Assembly (NCBI GenBank): GCA_037447605.1
Contig: CM074810.1
Location: forward strand, 1,770,880 to 1,834,879
Reading direction: 5' to 3'
DNA from: Zygnema circumcarinatum SAG 698-1b
Taxonomy: Eukaryota > Plantae > Zygnematophyceae
DNA length: 64,000 bases
Shown: in pieces, positions 1 through 64,000 of the stretch
Layout of the letters: each line of letters begins with the position of its first letter
How positions within the stretch are numbered: position 1 is the stretch's first letter
Translations under genes and position numbers: made by a program
Notes under the pieces: generated by a model
Database searches by the model: none
The model's input: the letters and a program-made list of their open reading frames with translations, nothing else
Told to the model about the DNA's origin: nothing

Positions 1-240
1 GCGCTGACACTAGCAAGGTATTTGAATATTCACGTTTTCTCCTCTCTCTTCTCTCGCCTTTCCTCTCTTCTCTTTCCTCCAAAGTCCAACTTTTGCTCCT
101 GGGGTTGCAATTGAAACTGAAGCAATCACTGAAACAGAAATTATAGCTACAACTGCAATTGAAACCGAGACTGAAACTGAAACTGAAACTGAAATTGAAA
201 CTGAATGACTCCTTTTGATTTTACATGTCAGTTCCCTTAC

Positions 241-513
241 CGAGAGAGCGATCTGCTGCTGCGCTTGCGCGAGGACGTTAGCCTGATCAGGTTTGGGTTG
301 TCCACTGCAGCTTCAAAATGCCACTCCAAAAAAGAAGGTTAAGCCAGCCATCTGCTTTAAAGGAAAGGAAAAAAAGAATGTAGCACCACATGGTTTTACA
401 TCACAGTACAGTCAACTCAACACCATCGCTGCCCCCTCTCTCCCTCCCCCCCCCCTCTCTCTCTCTCTCTCGCTTTCTCTCTCTCTCTTTTTTTCTCTCT
501 CTCTCTCTTTTTT

Positions 514-559
<46 letters not shown>

Positions 560-3500
560 AGTGCTCTGTCTCATCACTCTTCCTATCTTACTCACCCCTC
601 TATCTTCCTCTCTCTCTTTTTTTTTTGCTACATCATAGAGAAAAAGATGCGAGTCAGGATTCCTAAACACCTCACACTACTACTACAGCATACTCAGCGA
701 CTGCTGAAAATCTCCACAGAATGCATTATGTAGCCTGTTCAACCAATTTCTCCCTCCTATCAATCAATCATCTATCTATCCATCTATCCATCTATCCACT
801 TATCAAACATCTCACGTACAGTACGGAACCTGCAAGGAGGAGAACAGAACACATAAAAGCACTGACCTTGCAGTGGCCCGTCTGACTGTCAAAACCTTAT
901 CTCCCATTTTCATTCCGTTCAAAGCAGCGCAGGCAATGTCTGTTACATTTGGATCCTGTACACATAGTAAAAAGTTCAAGTTCAAAGGCTAAATAAGAAG
1001 CCAGTGGAGAATACGGAGTCAAGTTTTCCTCTTAAATCGGGAGGAAATGGGCAGAAGGCATAAAATGTGTGACAAAAATGAAAACTATCAAGGAGCATGA
1101 CATGCATACCTCTTCCCGTTTTTGAAGCATAGATGACTTGTAAGGATTATTGAACTTTTACTTTGCGATTGTTCTTTATGGTGTACATTTGTGAGAGGAG
1201 AGTTCTTACTTGGTATACACAAAACCCGTAACCTTTGGAGTTTCCAGTGTCTCTGTCCTTGACGAGGTCAAAGGCACGAAGGGGTCTGCAAGTATCAAAC
1301 CACAACTCCACCACTCAATTCTAATAAGGTCCCAAAGTTGTGAAGAAAAAAACGTAAGAAAAACAACGCAGATAATGAAAAGGAAAAGAGGAAGATGTGA
1401 AGGAAAAAGCGAGTTTGACTGAAGACTGAAGTGAAGTCTATGAGGAGGGAGCAATGGGTTTCTTTTGTCTGCTGTAAAGGAGAGGAGGATGGTAGGGATA
1501 ACCTCACCCAAAAGAGGAAAGGAGTTCCTTGATTTGCTCTTCCGTGAGGTAGTACGGAAGTCCTCCAACAAAGATTCGATCTGGGCCGTCCGCTCCTCCC
1601 GCTGCGCTTCTGAGAGACCAAAAAGGAAAAGAAAAAGAAAAAGAAGTGATAGCTGAACATTAGTACAAACTAAATCTAAAATTCATATTGCGCAAATCCT
1701 GCCACAATTTATGTGAGGGAGAGAGCGAGACCGAGAGAGTGAAAAAAATGAATAGAAACGCTATCAAGAAAGGACTACACCACCATTTGCTTGCTATACC
1801 AAATCCCTCTCTCATGATGATAAACACAAGAATCTTGCAGTTTCATAATAGGAATATGCAGATAGGTTGGGTTTGAGGATCAGGCTGGTCAATACCCGGG
1901 AGTGAGTCCTACTGCAGCTAAGTTAAGATGTGGACTTGGTTGACTCGGGCCAAGGGTGGCAGCCATAGAGGGGTTGTAGTCGCTGGGCCGGCGAACTCGC
2001 ACAGAAACACCCTGCAAAAGGGAGAGAGAGAGGGAGGGGTGGAGAGAGAGAGAGCGAGAGAATGGGGGGGGCGGAAGAAAGAGGGGGAGGGGGAGGGAGG
2101 GATTGCAGGAAAGAAAGACAAACAAGGGCTCACATAAGTTACAACCTCAGAATTCTGTTTTTTCCTTCCAGAAAAATGAGGGGAAAGTACAGCAGCTGCC
2201 AAAGCGCGGTTCAAAAGTCATCGACTATCGCAGATTAATAGTGTAGAAAACTTCATGAGGGAGGGGAGAGGAAGAGATAGAGAGAGGGTGTGTGCGATAA
2301 TCTGAGCTACATACAACTTTGTTGAAAGTGGCATGCATTCGATTCGTGGGAATGAATGTGTAATGCAGAAGTTAAGCATCGCAATGTTTGAGAAAAAGAA
2401 ACAGAAAAGTACCTCATAGATGATGCCATCAAGGGCCATAGCATTGCTTGCTTCTTCCACAGTTCTGCATTCCACAAAAGCAAATCGCTTTTCTTGATTG
2501 ATATAAACATTCACCACAGCGTCACCTGCAAAGAAAAACTTACAGCCCAGTCAGGAGANNNNNNNNNNGAGGGAGGGAGGGAGGGAGGGAGGGAGGGAAG
2601 GAGAGCAAATGCGGCATCAGAATCTTCAAAAGACAACATTGTAAACCAATGGTGAAGCATAACATGGCAAAAATTGGAAAATTATGTGTTGCGAGCCCGC
2701 AACAAGAAAATCATCATCGTAAGGAAAAAGTTGTTTTGGTAAAGATAGGAACCTGGGCCTGCTGTGTTTCCTCCAATAGCAGCCATGGCTTGACTGAAGA
2801 AAGTGGCAACGCTCTGTGAATAACGTGAAACACCCCAAAAGATGATCAGCTTGAATCTTTTATTAGAAACAGCGCAAACATAAACCGCTAGTTTCCCCAT
2901 ATTATCAAGAAGGGATATAAGCCTGCCTTATCGTTTGAACCAATTCATCTTTCCTATGCTTCACGAATGTAGCCAACAAATACCACAAGACACTGACATG
3001 AATAGACTCTTGGACAGACTTTCTCTCGCTTTTTCTCTCACACAAAGGAAAATCAACGGTGACTCTGTTCACATCCGTCAAGTTTTGCCCAACCAACTAA
3101 CACTATGGTAGGCGAAAGAATGAAGGAACAGAGCTCAACATAAAAAGGTCAGATTTGCAAGAATGGATTTGCCGTGCACCTGCTCGTTCGCCATTGGCGG
3201 CAATCCTCCAACATAGACCCTCCTCGCATGCCTTGTTGCCTGCAAACATCCATATTCACTACAATCTTTTCTTAAAAAACGTATGAAGCAACCTTCCACT
3301 TCAAAAAGAGTTTTCTTCCCACATCTTCTGTTTTGGATGCATGCTCTGATAACCGAAGGAAAGCGCAGGCGAAGTCCAACAAACGGGCAGGAACTGTACG
3401 GTTATTTGTGCATGCATTGACATAATGCGAAGGGTATAGATAATGCATAAGAGGGGAAGAGGAGGAGGGGGGTTCACCTATACTAAACCTATACCTATAT

Positions 3501-6500
3501 ATATATATATCCACCTATACTAAAATGCAAGCCAAGGCCATCAGCACCAAAGTTGTCAGCAATGGGGAGTTTATGCCCACTCTGTCCGCATCAAGGTTAG
3601 CCTCTGAGAGGCTCCATCACCGGCCTGACTCGCTTAACCACTATGTTATGGTATGGTATTGTTGAATTGAAACAAATATACTATGTTCATAACGATTTCA
3701 GTAACAATGAGATATGTATTGGAGTAGAGGAACTCTTCCTGCCATTCACTATGCCAGCCTCTGAAAGGCAAAGAAACTCCGATGCTTTTTGAGTCGTTTC
3801 TTTAAGGCCATTCTACGACCTCTCAACAGCTTCAGAATACCGCAGCAGGATATAACCAGGACAAATTGATTGGCATGAATTCAAGCCAAGATTCTCCACC
3901 CACACAGCACGCATAAAATATGCATACAAAGAAGACTACCGACCACAGAGTACACAGGCAGCTCCCACTCCTACCTATGCCTGCATACTACTCAGAAACT
4001 GGAAAACACCCAAAATCCACGAACTCAAGACCTACGAACCACACAAACTTTACAACCCCAATCTGAATTCTCAAGCAGATATCGACACAATCCTAATACG
4101 CCCGTTCGAACTCCCGCTTTGTGGAAACAAGCCTCCTCCTCTCATACTTTCCGTCTAAACTAACTTTGAACGACTGCTGTCACTCAGGAGACTCCCACGT
4201 TTCATACGAAGAAATATGCATTAGTGTGAGCTTATGTACTTGCATATGTATGTACATATGTCTGTATGCGACCCGTACCTGGGTACCCATCATGGGGAAC
4301 ATAGACGGAAACATCCCAGGCATCCCCGGCTGCCCCATGCCCAATTGTCCCGCCATTTGACCTGCAGAAAAAAAATGGAAGAAACGAAAAAGGAAGCCAC
4401 CGTTTCCAGTCAGTTTTGCCGGATAAACAAAAAGATAAAAAAGGATCACTCATGAATGAGTAAACGAATGTAAGCAATGCCACATGATTTACATGACCTA
4501 AGAATGGCAGAAACAACCGAGGGGGAAATGAGGAGAACGATTAAGCAGCAAAATCATTTAGAAACTACAATCGCGTGTATGATAAAACCTTCGAGAGTTC
4601 AAAAGGAATCAGCACACAAACAGCTCGTTTTTCCCCTTTCTCCCTTCCTATTTCCCGGGGTCCCTCCCTTTCTAAGTTTCTGTCTCCTTCACCCACACCC
4701 CCCGCCGCTTCGATCTCCTTCTCCTCCCATCCCCCAATCTCCGTAAAACACGAACTCTTACAATCATGGGCGCATATATGAACACGTGAACTTATACGGA
4801 TGCAGACACAACTAACTACGTGGATATGGATGCAAGCATGCATGGATGCATGAACCGATAGGTGAAAGTACGCGTGCATGAATACACATGAATGAATACG
4901 TGCATGCATACGTGCATGAATACATTGCATTCTTATTACATTATTATTATTATTATTATTATATTATTACATTATAAGGGTGCAAGCATGCATGAAGGAA
5001 TGGATGGGGGCGCACCTATGGAGGGCATAGCGCTCGCGGTGGCAGCGGGATTATTGAGGATGCCTGCCGGTGGCGTTACCATCATACCTACCCTCGCAAG
5101 TTAGCTGGAAGCCGGCCCTCATGCCACACATGCATGCAGGTGCTGTGCTGCAGGAGGGGCAGGAGAGGGAGGACTGGAGAGAAAGAAGGGAATGGGAGGA
5201 GAGAGGAGGAAAGGGGAGGGAAAGAAATGCCGGTTCTAACACAGTAGCAGCCTCGCTACTTTTGCTGAAGACTTGGCTACTAAGGAGAGGGGGAGAATGA
5301 GGAAAATGTGGAGCGAAGTTAGGCGGTAGAACATGGGGTCGGGGAGGGGAGACGACAAGGATGGGGATGATGGATAAGGAAGACGTGAAGGGAACGGTTT
5401 CAGTTCAGCTATCTTGGACACTTTCACTTCCACTCCTCTCTAGTCTCCTTTCTTTTTGTTGATAATTCCCTAGAGTGAAGGCCAGGAGGCAGGCACATCG
5501 TCTAGATGACGAGTTCCTCAGAGCTGCACGAGTGAGGATGTGCCCAACTCCCTGGTCGCAGGCACATACTGATATGATGTCGCGTTCGGAATATGTTCAG
5601 CCTTCTTCAGCCCCAAGCAGAAGCAGAAAGACAGCACAAAACAAACACCAAAGCCAACAACACCAACGAACGACATAGAACGAGCAAGCAGAAAACTTTC
5701 AGTGATTGTCCAAAAAGCACTCCAAGTCTCGGTGTGAGAGAGAAAGGGAAATAGAGAGAGAGAAAGAGAGATCTCATATAGCTAAACGTGAATGCTATTC
5801 CTAACAAAATAGTAAGAAAAACGAAGGTCCTTCATTCACCAACCTTACACATTACCACCGCTCACCTGACCTCACCGTGACAGGAGAGAGAGAGAGAAAT
5901 AAAATTGCCATTCACATCACTTGAAGAATAGCGGAAATTGGAAAAAGTTGCCAACATCATACTATAAGTTATATAAAGTAATATACCAAAGGAGCAGGGA
6001 AATGGCAGAAAAATAACTGACCTGGCATAGCAACAGGCGTTATGGCCCCCGGGGGCGCCATGTCAAACCCACTTGTTCGCTTACTGAAAAAAAAAAAAAA
6101 ATCAGAAGTAATCCAGACCAGCAGAGAATGCGTAATAACAACTCCATAGATCTGTGCAAGAAGCAGAATCACATAGTTTGACTACAAAATTCAAACCCTA
6201 AAAACATTACAAATCCTTCAGACCATCAAGTAAAGCAAGACAAAGCGGCGGGCGAGAGCCGGGGGGGAAAATAGAGGAACCCAAAAATCAGAAAGCAGAG
6301 TCATATAACGCGCATTATGAAAGTCACCTTCTGCGGTCGCCTCTATCTCGGGAGCGAGAACGGGAGCGTGACCGTGACGTTTCGCGGGACCTCCTTCTCC
6401 TGTCCCGCTCGTGGTAGTCGCGGTCGCGTTCATGAAATTCGCGCTCGTCTCGACTGGTGCGGCTGAAACAGCAAGAAGGAGAAAAGTAAGAAAAAGGAAA

Positions 6501-7255
6501 AACAAGCGCAGTTCAAAGCAGGTTTTGAAAAAAAGCTGAAAAGTCTTCACACTCAGCTTCATACAGGCAGAGGCAGAGGCAGAGGCAGAGGCAGAGCCGC
6601 AGCTTCAATGCTAAGCACAAAGATTAGCTTCAGACTGCATAAAAACACTCATTTTTTTTTTTCATTTCATTCACCAACGACAGGGATCCTAGCCTTAACC
6701 CTAACCCTAATCGATCCAATCTTGAGACAATGAATGGAGACTTCGTTCCCTCCGAAATAAACGCCACAACACACCATTTGCAACATCATATCGGTTGATT
6801 CAAATACAGCTGGATGACGAATTGTTTAAATGTTTGCAGTGTTCAGATGTGCTCATACCGATCGCGGTGCCGATCGTCGTCTCTGCTGTGACGCCTGTCA
6901 CGGCCCTCTCTCTCTCTTCCTCGCTCCCTCTCAAACTCTCTCTCTCGCGGCTCCTTGGGCTCCTCCCGGTGCCGCCGCTCTCTCTCGCGATCCTTCTCCT
7001 CCCTTGGCCTCTGATTTATGAACAACAGCACATCAACAAATCAACAAACAGAAAGCAAGAAGTCAAAGTAACAATGGATCAATGAATCATGAAATCCATG
7101 AGGGAACTGGAGTAAGAGTCCACCTCGTGCCGTCTGTCGGCGCCTTCAAACTCATCGCGCTCAGGGACGTACTCCTCCGCCGCACGGCTGCGCGGAGGAG
7201 GGGAGCGCTCCTCCTCCGGGAACCGCTCCCGCTCGTCGTCATCACGGACGGCCAT
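241..7255 (-). CDS. U2AF65: U2 snRNP auxiliary factor large subunit (U2AF65), 14 exons in window, 3' end (UHM domain) beyond left edge
   Basis: GT-AG exons, all phases compatible: 7124-7255 (ATG at 7255), 6859-7010, 6328-6462, 6022-6083, 5016-5087, 4279-4361, 3180-3239, 2753-2813, 2413-2525, 1896-2011, 1508-1609, 1210-1285, 867-955, 241-304. The translation gives an RS/RD domain, then KRTSGFDMAPP, ATRHARRVYVGGLPP (RRM1), [66 protein letters not shown] (RRM2), DIACAALNGMKMGDKVLTVRRA and QPKPDQANVLAQAQQQIAL, the hallmark plant U2AF65 motifs. Confidence 0.97.
3535..3626 (-). ncRNA. Candidate intronic box C/D snoRNA in a U2AF65 intron
   Basis: Minus strand reads AGGCC-G-GTGATGG ... CTGA-T-GGCCT: 5-bp terminal stem, C-like box at 3614-3621, D box at 3541-3544 and a second CTGA at 3556-3559 preceded by TAAACTCCCCATT. 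The C'/D' arrangement is not canonical. Confidence 0.35.
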
Positions 7256-7478
7256 GGCTGGCGGACGCAAGCTCAGTATACAAAAGTTCGGCGAAGTTCG
7301 CAAAAGTTTGAAAGAGCTTGCAGAAGTTTGCAGACGTTTGCACGTCCGCAAGCTTATTGTTCAGGTCGCACCCTCAGAAAAATTCAAATATACTGCAGAG
7401 AGGCAGATACAGTGCAGAAGTGCAGTATATACTTGGGAAAAAGAAGCAGAAAAAATGGGCAAAGGAGCAGGAGGATAG

Positions 7479-7511
<33 letters not shown>

Positions 7512-8006
7512 AGTGGCGGCAAAAAGACTGCAACAAACCGTTAGTTAGGGTTTGCCTGAAGCTGAAGTTAAGGCTGGGATTATTGGGAGGATTAGGGCTG
7601 AAAAATAAAGAGGATGGACTAGTAGATAGTTTGAGCAGAAAATGTTGCGGGCAGGGCGGAGAAAAGTCCCTGGGCATGAAGGAGTGGAGGAGGGCTTTCG
7701 GTCAGCTGATGAATTAGCGCTAATTGGCCGGGCAATATTAAAAATTGAGGCTAATTGTTTTTCGCATCTGCCCGAAAAAAACTGAAATCGTATCGTCATC
7801 GAGCTGACGGTACTTTCGATCATCACGTGGAAATTATGATGACGTGTCAAGTCGTCATTGGCAGAAACTCGAATGTGGTGCGCAAAGCTATTTTCAATAA
7901 ACGACGATAAGGGGAAAGTGTTCACACTGTGGGAATGGAAACTGGACATTTGGGAGAGGCTATAGCCTTGCGGCACGTGTCCCTTGTACACTCGAGCAGA
8001 GAAAAT

Positions 8007-8495
8007 TAGGGGTGCGTTATCATGGTCCAACTTTCATTTGGTTGAACGAATGCTGACGTGGTTCAAGATTGCTGATGTAATTTCGCACCTGCGAACGGTT
8101 GAGCCGAAGAAACGCTAAATAAATTGGATCTTGGTTTTGTGCCCGAATAGAAAACTGGGGTAAACTAGCGAGATCCAATGAAATAGCGACACGTTGCACC
8201 GCTCTCCAATAAAGGTTCAGGGCTGAGCTGGGAAAAATTCGCGCCGACACTTCGCCATTCGTGATTCAGGATGTGCCACGTGGACAACACGTGGAGTACA
8301 CGTGACGCTTTCTCTTTGGCGGAAGTGGCGCCCTCCGGAATTCAGCCGGCTCTCTCGTGCGAACGGTTTACATCCAACATCGTTCAACAGGTTGGATGGA
8401 AAAACTTCGTTTCGGAGATTTGCAAATTCGCCGCCGCGGTTTCCAAATTTTTCATTCAACCAATTGAACGAAGTTGGACCTGAAAATGCACCCTA
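8007..8495. mobile_element. Tourist/PIF-Harbinger-like MITE with imperfect ~40-bp TIRs
   Basis: Left end TAGGGGTGCGTTATCATGGTCCAACTTTCATTTGGTTGAACGAA (from 8007). Right end reverse complement TAGGGTGCATTTTCAGGTCCAACTTCGTTCAATTGGTTGAATGAA (to 8495). Flanked by TTA/TAA and non-coding. Confidence 0.5.
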
Positions 8496-8874
8496 AGAAA
8501 TCCATTTCAGAAAACCCTGAACCCTTGAGTTGACGTACGTAAAACAAAACATATAATTGGTTTTGGAATTTCAAATTCTTGCATTCTCAAGAATGCTCAT
8601 AAATCGCAAAGTTTCCAATCCCTCAGAAACCCTATTTTAAAAAAAAAAAAAAGCAGAGGTGACCTAAAATCTGAAATTTGATTTTCTCTGCAAAACCTTG
8701 CGATCCAAAACTCTTCACTTGAGCAGAAAACCACCAAACCCCGCCAAGTTTTCGCAAGGGTTCAGGACTAGAATTCTTAGTGGTATTTTGGTAATCAGGG
8801 TTCAGGGCGAATGCAACACTGGGAAAGAAGCCATGGAAGCAGCCTGACAGTTGTCGAGCGGAGGGTTTAACCTT

Positions 8875-9140
8875 CAGGGTTTAGGGTTCAACCAGTACAG
8901 TTCATGGTTAAACCATCACGGTTTAGGGTTCAACCAGTACAGTTCATGGTTTAACCATCAGCGTTTAGGGTTCAACCAGTACAGTTCATGGTTTAACCAT
9001 CAGGGTTTGGGGTTCAACCAGTACAGTTAATGGCTTAACCATCAGGGTTTAGGGTTCAACCAGTACAGTCTATGGTTTAACCATCAGGGTCTAGGGTTCA
9101 ACCAGTACAGTTCATTGTTTAACCATCAGGGTTTGGGGTT
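8875..9140 (+). repeat. 42-bp tandem minisatellite (6 full units plus a partial one) containing a telomere-like AGGGTTTAGGGTT core
   Basis: Unit CAGGGTTTAGGGTTCAACCAGTACAGTTCATGGTTTAACCAT starts at 8875, 8917, 8959, 9001, 9043, 9085 and 9127 (partial), about 100 bp upstream of the ATG5 ATG. Confidence 0.95.
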
Positions 9141-9243
9141 TAAAGCCTTCAAGGTTAGGGTTTTTTACATGGCGTCTTCCAAGTTCAGCCTCCTTCAAGG
9201 GACTTCAAGGTTTTGGAGCTCAGAGGTTTAGGGTTTTGCAGCC

Positions 9244-12200
9244 ATGGCGGAACCTGAGCCGAAGGCCGTACGGCGGGAGATATGGAGAGGAGCCATCCCG
9301 CTCCGCGTGGAGCTGAGCAGCAGTGACGTCACCACGCTTGCAGCGCCGCCACCTGTCTTTGTAATTCTCCGTTCAACAGAACGGTTCCATGCTCACATGG
9401 ATCGAGTTTTTTGTTCCCTTTGGCGTTCAGTTATTAGAAGTTCTGTTTTAGGGTTCAGGGTCATGGTTAGGGTTTAGGTCAGAATCAGGGCTCAGATGAG
9501 GGTTCAGGGAAAGGAAATTCAAGGGTTAGGTAGAGAAGTTTAGGACTAGGGTTCAGAGTCAGGATCTGAACTCGATTCAGTGCCAGAATCAGAGTTTGTA
9601 TCAAGGGTTCAGGGTCAGGATCAGCATCAGGTCCTCCACAGATTTCGAGTTCAGGGTGAAACTCAGAGTTCCAATTTAAGGTTTAGCTTTCAAGATAAGG
9701 GTTCAGGTTCAAGTTTTTGCGTTTTTTGGTGTTGTAGTGGATCCATCAGGAATGGCTTTTGAAGGTAACCCTAAATTTTCTATTGGAACTATTCCGTGTT
9801 TCCATGTGTTGTTCCTGACAGCTTATGGCTCCACGGAACAGCTATCTCCCACTTTTGGCAGTTAAACTGCACCCGCATTTTCATGCAGTGCTGCCGCCCG
9901 GAGAGGACACCGTTTGGTTCGACTGCAACGGTGTTCCGTTGAAATGGTAAGAGAACGCTAGTAATGATGCACGCCCCTTACTACTTTGTTCCTTTGAAAA
10001 ATAACTTTTGTTGATGTTGCGTTACGTTAACATTGCGTAGTCATATTTTTTTTTTTTTTGGCGCTTTCGTTTATTCCGGACCATTCCTTTGTTTTCGCTT
10101 TTTACAGGCATATTCCCATTGGGGTGTTGTACGATATTCTGTCGGAAAAGAAGCAACGGCCATGGCGTTTAATAGTGAGTCTGAACCCCAAAACTTCCAA
10201 AATCCCTTCCTCCCTCCCTCCCTCCCTCCCTCCCTCCCTCCCTCCCTCTCTTTTTCCCTTTCACTGCATTAAACCTCACATAATCCTGAAACCCAAATAT
10301 TTTTCGCACTCTAATAATGGTACCGCTACAACTTGGAGTGATGTAGGTGCATTTTCGTACATACCCAAATGATGTTTTGATGCCATGCGGAGGAGAAGAG
10401 GATGTGAAGTATTCATTTTTCAGCAGCTTGAAGGAGGTAGGGACCCTTTCCTCCCCTCCCCTCCCCTCCTTCCCCCCTCCCTCCTCTCTCACCGCCCCTC
10501 CCCATCATTCTCTCCCCCATTCATCCCTTTCTTTTCTTGCTCCTTCCCTCTCCGCTCTTGCCCTTACTTCCCTTCCCTCCCTCCCTCCCCTCTCTCCCTC
10601 CCTCGTCTCCCCTCCCCTCCCCCCCATCCCCCTCTCTCTCCCCCTTCAGTGTAACTCAAAGGGTCCCCATAATGCTAAGTTAGAGAGTAGGGGATTGGGA
10701 GAGAGAAGGGCAGGCGGTCTATGCGGCGCAGGGAAGTGCAAAATCCGTTATGGCGTTGTCTCAAACGGAACAGGCGGACATGTGGCGCTCCGTTGTAGAA
10801 GGTCAGTTCGAATTCCACTCTTGGTTACACACAACTAAAATCTTGTTTGTTTTCCACGGAGGTTGAGAAAGGCATTACAAAAGTGGTAAAAAGTGTTCAG
10901 AAGAATCGAATTTGACCTTTTCTTCAGTCTATGTTTACTATGTTGTTGAATTTTACGTTTTTTTGGGCTAAGTTTTGGGCCAAGTTTTGGGCCTATTCGA
11001 CGCATAGAGAGGGGGAGGGGGTTGCTTGCGTTATTCGGTCGAAATTTGGGCGAAATTTTGTGGCTGAAAGCAGGGATGTTTCGGAATTTCTTTGCACTGG
11101 AACTTCGCTTTGAAAGAGACGATGGGTTCGATCTGAATGTTTAATTTTTTGGGTAAACTTGAAATCAAATCGCAGGAGATGGAGCTGCTTACGAAAAGGT
11201 CGTGAGGCGACTTCGACCGGNNNNNNNNNNGGCGGAACCTGAGCCGAAGGCCGTACGGCGGGAGATATGGAGAGGAGCCATCCCGCTCCGCGTGGAGCTG
11301 AGCAGCAGTGACGTCACCACGCTTGCAGCGCCGCCACCTGTCTTTGTAATTCTCCGTTCAACAGAACGGTTCCATGCTCACATGGATCGAGTTTTTTGTT
11401 CCCTTTGGCGTTCAGTTATTAGAAGTTCTGTTTTAGGGTTCAGGGTCATGGTTAGGGTTTAGGTCAGAATCAGGGCTCAGATGAGGGTTCAGGGAAAGGA
11501 AATTCAAGGGTTAGGTAGAGAAGTTTAGGACTAGGGTTCAGAGTCAGGATCTGAACTCGATTCAGTGCCAGAATCAGAGTTTGTATCAAGGGTTCAGGGT
11601 CAGGATCAGCATCAGGTCCTCCACAGATTTCGAGTTCAGGGTGAAACTCAGAGTTCCAATTTAAGGTTTAGCTTTCAAGATAAGGGTTCAGGTTCAAGTT
11701 TTTGCGTTTTTTGGTGTTGTAGTGGATCCATCAGGAATGGCTTTTGAAGGTAACCCTAAATTTTCTATTGGAACTATTCCGTGTTTCCATGTGTTGTTCC
11801 TGACAGCTTATGGCTCCACGGAACAGCTATCTCCCACTTTTGGCAGTTAAACTGCACCCGCATTTTCATGCAGTGCTGCCGCCCGGAGAGGACACCGTTT
11901 GGTTCGACTGCAACGGTGTTCCGTTGAAATGGTAAGAGAACGCTAGTAATGATGCACGCCCCTTACTACTTTGTTCCTTTGAAAAATAACTTTTGTTGAT
12001 GTTGCGTTACGTTAACATTGCGTAGTCATATTTTTTTTTTTTTTGGCGCTTTCGTTTATTCCGGACCATTCCTTTGTTTTCGCTTTTTACAGGCATATTC
12101 CCATTGGGGTGTTGTACGATATTCTGTCGGAAAAGAAGCAACGGCCATGGCGTTTAATAGTGAGTCTGAACCCCAAAACTTCCAAAATCCCTTCCTCCCT

Positions 12201-14725
12201 CCCTCCCTCCCTCCCTCCCTCCCTCCCTCCCTCTCTTTTTCCCTTTCACTGCATTAAACCTCACATAATCCTGAAACCCAAATATTTTTCGCACTCTAAT
12301 AATGGTACCGCTACAACTTGGAGTGATGTAGGTGCATTTTCGTACATACCCAAATGATGTTTTGATGCCATGCGGAGGAGAAGAGGATGTGAAGTATTCA
12401 TTTTTCAGCAGCTTGAAGGAGGTAGGGACCCTTTCCTCCCCTCCCCTCCCCTCCTTCCCCCCTCCCTCCTCTCTCACCGCCCCTCCCCATCATTCTCTCC
12501 CCCATTCATCCCTTTCTTTTCTTGCTCCTTCCCTCTCCGCTCTTGCCCTTACTTCCCTTCCCTCCCTCCCTCCTCTCTCCCTCCCTCGTCTCCCCTCCCC
12601 TCCCCCCCATCCCCCTCTCTCTCCCCCTTCAGTGTAACTCAAAGGGTCCCCATAATGCTAAGTTAGAGAGTAGGGGATTGGGAGAGAGAAGGGCAGGCGG
12701 TCTATGCGGCGCAGGGAAGTGCAAAATCCGTTATGGCGTTGTCTCAAACGGAACAGGCGGACATGTGGCGCTCCGTTGTAGAAGGTCAGTTCGAATTCCA
12801 CTCTTGGTTACACACAACTAAAATCTTGTTTGTTTTCCACGGAGGTTGAGAAAGGCATTACAAAAGTGGTAAAAAGTGTTCAGAAGAATCGAATTTGACC
12901 TTTTCTTCAGTCTATGTTTACTATGTTGTTGAATTTTACGTTTTTTTGGGCTAAGTTTTGGGCCAAGTTTTGGGCCTATTCGACGCATAGAGAGGGGGAG
13001 GGGGTTGCTTGCGTTATTCGGTCGAAATTTGGGCGAAATTTTGTGGCTGAAAGCAGGGATGTTTCGGAATTTCTTTGCACTGGAACTTCGCTTTGAAAGA
13101 GACGATGGGTTCGATCTGAATGTTTAATTTTTTGGGTAAACTTGAAATCAAATCGCAGGAGATGGAGCTGCTTACGAAAAGGTCGTGAGGCGACTTCGAC
13201 CGGAAGGTACTTCAAAAATATTTCTTTTAATTTTTCTTCAGTAACAATGTTGTTCTAACTGTTTTTGTATATGTTGTTACTAATGAGTTCGTTTGCTTTT
13301 TAGTTAGGCAATGCTTGGTTTGGTTATCTGCTGGGTTTGGTTTTACAATTTCTTATCGAAGGTGGACAGTATGGGATGGTGTCTAAATGGGGTACAGCGT
13401 CACGTCGCACTGCGAGGATCCCCATGAGACTGTACATGAGAGAGGCGGAGGAAAGAGAGGAAGGAGAGGAGAGAGAGAGAGAGGAGAGAGTCTCTCACAG
13501 CCTTCAATGGGACGAAGTAGCTGTGCTCACACGCTGCATTGAAGATGACGAGAGTTACGGTAAGGCCTCTCTCTCTCCCTATCACTTTTTCTCGCTCTCT
13601 CTTTCTTAACCCTCCTAGCAGCTGTGTTCACTCGGTGCTTTGAAGGTGATGAGAGATACAGTAAGGTTGAAGTTTCTCTCCCTCTCCCTCTCCTCCTTCC
13701 TCTCTCTCTTCCACTCTTTATCACTCTCGTTAACCCTTCCTAGCCTTTCCTCTTCGTCCCTATGCATGTAAAATGTCTCCCTCTCTGACGTAAAATTTGA
13801 ACCATGTCCCTTTTGCTGAATCTCTATATGTATTTTGTTTGTTGCCATTCGGGGTTTAGTGACCTTAAGAAATGCGCTTCAAAAAGTAGTCCCTCACATT
13901 TTCCCATCGGTATCCCAACCTTCAATTCCTTCATCCACAAGTTCAACCATGGTGGCTTCAAAATCTTCAATCTTTCCGACATTAGGTCTTACAACTCCAT
14001 CTCAATTAGACTCAAGATCGAGTTCTTCAGAGAGCTCTCAAAAGAGTTTTGCGGAATTAGGGTTAGAAGAAACTTCAAAGTCAACACTAAAGTCGGAGGG
14101 AGAGAGTGGTTCTGCGGCTTTCGAAGGACAAGACTTGAGAAAGGAAGGGAGCGGAGGGGAGCGGGTGGGAGCTGGGAGAGAGGGAGTGAGAGAGGGAGGA
14201 GGGAGAGAGGGAGGAGGGAGAGAGGGAGCGGGGGTGGGAGGAGGGGCGGAGGGAGGAGAGAGTGAGGGAGGAGAAGGAGAGCGGAAAGAGGCAGAGGGAG
14301 GAGAGAGGGAGGCTGGGGAGAGGGAGGGTGAAGGAGGAACTTTGGAGACTGAAGGAGGAAACAGGGAGGGAGAGAGTGGAGGTAGTGAAGTGAGATCCGA
14401 AAAAAAAGATATGGATTTGAAGACAAGTAGAGAGCCTCAAAGTGAAGAGGAGGAAGGCCGAAACTTTTTAAATGAAGCAAAATCGAGTGGTCGGGCAGGT
14501 GAATTTTTTTTTCAGAGTGAGAAGGTTCCGGAAGCCTCCCGAAAGGAAGGAAATTTTCGAGAGCAAGATTATAACGAGTTCAAAGGGAGAGTTTTAGTTC
14601 ACGGAGTCGAAATTTCCTTGGAGATGCCCGTGAAGTGGTTAGCGCAAAACTTTTGCGGAGCTGACCTTTTTCTTCACATTTGCATTTTCACCAATGCGAC
14701 CCGTCCAAATAGTTTTTCGAAATGA
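9244..14725 (+). CDS. ATG5: Autophagy protein 5 (ATG5), 8 exons plus a possible duplicated mini-exon; the region is doubled across an assembly gap
   Basis: Copy 1 exons: 9244-9360, 9822-9946, 10108-10174, 10347-10436, 10714-10801, 11176-gap. Copy 2 exons: 11231-11345, 11807-11931, 12093-12159, 12332-12421, 12697-12784, 13159-13206, then 13362-13559, (13619-13660) and 13860-14725. Motifs match plant ATG5: IWRGAIPLRVEL, APRNSYLPLL, WFDCNGVPLKWHIPIGVLYD, PWRLIVHFRTYP, YSFFSSLKEA, RIPMRLY, TLRNAL and VHGVEISLEMPVKWLAQNFCGADLFLHI. Confidence 0.95.
9246..13203 (+). repeat. Near-identical ~1.97-kb direct duplication (9246-11220 = 11231-13203) across a 10-N gap, probable assembly artefact
   Basis: Offset is 1985/1983 bp. 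Visible differences are confined to homopolymer and CT-tract lengths. Copy 2 starts at the last base of the ATG, immediately after the N gap. Confidence 0.9.
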
Positions 14726-15668
14726 TTTCAACAATGATCGGGAGGAGGAAAAAAAGGAGGGGGAGGGAGAGGCAGAGGAATTTGTGCAGGTTCTGAATGA
14801 TTTGGCAGCACATAGTGCCTCTCTCTCCTTCCCCCCTCACCCTATCCCCTTTCACTCTCTCTCTCCTCTTAGTCTCCCTCTCTCGCCCCCCATCTCCCTC
14901 CCTTCTCTTCCTCTCCCTCTCCCAGCTCTCCCTTTCTCTGCCCCTGCCTTTCTCTCCCCACACTCGCTCTTCCACCTCCCTCTCTCTCCCCCCTTCCCTC
15001 TCTCTCTCCCTCCGCTCTCTCACCTCCTCTCTCTCCTCTCTCCCTCCCCCCTTCCCTGCCGCCCTCCCGCTCTCCGGTTCCTTATCAATTCTCCCAGCCC
15101 CATTTTGTTTCTTCCCTTTTTTCATTCTTTCGGCATTCGACCTTACAAGTGTACATATAATAACATGAATCGTTGGTACATAATTGTGAAAAGAATAAGC
15201 AGGTCAGGGTATTTTTCTGCGCAATTGCGACTTGACGGAAATAGGTGACATGTAACGGAGTGAGAATTTGGGGAAACCCTAAAAACGCTAAAATCTATTA
15301 CAGAGGCTCTATGTGTCTCAGTTGTTCCACATGTTGTGTTGTATATACGGCTGTTTGATGTAAGATCTTTGAAATCTCTCCTAGAAGATTAAAAAGCAGC
15401 TCTCCCTCTCCCNNNNNNNNNNCCCCTCCCTCCCTCTCCCCCTCCGCCCTCCGCCCTTCCTCCTCCCCCCTCTCCCTCTCCCTTTCCCTCTCCCCCCACC
15501 CCCCCCGAAAATAACAAAAACCACTCAACCATACCAATCCTGCGAATTAATTACTTCAATGGACTATTTGCCGAACCCCAAACACCGCTTTAAGGCTCAA
15601 ATTTCCTGAACCCTATTTCCCGATTTCCTATCTCCCTGAACTATTGCAGTTTCCTGAAAGCCAAAAAA

Positions 15669-18330
15669 TCATTGATTAGAAAAGGCTAAAGTACAAAGGT
15701 CGAGGGCGGAAAACCCCCCCTCCACAAGTTCGATTTCCGTCAGAAAATCTGCCAATAATCGAAGGCAGTCGAAAAAATTATTTTTTGTCTCAAATTCGCG
15801 GCGGGCCCGAGCCAATTTCTCTCCCGCCGCTGAGTCAAAAAAAAATTCCCAATCGGACGGCCACGCGCTGCGGGCATCGCAGTAATCCTGAGGGCCAAAA
15901 CAGTAGCCAATTTTTTTTTTTTTTTTGGAAATCTTGAAATCTCTTAAACCCTAGAAACGCAACTCTTCTTGAACCCCAACTTCAAAAAACATCAAAACCC
16001 TGAACCCTAAAACCCTAAAACCCTAAACCCTACAAACCTGTGACCCTCAGCCCTGAAATCCCAAAGGTCTACGAACTCTAGAAAGGTGGACTCGAACCGG
16101 AGAAAAAAGTGTTTTTTAGGGGGAAAGGGCAAACCGAGTGAGAGGGAGATATGGAGGTAGTGAGAGAGAGAGGAGAGGAGGTGGGAGCGAGGAAGGAGAA
16201 AGAGAGGGAGGAGAAAAGTAGAGGGTGGGGAGGGAGAGGAGAGAGAGAGAGCGAGAGAGAGAGGAAATGAGATATGAAAAATGTTAGAAATGTCTACCTT
16301 CATATTGTTGTGAAAGTGTTTTGGAATTTTCCCGAGAATTTCCGTTCTTTCTTCGCCTTGGCAGGGCCAGCAATAGACCCCATTTTTGGCGGAATTGGAA
16401 CCAATTGGAGCTACCGGGGCGCCATACTTTCTGCAAAAAAAAAAGGGGGGGTTGTCGAGAATTTCATTTACCTGATGTTTTCTTTTATATATATATATAG
16501 GTTCTCTAAGGGGAAAAAAAAATCTTACTTTTTGGGCGGGTATCGAAAATGCCGCCTTGTGAGAACACAGAACGGAACATCCGTTCCGCGATCCACAACG
16601 GAAAGTATGTGTTCCATGTCCAACAGGTCCTGTTTCAGTTCGAGATCATCCCACACCCCAACTCACCCAAAATTTTGTTGCAATATAAAAAAGAAAGGAA
16701 AAAGGTGAAGAAACGTCCTTATCTAAAAATAAGAAAAGGCTATAAACCCTAGATTTCCAAATGTCTCAAAAGCCCGAAAAGAGCTTTTACGAATTTTAAA
16801 ATTGAAAAAATGCAAAATTTTCGTGCGATTTAGACCACTTTGTCTGATCACATTGAATACAACTTATAGGTTTCTGAACGTGGTCTTTTTTTTCAAAGCT
16901 ATAAAGAAACCACTAAAGGTATAAAATGAGTGTAAATGGGGTTTATTGCGGACCAAGAAAAGCTCTTCTGAAGTGAGGTGGCGTCTCTTCCGGCGATGAG
17001 AGCGAGGGAGGGAGGAGAGCCGCGGGAGAGAGGCCAAAGCGGCGCTGCGATTGGAGAGGGAGAAGCGGTCGTTGATGCCCCACCAGTCACTGCCTGAAGG
17101 GGGGGGGAGGGAGGGGGAGGGAGNNNNNNNNNNGGGTGGAGAGGGAGAGGAGAGGGAGAGGGGAGGGGAAAGGGGAGGGGGGAGCGGGGAAGGAAGAGAA
17201 GGGGGGGAGAAGAGGGAGAGGAGAGGGAGAGGAGAGGGGGGAGGTAGAGTAACAGTAGTACAGAGTAAAGAGTAGAGGGTAGTAGAGTGGGATAGCAGTA
17301 GAGTGGGGATAGCGCGGGGGAGGTGGAGGGAGAGCGGAAAAGTGAAGCAACGAGAGATGGATAAGGGGGGGTGGAGTGAGAGAGAAAGTGAAAGGGAAAG
17401 GGTAAGGTAGTAAAAGATCAAAATATGCCATCGCATTACCCACGGATAAATTTCATCGCAAGGGAACTTAGACATGAATATTTGACCTAATTTATATTTT
17501 TCATCCTTAAAATGTGAACGAAAAGAAAAAAACCAACAAGAAAAGGATCAGGTTATCTCACCAGAAGGAATGTAAAACCGGTCTAATCGGAGCGACTCGA
17601 AATCTGAAAACGATTTTGACCAAAACCCGTCCGGCCGGGTCCGCAAAATCCGCTTATACTGAAATCCACTTTTTTTTTCGTATTTTAAAATTAACTCCCG
17701 ACAGCCTTCCACGAGCCCCAAGTACTTGAGCAGTCCCTGCGGACCCTTTGGGGCCGCCAATGTTTTGTGGAGCAGTTCATGAACCATGTTGTCTAAGGGG
17801 ACATCTTTTTGTTCAACAACTCGCAATGCCACAACATGGCTTTCATTCAATAGGTGCATTTTCCACGAATTTTTGTCTTTTGGGACGACGATAAATACGT
17901 CAGTTTTTCCGTTTAACGGAGTCAGGTACCGTTCTATGCTCGGGCCCGTCAGTTCAAAGTGACGGAGTCCGCCAGCGAGGCAAACTGCCGTTCTCCATGG
18001 AACGGGATTAGGGTTTAGGGTTTTAGCGGGATCGAAATTTAGGGTCTCAGAGGGCTCTGGGAAATCTGGGTCTTTTAGGGTTTTGAGGGTTCGTAGGGTT
18101 TCTAGGGTTTCTAGGGGAAGCACAGGTAGGTCGGTGCTAGGAAATAGGGTTTGGGGATGGCGGAAACATGCTTCTTCATGCTTACAATGTTTTTGGGCTT
18201 CAGGGGAAACAAATTGACTCAAAAGGAGGTACAATGTAGGGAGGGAGAGGACAGCCCATATCAGAAAACTCGGTTTTTGGCAAAAAACCGAGGTTTGGGT
18301 TTTTTGGTTTGGCGGGTTTCGGGTCCTCAT
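15669..18330 (-). CDS. Plant DUF7796-like type II membrane protein (possible glycosyltransferase-like fold), 5 exons
   Basis: Exons 17562-18330, 16954-17093, 16529-16629, 16298-16430 and 15669-15887, phases consistent. An N-terminal TM segment is followed by AVCLAGGLRHFELTGPSI, GLLKYLGLVEGC, ILRTRPDGFW, WGINDRF, PFCVLTR, YGAPVAP, NGVYCWPC and YCDARSAWPSDWEFFFDSAAGEKL. These align in order with a conserved uncharacterised land-plant family (name from memory). Confidence 0.85.
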
Positions 18331-18806
18331 GATGGCCGCATTTCAGGCGCTACCTTTCGTCAAAACCCTAACTAGGGTTTTAGGAGGGTTTTAAGTTCTC
18401 CCCTGTAAGGATCAATTTCCGTACAAACTGTCAGAAACGAAATCTCTACAACCCTAATTTATCCATTTTTTAGTTTCTACAATTCAAAAAAAAAAAGAAA
18501 AAAAAGGACGAATTTTGAGAGGTTCATTCCCTGAAACCTGCTCCTTCGAACCCTAATTTCTCCAACCCCCCTCTTTTCTGTTTTTACTTTACTTTTTTCT
18601 TTAAGCCCTAAACCCTAACCCCTTCCGGGTAGGTTTGAATGTAGGCCACTTTTTACTGGACGAGCCACTGACTGGCGTATAGCAAGTACTGTACAGTATG
18701 GCGCCGGCAGTTGGTACAGTAGGTACTGTTCGTACGGTAGCCGTTGGTACCGTTTGATTCCGTCGTACCAGATCTTGTCGTATCAGAACCTGCCGTGTGA
18801 AACAAA

Positions 18807-19191
18807 TAGGGATGGATTAGTTACGACTATATAATATATATTATATTATACAACTGTGACGACTAGATAACGGCTGATATATATTAATTTACAACGCCTT
18901 TACAACATGTACGGTCATACGGTCGTTCGACTGTACGGTATTATGCGGCCCGAGCACGAGCAGACAGAGAAAACCAGACGAACTCATTTCGCAACGCCAA
19001 CGCCAAAACGACCTAATTTTGGTATGGTACGACCGTACGACCGTTCGAGTACGGTCGTACGGTCGTTAATTGTTCAAAACGAGTGGGTATAATATATGTA
19101 ATAAAGTGTTTTACTTTGTAATATATTACTAATTTTAAACCCGTTGTAAAGTATATAATATATTCGGAATTTATAACGCGGGCCATCCCTA
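18807..19191. mobile_element. hAT-type MITE (385 bp)
   Basis: TIR TAGGGATGG...CCATCCCTA, sharing its first 8 nt with the maize Ds TIR. Flanking 8-mers GAAACAAA (18799-18806) and GAAACAAT (19192-19199) match at 7/8. Repeated CGTACGACCG-type subterminal motifs. Confidence 0.8.
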
Positions 19192-19792
19192 GAAACAATA
19201 CAAGAAGGTCGTTACTGTACAGTACCTACTATTTGTCATTTTGAGCCTGGTAAATTTGTCGTTTAGTGCTTGCTGACGGAATATCGTATGAATAGTCGGT
19301 ATATTGAGTGTACAGGTGTGCCATTAACCGACATCTCAAAGTCGACGTTTTCCGTTTATTACCGTACGGTCTCAGTACGGACGAATCTGAAAACTAACGG
19401 CACCATACACATGTCTAATCCCACGCCGCACATCTGCAGTCAACCAATTAGAATAAGCCGTACAGCGAAACAATCTGCCGGCCGGCGATATTCGTGACAA
19501 ACTGGCGATATTCCTGACGGACAGGCGATATTTGATCCGAGGCGGCCGATACGGACCATTCCATTATTTCTTAGCGCATAAAAGGCATCGTGTTGGCGGC
19601 GTCTCCATTGCCTGACATTTATCGGATTTCACAGTAGCACGGCTCACATGGAACTGGAGCTACTCCCCCTTTTCGAAAATGTGAACGCTCCTAACAAGAT
19701 AAATCCCTCATAAAATAGGGGGTCATAATAAAACCCTAAAATTCCAAAATCCCGATTCAGTCGGGATGCGTCCCAAACCGCCCCCCGAAATA

Positions 19793-21018
19793 GGGGGAGT
19801 CAGACCTTGACCATCGCTTACGAAATTCCCGAATTCCTTATACTAAAAGTCACTACTTTCGTGTACGAATTCCGGGTCGGGATCCGCGGCTCCGCCGAGC
19901 CCAGCCGTACCGAAATGCGTGTACCTAGCCAATACTTAATTCGTCCGACAGGCTTACGAAATTGATTTGGCGATGGTCAAGGTCTTCGCAGTTCGGACCA
20001 GTGGATCGGCAACCATTGGACAACCATTGGATGGCAATGGTTGGACGTCTACTGGTTGGCAACCAGTCGACTGGTTGCCAACCAGTGGATGCCACTGGTT
20101 GGCAACCAGTCGAATGGTTGTTTCGGTTTGCAACCACTGGTTGGCAACCAGTCGAATGGTTGCCTACCAGTGGATCCACTGGTTGGCAACCAGTCGACTG
20201 GTTTGGAACCAGTGGATGCCACTGGTTGGCAATCAGTCGAATGGTTGTTTCGATCCGCAACCACTGGTTGGCAACCAGTCGAATGGTTGTTTCGATCCGG
20301 CGGCACTGGTTGGCAACCAGTCGAATGGTTATATCCATTAAATCAAATGGTTGGCAACCATTAAATCACTAGTTGTAGCGAACTGAACGCTACAGTTACC
20401 AAAATGCCGTCGGCGTTTCGGAGAAAACTATTACGGTTCGGTCGTACAGAATCTCCGTACAACCGTACGATTCGGATGTACGAATTCGTACGCATCTGTA
20501 CGGATCAGGCTTGTTACACTAGTTGTCAACGGTTGGCAACCCACCAAAAAACACATACGACCCATTTTTGCAAAAAGGCATAATTTCAGAAATTCAATGG
20601 TTGCCAACCATTGGATCACTGGTTCCGAACCAGTCGAATGGTTGTTTCAGTCCTGCGCCACTGGTTCGCAACCAGTCGACTGGTTTCCAACCAGTGGATC
20701 CACTGGTTGGCAACCAGTCGACTGGTTTGAAACCAGTGGATGCCACTGGTTGGCAACCAGTCGAATGGTTGTTTCGATCTGGCGGCACTGGTTGGCAACC
20801 AGTCGAATGGTTGTTTCGATCCGGCGGCACTGGTTGGCAACCAGTCAAATGGTTGCCAACCAGTGGCATCCACTGGTTCCAAACCAGTCGAATGGTTGTT
20901 TCGGTCCTGAGCCACTGGTTGGCAACCAGTCGAATGGTTGTTTCGGTCCGCAACCACTGGTTGCCAACCAGTCGACTGGTTTGTCTAATGGTCCGATCTG
21001 TGAAGGTCTTACTCCCCC
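19793..21018. mobile_element. Composite non-autonomous TIR element 1 (GGGGGAGT ends) carrying 42-bp arrays
   Basis: Left end GGGGGAGTCAGACCTT, right end reverse complement GGGGGAGTAAGACCTT (15/16 match). Flanks AAATA and TAATA. An internal inverted copy of the TIR-adjacent sequence lies at ~19955-19984. Confidence 0.75.
19990..20990 (+). repeat. Two direct arrays (~19990-20362 and ~20590-20990) of a ~42-bp unit with a palindromic core ACTGGTTGGCAACCAGT
   Basis: Example unit: CCACTGGTTGGCAACCAGTCGAATGGTTGTTTCGATCCGCAA. The ~14-nt variable parts are related to each other. The ORFs seen in several frames arise because 42 is divisible by 3. Confidence 0.92.
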
Positions 21019-21023
21019 TAATA

Positions 21024-24000
21024 GGGGGAGTCAGACCTTGACCATCGCCAAATCAATTTCGCCAGCCCTTCGCGCCAATTCTGCTCTGTACGGCAGGCCT
21101 TTTTCGCCAAAAGTGGACGTTCGACAGGCTCGGGCGTCACGAATTCAAGAAAGCAATTATTTTACCTTCGTATCTCCGAGCCAGGTCTGACCCCCCCCTT
21201 TTCGCCCCGCCGCGCTCCCTCCGCCGCCTGCCGCCCGCCGCCCTCCGTTTTGTCGCCACGCGCGTCACCACCGCGCGAGCGCCGTCCCACCGCGGCGCCT
21301 CGCGCCCGCCGCCTGCTCGCCTGCTAGCTCGCTGCGAGCTCAGATCTGCACGGGTTTAGGGCTTAGGGTTCCTCCCTCGCCACCGCCCGAGCCATCCTTG
21401 CAGGGGAGTGAGCAGAGCGTCGTCTCGCCTTCCCCCAGTGAACGGTGAGCGGTGAGTCGGCGACGACGGCAAAAGCGCGATCGGTTTTTAGGGACGACGG
21501 CGGACTTGAGCAGCGGTGAGTCCTTGCCCTTGCCCCTGCCCGTGCCTCCCCTGCCCCTGCTCCTGCCTCCCTTGCCTTTGCCCATGCCTCCCTTGTCTCC
21601 CTTGCTGCTGTTGCTATTGCTGCTGCTTTTTCTGCTGCTGCTGTTCTTGCTGCCGTTCGTGCTGCTGCTGGTGTTGATGTTGTTGCTGCTTTTTCTCCTG
21701 CTGTTGCTGTTGTTATAATGCTGCTGCTGCTTTTTCTGGTGCTGCTTTTTCAACTCTTGCTTTTTCTTTCCTGTTGTTGCTATTGCTGTTGTTGCTACTG
21801 TTGCTGCTGCTGCTGCTGTTGATGTTGCTGTTGCTTTTTCTGCTCTTGCCTTTTCTCCTGCTGCTCTTGCTGCTATTGCTATTGCAGTGTTGCTGCTGTT
21901 ACTCTTGCTGCTGCTGCTGCTATTCTTCTTTTTCTACTGCTGCTGCTGTTGCTGTTGTTTATGCTGCTGCTATTGTCGATGCCGCTGCTGCTGCTTTTTG
22001 TGGTGTTGCTTTTTCTGCTTTTGCTTTTATGCTGTTACTGCGGCAGCAATTTTTATTATTTTTTGGATGTTGCATTTGGTATTCTGCATTCTTCATTCCT
22101 CATTTCGCAATCCGCATTCCGCATTTTGCCTCCCTTGCCCATGCCCCAGCCTCCTTTGCCTTTGCCCCTTGCTGTGTTGCCCTTGCCTCTGTCTTCCCTT
22201 CCTTTTGCTTGTGCCTCTCATTCCTTCGCTTATGCTTTTGCTGCGTGTATGAGTGTGTGTTATTCCTTCCCCTCCCCATTAAGTCGAAGTGGCGGATTGG
22301 TTACGCAACTGTTGCAAAACAGTAGTAAAGGGGTTCAAATCCCCTCTTCGACTTGTAGTGTTTACTCATTCTTCTATTTTTATTATTTAAAGTTTTTGTG
22401 TTTTTGCTTCATATGCCAAGCATATGTTGTTATTTTTTCTAGTTGTTTTTATTCCAGCTATCCATTCTTTATTCTATATATTATTCTATATGCTTCTGCT
22501 ACTGCTATTGCTATTGCGGCATGCTTTTTCTTTTGCTGCTACATTTTGCATTCCGCATTCCCTAGTCGGCATTCCGCATTCCGCATTCTGCATTCCGCAT
22601 TCTGCATTCCGCATTCTGCATTTCGCAGTCTGCCTCCCTTGCCCTTGCCCTGCCTCCCTTGCCTTTGCCCCTTACTATGTTGCCCTTGCCTTTGTCTACC
22701 GCCTCCAGTTCCTTTGCCTATGCTTGTGTTGTGTGTATGAGTGTACGTTATTCCTCCCCTTCCAATTAAGTCGAAGTGGCGAATTGGTTACGCAACTATT
22801 GCAAAACAGTAATAAAAGGGTTCAAATTCCCTCTCCAACTTGTAGTGTTTATTCTATTTTTATTCACTTATAGTTTTGGTGTTTTTGCGTCATATGTCAA
22901 ATATTTGTTGTTATTTTTTTGTTATCTTTTTTGCTTTTTGCCTTTATTTGTTTCAATTGATAAGATTGTATAAATGTTTCTGAATCTTCCTTTAGCATAC
23001 ACAACTACTACTCTTTCTTTGTTCTTATAAAAACACATTAACGCAAATAATTCATACACATATATACATACACACAAACATATATAAAAATACTTCTTGT
23101 ATACAAAATAAAAACCTTGTCTCATTATAAAAACTTGTGCCATTCATTCTCAATTTAGTAAATACTGGCATCACTAAGACACCCCCCCCCTGCCCTCCCT
23201 CCCTCCCTCTCTCTATGCACACACTTTTTTGAGTTCTCCTATATTCTACTTTAAGCGATTCTAAATGCAAATAATATCATGTTATAACATTGATGGGTTT
23301 TTACGCTGCTCCAATAATGCGTAATCTGTGTTCTTCTTAAGAATCTTAGATTTGTCATTTCTGTTCTTCTTCTTCATCTTGGATTCGCCTTGCCTCAGTA
23401 AACTCTCATTGTTGTTTCTCCCACTCCAATTCGTTGCATCTTCACTTGAGATTCCACTTCTTGATCTTGGATTTGCCTTGCCTCAGTAAAACTCTCATTG
23501 TTGTTTCTCCCACTACAGTCTTTGTCGTTGCATCTTCACTTGAGATTCCACACAAGCCATTACTTTGTGTTTCATTTGTACATTCATGGGAGAAGCGTAT
23601 TCAATGTTCTAAATTGCGCTAAAACAACAACCCAATTCAAAGTTCAATGACATACAATCATACACACAATAGAAGCATAAGCAAAGGAAGAGGGGCACAA
23701 GCAAAGGCAAGGAAGACAAAGGCAAGGGCAACACAGCAAAGGGCAAAGGCAAGGGAGGCTGGGGCAGGAGCAAGGGAGGCAAAATGCGTATTGCAGAAAG
23801 CAGCATCAAAAACAAAAAAAAAAGAATGTTGCAACAGCAGCAAGAGCAACAGCAGCAACAGCAACAGCAGATAGGATAAAATATAGAATAAAGAGTAGAT
23901 AGATCGAATAAAAACAACTAAAAAAAAATAACAACAAATATTTGGCATATGAAGCAAAAACACAAAAAGTTTAAATAAATAAAAATAGAAAGTGAATAAA

Positions 24001-25379
24001 CACTACAAGTTGAAGAGGGGATTTGAACCCCTTTATTACTGTTTTGCAACAGTTGCGTAACCAATCTGCCACTTCAACTTAATAGGGAGAGGAAAGAATG
24101 ACATACAATCATACACACAACAGAAGCATAAGCAAAGAAACGAGGGGCAAAAGCAAAGGCAACGAAGACAGAGGCAAGGGCAACACAGCAAGGGGCAAAG
24201 GCAAGAGAGGCTGGAGCAAGTGCACGGGAGGCAGAATGCGGAATGCGGAATGCCGAATGTCGAATGCGGAATGCGGAATGCCGAATGCGGAATGGGAAAT
24301 GAAGCAGCAAAAAAAAAAAAATGAATGCTGTTGTGCAGCAAAAAAACAAAATGAATGCTGTAGCAGCAGCAACAAGAGCAGCAAGGGCAGCAACCGCAAC
24401 AGCAGCAGCAGCAGCAGGAGGAGGAGCAGGAGTGGGAGCAGGAGCAGCAGCACAGCAACAGTAGCAGCAGCAGAAAAAGAAGCAGAAGCAATAGGCGCAA
24501 CAGCAGTAGAAAAAGCAGCAGCAAAAAAAAACAGAAGCAATAAGAGCAACAACAGAAGCAGAAGCAACAGCAACAACAACAGCAGTAGTAGCAGCAGCAG
24601 CAGAAAAAGAAGCAGCAGCAGTAGCAACAGCAGAAGCAGCAGCAATAGCAACAGCAGACGCAGAAGCAGCAGCCAGCACCAGCAGCAAGAGCAGCAGCAG
24701 CACAGAAATAGCAGCAGCAGCAAAAAAAAGCACCAGCAAGAAAAGCAGCAGCAACAGCAGCACAGCAATAGCAACAGCAGCAGAAAAAGAAGCAGCAAAA
24801 AAAAACCAGCAGCAGCAGCAGCAGCAGAAAGAGCAGCAAGGGAGACAAGGGAGGCATGGGCCAGGGCGAGGGAGGCAGGGGCAGGTGCAAGGGCAAGGAC
24901 TCACCGCTGCTCAACTCCGCCGTCGTCACTTCGCGTCCTCGCTGACCACTCTCCCGTGGTGCTTAGAGGTCCGTGAGGACGCGGTTGCCGCAAGGTGGGT
25001 GTTGTTGGTGGCAGAAAGAGAAACCCTAGAACTGTGCCAGCACTGAAACGCTGCTCTGCGCGGCGGCGGGTCGCGGCGTCCGGGCGGCGGCGGTGTGGCG
25101 CTCGCACGTGCGTGACGCGCATGGCGACAAGGCGGGGCACGATTCCTCATCGGCGGAAAGCTGGAATTTCGAAACGCAGGGCCTCCGGAGGCCCTGCGTT
25201 TCGGCGAGCAGAATTCAGAAATTTGGGGACATTTTTGTAACCTATTCCGCCGTACGGACGTGACACACAGGTTCGGGGGGAGCCGCGGTTTCCGACCCGA
25301 ATTCTGCATTCGAAATCAATACCTTTTCGCCGGCGAAATCTTTCAATTCCGCCGGCGATGGTCAAGGTCTGACTCCCCC
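21024..25379. mobile_element. 4.36-kb foldback-type TIR element 2, non-autonomous
   Basis: Perfect 26-bp TIR GGGGGAGTCAGACCTTGACCATCGCC at both ends, with TAATA on both flanks (21019-21023 and 25380-25384). Inverted arms span ~21240-22930 and ~23600-25140 (e.g. 21490-21610 is the reverse complement of 24830-24930), with CTG/CAG-rich and GCATTCC repeats. An AT-rich spacer of ~0.7 kb contains a ~90-bp tandem duplication. No transposase ORF is recognisable. Confidence 0.85.
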
Positions 25380-26487
25380 TAATAGGGAGAGAAGCTTGCG
25401 AACATTCAAAGGCAGTCGGTGGCCGCCGCCGTCGTCTACGTGACCCCACCGCGTGGCTGGACCGCTCCCGTTTGGAGCGTCCAAGGTCGCGCGGCCGTTG
25501 CATGCACTCGCATGCAGCCCGCTCCATGTGACTCGCCCTGTTGACGGCAGTTTCGCAGTACCGCACGACAGTCACACGTGTAAGACCACCACGTGGTACG
25601 TTTTCCTGCGCTTGAGGCACACCGCAACCGCCTCACGACACGCCCAAATCGTACGGCGGCCAATCACAGGTCAAGGCCGAATGACTCGCGGCGGAGAGGG
25701 CGGCAAAAAAAAATTGTCGTATGCGGCGTCTGTCGGCGCAGCTGGCAACGCGGCGGCGTAGAGAGCCGTCGCCGGTCAGAGGCCCGCCGGCGGACGGGGC
25801 CCTCACCGGGCAGCCGCAAGAAATTTCCGAAAACAAGCCCGCGGCCGCGGGCGGGAGGGCCTCGCGAGAGGTGAAAACATTTTCAGTGCAGCGACCGACA
25901 TTTAGAGCAATTGTGTTATTTCTTTTCGAATCAACAGAAGAAAAAATGCAGTGTTTTTTTTTCCGCATGCATGCATGGCATGACATATGATACATCACGG
26001 CTCCATCATGCATACATGGCCAAGCCTCATCTAGATACCCGAGTGGAACATTCCATCATCCATTTGGAGTTTGCGGTCATCTTCACTATGAAATTATTTC
26101 CCAAAAGGAGCCCAACATTCGAAATTCTGTGGAGCCCGAGTCCCATAGAAAACTGCACAAGGAAAAGAGAAGCGAGAGAGGTGTAGGGAGGGCGAGATCG
26201 TAGAGAAGGAGAGAGAGAGGGGGGGGGGGGTAGGAGAGGGGAGAGTGAGGGAGAAAGGGAGAGGAAAAGAGGGAGAACGAGAGACACCAGATAGAAGGAG
26301 CGAGGGAAAGTCTGCGAGAGGGAGAAAGAGGGAAGCGAGCGAGGGGGAGAGAACGAGAGAGGGATGGGAAGGAGGAGTGAGGGAGAGAGAGAGAGAGACA
26401 CATTATGGTACACCAAAAGCTTTACACATTTTGCCCTGCTGGAACTCAGCAGAAGCCTCCTTTGATTGGGGTTCATTTTTGTGATTT

Positions 26488-27470
26488 TTATTGAACTTCG
26501 GAAGCAGCTTCCCCTCCGCCCGGGTTGGAGATCCGCTCCAAAGTGGCGGCCACTACTTGGAAATCGTAGTCAATCACTTTTATCCAATTCTCAAAGTCTC
26601 CAAGTTCCTGCACATGCACGTTCGCGAGGGAGAAGTTGATGGGAGAGGGAGAGGGAGAGGGAAAGGGAGAGGAAGAGGGAGAGGGAGAGGGAGTGGGGGG
26701 GGAGAGGAAGGGAAGAGAGGGAGAGGAAGAAGCGGGAGGGAGAGAGAGGAGAGGGGCAGGGAGAGGGAGGACAAGGGCGAGGAAGGGAGGGGGAGGGAGA
26801 GTATGGGCGAGCGAGAGAAAGAAGTACCAAATAAGGCACAACGAGGAGGAGAGAGAGAGAGGGGGAGGGAGAAGGAGGAGGAGCCAAACCCATCCCTTCC
26901 AAATCATCCAGCTCAGGCAAACAGAACCCTAAAAACCGTGCTCCCGCACTACCCGAAACCTTGAACCCCGTCCGCGATAAGCTCCCTCTCCCCCTTCCAC
27001 ACCTCCCTCTCCTCCCTTCCCATCACCCCTCCACCTCTATTTCCCTAAAACCTCCCCAGTAAACCCCTCCCCCTCCCCCCCTGAACCCTTCCCCCTCTCC
27101 CCCTCCCCCCCCCTCCCCCTCCCCCCCTGAACCCTTCCCCCCTGAACCCTCCCCTCCCCTCCCCTCCCACTCCCCCCCTGAACCCTCACCCCCTGAACCC
27201 TTCCCCCCTGAACCCTCCCNNNNNNNNNNCACTCTCTTCACCTCTCTCTCCCTCCCCCCCCTCGCTCTCTCGCTCTCTCGCTCTCTCTACTCGTCCCTCT
27301 CTCTCTCTAGTCGCTCCTCTCTCCCTCTCTCTCTCGCTCTCGCTAGGGTTCCACGCCCACTCACCAGCGGCCTCCTTTAGCAGCGCCTGTCTGTGGCCGT
27401 GCACGACCTGAAGCTCCGCGAACATGGCCCCCGCCTCCCGCCTTGCTCCCCCGCCCGCCGGCTTCTGCAT
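26488..27470 (-). CDS. BLOC1S1: BLOC-1 subunit 1 (BLOC1S1/GCN5L1), partial: only the first and last exons are visible
   Basis: Exon 27365-27470 gives ...MFAELQVVHGHRQALLKEAA with a GTGAGT donor. Exon 26488-26607 gives ELGDFENWIKVIDYDFQVVAATLERIS, the BLOC1S1 C-terminal signature. The phases (1 vs 0) do not join, so one or more exons must lie in the gap at 27220-27229. Confidence 0.85.
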
Positions 27471-27483
27471 CGCCGCTCAGCAC

Positions 27484-27760
27484 TAAACCCTAAACTCAAA
27501 AACCCTAAACCTAACACTAAACCCTTAACCGTGAACTCTTGAACTGGAAACCCTAAATTCTAACCTAAAACCCGACCCTACATGCTAAACCCTACACCCT
27601 AAAACCAAGAACCTGAACCGTGAACCTTTAAGAGGTCAGATTTGTTTTGTTCAATATGCCGTACATACTAAACCTTGAACCCTAAATCCGCAAGTGTATA
27701 TCCTAAAACTTGACCCCTGAACCCTAGAACCTGAGTCCTGAACCCTGAATCCTAGTGCTG
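27484..27760 (+). repeat. Degenerate telomere-like (AAACCCT/GAACCCT) array upstream of BLOC1S1
   Basis: Many copies of AAACCCTAA and GAACCCTGA. Similar interstitial arrays occur at ~9440-9780, 15990-16030, 33370-33660, 39435-39900 and 44660-44740. Confidence 0.85.
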
Positions 27761-28336
27761 CTTCCTAACGGAATCTATGTTACATCATAAGTTGTGCGTG
27801 AACCACTTTCATCTCGTCCAATTTTCATGTGTGATTTCTTGTCAAGTTCTCAGGCCATGAACCTAACGATGAAAATCCCCTTCCTTTTGTCAATTTTGAA
27901 ACACAAACCCTACATACTGAACCCCACTTTTGTACGGTCGTACGGTACTCCGCAAATAGCCTGAAACCGACATGGACGGCAGTGAAAGAATTGTACTTTC
28001 CGTACTTCTTTTACGTACAGTACCACTTTTATCCTTTTGCGACGGGAAAAACGGAGGTTGCTTCTGCAGTATTACGACAGGTATTTCAGAAGAGGTACGA
28101 CACATGGTGCAGATTCCGTGACGGCCCGTTCCAACTGGCTTCAGAACTGGGTGCATAGAAGGGCATGGCTCCAGCGGGGAGGCGGCAAACGGCGCTCGGA
28201 GGAAGAGGACGGCGTCGCACGTACGAGCTTGGAAGTTGCAGCTGCCACGTGGCAAGGCAGGGAGGGCTGGGCAGGGGCGGGAGGGGGAGAAATTGAGGAA
28301 GAGGAGGAAGGTGAAGGGGGAGGGAGATAGGAGGGG

Positions 28337-28370
<34 letters not shown>

Positions 28371-29164
28371 GAGAAGGGGAGAGGGAGGGAGGGGAGAGGA
28401 AGGGACGAGGAGATAGAGGGACGGAGAGAGAGAGGGAGAGAGAGCGAGTGTGGGAGAGGGAGGGAGGGGAGAGGGAGGGACGAGGAGATAGAGAGGGAGG
28501 GAGGGAGAGAGTGTTAAAGTGGGAGAGAGAGGGAGGGGGAGGGAAAGAGAGGGAGAGAGAGGCAAGGGGGGAAGAGGAGATAGAGAGGGAGAAAGAGGCG
28601 GGGAGAGAGAGGGGAATGAGAGTGAGAGAGGGAGTGAGAGAGGGGGAGAGAGTGGGGGAGGGAGAGAGAGAGGGATAAAACGATACGATTGATGGCACGC
28701 ATGATGTGAGGCTCTGCGGTCCTGCAGGTCAACGGACAACGGTCAACGGTTTACTTTTTATTTTTAGATTTGTGAGCACCTTTGTTCACCTTATTTTACT
28801 TCCTGCTCGATTTATTTTTTTCGTTTTCCGTTTCAATTGTTTAATTTCGATTAACGGAAAGTTGATAATATTTCTATGGGCGTCCAGGGAACTCTGAATG
28901 TTGAACTTCTTCAGACTTCAAAACCCTAAAATCCTTAAGCCCTGAGAGCCCTATAGCCCTAAAACCTCTTGAATCCCTATTTTTTTTTTTAAACCAAAAA
29001 GGTTGAATTATCTGATAAAATCAACCCCTCTACATTCCGCTCATCGGTTTATTTTAACCTAATTTTCGTTTGAGTTGAATTTTTTCAACTTTGACCTTTT
29101 GACCTTTCTTCATTCTCTTCTCGATGAGCAGAAACTCTTTACACCCCATTTGTACCCCAATTCA

Positions 29165-32059
29165 ATGGAACCTTTTCAAAATTTGAAACTGGGATCCCGA
29201 GAATCTGCCAAGAAGGCAAAACGGAATGCGGAACTGGCTGACATGGAACGCCTCGAGGTCCTCAATAGCAGGAAAAAATCTATGAAGGCGAATTTGAGAG
29301 CGAAGAGGGCGAAATTAATTTCATATCTGCCCCCCTCTAAGGGGCAGTCTCCTTCGTCTATTTCGGGCAGCGGAAAAAGGAAAAATGTCGTTGGGAATAT
29401 TAAGACGGCTTCCGCCAATACGACCGTGCCAGCTGGCGTATCTGTGGGAGTCGGTGTGGAGGGAGGGAGGAGCGATGGGCGTGAGGAGGAGGGAGGGGAG
29501 AGAGGTGGGAGAGAGAAGAGAGGAGAGAGAGGAGAGCGAGGAGAGGGAGGAGAGGGAGAGGCAACGGTGGAAGAAGAGCAGGGAGAAGAGGGAGAGGGAG
29601 AGGAGAATCGCGAGGAAGGAGAGGGAGAGGGAGAGGGAGAGAGAGAGGGGAAGCGCGAGAGAGGAGAAGAGAGAGAGAAGGGAGAGAGTGCTCTCACTTC
29701 CAGTGGGAAGAGAGTGAGGAGGCCGAGTGTGAGGTTGGGAGAGATAGGAGGGAGCCCAGCAGCAGAGGCTTTAGTGGGACCTTCAAACAAGAAAAAAACG
29801 CAAATTCGGGTAATTGCAAGTTCAAAAAGCGCAAGTTTAAATGCGGTTTTTGTAAATCCTCTACCACTCCCATTAGCTCCTCTCTCCCCCTTTTCTCTAT
29901 CTTCTGTACCAACTTTCCCTCCTTCTCCCTCTCACACTACTCCCTCTGTCCCTCGCCCCCTTTCTCTCCCACCTCCCTCTCCTCTCCCCCCCTCATCTCC
30001 TCCCCCGAAAGAAGCTGCAGGAGAGGCTCCGAATTCGACTTTGGATCCATCTGTCGACCCCACTCGGCAATTATTTTTGAAGCCAAAAAATTTGAAAGCC
30101 CCAAATGGGTTTCCCAACCCCTCGAACTCCTTTCAATCAGAACACAAAATCGATATCGATAACTCGCAATTAGTGGAGACCAAGAACGAGTATTCCCCAA
30201 AGGAATCTTCCTCGCAGTCGCGTGGCGGCTGGAGTGAAGGCGAGAGCGTTTATATGTCGAGCCAGTTTTCTGAAAAAAATAAAAAAATGACTGCAAACGT
30301 ATTTGAATTGCAGTCACTACCGCTTGTGCTCCCCAGGAACAGCGTCACGTCACAGCTAGTCAATGGGGAGGCGCCACGTGGCGGTGAGGGAGGGAAACAA
30401 GGAAGGGAGGTGGGAGGGAAGGAGGAGAGAGAAAAGGGAGGGAAGGGGTTGAGAGAGGGAGGGGTGGAGGGGGGAGAGGCAGAAGAGAGGAAGGAAAGAG
30501 GGGAGGGAGAGGATGGTGGAAGAGGAGGGGGAGAAGGGGGAGAGGCAGAAGAGAGGAAGGAGAGAGGGGAGGGAGAGGATGGTGGAAGAAGAGGGGGAGA
30601 CGGGGGAGAGGCAGAAGAGAGGAAGGAGAGAGGGAAGGGAGAGGATGGTGGAAGAGGAGGGGGAGAGGGGGGAGAGGCAGAAGAGAGGAAGGAGAGAGGG
30701 GAGGGAGAGGATGGTGGAAGAGGAGGGGGAGAGGGGGGAGAGGGAGCAAAGCTGGGAGAGGAAGGAGTGGGGAGAGAGGAAACGGGAAGAGAGGGAGGAG
30801 GGGAGGAGATGAAGGGAGAAGAAACCAGAGGAGGAAGAGAAGGAATGAATGGGAGACAGGAATTGAAGGAAGAAAGCAGTTCTGGAAACGGTAGGAGTGA
30901 GGTTGGTTTGGAGACAGGAGGATTGGTGGAAAAGGGAGGAGCAAGAGGAGGAAGTGTAGGAGGGGCAGAGGGAGGAGAGGGAGGAGGAGGAGAGAGAGGA
31001 GGACAGGGAGGGAGTGAGAAGTTGGGGAGAGAGGGAGGAGGGCGGGAGGATAGGAAGGGAGAAGAGACGAGGAATGAGACGAGGGGAAAAGTAGGAAAGG
31101 AGGAAATGGAGGAAGGAAGCGGCCATGGGCGAGGGAGGGGAAAAAAAAGTGTGGAGGGACGAGGAGAGTGGGGAGAGGGAGGAGAAGAGGAGTGGCTGGG
31201 GAGAGTGGAAAGAGAAGGAGGACCAAGGGAGAGAAGGAGAGAAGTGAGGAAAAAGCAGCGGGAAGGGAGAGAGGTGCAACAGGAAATGGAGGGGAAAAGC
31301 ATTCAGGGAAGAGGGAGGGAGGAGGGTTCTGTGGAGGGAGGTGGGGAAGAAGCCATGTATAGGAAGGCGGAAGGCAGGGAGAGGGAGGGGAAGGGAAAGA
31401 GGAAGGTGGGACCAGTTTCTAAAGCAGTCGAAAGGAAGAGTTTGAGGGAGAAGCAGGGAAGGGAGGGTTTAATGAGTAGTAAAAGCGAGAGGAAAAGTGA
31501 GCTTTTGAATGTGCTTGTAGAGGATGGAGAGGTGATCTTTGGTCCACAAGGGGTGAAGTTAGTGCGCAAGGAGGGGGAAAAAGTGGGAGAGAGAGCGGGA
31601 GAGGGAGGGAGAGAGGGAGAGGGAAAGAGAGAGGCAGGGGAACCGAAAAAGGTTGCGAGTTCAATCGAAGAAGAAGAAGTGGGGCCATCGGCCAATGAGG
31701 TGCCGACAGGTGGCTGCGATTCTGTACGAGAAAAGGCGGCAGACATGCCAGGTGGCGAGCTCCCATTGGTCGAAAGTGAGAGAGCAGCGGAAGCTTCTAT
31801 GAGAGAGGAGCAAGTGAGGAAGTCGGAAGCTCTGATTGGGCAAAAAGGGGGTCTGAAAAACTGGCTTGAAAAATTGGGGCTTGAAAAGTATTACTCGATT
31901 TTATTAAGTAACGAAGTGGATGAAGAAGTGCTGCCTTTTCTCACAATGGAGGATTTGAAAGAGATGGGAATTTCGGCAGTCGGGGCAAGAAGGAAAATTT
32001 TCACTGCGATTTTGGAGCTTGGTGGGCTGAAATTGGGGAAAGAATTGGCACTTGGGTGA
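29165..32059 (+). CDS. Intronless 964-aa protein with a C-terminal SAM domain and a conserved KRVRRPSVRLGEIG motif
   Basis: First ATG at 29165 within the long ORF. The C-terminus LKNWLEKLGLEKYYSILLSNEVDEEVLPFLTMEDLKEMGISAVGARRKIFTAI is a canonical SAM domain. The RRPSVRLG motif is, from memory, shared with land-plant SAM-only proteins. The middle is E/G/R low complexity. Confidence 0.85.
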   Translation: MEPFQNLKLGSRESAKKAKRNAELADMERLEVLNSRKKSMKANLRAKRAKLISYLPPSKGQSPSSISGSGKRKNVVGNIKTASANTTVPAGVSVGVGVEGGRSDGREEEGGERGGREKRGERGERGEGGEGEATVEEEQGEEGEGEENREEGEGEGEGEREGKRERGEEREKGESALTSSGKRVRRPSVRLGEIGGSPAAEALVGPSNKKKTQIRVIASSKSASLNAVFVNPLPLPLAPLSPFSLSSVPTFPPSPSHTTPSVPRPLSLPPPSPLPPSSPPPKEAAGEAPNSTLDPSVDPTRQLFLKPKNLKAPNGFPNPSNSFQSEHKIDIDNSQLVETKNEYSPKESSSQSRGGWSEGESVYMSSQFSEKNKKMTANVFELQSLPLVLPRNSVTSQLVNGEAPRGGEGGKQGREVGGKEEREKGGKGLREGGVEGGEAEERKERGEGEDGGRGGGEGGEAEERKERGEGEDGGRRGGDGGEAEERKERGKGEDGGRGGGEGGEAEERKERGEGEDGGRGGGEGGEGAKLGEEGVGREETGREGGGEEMKGEETRGGREGMNGRQELKEESSSGNGRSEVGLETGGLVEKGGARGGSVGGAEGGEGGGGERGGQGGSEKLGREGGGREDRKGEETRNETRGKVGKEEMEEGSGHGRGRGKKSVEGRGEWGEGGEEEWLGRVEREGGPRERRREVRKKQREGREVQQEMEGKSIQGRGREEGSVEGGGEEAMYRKAEGREREGKGKRKVGPVSKAVERKSLREKQGREGLMSSKSERKSELLNVLVEDGEVIFGPQGVKLVRKEGEKVGERAGEGGREGEGKREAGEPKKVASSIEEEEVGPSANEVPTGGCDSVREKAADMPGGELPLVESERAAEASMREEQVRKSEALIGQKGGLKNWLEKLGLEKYYSILLSNEVDEEVLPFLTMEDLKEMGISAVGARRKIFTAILELGGLKLGKELALG
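30471..30736 (+). repeat. 66-bp coding tandem repeat x4 ([22 protein letters not shown])
   Basis: Units start at 30471, 30537, 30603 and 30669 with few substitutions and keep the reading frame. Confidence 0.9.
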
Positions 32060-33369
32060 GAAGTGGGAAAAGGATTTAAAAAAACATATATGAAAAATGT
32101 TAAAAAGGAAGGAAATAAAAGGGTATGTCTGAGGAATTTACTTAAGTCGAAGGCTGAGAAACATTTCCTTTTTTGTTTCTGGTGGTCTTTCGTTTACTTT
32201 TTTTTTTTTCTGAAATAAAGTTTTATCTGTGTTTTCTTTTCTTTCATTATATGTGGCAAAAGTTGCTATAGTTGGTATCAAAATTTTATGTCCATCAAAG
32301 CCTTGTATTTCGCGGTTTAGGGGTACAACTACGTAAAGGCGTTTTTCTGGACAGATGTGGAGATTTTAATTGTTCTGATTTGTCTCGATTTTCAATAGAA
32401 GCAGAGAATTTTTTTTATATTGTTTTTGGTAATATCATCCGCCCACCACACCTAAAAAAATGAAAATGGCAATCACGAACAAAAATCTCGCAACATTTTT
32501 AGTGAAATTTTCAAAAATTGTCCGTCATAGCGTCTTTGTTATACAAAACCGTTTTGAATTTTTTCAATTTCAAGTTCGATTTCGGCCATTCATTCCAGCG
32601 ACGGGCCACAAAACTTCGTTCCTTCGAACCTGCACACAAACAGCCCAATGAAAACTTAATACGGAAGAACATTTGATAGAAATTGATTCAATAAAAAGAA
32701 CAAGAATAAACAAAATAAGAAAAAACAGTAGATTCAATAGCACCACTTGCAAGCTACTCCATAACCTATCTCTATCCAACTTCCTCCCTCACGCCTCCCA
32801 CCCTTTTCTTCCCTTCCCTACCTCTTTCTCCCTCTCCTCTCTCTCCCTCCCATCTCCCTCTGCCTGCCCCTCCACACTCTCCCTCCCTCCCACCCCTCAT
32901 TTCCCCTCCCTCCTCCCTCTCCCGCCCACTCCTCTCTCCCTCCCATTCATCTCTCTTCCTCCCCCTCCAGTCCCTCCCTCCCTCCCACCCTTCATTCCCG
33001 CCTCTCTCTCCCTCTCCTCTCTCCCCCTCCCATCTCCCTCCGCTTGCCCCTCCACACTCTCCCTCCCTCCCACCCCTTTTTTCCCCTCCCTCCTCCCTCT
33101 TCCTCCCATTCATCTCTCTTTCTTTCTCTTTCATCTCTCTCTCATCTCTCTCTCCCCCTCCAGTCTCTTCCTCCCCCACCAGTCTCTCCCCCACTCCCGC
33201 CTCGCCCTCCCACTCCTCTCTCACCCCCTCCCACTGCCATCTCGTCCTCCCACCCTTCTCTTTCCCCCTTTCCCTCTCTCCTTCCCCCGCAACTGAAGCC
33301 GCCATCGTCTCTACGCAGCACATACCCCATACAAAAGGCCACAACCTCTCCCTCCACCCAAACACAACA

Positions 33370-33660
33370 CTCAACCCTGAACCCTACCCTAAACCCTAAA
33401 TCCTAAACCCTGAACCCTGGACCCTAAACCCTAAACCCTGAAACCGAAACCTGAACCGTAAACCCTAAAACCTAAACCCTAAATCCTGAACCCTGAACCT
33501 TAAACACTGAACCCTGAACCCGAAGCCATGAACCTTAAACCCTACACCCTAAACCCTACCCTGAACCCGAAACCCTGAACCCTAAACCCTGCACTTTAAA
33601 CCCTCCACCCTCCACCTTCCACCCTCCACCTTGAACCCTGAACGCCAATCCTAAAACCCC
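33370..33660 (+). repeat. Degenerate telomere-like array downstream of COX17
   Basis: Dense AAACCCT/GAACCCT variants. Confidence 0.85.
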
Positions 33661-33870
33661 GACACCACAAAGTGCAAAAAACGTGGGAAGGAAAGCAGCA
33701 CTTACTCGGCCAAACAACTGCTCGATTTTCCAATTTTTTCGAGCTCCTCAACGCTTGAACTCGTAGACCTGAACTCTACGGCCTCTAACCCTAAAACTCT
33801 AAACCCTTAAACCCCCATGACCCTGGACCCTGCAAGGTTTACAAAACCCTAAAATCGCGAGCCTTGAACC

Positions 33871-34086
33871 CTAGACGTTGAACCCCTCCCTTCTGAGGCA
33901 CGCCTTGTGCGCTTCAATGAGCTGCTGACACGCATCAGGCCCGTTCTGCGCCACGCATTCGTCCCGCTCCTTTTTTGTTGCCGGGCAGGCGCAGCAAATT
34001 TTTTTCTTCGGGGGGGAGGGGACAGCTGGCGCGCTGCCATCGGCTAGGGACGCCGCCGCAACTTCCGGGGGGGGCTTGGCCGACAT
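33871..34086 (-). CDS. COX17: Cytochrome c oxidase copper chaperone COX17 (71 aa, CDS uninterrupted)
   Basis: KKKICCACPATKKERDECVAQNGPDACQQLIEAHKACLRREGFNV contains the CCXC copper site and the twin CX9C motif. Confidence 0.97.
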   Translation of the reverse strand: MSAKPPPEVAAASLADGSAPAVPSPPKKKICCACPATKKERDECVAQNGPDACQQLIEAHKACLRREGFNV

Positions 34087-35005
34087 GGAACCGGCAGGGT
34101 TCAGGGTCAGAACCTTTAGGGTTTTGGGAAGGAGGGCGATGGGGTCGACTCAAGAAGAGGGTTCAGAGTTTTTCGGAGAAGAGGGAGGATTAAGGGGATC
34201 AAGTATTGAGTCACGACAGAATTATTATTATTACTTTTTTAAACGAAAGAGAAGACAATTCAGGCGCCTTGCTATTTGTTCTTTTTTTTTGGCTTTTTAG
34301 TGAGTGCAGGGCTTAAGCTTTGACAAGGGGAAACACGACGACGTGACATGACGTGACGTGACGAGACGTGACGTGACCCCGATGATCGAGACACGTGGCG
34401 AGAAGCGACTGGTGGTGGAGTAGCGGCTGACGGATGGAGACATTTCCGCGTAGTTTCATGCACAGGTTAGGGCATCTGTTTTGCCTCACCCTGAAACTAT
34501 CGTCTTCAAAACGAGTACTCGAATTGAGCAAACTGTGTCATCTTATTATGTCTGAAAGTACTGTTTCTTTTCAGTGAAAATGCAATCAGGAACTAAGTCA
34601 AAATAAGTACTCTTTTTCGAGATGTCCTTTATATTTTCAACAATAATGTACTGGTTCTTTATATCATGGTCTACCGACAGTCGCGAACCAAAGCTTGACA
34701 CTTGGCATCTTCTGGAGGTTCTCGTTCTTGCACGACACCGTATGGAAAAAATGCACAAAACGACAAAATTATCCGTAGAGCGGCAGTTTTGTAAGGTTCG
34801 TACGTTATGTACGGAACGTACAAGTGGAGTTTCTAGTGTCCGTACGCCAGGTCCGTACAGAAAGCCGCCCTGTCACTTCAGAAACACACTTAGGGTTTTG
34901 TCCTCACGTCACCCCTCCCAGTTTCCAGGGTTCAGGGCCGCCCTTCCTGGTCGCCCATCCTCAACCCTAACCCTTTAACTCTCCGATGGTTCCTGCAACT
35001 TCGCC

Positions 35006-36467
35006 ATGGCTGCCACGTGTCGCCTCGCCCCTGAACCCTCCCGATCATTTTTAAACCCTCGCTCCGCGGCGGGAGAGCCCCTCCAAACCCTGAACCCTTC
35101 CAGAACCCTGAAAACTCTCGCAACCCGAAAAGCTTCAATAGCGGCTAAAGCCTCAACCCTCCAAATCCTGAACCCTAATTCTTCCAAAACCCTAGTTGCG
35201 TCCCTGAACCCTATTTTTTCCTCCTCCCTCTGCACGCCATTTCGTGTTTCCGCTCGCCTGCGGCAGCCATGGCTAAGGCCAGCTCCGAGTTCTCTCTGCC
35301 TGCCAGCTGTCACCCGGAGGTGCGGCTCCCCCTCCTCTCCCTCCCTATCCGGCTTCCCACCCAGAAGCCACGTGGTGGCGGCTCTTCTATCTGCTGACGT
35401 CATTGTAAACCAAGCTGACATCATCGCGGAAGGTTTAGGCGCGTATCAGTTGGAGCTGTTGGCGCATCCGCTAGTGACAGCTGTCAGCATCGCAGCGGCT
35501 TATCTGGCGGGGAGGCGGCGCAGCAGCAGCCATGGCGGCCCCGTCGTTTACTCCCCGCCACAGCCGGAAGGAGAGGGAGAGTCAGGAGGAGGGAGAGTAG
35601 AGGGAGGGGGAGGAGGAGGGAGCCATGGCGGAGGCGCGGAGGGAGTCGGAAGCGAATGGAGAGAGGCAAGCAGGTGGGAGTGATGGAGGAGAGGAGCCGG
35701 AGGAGATGGGCGAGGGAAGGAGAGGGAGAGAGGGAGAGGGAGAGGGGGAGGGAGAGGGAGAGGGCGAGGGAGAGGGGGAGGCATGTTTCTCAATAGGCTA
35801 GTCATCGAATGCACTTACTTTTGTTAAGTCCAATACGCACATTGTTGTACGATTCATGAAACCATGTTCACAAATTTGACCATACTTGTACCTTTTGGGC
35901 TGACAGGGCTGTCTCTGAACCCTCAATACTCAACTTGCCCTCCGCGGAGAAATATTTACAAGAAGAGACTCTGTTTCCGCACCGAATTTGGGAAAATTTG
36001 TTTGACAAGTTGTCCTTCCAAACAGAGCAGAAAATTTTGAAAGAGGTCCAAGGGAGAAAAAAAAGCTTACAAGCACACTTTTTCCGACAAGAAAGCCTCG
36101 CGTTCCATGCAGGAAGTCCAACGGAAAGTCGAACGGAAAATGCAAAAAGTATGGGCGATTCATTTGCGGAAGAGACCAAACCGAAAAATTTGAGTGGCGA
36201 GTTGAGCTTGGCTTCTTTAGCTCCGGGTCCAAAATTGAATTTAATTCGACTTTCAGCATTGGAGCTGCAGGCTGAGGCAGGTCTATTCCCCTTCCCTTAA
36301 ATTTTACATTTCTTACTGTTGACATCCTAAAACTACACTGCTTTAACGATTTCTGCATTTTATTTCCTCGAAATTTTATTTTGTTGATTATCGGGTTTTA
36401 GGATATGTTTTGGATTTGCTTCGATGTGAAATGTCGCTGAGGGTTTTTTCTTTCTCCCCCTCTCCCC

Positions 36468-36514
<47 letters not shown>

Positions 36515-39216
36515 TCTCTCTCTTTTCCTCTCTCTCCCCCTCACTTAACTTCTTCCTCCCTCCGCTCCCCGCTCGCACTCTCTCTCTCTCGTCCTCACCT
36601 TACTTCCCCTCCCTTCTCTCCCCTCCCCCCCTCTCTCTCTCTCCCCTTCTCTCTCTCTCTCTCTCCCCCCCCTCACCCTCTCTGTCTCCGCCTCCCTCTC
36701 TCCCCTTCTGCCTCCTTCCCTTTGTTTTTGGAAGGGCAGCTGACCCAGATCAGCGATGAAGCTTCATCCTTCTCTTCTTCCGCTTGGAGAGAATTTTGTG
36801 CTGCCCGAATCTCTGCCCTGATTGAGCCCCTCTGTCAAAAATGGGTTTTTGAAGGAACTTTTCCACGGCTCAATTCCGAATTTAATTCAGCTTCTCTTGC
36901 GGGCAGCAAAAGGAAAAAAAAAAATAGCGCAAAATTTGGTAGTGTAGATTTGTCCATAGAAAGGGATTCTTCCGTTGATTCCGTCGCCCGTAACGGAACG
37001 GAAGTGAGCGTGGAAAGTGGGGAAAGGGCAGCCAATGAGCTGCTGCCAGGTGGCAGCGCCTGGTTTGAGAACGGAGAGAACGTGGAACTGCACATAGAAC
37101 TTATTTTCTACCTTCGATTCAAGAGAATACGGTACATAAAATTTCCAGCTTTCAAAGTCCCCTTTTCTTTTTTCCCCTACCCCCTTTCCTTTTTGGGTTT
37201 ATTTATTTCATTTTCTTCTTCTTCGCGCGGGAAGTTGGGCTCAGAGACGGAAGCCCTTTTCGGGAATATTTTTTGGCAAAAAAATCGGCTGAAATTTTGG
37301 AGGATTTGGTGATTCGAATAGCGGAGGAGACGGCGGCGCTGTACCTCGACCAATGGCTGGACACCGACCGCCAGGTGGCGGCACAGGATTGGCCGGCGCT
37401 GATGCTGACGCAGTTGAGCTCCACTCGGAGACTGGAAAAGTTTCGGAACGAGGTTCGTTTTTGGGGAGCGGGAGGTGGGGNNNNNNNNNNGGGGGAGGAA
37501 GGTGGAGGAAGAGGGTGAGAGAGAAGAATAGAGAGATGGAGGGAATGGGAAGGGAAGAAGGAGCGGGCGGTTTATCAAGAGGAGGACATGGACTGGTAGG
37601 AAGGTGGAGAGGGAGGGAGGGGAGAGGCAGGAAGTAGAGGGGTAGAGAGGAGAGAGAGAGCGACATTGAGGTTGGAAGAGGGGAAGGAAAGAAATAGAGA
37701 GTGGAAGAGAGTTTCTCATTGAGAGTTTCCTCGCTGGGTCAAATTCTTGGATGTGTACCAGGTGGCGCTTCGTGGTTGGCTGCGCCGCAACTTTTTGGCA
37801 GTTTCTGCGATATATGAAGATCGATATGACTTGTGGGCTGTAGGGGAAGGGCGGTCGGGCAGCCAGAAACAAAATCAGGCTGCCCGAAATTTGAGAGGTG
37901 GGGAAGAAGAGGAAGACAGAGAGAGGAGAGACCATGATGGAAATATTTTTCAAAATCGGCGAATTTCGAGGACGGATTTTTCATCAAGCCATGGAGCTGT
38001 TGGGAAGCATAGAGCAGAAAAGAGTGGGAGGAAGGAGGGAGAGGGCTTGGGAGAGAGAGTGTGGGAGATAGGGAGGCTGTGGGAGGGAGTGATGAATAGA
38101 GGGAGGGAGAGGAGAAAGGAAACGGAAATAGTGGGTAGAGATGAGAAAAAATTAGCGAATTTGAAAATTGTACGGAAAAATATTCGGGCGAGGAGGAGCA
38201 GAGACCTCAGAACTCTCAAAGGGTGGTAAGAAAGTCTATCTCCATTCCTGTCCCGCTCTTTTCAGCGTAGGGTCTACACTAACATCATTTTTGAAATTCC
38301 TAAAAACCTTAGAAACCCCAATCCTCTAAGGACCCAAAAACTCATGATATGTCATTCACTTGATTTTTCTTTTACGTTCTAGTTTTTTGAAGGGATTGCT
38401 TCACGCTATACATAGGTATATACATAGGAAAATGATATACACCCCCCCCTTGGTTATCCCGCCCCTTTTTTTCAATCCGGTCTCCCATTTTGGCTATTCC
38501 CCCCCCCCATTTTGGATGTGTCGGGAGTAGATAACCCCTCCCCTCCTAGTCTCTCTCTCCTCTGCTCTCTCTCTCGTTTTTTCTCCTCTCCTCTGCTCTC
38601 TCTCCAAATGACTTTACGGACGTTGCGCTGATGTGTGAGAAGGAGAAAACTAGGGGGTGAATATCCAAAATGGGGGTGGGATATCCAAAACAGGGGGGTG
38701 GAATAGCCAAAATGCGAGGGTGGGATTTAAAAAAAAAAGGGGTAGGGTAACCAAAAGGGGATTTCAAAAAGGGGGGGGGTAACCAAAGGGAGGGGAGGGG
38801 GGGGTAACCAAAGGGAGGGAGGGGGGGGGGGTAACCAAAAGGAGGGGGGGGGGGGGTAACCAAATGGAGGGGGTAACCAAATGGAGGGGGTAACCAAATG
38901 GAGGGGGGGGTAACCAAATGGAGGGGGGCGATATATCATTTTCCTACATATATATATATTTTTTCTTTATTAGGTATCTATCCATCCATCCATCCATCCA
39001 TCCATCCATGTATGGTGGTCTTGGGGGGGCGCATGCAGGCGGGCCCTGTACAGTCTGTGGCTGGAGGGCCTGGACGTCCTCGCCCCGGTCCTCCGCTCCC
39101 TCCTCCGCGCGGGGGGGCAGGCCGCCGCGCTCCTCCTCGCGGGCCTCCTCGGCCGCGCGCTCGGCCTCGTCGGCCGCGGCATCCGCCAGACCTTCCAGAA
39201 GGGTGACGTCACGTGA
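35006..39216 (+). CDS. Plastid-targeted DUF3685 / Ycf55-like protein, 6 exons
   Basis: Exons 35006-35673, 35907-36280, 36735-37131, 37245-37452, 37762-38225 and 39039-39216, phases consistent. Ser/Arg-rich transit peptide. Motifs ILEDLVIRIAE, LSSTRRLEKFRNEVALRGWL, IYEDRYDLW, RSRDLRTLKGWRALYSLWLE and LLGRALGLVGRGIRQ match the plant/cyanobacterial DUF3685 C-terminus (from memory). Confidence 0.85.
38427..38944. mobile_element. MULE-family MITE (518 bp) in the last intron of the DUF3685 gene
   Basis: Termini GGAAAATGATATA...TATATCATTTTCC, with TACATA on both flanks. Shares TTGGTTATCCCGCC, TTTTGGCTATTC and ACGTTGCGCTGATGTGTGA..GGAGAAAAC with the 40450-42707 element. Carries tandem GGGGGTAACCAAA subterminal repeats. 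Confidence 0.8.
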
Positions 39217-39411
39217 CGTGACGGGACGGGACAAGCAGATGGGACGTGGTATGTCGTGATGTGACATGACGAAACGTGACGAGACGTGACGAGACGTGAC
39301 TGGACAAGCAGATGGGACGTGGTGTGTCGTGACGTGACATGACGAAACGTGACGTGACGTGACGTGACAGGACAATCAGATGGGACGTGACGTGACAAGA
39401 CGTGACGTGAG
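39205..39411 (+). repeat. (ACGTG)n pentamer array with ~70-bp higher-order repeats, overlapping the DUF3685 stop codon
   Basis: ACGTG runs plus three copies of GGACAA(G/T)CAGATGGGACGTG near 39228, 39302 and 39370. A shorter related array lies at ~34340-34400. Confidence 0.9.
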
Positions 39412-40449
39412 GAGATGAGACAAGGTTAGGATGTATAGGGTGGAGAGTGTTGCTTTTTTGGGGTTTTAGGGTTTGTAGGGTGCAGAGTTTTAGGGTTTAT
39501 GGTTTAGGGTTTTGGGTTTGTAGGTGCAAGGTTCCTGGGTTCTAGAGTTGAGGTTCTAGGGTTTTGTAGGATGTAGGGTTGAGGGTTTGAAGGTTTTTTT
39601 TCTGTGGGGGGGGTAAATGGTTTCTGGCGTTAAGAATTTGGGGGCAGGGCTGATTCTTGGTTTTAGGGTTTCTAGGGTTTGTAGGGGTTCTTGAGTCTTG
39701 ATGTCGAGGGTTTGTAGGCTCTCCTGGGTTCAGGGTTTATGGGGATACCGAGGTTTTGTGGGGATTCGAGTCTTTTTAGGGGTTTAGTGATTTTAGAGTT
39801 TGCAGACATCCTATAAATTCTCATTTTAGGGTTTCTGGGGTCCTTAGGGTTCGTAGGGTTTTTAGGGTTTCCAGCGTTTCTAGGGTTCAGGGTTTTGCAG
39901 GTTCCTACGGATTCTGGGGTTCAGGAGTGCACGGTTTTGATGCAGGTCATTGGGTTGGAGAAGTTCCATGGTTCAGTTAGGGTTCGTGTGTGGAAAATGA
40001 GCTTTCAGTTGGAGAGGTGACCGGAGGCGCTATTGGAACAGACATTTTGACGGAAATTTTTGTGCATAGAAATGGAAGAGAAATGAAAGACGAGGTTCAT
40101 CTAATTGGTCAAACATGGTTTTGGTAAAAAACCATTTTTGAGGTACAAAAAGGAAAAAAGTTTGGGGTCAGCACATTTTTATATGAAGAAATTGTTTTGC
40201 TTTTATGCTTTCTATGTTGGACTGTCGACGTCAGTTTAACAGTCACCTGTTTAACGGCGCTGTTGGTGGAACTGCGAAACTGTCTCCATGAAACCCCATG
40301 GCATTAACGCAATTTGTTGTAAAAATCAAAGATATATCGTATCGACTTAGTATCGGGATATCATATCGCTAAAAAGCATATCGCAGTTTATCGTACCGTA
40401 GCGTCATATCGATTTACCAAAGTACTTCCAATAGTTTATGATAAATGAC

Positions 40450-42707
40450 GGAGAACTATATACCGCCCCCCTTTTTTGGTTATCCCGCCACTGTTTTTTT
40501 GAAATCCGACCCTCGCATTTCGGCTATTCTGCCCCCCTCCCCCATTTTGGATATTTCGGGAGGAGATCGCCCCCCTGTTTTGAATATTTCTTTCCCGCCC
40601 CTCCCGTCCTCTACCCTCCCCTCCTCTGCCCTCCCCCTCCTCTCCCCCTCCCCTTCTCGTCCTCTCCCCCTCCCCTCCCTCCCTCCCTCCCTCCCCTGCC
40701 CACCCCTCCCTCCTCCCTCCCCTCCCCTCCCCTCCCCTGCCCACCCCGCCCCTCCCTCCTGCCCACCCCTCCTCCCTCCCCTCCCCCTCCCCTCCTCCCT
40801 CCCTCCCTCCCTCCCTCCCTCCCCTCCCCTCCCTCCCCTCCTCCCCTCCCCTCCTCCCTCCCTCCCTCCCTCCCCTCCTCCTCCCCTCCCCTCCCTCCCT
40901 CCCTCCCTCCCTCCCTCCCTCCCTCCCTCCCTCCCTCCCTCCCTCCCTCCTCCCTGCCCACCCCTCCCCTCCCCTCCCCTCCTCCCTCCCTCCCCTCCTC
41001 CTCCCTCCCTCCCTCCCTCCCCTCCCCTCCCCTCCCCTCCCTCCCCTCCTCCTCCCTGCCCACCCCTCCCTCCCTCCCTGCCCTCCTCCCCTCCCTCCCC
41101 TGCCCACCCCTCCCTCCCTCCCCTGCCCACCCCTCCCCTCCTCCCCTGCCCTCCCTCCCTCCCTCCCCTGCCCACCCCTCCCCTCCCCTCCCCTGCCACC
41201 CCTCCCCTCCCTCCTCCCCTCCCTCCCCTCCTCCCTCCTCCCCTCCCCTGCCCACCTCCCTCCCTCCCCTCCCCTGCCCACCCCTCCCCTCCCCTGCCCA
41301 CCTCTCCCTTCCCTTCTTCCTCTCGGTTTGCAATCTCCACACAAATGACTGAGTATAAGTCTCGCGATGAGCTTGTACAAGTCTTGACCAAGCACTACAA
41401 GCAAGAAGGATTTCACATCAAGATCGGCAAGCATAGCGATAGCCGCCGACTCTACATGCAATGCTTTAGCGGGGGGACCTACGAGGACAGAGGTCTGGAA
41501 GAGAGTAGTAAGAAGAGGAATACTTCCAGCCGCTTGAAAAATTGCCCTTTCGAGATCAGGGCGACGTTTTCCGAGAATAAGGACATGTGGGCTGTAAAAT
41601 CTGTCGTTGAAGAGCACAACCACGTCATTTCCACTGGGTATGCTGAGAAAAGGCGCTTAGACATTCACGAGAAGGAATGTGTTCGGGAGATGGCACAAAA
41701 AAATTTATTCTCTTTTTATCCCTTTTTCTTTTGGTGGGTGTGAAGCTCTGTCATGATGTCATGGTTGGCTTGCTTGCTCGCTCTCTCTTCTCTCTCTCTC
41801 TCTCCTCTGCTCTCTCTCCTCTAGTCTTTCTCTCCTCTACTCTCTCTCCTCTGCTCATTCTCTCTCTCTCCTTTGCTCTCTCCTGTGCTCTCTCCTCTAG
41901 TCTCTCTCTCCTTTGCTCTCACTCCTCTACTCACTCTCTCTCTCTGCTTTGCTTTCTCCTCTGCTCATTCTCTCTCTCCTTTGCTCTCTCCTCTAGTCTC
42001 TCTCTCCTCTACTCTCACTCCTCTGCTCTTTCTCTCTCCTCTATACTCTCTCTCCTCGGCTCTCGCTCCTTTGCATTCTCTCTCTCTCTCTCTTCTCTCT
42101 CCTTTGCTCTCTCCCGTAGTCTCTCTCCTCTGCGCTCTCTCCTCTAGTCTTTCTCTCCTCTACTCTCTCTCCTCTGCTCATTCTCATCTGCTCATTCTCT
42201 CTCCTTTGCTCTCTCCTGTGCTCTCTCCTCTAGTCTCTCTCTCCTTTGCTCTCACTCCTCTACTCACTCTCTCTCTCTGCTTTGCTTTCTCCTCTGCTCA
42301 TTCTCTCTCTCCTTTGCTCTCTCCTCTAGTCTCTCTCTCCTCTACTCTCACTCCTTTGCTCTTTCTCTGTCACGACTGAAATCTAGNNNNNNNNNNCTCT
42401 AGTCTTTCTCTCCTCTACTCTCTCTCCTCTGCTCATTATCTCTCTCTCCTTTGCTCTCTCTTGTGCTCTCTACTCTAGTCTCTCTCTCCTTTGCTCTCAC
42501 TCCTCTGCTCACTCTCTTTCTCCGTTGCTCTCTCTCGAACGTTGCGCTGATGTGTGAAAGGAGAAAACGAGGGGGGGGGGGGGAATATCCAAAATGGGGG
42601 GGGCCGGATATTTCAAAACAGGGGGCAGAATAGCCGAAATGGGAGGGTCGGATTTCAAAAAAACAGTGGCGGGATAACCAAAAAGGGGGGGCGGTATATA
42701 GTTCTCC
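40450..42707 (+). mobile_element. Internally deleted Mutator-like element (MULE), ~2.26 kb
   Basis: Inverted termini of ~100 bp: GGAGAACTATATACCGCCCCCC...GGGGGGCGGTATATAGTTCTCC. Direct repeat TAAATGAC(G) at 40442 and 42708 (8-9 bp TSD). Contains a truncated FAR1-type DNA-binding domain. Confidence 0.9.
41345..41743 (+). pseudogene. Truncated MULE transposase N-terminus (FAR1/WRKY-GCM1-like DNA-binding domain), no DDE domain
   Basis: [12 protein letters not shown]...EGFHIKI...YMQC...RNTSSRLKNCPFEIRA...WAVKSVVEEHNH has the C-x-C-H-x-H pattern of MULE/FAR1 N-termini. The frame runs into unrelated sequence at ~41700. Confidence 0.8.
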
Positions 42708-43303
42708 TAAATGACGGGTAACTGGGACTTGCATTTTTGTCATGGAAATCGTTAAGCATTGTTGTACTGAAGCGAACACAGCAAACTCGTGCTACTGTCA
42801 AGCCGATCGAGTACGGCAAGGAGGATCCACGTTCAACCTACAACTCATCGAAGTGGACTCCAGCCCCTTTGGATTCCACAAGATCAACAACGACCTCCCC
42901 TCCCATCCTATTGCTTCAACGGTCGCAACAAACCACAGTCAACATCCAATAGAAATTCGCCACGTCATGACAATGTACACGTGGTGGTTGGCGATTGCTG
43001 CAGCTCATCAATTCTTTTTGTAACAAAAAATTACTACGACGAGATAGAACCAATTACAGTCTACCACGTCACACTCATTGTACACGTGGCGTTCCGTGAT
43101 TGGCCTTCGAACGACCCGTACTCTCTTGTGTCCCTCCCTCGTTCTCTCCCTCAAACCGCTTCTTCCGCTCGCGCCAGCTGTCGGTTTTTGGGCAAAAACT
43201 CGCAGTTTCTCGCGACAATCTCTTTCTCCTCCTCCTCTTTTCTCGATTCCTCCCTCACTCCCTCTCCCTCTCCCTCTCCCTCTCCCTCCCTCTCTCCCCC
43301 ACC

Positions 43304-45723
43304 ATGTCCTCCGCCCTCATCATGGACGCGTGGCGAAACCTGGACGCCCGCTCGATGATGTTGGCGTCGTCGGGGTTATGTTTGGCGGCGACGTTCCACA
43401 TCACTTCGCAGCACGCCCTACATCACTTCCACCATTGGACGCGGCCCCGCGAGCAGACCGCCATCCTTTGGATCATCGCAATGGTGCCGCTCTTCTCGCT
43501 CACCTCCTACGTCGGTGAGTTCAGCTAAAAACGTTTGGAGGAGCAAATTTAATCATCATTTTGTTATTAAATTTAATTTTATTTTCTTTTTTGGACTCCT
43601 GTTTGAACCTCCCCCCCATCCCCTCCCCCTTTTATTTTCTCAACACGTGGTCCCCACTTTCCCCTTTTTGATTTTCGGCTTTTCGCTGGTGGTTTCTTTT
43701 GTCGAGGGTGTCGTTTCTCGTTTTTTCTTTTGAAGCAATGGGTGGCGTTGGTTAATATTTTTAAGGCAAGGGTTTTGTAACTTTTGAGAAAATGCCGTCT
43801 GTGGCGTTTCGGTAGAGAAGGTGCATGATCGAATCGTGACACCTTGTCACGCCTATGACAATGTAGGCGAATAGTTCTGTGAATCCCTCCCTTCCTCCCT
43901 GCCTCCCTCCCTCCTTCCCTCCTTCCCTCCCTCCTTCCCTCCCTCCTTCCCTCCCTCCCTCCCTCCNNNNNNNNNNCCCTCCCTCCCTCCCTCCCTCCCT
44001 CCCTCCCTCCCTCCCTCCCTCCTCCCCTTGTTAGGCGCTTTTTGGTTATTACAGATTTTGTTTCACCGCATTTGGATTTACTTTTTTGTGTGCTCTGCCA
44101 CGTGGCGGCGCAGGATTGGTGGAAATGCCGACGTGGGAAGTCACTGTCACGATTCTTGATTCCGTTAAAGAGTGCTACGAAGCATTTGTGAGTCGAAATT
44201 TCTCCGTACATTTTTTTCCACTGTAAAAAATGATCTTAACCTTCATTCCACCGAAACGTTGACTTTCTCAGATTTCAGGTTTCAGATTTCAGATTTCAGA
44301 TTTCAGATTTCGTTTTTTCCTTTTCAGGTGATTGCAAATTTTTTGAAGCTACTGTTCAGTTACATGGGAGTCTCTCCGGATGCCAAAGTTCCGATTCCCG
44401 ATGAAATCAAGGGTCGTGTTTTCCACCACAGTTTTCCCGTCACTCTTTTCCAGGTAAAAAATAAAATAAAAAACCCATACTTCTATCAACAATTTCACTT
44501 TTTTCAGCCCCCGCCTCCCCTCAAAATTAATTTCATGTCCCGATCCCGCGTTTCTTCCTTTTTATTGCAAAAGGATTATACTACTTTCAGCCCAATTTTC
44601 CCCTTTCACTCTCCCAAACCGTACATACAATGACTATGCCCGTTGTAACCCAATCACCTCTCGCCCCAAAAACCCGTAAAACCCTAAAAACCCTATGGAC
44701 CCTGTAAACCCTAAAACCCTCAAAACCCTACAATCCCAACGNNNNNNNNNNCCCCCCCCCCCCCCCCCCCCCCCCCCATTGGTCACGGCACTCGCTTCGC
44801 TCGCTAGTTTCCCCCCCCCATTTTTCATCAATTTTCTATTATTTGGGGGCGATTTTTGAGCAGCCTCACGAAGTGATAATCAGCAGCGAATCTCTCCAAA
44901 CCCTCACAAAGTTCACCACTCAGTTTGTCGTCATCCGCCCCCTCTTCTCCGTCCTCCTCTGCGTGCTCGAACTTTTGGGTGTGAACGCACCGCCCCTCTC
45001 TTGGGTCTTCCCGGTCGTCTTCAACGCGTCCGTGTATTTGGCAATCTACGCACTCCTCCTCTTCTACCACACATTCGACAAGGAGCTCGCACCGCACAAC
45101 CCGTTGGGGAAGTTTCTATGCATTAAAGGTGTCGTGTTTTTCACATTCTGGCAGGCAAGCGCTCGCGATCTCTCTCTCTCTCTCTCACTCTTTTTCTCTC
45201 TCCCTCCCTAACTCCCTCCCTCCCTCTCCCTCCCTCTCCCTCCCTCTCCCCCTCTCCCCCTCTCCCCCTCTCCGCCTCTCCCCCTCTCCCCNNNNNNNNN
45301 NCCCCCTCCCCCTCCCAGGTTGTGTTTTTTATGAGCACTAAAAAACGAAATCAGAAAGATCCTATTTTGGTCCTATGTTCCTGTTTTCCGTTTGGCCCGT
45401 TTGACGGCGGAACTGTTCCCATGTGGCAGGGGATGGTGATCGAGCTCCTGGCGGCCAGCGGCGTGCTCCATGCGGACCAGTTCCCGTTTTCCGTTAAACA
45501 GGTCGAGGACGCAGTGCAGAACTTCGCCGTGTGCATAGAAATGCTCGTCTTCTCGTTCGCATTTTTGTACGCTTTCAGCGCGGAGGAGTTCAGTCCCTCT
45601 TATAAGCCCAAAATTGCAGCGGAAAAGAAAAAGGAAAAGGAGGAAAAAATCGACGGGAAAAAGGAGGAGAAAAATGAGAAAGAAGGGGAAAAGAAGGAAA
45701 TTGAAAATAAAAAAGAGCTTTAA
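43304..45723 (+). CDS. TMEM184 / organic solute transporter-alpha (DUF300, LAZ1-like) protein, 5 exons
   Basis: Exons 43304-43514, 44114-44187, 44328-44453, 44864-45154 (GC donor) and 45430-45723. Motifs [84 protein letters not shown] and LYAFSAEEF. Confidence 0.93.
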
Positions 45724-46397
45724 ATTTAAGGGACCCCGAAGAGCCCCTCGGCCTCCTTCATAGTCTTCTCTATGGCGGGGCGGGCTGGAACAGAAATGTA
45801 AAATATTCTAGGGATCAGAAAAGATACGGAAATGGATTTTTGGAGATATGAATGTAATTATTTATGTTTTTTGCATGTGGATTTTTTGGTTTTCGAAGTT
45901 TTCAATTTTTTGAGTGTCCGTACAGAATGGCATTGTACGGTTTATCCGTACTAAAGTACGTACCCCTTTTTGCGCTACAAGTAGCACTTCCAATCGTAAA
46001 GCGCCACGTATACGAAGTGCCACGTGGCGCATTGTCATGGGACTCATTTATTCGACTGTAGCGTGAAACGAAAATGGTCTGTAAAAATAAACAACCCGAC
46101 TGTAATCGTAACCCTAACACTGACCGCCCCCTCCTCTCCTCGTCCCCTCCCTCCCTCTCCCTCCCTTCCTTCCTCCCTTCCTCCCTCCCTCCTCTTCCTC
46201 TCCCTCTGCCCTCTCTCTCCCCCTCCCTCCCTCTCTCCTTCCCTCCCTCCCTCCATCTCTCCCTCCCTTCCCCCTCCCTCCCTCCCTCCATCTCTCCNNN
46301 NNNNNNNCTACTCTCCCTCCCTCTCTCCCTCTTTTCTCCCCTCTCCCTCCCTCCTCTCTCTCCCCCTCCCTCCCCCTCTCTCTCCCTCCCTGCCGAC

Positions 46398-54324
<7,927 letters not shown>

Positions 54325-55549
54325 AGAGACCCTATCCTCCACAATATTGAAGCCTCATAAATGAAGGCCTAGTAAGTCATAAACCCCCACAGTGTGCTAG
54401 GGCTATATTATGTGTATATATGTATTATTATCCTATTATTGTACAGTTATTGGGTACATGAATCTTATCATAATACGATCAGATAGAATTAACATCTGAA
54501 GGGGGGGCTTCGGTTTGTGGGCGCAGTAACTGCTTTTGGAGACGCGATGAAGGTCTTTCTGAAATAAGGAGAGGTAGGGGGAGGGGGAGGGGGAGAGGGA
54601 GAGGGAGAGCGAGTGGGGGGGGTAGGGGGAGTGGGTGGGAGTGAGGAATTTAGTGGGAGCGGGACAGGGAGGGAGGATATGTAACCGTAAACACGTTGCT
54701 CCACAGTCTGTTGCGACATGACGAGGTGGCCAAACTGACTTTTTCATTATAGCAAGTTATTGAGGGGCTAGAAATGAAAGACGTGATTTGGAACTTGGTG
54801 ATTCCATGCGCTTTGTTGTGACAAAATGGAGGGGGTTTTAAGGAGGTGGTTTGCACTGAAACCGAGCATTTCTATGCGGCTTATGTGGCTCGATGTTATG
54901 AGGTCGTTTGGACATTTACACACATTTTGAGTTCGTGTCGGGGGACAACTAGTGGGGGTGTGGATCACACCAATTGTTAGTGTCGGATCGAGTATTAGCA
55001 TTCGAACATATCTGTATGAAATATATATAGCCCTAAAAGCCCAAAAAAGTTCCACTAATTACGAGTGGCATGAATACATAGTAGTTTTCTTCAAATATGT
55101 GGCCCACGCACCTTATGCTATGAATCAATTTGTGGGTATACTAAGTGGGGTCCACAGTACTAGAAGTAAACTGAGATCCCAATGAGTTTGGCCTACACTG
55201 GAAAAATGAAAAGGAAAAATGGCATTAAGCTCACGATGGCGATGCCATCAAATATACATGGACAAAAAAAAGCATGGTTTTTTCAAAAACATCCAAAACT
55301 GGCTCTCTCTCTCTCTCTCTCTCTCACCAACACCACACCCCCTTCCCCCCCCTCATCACAAGCAAAAAAAAAAATGCAGACTATGTTACAAAACCACACT
55401 CTACCACACCCCCTCTCTCTCCCCGTTCTCCCTCTCTCTTCATCCCTTAAAAAAACAACTATGCAAGCTTCCTCTCTCTCCCCCCTTCCCACCCCCCATC
55501 CCCCACCTCCCTCTCGACACCCCTCTCCTTTCTACCTCTCCCCACTGCC

Positions 55550-58116
55550 TCAGTCCTTGTCCTCCACCCGTGCCTCCACGTCGATAATTTCTCCGCTTGA
55601 ATTCGGCGCCTCTCTCTCTCTCTCTCTTCCCCACCTCCCTCCCGCCTTTCCGCCAAACCCGCTTCCGCCTGCAAAAAGCAAAGATAATAAACAGAAAGAA
55701 AGAGGAAAAAAACAAATTTAGAAAGCAGATCCGACAGTTCAGTTCAGATCTCTTCTCGAGTTTTGCGATGACAAGAGTCTTTCAATGGTCAACTATTTTA
55801 ATTCGTCGTTTAATTCTAAATCTTAGTAAAATAAAAAAATACCTTTATTACGTATTGCCGAAGCGACGGTATATCGTTCTGCAGCCGCCAGCCGGTCCGC
55901 ATGGGACCTCCTTCTCTCGCTTCTGTTGAAATCTCCTGAAACTTCACCTGGCTCTGTTGCGTCCTCAAACTGCGGACTCGCTCTCAGGAACACTCCTTCC
56001 TCCACTGCGAGAAAGAAACTCAGAAAGATTGGAAAAATAAAAAATAAAATCGAAAAAGAATGAATCTCGTTCAAACAGCAAAGTATAGGGTGAAAATGGC
56101 TATAGCATAGATTTTAAGCAATTGGGGTAGAAATAGGAAAATAACAGTACGAGCAAACACCCCAAGAAAAAAAGGGGAAGGACAGAAATTTAGAGCATAC
56201 CTGTAAATGTATTTCCGCAAAACAAACATTTTTGAGGCACCGATTTCCCCTCGTGAACGGCAAGAGCACTGATCCAACCGCTCTACAACCCATCTCGATA
56301 AAGTCACATTCGGAAAAGTTGGAGGCAGGGAGGGGATAGGAGAGAGGAGAGACGAACTGCATTAAACCCTTCCTCCCCCTCTTCCCTTCTCCCCCCCCCC
56401 CTTTTCTCTTTTGTCACGTCACTCCCTCGCTATTTCCTCTTGGATCTCTCTCCCTCCTGCTCTCTCCTTCCCATCCGCTCTCCATCTCTCTCTCTCTTTT
56501 TCCTTTCTCTCCCCTTCAATCTGTCCACTAGTCACCTTTTTTTCCTTACCCTCTCACCTCCCCTTCTCCTCCACTCCTCCCCTTCCTCCCATCCATATTT
56601 CCTCCTCCCACTCGCGACATATCTCTCTTTCGATCCGCCTCCCCCCTTTTTTTCTCCCTCTCCACCCCTCTCTTCTCTCTATATCACTCGCCCCTCCTCG
56701 TCTCTCTCGCTTCCCCTCTCCCTCTTCCCCCTCTCTTCTCTCCCTCTCTCTCCCACACTCTCTCCCTCCTTCCCTCTCTCCCTCTCATTTCTGGCCCCAG
56801 AAAAAAACTTTGCAACTTACCTGAGCACTTTGTGTCCCTCCCCACACCACGGGCACTGCACTCAAAAAAAAAGGGGGGGGTGGGCAGAAATGAACCCCTT
56901 ACTCCCTAAAGCAATAAGCTTGATTTTAAAAAATTAACACATGACCTTCCTATTCTTAAAATTCAAAAAAAAAAAAAAAAATCAAAAAAAACTCTCTTCT
57001 CCAATGCTTAATTTCCTTTTCGACTTCCCTTTGCAAACCCCAAAACCTTCTCAAAACCTGCCCAAAAAAATCGGAACTTTCTCGATAATATCCAAATAAG
57101 TTGTCACTAACATTTCCGACAGCATGGCGTGACGTCACTCATATTTCTGACCTCATAGGGTGACGTCAGACTTACATTTCCGACTGTAATTTTTCCCAAG
57201 CCAATATTTCTTCTTTCGAGAAAATCTCCAATTTCGATCACAACGATGAATAAAATAAAAACTGCCTGCATTGAACATTGCCGCCCGAACATACCCAAAA
57301 AATAAACACCAGATGCTATCTCCGTGTAAATGAAGATATTAATGCAGAGAAGAAAAAAAACGTAAACAATGGGTTTTTAAAATGTTAGGAGTTTTAGAAG
57401 ACATCCTAAACACCCTAAAACAACTTAGAGAAAAATAATAATTTCATGCTTACCACTAAAATTTCTGCCGCGATTTTTGCCGCGTTATCGAGAAATTCGA
57501 AATTGTCGGTTAAAACGAGGCCCACAAAAAGTCCCAAAATGAGAGTGTTCAGCGAAGGGAGAGGGAACTGGGGCCCTCCGTCGCCGCCAACGGAACTGGA
57601 ACTGGAACGGCGAAAAAAAGCGTCGACATGGAACCGCCTGAAAGCGAGACCCAAATTGAAGGTCAATTTCTCTCAATTTTGACTGATTTTGACTAATTTT
57701 GACTAATTTTGACTAAATTTGACTTTAACCAAGTTTAAGGTTTCTTTTTATTAAAAATTTGAAAGTTTCCGGAAAGGCAAGTCGGTTTTGAAAATTAAAA
57801 AATTCCCAAAAAGTAAAAAGAATTACAATTACCCAATTGGCCTTCCTCGCCTGACACATGTGAACATGCCACGTATCTTCTTCCGTAGAATGCCACGATT
57901 AACCCCTAAAATTGTGCCACGTGGCGAATGAAAGGCGCACGCCACCACCCTCGGCCGGCGGTGAAAGGAGAAGTTGACACGTGTCACTCGGCAGGGCGTT
58001 GAGGATGACGGGGAACGGCCACGTGGCTCTGCATGATTGGCTCGCTTTGATAGTTCCACGTGGCAGCACAAAGCGGGAGAATTAGAGGCCTGCGGAGCTG
58101 CCACGTGGAGGAGCAT
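55550..58116 (-). CDS. Plastid-targeted membrane protein with a Zn-ribbon (CPxC...CxFC) and an IIDVEA tail, 7 exons (At2g44870-like, from memory)
   Basis: Exons 57833-58116, 57454-57637, 57176-57265, 56821-56855, 56201-56268, 55843-56004 and 55550-55668, phases consistent. They encode a transit-like N-terminus, two hydrophobic segments, VGNCPWCGEGHKVL, PQKCLFCGNTFTVEEGVFLRASPQF and the C-terminus GEIIDVEARVEDKD. Confidence 0.8.
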
Positions 58117-58369
58117 GGCAGCGTGCAATGGGAGAGGGACACGTGTGCTTTTCCAGCTGGTGGACTCGCTCTGATGGGGCTGTGAGAAGAGAGAGAGAGA
58201 GAGAGAGAAAAGGGAGGCGGGGGGGAGAGAGAGCGAGCCAAAAGAATAACGGGGAGGGCGCGAGAGAACGACAGAGGAGAGGGAGAGCAAGAGAGAGAGA
58301 GGAGAGGAGGCAGTGGGAGTCAACCGTAAGGTTTTAGCTTCGGCGGTGCTGGTGTTTTTAAAAATATTT

Positions 58370-58398
58370 TATATAAATATGTTTTGCATTAAATTAGC
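58370..58398 (+). promoter_or_regulatory. Plant 5S-type upstream elements: TATATA at about -29, GC at about -13, C at -1
   Basis: TATATA at 58370-58375, GC at 58386-58387 and C at 58398, relative to a +1 at G58399. Confidence 0.6.
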
Positions 58399-58519
58399 GT
58401 GGTGCGATCATACCTAGGCTACTACGCCAGATCCCATCAGACCTCCGCAGCTAAGCGCCTGTGGGCCGGAATAATACTGGGATGGGTAACCTCCCGGGAA
58501 GTCCCGGGGTCGCACCCAC
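58399..58519 (+). rRNA. 5S: 5S rRNA gene, solitary copy
   Basis: ~120 nt GTGGTGCGATCATACC...GATCCCATCAGA...AGCTAAGC (box A)...GGATGGGTAACCTCCCGGGAAGTCC...TCGCACCCAC. Helix I GGUGCGA/UCGCACC pairs, and helix II retains pairing via compensatory A-U and U.G pairs. Close to bryophyte-type 5S. Confidence 0.88.
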
Positions 58520-58522
58520 AAA

Positions 58523-58527
58523 TTTTT
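58523..58527 (+). terminator. Pol III oligo-dT terminator (T5) after the 5S gene
   Basis: TTTTT begins 4 nt after the predicted 3' end. Confidence 0.7.
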
Positions 58528-59352
58528 GATCTTTCACCAATTCTTCTTTTTTCCACTTCTTGTGCCAAACTTGTTTCTTGGATTTAAAAATTTCTAAAAA
58601 TGTAGTTTCTATGTCTTTAAAAAATCTTGCCATCGCGATGCGTCGCGTCATGCGTTGGCTCGAGGGCGATGGACCTTCTTCAAATTATTCTGTTGGTTGG
58701 CATTCGTGGTTTATTTCCCTCTCCCTCTCTCTAAGAGTCAAAGCTACTCCACTTGTATGGTAATGCCAACCCTAAAACCTCGAAACCCTAAAACCCAGAG
58801 TTGCCTCGACCACCTTACGCTCGCTCATGTCTTTGTTCAACAAGACATTGGAGCAACACGCGCACATGGCTCATTTCATGCCCTCCAACCTCCGGTTCCA
58901 TGCTGACGGTTCTTGACTGAAACTGAGAATTGAACGGAACTGAGAACGGAATTCCACAAATGTACAGCGTTGAACCATTCCAATTCATAGGGGTTCAGGT
59001 GCCTATCCATGTCCACACCCGTCCTCCGCTCTGCTAAACCCTAAACCCTCAACTTTTATTTGCAATTACACTATGCTTTCCTTTTCAATGTACAATGGAG
59101 CAAGCATGTAACCCCTCCGTTCCGTTTCGGACCCAACATGACATCACGAGTCAACGCCACCATAGAACCTACTCAAAGCCCAACCTAAGTCCCTAAATCC
59201 TAAAGCCCTTGAACCCTAAACCCAGGACCGGAAAAACTTGATTCCCAGTGGACGAATTATTTCGGTCGACTCAAAAAATGGTGAAACGGAGAACGAACTG
59301 AAACGGCGTTCCATGGATCCCTGAACCATAGAAGCGTTTTAGGGTTTTAGGG

Positions 59353-61749
59353 TTACGCCGGCGACGTTTGGGCAACGCTCTCCGCCAAAAAGGGTTCAGA
59401 TTCAGGTGGGGGCGACCGTCGCCCTGAACCCTCAAAATATCCCAACAAGGAGAGCCCTGTGAACATGACTTTATCAAGTGAAAAAAAGGCAAGACTATAA
59501 AAGGGAAAGGAGGTTGCCAAGAACCAGGAAGACAACGTTGACTTAGACTCGGATATTGACTTTATTTGACTTCGACATTGACTTTGACTTCAAGTTCCAC
59601 TCCAACTTTAACTTTAACTCTGAGCCTATCTCCGTCAGGGGTCCTCCGGTGTGCCCAAACCGGACGCCCCTTTATGGAAGAAAAACCCTCCGCCCTTGAC
59701 CTTGACTTTGACTTTGGACTTTGCTGTTGACTTTCAAGTTGACTTTATCGAGGACTGTCATAAGGAGACCCTCCCCCCTTGACCTTTACTTTTTAAAATT
59801 GATTTTGAAGTTCACTTTGAAGTTGAGTTTGAAGTTCACTTTGAAGTTTTGTTTGAAGTTCACTTTGAAGTTGAGTTTGAAGTTCACTTCGAAGTTGAGT
59901 TTGAAGTTCACTTTGAAGTTGAGTTTGAAGTTCACTTTGAAGTTGAGTTTGAAGTTCACTTTGAAGTTGAGTTTGAAGTTCACTTTGAAGTTCACTTTGA
60001 AGTTGAGTTTGAAGTTCACTTCGAAGTTGAGTTTGAAGTTCACTTTGAAGTAGAGTTTGAAGTTCACTTTGACTTTGCAGTTGACTTTGAGGTTGACTTT
60101 ACCGAGGAAAGCCGTGAAGGAGACGGCGAGTGCGGCTAGCCCCGTTACGAGCACGTCCGCCCCGAAGAGCACTCCGAGGGCCCGCGCGGCGCCCTCGGGG
60201 AGTAGCGCCACCACCCAGAACCCCAACCCCACCGACAGGACCCCGCTCAGGAGGGGCCCCGGCCAGGCCCGCGCCGACACGGCCCGCAGGGAGAGGGAGT
60301 ACGCCAGGGCGACCTTGAACAGACCCTGCCACGTACGCACGCGCCAGCCAATGGGAGCAGGCCACGTGTCAGCAAGCAAATGAGAAGAGGACACGTGTCA
60401 ACTGATGGGAGTAGGGTGCATGCATGTGTATGCATACCTGAGCGATGAACCATCCGGAGAGGATGATGGTGAGGTAGACGATGGCTTCCGAGGGGGAGGA
60501 GAGGAGGTAGGCTCCCACAGAGAGGTGGAGGGCCCCCAAGAGGAGGAGGAGGAGGGCCCCCGGCGCGCCGCACAGGAGGAGGGAGACCGACACGGCGGCC
60601 GCGCCGGTGACCAGGAGCACCGCACCTGGACGGGCGAGTCAGAGAACGACACGTGGCGTCAGCGAGTGACACGTGGCATGAGTGAGTGACACGTGGCATG
60701 GAGGCGTGGAATGAGAACGAGTCATGGTTGGACCAGTCGTGAAGCGACACGTGTTAGAGTTGGTGGTCGTGGAGGGACACGTGGGAGGGATGTCCAATCA
60801 TGGAGAGACACGTGGCAGGCGTGGGTGCTTGCGGTTGAAGTTTTTCCGGGTCTAGTTTTGAGGGGTTTTAGTTTTTTTTTTTTTTTTTTTTGGGAGGTGA
60901 GGGAAAGAAAGGTTTTGGTTTGGGTTTGAAGGATGGTTCGAAGTTTAGAACGTACCGATGAAGATGCCGATGGCGAACGAGAATGCGACGGGAGAGATGA
61001 TGGCGACGATTCCGACGATGACGAAAACTGCAAAGCAGAGAGAGAGGGAGAGTGAGAGAGAGCGAGAGAGAGAGAGAGCGAAAGAGAGTGAGAGAGGAAC
61101 GAGAGAGAGGGGAAAGTGGGAGAGACAGTTGAGAGAGAGAAAGAAGAGAGGAGAGTGAGAGGAAAGAGAAGTGAGAGAGGAGCGAGGAGGAGGCGGGAGA
61201 GAGAGGAGAGGAAGAGAGTTGAGAGAGAGCACGAGAGAGGCAGGAACAAGGAGGAAAGACGAAAATTTAAATTTATTTTTTTAGTTTAAAAAAATAAACG
61301 ATTGTGAATTCAGCTCAAACGATTGCAGAAAAGAAAAGAAAAAAAAGAAAAAATCAAAAACGAAGAGGACGCCGATCCCCTCTCTTTTAAATTTTTGTTT
61401 TCTTTGCTTTAATATAAAACAGCATCAAACACGATGCGGGGTTTTAGCAGAAAACTTAAAACCCTTCCGCCCACATCTTCCTATTTCAAATGCCTCATTT
61501 GTTCTTTTTCAAAAAATATTTAAACTCTTAAATTCCCTTTTTCTTTAAAAAATTATTAGAACAAAAATAATTTTCTTTACCTGCGCCATAAAGAGCGTTG
61601 AAGAGCATCATCCGTGACAGGGTGTCACGGTCGAGGGCTTCTCCCGCCATACTTTGGGATTCGTACATTCCGTACACACTGTACGTTCCGTATACATTAG
61701 GGTTTTCAGGCAGAAGAGGAGGAGGAGGGGGGAGCGGCTGCTCCGCCAT
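59353..61749 (-). CDS. HdeD/DUF308-like multipass membrane protein, 5 exons
   Basis: Exons 61581-61749, 60956-61027, 60438-60625, 60103-60325 and 59353-59456 (alternative last exon 59635-59669). The sequence VIVGIVAIISP...VLLVTG...LLGALHLSVGAYLLSSP...WFIAQGLFKVALA...WPGPLLSGVLSVGLG...ALGVLFGADVLVTG follows the six-helix DUF308 repeat pattern of bacterial HdeD. Confidence 0.75.
59806..60070 (+). repeat. 24-bp tandem repeat (GAAGTTCACTTTGAAGTTGAGTTT) in HdeD-like intron 4
   Basis: About 11 units built from two alternating 12-mers, flanked by degenerate TTGACT repeats. Confidence 0.92.
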
Positions 61750-61780
61750 TCCGTACAGGTGCCTGAAAGGCGCGAAGGTT

Positions 61781-62460
61781 GACACGTGTACGTGTCACGG
61801 AGTTCCACGTAGAAGTCAAAGATGGGGGGCTGTATGGTTGCGCCACGTGGACAGGCTGAGGGGGCGACACGTGGCGGGGGGGAGGGGGGAAGAGGGGGGT
61901 GGGGGCGAGGGGAGACGCTCGGAAGGGAGGGACTTGTGATGGCGCGAAACATGGAGAGAAAATTGAACCACACGGAACTGGAACTGGAACTGGGCTGCGA
62001 TTGTGGGAAACGGTTGAGATTACATGGAACAGCGTGGAATTTTGATGTACTGTAAAGTTGAATCTTGCTAAAGTAAAAAAAAAATCGGAGCTGGCACTGA
62101 TGGTGCCACGTGACATTCCATGATTGGACGGTCAGCGGACACAGCAGCAACGGACAGAACCGGCGGGCACCGTCGGTTCAGTCGGTGCCAGATTCTCGTA
62201 CATTGGCGGGGGGCCTTTTGGACGACTTTCAAGACTGTGTGGGCCAATGAGGGCATGCCATGTCAACAGCCAGCGTTTCCTTGTTTCTGACACGTGTCAT
62301 GACGACAACGAATCTTATGTCGCCAGGCACGCCCTTGAGATTTCTCGAGATTTTGCAGCAAATGCACGCTCAACACGTGGTGCTGACATTCGGCAGTCTG
62401 CTCAACTGACTTGAAAACCGGCCAGCTGCATGCCACGTGGACGATTTTTTAACACGTGGC
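61781..62460. promoter_or_regulatory. G-box/ABRE-like (CACGTG) cluster upstream of the HdeD-like gene
   Basis: CACGTG at about 61783, 61844, 61868, 62107, 62291, 62374, 62435 and 62454. Further copies lie in its introns (60360-60400 and 60650-60820). Confidence 0.5.
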
Positions 62461-62784
62461 GAAAGGGCATTGGCCGGTTCCTGAAAATCGCACTGCCCTT
62501 CCTTTAGGGCCACGTCCTTTTTGAGGGTTCAGGGCTTATGAGAACCCTAAAGCCCTAACAACCATTAAAAAAGTGAATTTGCAAAACAAAACAAAATAAA
62601 AAAATAGAAATAATTTCTATGCATGTCTATGTAAGAAATATATGTTTTTCGTATATTCGACTTTCTTGAATTTATATAAATTCCTTCTTCAAGCCGCCCC
62701 TCCTCTCACAGGTACTAGTAACTCCTAAGAGCAATTAAATCTGAAGGAAATAAAAAAAATCGATTGCGAAGCCCCATTTGCAAC

Positions 62785-63659
62785 TCAGAGCGGTTTGCGC
62801 GCCACAAAAAAGTAAAGCGGCGTAAAAATTTCTTTCCTGAAACGGATCAAAAAGAAAAAAATATATATTTTAAAATAAATTTTCAAATTGGAGAAACATG
62901 AACTCACGCGTACATAAACAGACTGCTTTGAATTAAGGGCAGAGGGAGAGGGGGAAAGGAAGAGGGGGAGAGAGAGAGAGAGAGAGAGGAAGTGTGTGGG
63001 AGAGAGGGGAAAAGGAGTGAGAGACGACGAGGAAGCGAAGGAAAGAGAGGGACAGAGAGAGTGTGTTTGTGTGAGAGAGCGGGTGGGGGGGGAAGAGAAG
63101 GAAAGACAAAGGAAGAGATATGAGAAGTTTGTGTGAGGGAGTAGGGGAGGGAGAGCGGGAGAGGGAAAGGGAGGAAGAGAGAGAAGGTGTAAGTGCGTCA
63201 GAGAGAGAGAGGGAGAGAGAGAGAGAGAGAGAGAATGCAGGGAGAAAGTGTGTGACAGTGGGGGGAGAGAGAGCGCGGGAGATGGGTGGGAGAGAGTAAG
63301 TGTGTTTGTCAATATGGGTGAGAGAGAGAGAGAGAAACAGAGGGAGGGAGAGGGAAGTGTGTATGTGAGGGCGGAGGGGAACAAGTGGAGCAAAAGAGAG
63401 AGGATGTGAGAGAGGGGTGGCAGAGAGAGAGAGAGATTGGGAGAGGCGGGGGGGGGAGGGGCGAGTGGGACAGGCAACATAAAAAGAAAAAACAGCGAAG
63501 GAAGAAAAAAAAAAGATCTAAACAAGCGGAAAAAGCGACTAAAAAAAGGGGTGCAAATGACCTTCCCCCGGCGACCAATCCGTCGGCTCCGCTCTCCAAG
63601 AATTGCGCCACTCGGTAGCTGCCAGCTGGCGCGATGCGGCCCAGCTCCAGGAGCCACAC
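62785..63659 (-). CDS. SMT1: Sterol C-24 methyltransferase (SMT1/ERG6), last two exons; the rest lies beyond the right edge
   Basis: Exons 63562-63659 and 62785-62836 join to give VWLLELGRIAPAGSYRVAQFLESGADGLVAGGRKEIFTPLYFFVARKPL*, the SMT1 C-terminal signature. Confidence 0.9.
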
Positions 63660-64000
63660 CTGCACGCAAAAACAAAATTTTAGGGCAGCCCCTCCCAACC
63701 AAAAAAAAAAAATGAAAAGGAAAAGCCGATCCTAAAAGCTCAAAAATCCAAAAAAAAGGTTAGGGGAGGGGGGGTAGTACGCTATGGGGGGTAGTAAGGG
63801 TTTGTAAGGTAGAGAGAGAGAGGGAGAGAGAGGGAGAGAGAAAGAGAGAGAGAGGGACAGAGAGAAAGAGAGAGGGAGAGAGAGGGAGAGAGGGAGAGAG
63901 AGAGAGGGAGAAAAGAGACGAGAGTGGGACAAGAGGGGAGAGAGAGGAGAGAGGAGAGAGAGGGGAGGAGAAAAGAGAAAAAGAAGGGGGGCAGAGAAAG

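What the first reader, a model, noticed from the sequence alone, without database searches (positions are those of the whole stretch)
19788..25384. Unclassified DNA-transposon family with GGGGGAGT ends and a 5-bp (A/T)AATA target duplication, stacked at one site
Seen: the order is AAATA [element 1, 19793-21018] TAATA [element 2, 21024-25379] TAATA. Element 2 has a perfect 26-bp TIR and an exact 5-bp TSD. The reconstructed empty site (CCCCCCG-AAATA-GGGAG) itself mimics a junction of two element ends. Established: eukaryotic TIR superfamilies with G-rich ends make 3-bp (Harbinger, Zator), 2-bp (ISL2EU) or 8-11-bp (MULE, Merlin) duplications, and Transib makes 5 bp but starts CAC. GGGG(G) ends with an AT-rich 5-bp TSD are the signature of the bacterial Tn3 family. 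Inference: this may be an undescribed family, possibly Tn3-like, that targets its own ends and builds tandem stacks. No transposase is present in the window.
Basis: partly seen in the sequence, partly recalled or inferred. Interest (0 to 1): 0.75.

Follow-up and report, generated by a model that had tools for sequence, protein, structure and literature searches.

The report
Stacked Harbinger-type transposons, misread duplication
Two transposase-less cut-and-paste transposons sit head to tail at one site in a green-lineage genome. Shifting their ends out by one base turns the odd "5-base" target duplication into the 3-base A-N-T duplication of the known Pangu/Harbinger2 group, so this is probably an ordinary family.

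Summary
The sequence facts hold. Element 1 (E1) and element 2 (E2) lie head to tail with five A/T bases at each of the three junctions, and E2 has a perfect inverted repeat.

If each element is read as A-GGGGG...CCCCC-T, both are flanked by an exact 3-bp AAT.

A 27-nt terminal inverted repeat (TIR) starting AG, with a 5'-ANT-3' duplication, is the published signature of the Pangu group of the PIF/Harbinger-ISL2EU-Spy (PHIS) superfamily, called Harbinger2 in Repbase (PMC4482050, PMC12730594).

Nothing supports a Tn3 link. The end sequence is absent from 185,579 prokaryotic genomes and matches plasmids only at chance level. No element ORF tested matches a Pfam family.

E1 is a chimera: a ~194-bp miniature of E2 fused to a foldback of 42-bp palindromic repeats. 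E2 carries two mirrored tRNA-Cys-like units.

The rebuilt empty site (C-run, AAT, AGGGAG) is unique among 1,829 AAT sites in the window. An extended, end-like target preference is therefore plausible.

I could not fetch other copies or the transposase, so membership is inferred. The scan has noted likely copies of this family on other pieces of the genome (s1-400598, s1-553978, s1-400606).

The parts
19789..19791 (.). AAT, left copy of the 3-bp target duplication of E1
   Evidence: Read directly in the sequence. It is identical to 21020-21022 and 25381-25383.
19792..21019 (+). E1, a 1,228-bp chimeric non-autonomous element. Its outer ends are AGGGGGAGT(C/A)AGACCTT, complementary at 16 of 17 nt.
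19792..19985 (+). Left module of E1: a ~194-bp miniature deletion derivative of the E2 type, in opposite orientation and missing about its last ten nt
   Evidence: blastn of E1 against E2: E1 nt 1-104 match the reverse of E2 nt 4253-4356 at 72%, and E1 nt 146-193 match the reverse of E2 nt 10-57 at 85%. There is also a 16-nt internal inverted repeat at 19802-19817 / 19970-19985.
19986..21019 (+). Right module of E1: a foldback built from inverted arrays of a 42-bp double-palindromic unit. Its left arm begins without the terminal ~16 nt.
   Evidence: Tandem Repeats Finder arrays at 20051-20330 and 20606-20983. Inverted pair I11 at 90%. Alignment of 19962-20030 with the reverse complement of the right end.
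21020..21022 (.). AAT, the single target-duplication copy shared by E1 (right) and E2 (left)
21023..25380 (+). E2, a 4,358-bp non-autonomous foldback element
   Evidence: None of its ORFs tested matches a Pfam family.
21023..21049 (+). Left TIR of E2, 27 nt, starting AG
   Evidence: 27/27 complementary to 25354-25380
25354..25380 (-). Right TIR of E2
21182..21198 (-). Internal inverted copy of the TIR core (GGGGGGGGTCAGACC, 2 mismatches), about 160 nt inside E2's left end. It gives that end a hairpin form like a miniature inverted-repeat element (MITE).
21490..22752 (+). Left long arm of E2, rich in CTG repeats and a 7-mer array
   Evidence: Inverted match to 23646-24930 at 72% over ~1,350 nt, with sub-blocks at 82-86%
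23646..24930 (-). Right long arm of E2, rich in CAG repeats
22283..22353 (+). tRNA-Cys-like unit in the left arm, with one base missing from the anticodon stem
   Evidence: Rfam tRNA 52.8 bits; ARAGORN call
24008..24078 (-). tRNA-Cys-like unit in the right arm
   Evidence: Rfam tRNA 45.9 bits. It is 96% identical to the left copy over 96 nt.
25381..25383 (.). AAT, right copy of the 3-bp target duplication of E2
19719..19788 (+). Possible relic of an older related insertion (starts AGGGGGTCA, ends CCCCCCGA), itself flanked by AAT on both sides. Unproven.
   Evidence: AATAGGGGG occurs only 4 times in the window, 3 of them at this locus. The flanks do not align significantly to the element arms.

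Best explanation
E1 and E2 are non-autonomous cut-and-paste transposons of the PHIS (PIF/Harbinger-ISL2EU-Spy) superfamily, most likely its Pangu/Harbinger2 group.

Their true ends are A-GGGGGAGTCAGACC...GGTCTGACTCCCCC-T. A DDE transposase supplied in trans from an autonomous copy elsewhere in the genome, probably helped by a second DNA-binding protein, cuts the elements out at these ends. It pastes them into a 5'-ANT-3' target, here AAT, which is duplicated.

One element then inserted into the AAT flanking the other. The three junctions therefore read AAT | E1 | AAT | E2 | AAT. The 'TAATA' motif is the last T of one element, the AAT, and the first A of the next element.

PIF/Harbinger transposases read an extended target around the 3-bp core. 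The site used here (C-run, AAT, AGGGAG) looks like the element's own ends, so each insertion recreates a similar site on both sides. That favours stacking.

Shown:
- the anatomy;
- an exact 3-bp AAT repeat at all three junctions;
- no Pfam-recognisable coding capacity;
- the rarity of the target context.

Inferred:
- the superfamily, from the TIR and duplication signature only;
- mobilisation in trans;
- the target preference.
For: 1. All four ends carry TA outside GGGGG. With the boundary moved out by 1 nt, both elements have exact AAT duplications and share one copy at the junction.

2. The 3-bp reading forces every other pattern seen except one host base, 25384 A. That includes the TA flanks, E2's 5/5 match and E1's single mismatch at 19788. 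The rival readings each need extra coincidences: the 5-bp reading needs a palindromic duplication plus a mutation, and the TA reading needs about five matching bases plus two hits 3 bp apart.

3. The Pangu group is defined by an ANT duplication (ATT, AWT or ANT across its 34 families), TIRs of 11-40 bp, and first TIR bases that are usually AG or GG. It occurs in algae, fungi and animals (PMC4482050) and equals Repbase Harbinger2 (PMC12730594).

4. PIF/Harbinger elements have a 9-15-bp extended target preference (PMC2836001). The rebuilt empty site is 1 of 1,829 AAT sites with this context.

5. Adjacent and nested multimers of miniature inverted-repeat elements (MITEs) are common in plants (PMC5172404).

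6. Short subterminal repeats are present, as in other TIR elements: TTTCGCC occurs 5 times in the terminal 300 nt of E2 against 0.1 expected.

7. Unverified leads from the same genome. These include a MITE family with AGGGCG..TCAGACT TIRs and ATT/AAT duplications (s1-397115). There is also a tRNA-Cys-like unit with a 6-nt anticodon loop inside a Harbinger element that has a transposase (s1-555084). E2 carries the same oddity.
Against: - I examined no transposase and no second copy with independent flanks.
- The 3-bp register rests on three junctions at a single locus. All three have the same AAT, so the variable middle base expected of ANT was not seen.
- The flanks also formally allow 5-bp, 2-bp (TA) and 1-bp readings.
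- Other superfamilies also make 3-bp duplications (Zator; own knowledge).
- The supporting notes from other windows are unchecked AI notes.
Confidence: 0.62

Rival explanations
1. A TIR family with a 3-bp AAT duplication that belongs to a different superfamily, for example Zator or an undescribed one, and not to PHIS/Pangu.
For: The 3-bp register is as in the best explanation. No transposase was seen, so the superfamily rests on signature alone.
Against: ANT with an AG-initial TIR is the specific Pangu signature. Earlier notes report PHIS/Harbinger elements, some with a transposase, in this genome (unverified).
Confidence: 0.12
2. A TA-targeting (Tc1/mariner/pogo-like) family with ends at GGGGG. 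The two elements inserted independently into two TA dinucleotides 3 bp apart in an original GAAA-TA-A-TA-ATAGGG site.
For: TA lies directly outside GGGGG at all four ends. Pogo elements are reported in this genome (unverified).
Against: This needs about five extra base coincidences for the AAT reading to come out perfect as well, plus two independent hits 3 bp apart. G-run TIR starts are not typical of Tc1/mariner (own knowledge). A TA flank is automatically produced by an ANT target next to an A-initial TIR.
Confidence: 0.1
3. One reading: a family that truly makes 5-bp (A/T)AATA duplications, undescribed in eukaryotes and possibly related to a bacterial family such as Tn3.
For: E2 has an exact 5/5 TAATA repeat and E1 has 4/5.
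Against: - The outer bases of the 5-mer are complementary, exactly as expected if they belong to the TIR.
- E1's only mismatch is at the outermost position.
- The ends show no similarity to plasmid-borne inverted repeats.
- The 20-mer end is absent from the prokaryotic genome collection.
- The elements have subterminal repeats, foldback arms and tRNA-like cargo, typical of eukaryotic non-autonomous TIR elements.
- Tn3 shows target immunity against insertion near its own ends (own knowledge), the opposite of stacking.
Confidence: 0.05
4. The E1-E2 pair did not arise from two clean insertions. It is a rearrangement product (aberrant transposition, template switching during gap repair, or a recombination joint), and the short repeats at the junctions are incidental.
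For: E1 is itself a fusion of two truncated elements joined at a short shared motif without any duplication. So illegitimate joining has happened at this locus.
Against: The E1/E2 junction has two complete ends separated by exactly the same 3 bp that flank the outer ends. This is what insertion into a flanking duplication predicts and is unlikely from random joining.
Confidence: 0.06

Closest known systems
Pangu group of the PHIS superfamily (Han et al. 2015, Mob DNA 6:12; Repbase 'Harbinger2')
   Same: A 3-bp duplication of the form ANT (here AAT). The TIR starts AG and is 27 nt long, within the 11-40 range. Non-autonomous derivatives exist. The group is present in algae.
   Different: No transposase or second ORF was seen here. 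The ANT middle base was seen only as A. The long foldback arms and tRNA-like cargo are family-specific extras.
Canonical PIF/Harbinger and Tourist MITEs (PIF, mPing/Ping/Pong)
   Same: G-rich TIR starts, a 3-bp duplication, an extended target preference around the core, trans-mobilised miniature derivatives, and adjacent or nested multimers.
   Different: Their duplication is TWA (TAA or TTA). No register of the present flanks gives TAA or TTA on both sides.
Bacterial IS5 family
   Same: The same ANT target and G-initial ends. Pangu is the eukaryotic clade placed next to IS5 (PMC4482050).
   Different: The present elements are eukaryotic, kilobase-sized and non-coding foldbacks. The end sequence is absent from the prokaryotic genome collection.
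Tn3 family
   Same: Only a G-run at the tips and, in one register, five A/T bases repeated.
   Different: Tn3 inverted repeats are ~38 bp (own knowledge). No sequence similarity was found, and there is no TnpA or resolvase. Tn3 avoids targets that already carry its ends.

Membership tests
PHIS superfamily, Pangu/Harbinger2 group | 3-bp target duplication of the form 5'-ANT-3' | tested here: met
   AAT at 19789-91, 21020-22 and 25381-83, exact for both elements once the ends are set at A...T. Caveat: this is one locus, and other registers are formally possible.
PHIS superfamily, Pangu/Harbinger2 group | TIR of 11-40 bp whose first two bases are usually AG or GG | tested here: met
   E2 TIR is 27/27 and starts AG. 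E1 is 16/17 and starts AG. The criterion is from PMC4482050.
PHIS superfamily, Pangu/Harbinger2 group | Autonomous copies encode a DDE_Tnp_4 / DDE_Tnp_1_6 transposase (usually with a second ORF) that falls in the Pangu clade | not testable with these tools
   There is no transposase in these elements.
PHIS superfamily, Pangu/Harbinger2 group | Duplication confirmed by paralogous or orthologous empty sites | not testable with these tools
   The window has no second copy or empty site.
Canonical PIF/Harbinger | TWA (TAA/TTA) duplication | tested here: not met
   No boundary register gives TAA or TTA on both sides.
ISL2EU | 2-bp AT duplication (PMC4482050, Table S2) | tested here: not met
   With ends at A...T the flanks are AT on the left and AA on the right.
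Tc1/mariner/pogo | TA duplication | tested here: inconclusive
   TA flanks all four ends at the GGGGG register. This is also forced by an ANT target next to an A-initial TIR.
Tn3 family | 5-bp duplication | tested here: inconclusive
   E2 is 5/5 and E1 is 4/5. The outer bases are complementary and fit the TIR as well.
Tn3 family | ~38-bp terminal repeats related to those of other Tn3 members, and presence in bacteria or plasmids | tested here: not met
   The TIR is 27-28 nt. blastn of the end against 72,556 plasmids gave only chance hits, with best E 0.3. The 20-mer had 0 hits in the prokaryotic genome collection.
Tn3 family | TnpA (DDE_Tnp_Tn3) transposase | tested here: not met
   No such domain in 44 window ORFs scanned: 40 of the 60 ORFs of 150 aa or more, plus 4 shorter ones inside the elements. 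Absence from the whole genome is not testable.
Transib | 5-bp duplication with CAC... termini | tested here: not met
   The termini are (A)GGGGG. The criterion is from own knowledge.

The most novel reading that the evidence does not exclude
The 5-bp reading is right after all. This would be a eukaryotic TIR family that makes (A/T)AATA duplications, is catalysed by a transposase outside the known eukaryotic superfamilies (for example a bacterial-type DDE enzyme), and homes to its own ends.

A milder and more likely version (about 0.25) is a Pangu-type family whose extended target (C-run, AAT, AGGG) is recreated by its own termini. Each insertion would then create two new preferred sites, and the elements would build head-to-tail stacks.
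Probability: 0.05. Interest if true: 0.8.

Novelty: new member of a known kind. Interest (0 to 1): 0.22.

Why it matters
The main value is as a correction. An apparent new transposon class with a 5-bp duplication and G-run ends disappears when the inverted repeat is extended by one base, which matters for anyone curating this genome's repeat library.

If the assignment holds, it adds large foldback derivatives with tRNA-like cargo to the little-studied Pangu/Harbinger2 group in a green-lineage alga. It also gives a concrete, testable case of a PIF/Harbinger-type extended target that resembles the element's own ends, which could explain multimer formation.

Tried and rejected
- **Other copies in the window.** Self-blast of both elements found nothing outside the locus except low-complexity hits. 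A scan for the 15-mer end allowing 4 mismatches gave only purine-tract noise and three short, unpaired end-like matches at 19670, 21198 and 25539.
- **Public collections.** The 20-mer end gave 0 hits in metagenome, prokaryotic-genome and viral contigs. The degenerate 17-mer gave 46 single hits in metagenomes. None had an inverted partner or extended the match, so all are chance. I took none of these contigs for human DNA.
- **Protein routes to other copies.** A word search with the ORF that reads through E2's right TIR into the flank found nothing, not even itself. Flanks of other copies could therefore not be read from proteins.
- **The search of earlier findings by sequence** returned nothing.
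- **Homology of the flanks to the element arms** (the 'third element' idea). Local alignment scores were at shuffle level, so the relic at 19719-19788 rests only on the recurrence of AATAGGGGG.
- **Coding capacity.** None of the 14 element ORFs scanned matched a Pfam family above threshold; one sub-threshold DUF1720 hit at E 0.046.
- **Similarity to Tn3 ends in plasmids.** Chance-level only.
- **Literature.** A search for the PIF 9-bp target consensus string found no paper, so I cite the extended preference from PMC2836001. A search for Zator termini gave no usable statement.
- **ARAGORN 'tRNA-Ala' calls inside E1's palindromic repeats.** Rfam does not support them.
Full report
**1. Observation**

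- AAATA at 19788-19792
- E1 at 19793-21018
- TAATA
- E2 at 21024-25379
- TAATA at 25380-25384

E2's ends are complementary at 26 of 26 positions. E1's ends share 16 nt with one mismatch. The exact 16-mer end occurs four times in the window, all at this locus, plus one 2-mismatch copy inside E2 at 21182-21197. Self-blast found no other copy in the 64 kb.

The window looks eukaryotic and repeat-rich, with green-lineage genes such as DUF7796 and an ATG5 exon. Earlier notes call the organism a streptophyte alga. I did not verify that.

**2. The boundaries are one base too far in**

All four ends read TA-GGGGG on their own strand. E2's maximal inverted repeat is therefore 28/28 (21022-21049 against 25354-25381). 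My TIR/duplication scan skipped the pair for this reason: it reports only inverted repeats that cannot be extended outward, and only duplications of 2 bp or more.

The flanks are compatible with four registers:

| Element ends | Duplication | E1 | E2 |
|---|---|---|---|
| GGGGG...CCCCC | 5 bp | AAATA vs TAATA, 4/5 | 5/5 |
| GGGGG...CCCCC | 2 bp, TA | exact | exact |
| A-GGGGG...CCCCC-T | 3 bp, AAT | exact | exact |
| TA-GGGGG...CCCCC-TA | 1 bp, A | exact | exact |

In the 3-bp register the locus reads AAT (19789-91) | E1 (19792-21019) | AAT (21020-22) | E2 (21023-25380) | AAT (25381-83).

By parsimony the 3-bp register wins. If it is true, it forces the TA flanks, E2's 5/5 repeat (bar one host base, 25384 A) and the position of E1's 'mismatch'. 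The other registers each need extra coincidences:
- The 5-bp register needs a duplication whose outer two base pairs happen to be complementary, plus a mutation at exactly the outermost base.
- The TA register needs about five further matching bases and two independent insertions 3 bp apart.
- The 1-bp register needs two further matching bases and has no known enzyme family behind it.

This weighing is inference, not a computed likelihood.

**3. Comparison with known families**

Han et al. 2015 (PMC4482050) define six groups in the PHIS superfamily by their duplications:
- PIF/Harbinger: TWA
- ISL2EU: AT
- Spy: none
- NuwaI: CWG
- NuwaII: TNA
- Pangu: 5'-ANT-3'

Pangu TIRs are 11-40 bp, and their first two nucleotides are 'usually AG and GG'. 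Pangu families occur in two algae, in fungi, a heterokont and animals. In their tree Pangu lies next to bacterial IS5, which shares the ANT target. Kojima's 2025 paper (PMC12730594) equates Pangu with Repbase Harbinger2.

The elements here have a 27-nt TIR starting AG and an AAT duplication, which fits this signature. They do not fit canonical Harbinger (TAA/TTA), ISL2EU (AT) or Transib (CAC ends).

Membership still lacks its decisive feature, the transposase.

**4. Tests of the Tn3 idea**

- The 20-nt end is absent from one genome for each of 185,579 bacterial and archaeal species, from JGI metagenomes and from IMG/VR viral contigs.
- A 52-nt query across the E2 end gave only chance-level hits against 72,556 plasmids, with best E 0.3 and none in an annotated transposon.
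- Of 44 window ORFs scanned against Pfam, none has a Tn3, Harbinger, MULE-catalytic or Tc1/mariner transposase domain. That set is 40 of the 60 ORFs of 150 aa or more, plus four shorter ORFs inside the elements.
- The only transposon-type domain found is a FAR1/AFT DNA-binding domain in a separate element.
- The internal anatomy is that of eukaryotic non-autonomous TIR elements (section 5).

**5. Anatomy**

E2 is 4,358 bp. It has the following parts:
- 27-nt TIRs.
- Subterminal short repeats: TTTCGCC occurs five times in the terminal 300 nt against 0.1 expected.
- An inverted copy of the TIR core about 160 nt inside the left end.
- Two long inverted arms (21490-22752 and 23646-24930) that match at 72% overall and 82-86% in sub-blocks. 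They are rich in CTG/CAG repeats and 7-mer arrays.
- An AT-rich centre of about 0.9 kb.

Each arm carries a tRNA-like unit, at 22283-22353 (+) and 24008-24078 (-), scoring 52.8 and 45.9 bits against Rfam tRNA. The anticodon region is GCA (Cys-like), and one base is missing from the anticodon stem. The two copies are 96% identical over 96 nt. All seven differences are C>T or G>A transitions, and one pair of them is compensatory in the acceptor stem.

E1 is 1,228 bp and is a chimera:
- 19792-19985 is a miniature of the E2 type containing both E2 ends with the interior deleted. It lacks about its last ten nt.
- It is fused directly, with no duplication, to a foldback of inverted 42-bp double-palindromic repeats. 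The left arm of that foldback starts about 16 nt short of the end.
- The chimera's outer ends are intact, so it could still move as a unit.

**6. Mechanism**

The steps below are inferred.
- A PHIS-type DDE transposase made by an autonomous copy elsewhere recognises the AGGGGGAGT... ends. Where tested, canonical PIF/Harbinger members also need a second DNA-binding protein (PMC2836001).
- It excises the element and integrates it at an ANT, duplicating the three bases.
- One element integrated into the AAT flanking the other, which gives a single shared AAT at the junction.

PIF/Harbinger elements have a 9-15-bp extended target preference (PMC2836001). The rebuilt empty site, CCCCCCGA-AAT-AGGGAGAG, is the only one of 1,829 AAT sites in the window with a C-run just upstream and AGGG just downstream. 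It resembles the junction of two element ends (...CCCCCT-AAT-AGGGGG...).

An insertion therefore recreates a similar site on each side, which would favour stacks. Adjacent and nested MITE multimers are already well known in plants (Jiang and Wessler 2001, as reviewed in PMC5172404).

A 70-bp segment just to the left (19719-19788) begins AGGGGGTCA, ends CCCCCCGA and is also flanked by AAT on both sides. It may be an older, decayed member of the stack. The 9-mer AATAGGGGG occurs only four times in the window, three of them here. However, the flanks do not align significantly with the element arms, so this stays open.

**7. Leads from earlier notes (all unverified AI notes)**

The scan has noted what look like other copies of the E2 family on other pieces of this genome:
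- a ~4-kb 'TA-flanked' foldback with two dead tRNA-Cys copies (s1-400598);
- a 4.47-kb CTG/CAG foldback (s1-553978);
- a 5.1-kb foldback with tRNA cargo (s1-400606).

It has also noted an element built from double-palindrome units like E1's right module (s1-337045).

Three other notes describe TIR families with AAT/ATT or '1-bp' duplications. One has AGGGCG..TCAGACT TIRs (s1-397115, s1-406484, s1-549388). Their titles prompted me to try the 3-bp register.

One note (s1-555084) places a tRNA-Cys-like unit with a 6-nt anticodon loop inside a Harbinger element that has a transposase, about 835 kb beyond this window. E2's unit folds the same way if the first and last loop bases pair. If that element has the same TIRs, it is the autonomous partner. 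I could not fetch it.

**8. What could not be done**

- No tool here reaches the rest of this eukaryotic genome.
- The word-based protein search with a TIR-spanning ORF returned nothing.

**9. Verdict**

- The sequence observation is real.
- The '5-bp duplication' most likely comes from placing the boundaries one base too far in.
- The elements most likely belong to the known Pangu/Harbinger2 group of PHIS transposons: confidence about 0.6 for that group, and somewhat higher for PHIS as a whole.
- The Tn3 link is not supported.
- What remains mildly interesting is the end-like extended target and the stacking, the chimeric E1, and the conserved tRNA-like cargo.

Noticed in passing
window 22283-22353 (+) and 24008-24078 (-): Two convergent tRNA-Cys-like units lie in E2's mirrored arms (Rfam tRNA 52.8 and 45.9 bits), each with one base missing from the anticodon stem. 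They are 96% identical, while the arms overall match at 72-86%. All seven differences are C>T or G>A transitions, and one pair is compensatory in the acceptor stem.
   Followed up: partly
window 40450-42707: A separate Mutator-like (MULE) element. It has 87-nt TIRs (98%) starting GGAGAACTATATACC and an exact 8-bp duplication TAAATGAC. Its ORF at 40445-41743 carries an AFT/FAR1 (WRKY-type) DNA-binding domain, and no catalytic domain was found in the ORFs scanned. A third TIR-like copy lies at 38692-38756.
   Followed up: partly
window 19719-19788: A 70-bp segment that starts AGGGGGTCA, ends CCCCCCGA and is flanked by AAT on both sides, directly left of E1. It may be a decayed third member of the stack. 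It is supported only by the recurrence of AATAGGGGG (3 of 4 window occurrences are at this locus).
   Followed up: partly
window 39824-39885 and 44664-44725: Inverted tracts of telomere-like TTTAGGG-variant repeats, about 4.8 kb apart, bracketing the MULE-like region.
   Followed up: no
window 20023-20202: ARAGORN calls two overlapping 97-nt 'tRNA-Ala' genes inside E1's 42-bp palindromic repeats. Rfam does not support them, so they are probably artefacts of the palindromes.
   Followed up: yes
window 25170-25203: A perfect 34-nt palindrome (G+C-rich hairpin) in E2's right subterminal region.
   Followed up: no
window 19661-19670 and 21190-21203: Two end-like C-runs (ACTCCCCCT and GACCCCCCCC) are each followed by TTTTCG. 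The first lies 120 nt left of E1 and the second inside E2. There is no paired end, and this may be chance.
   Followed up: no
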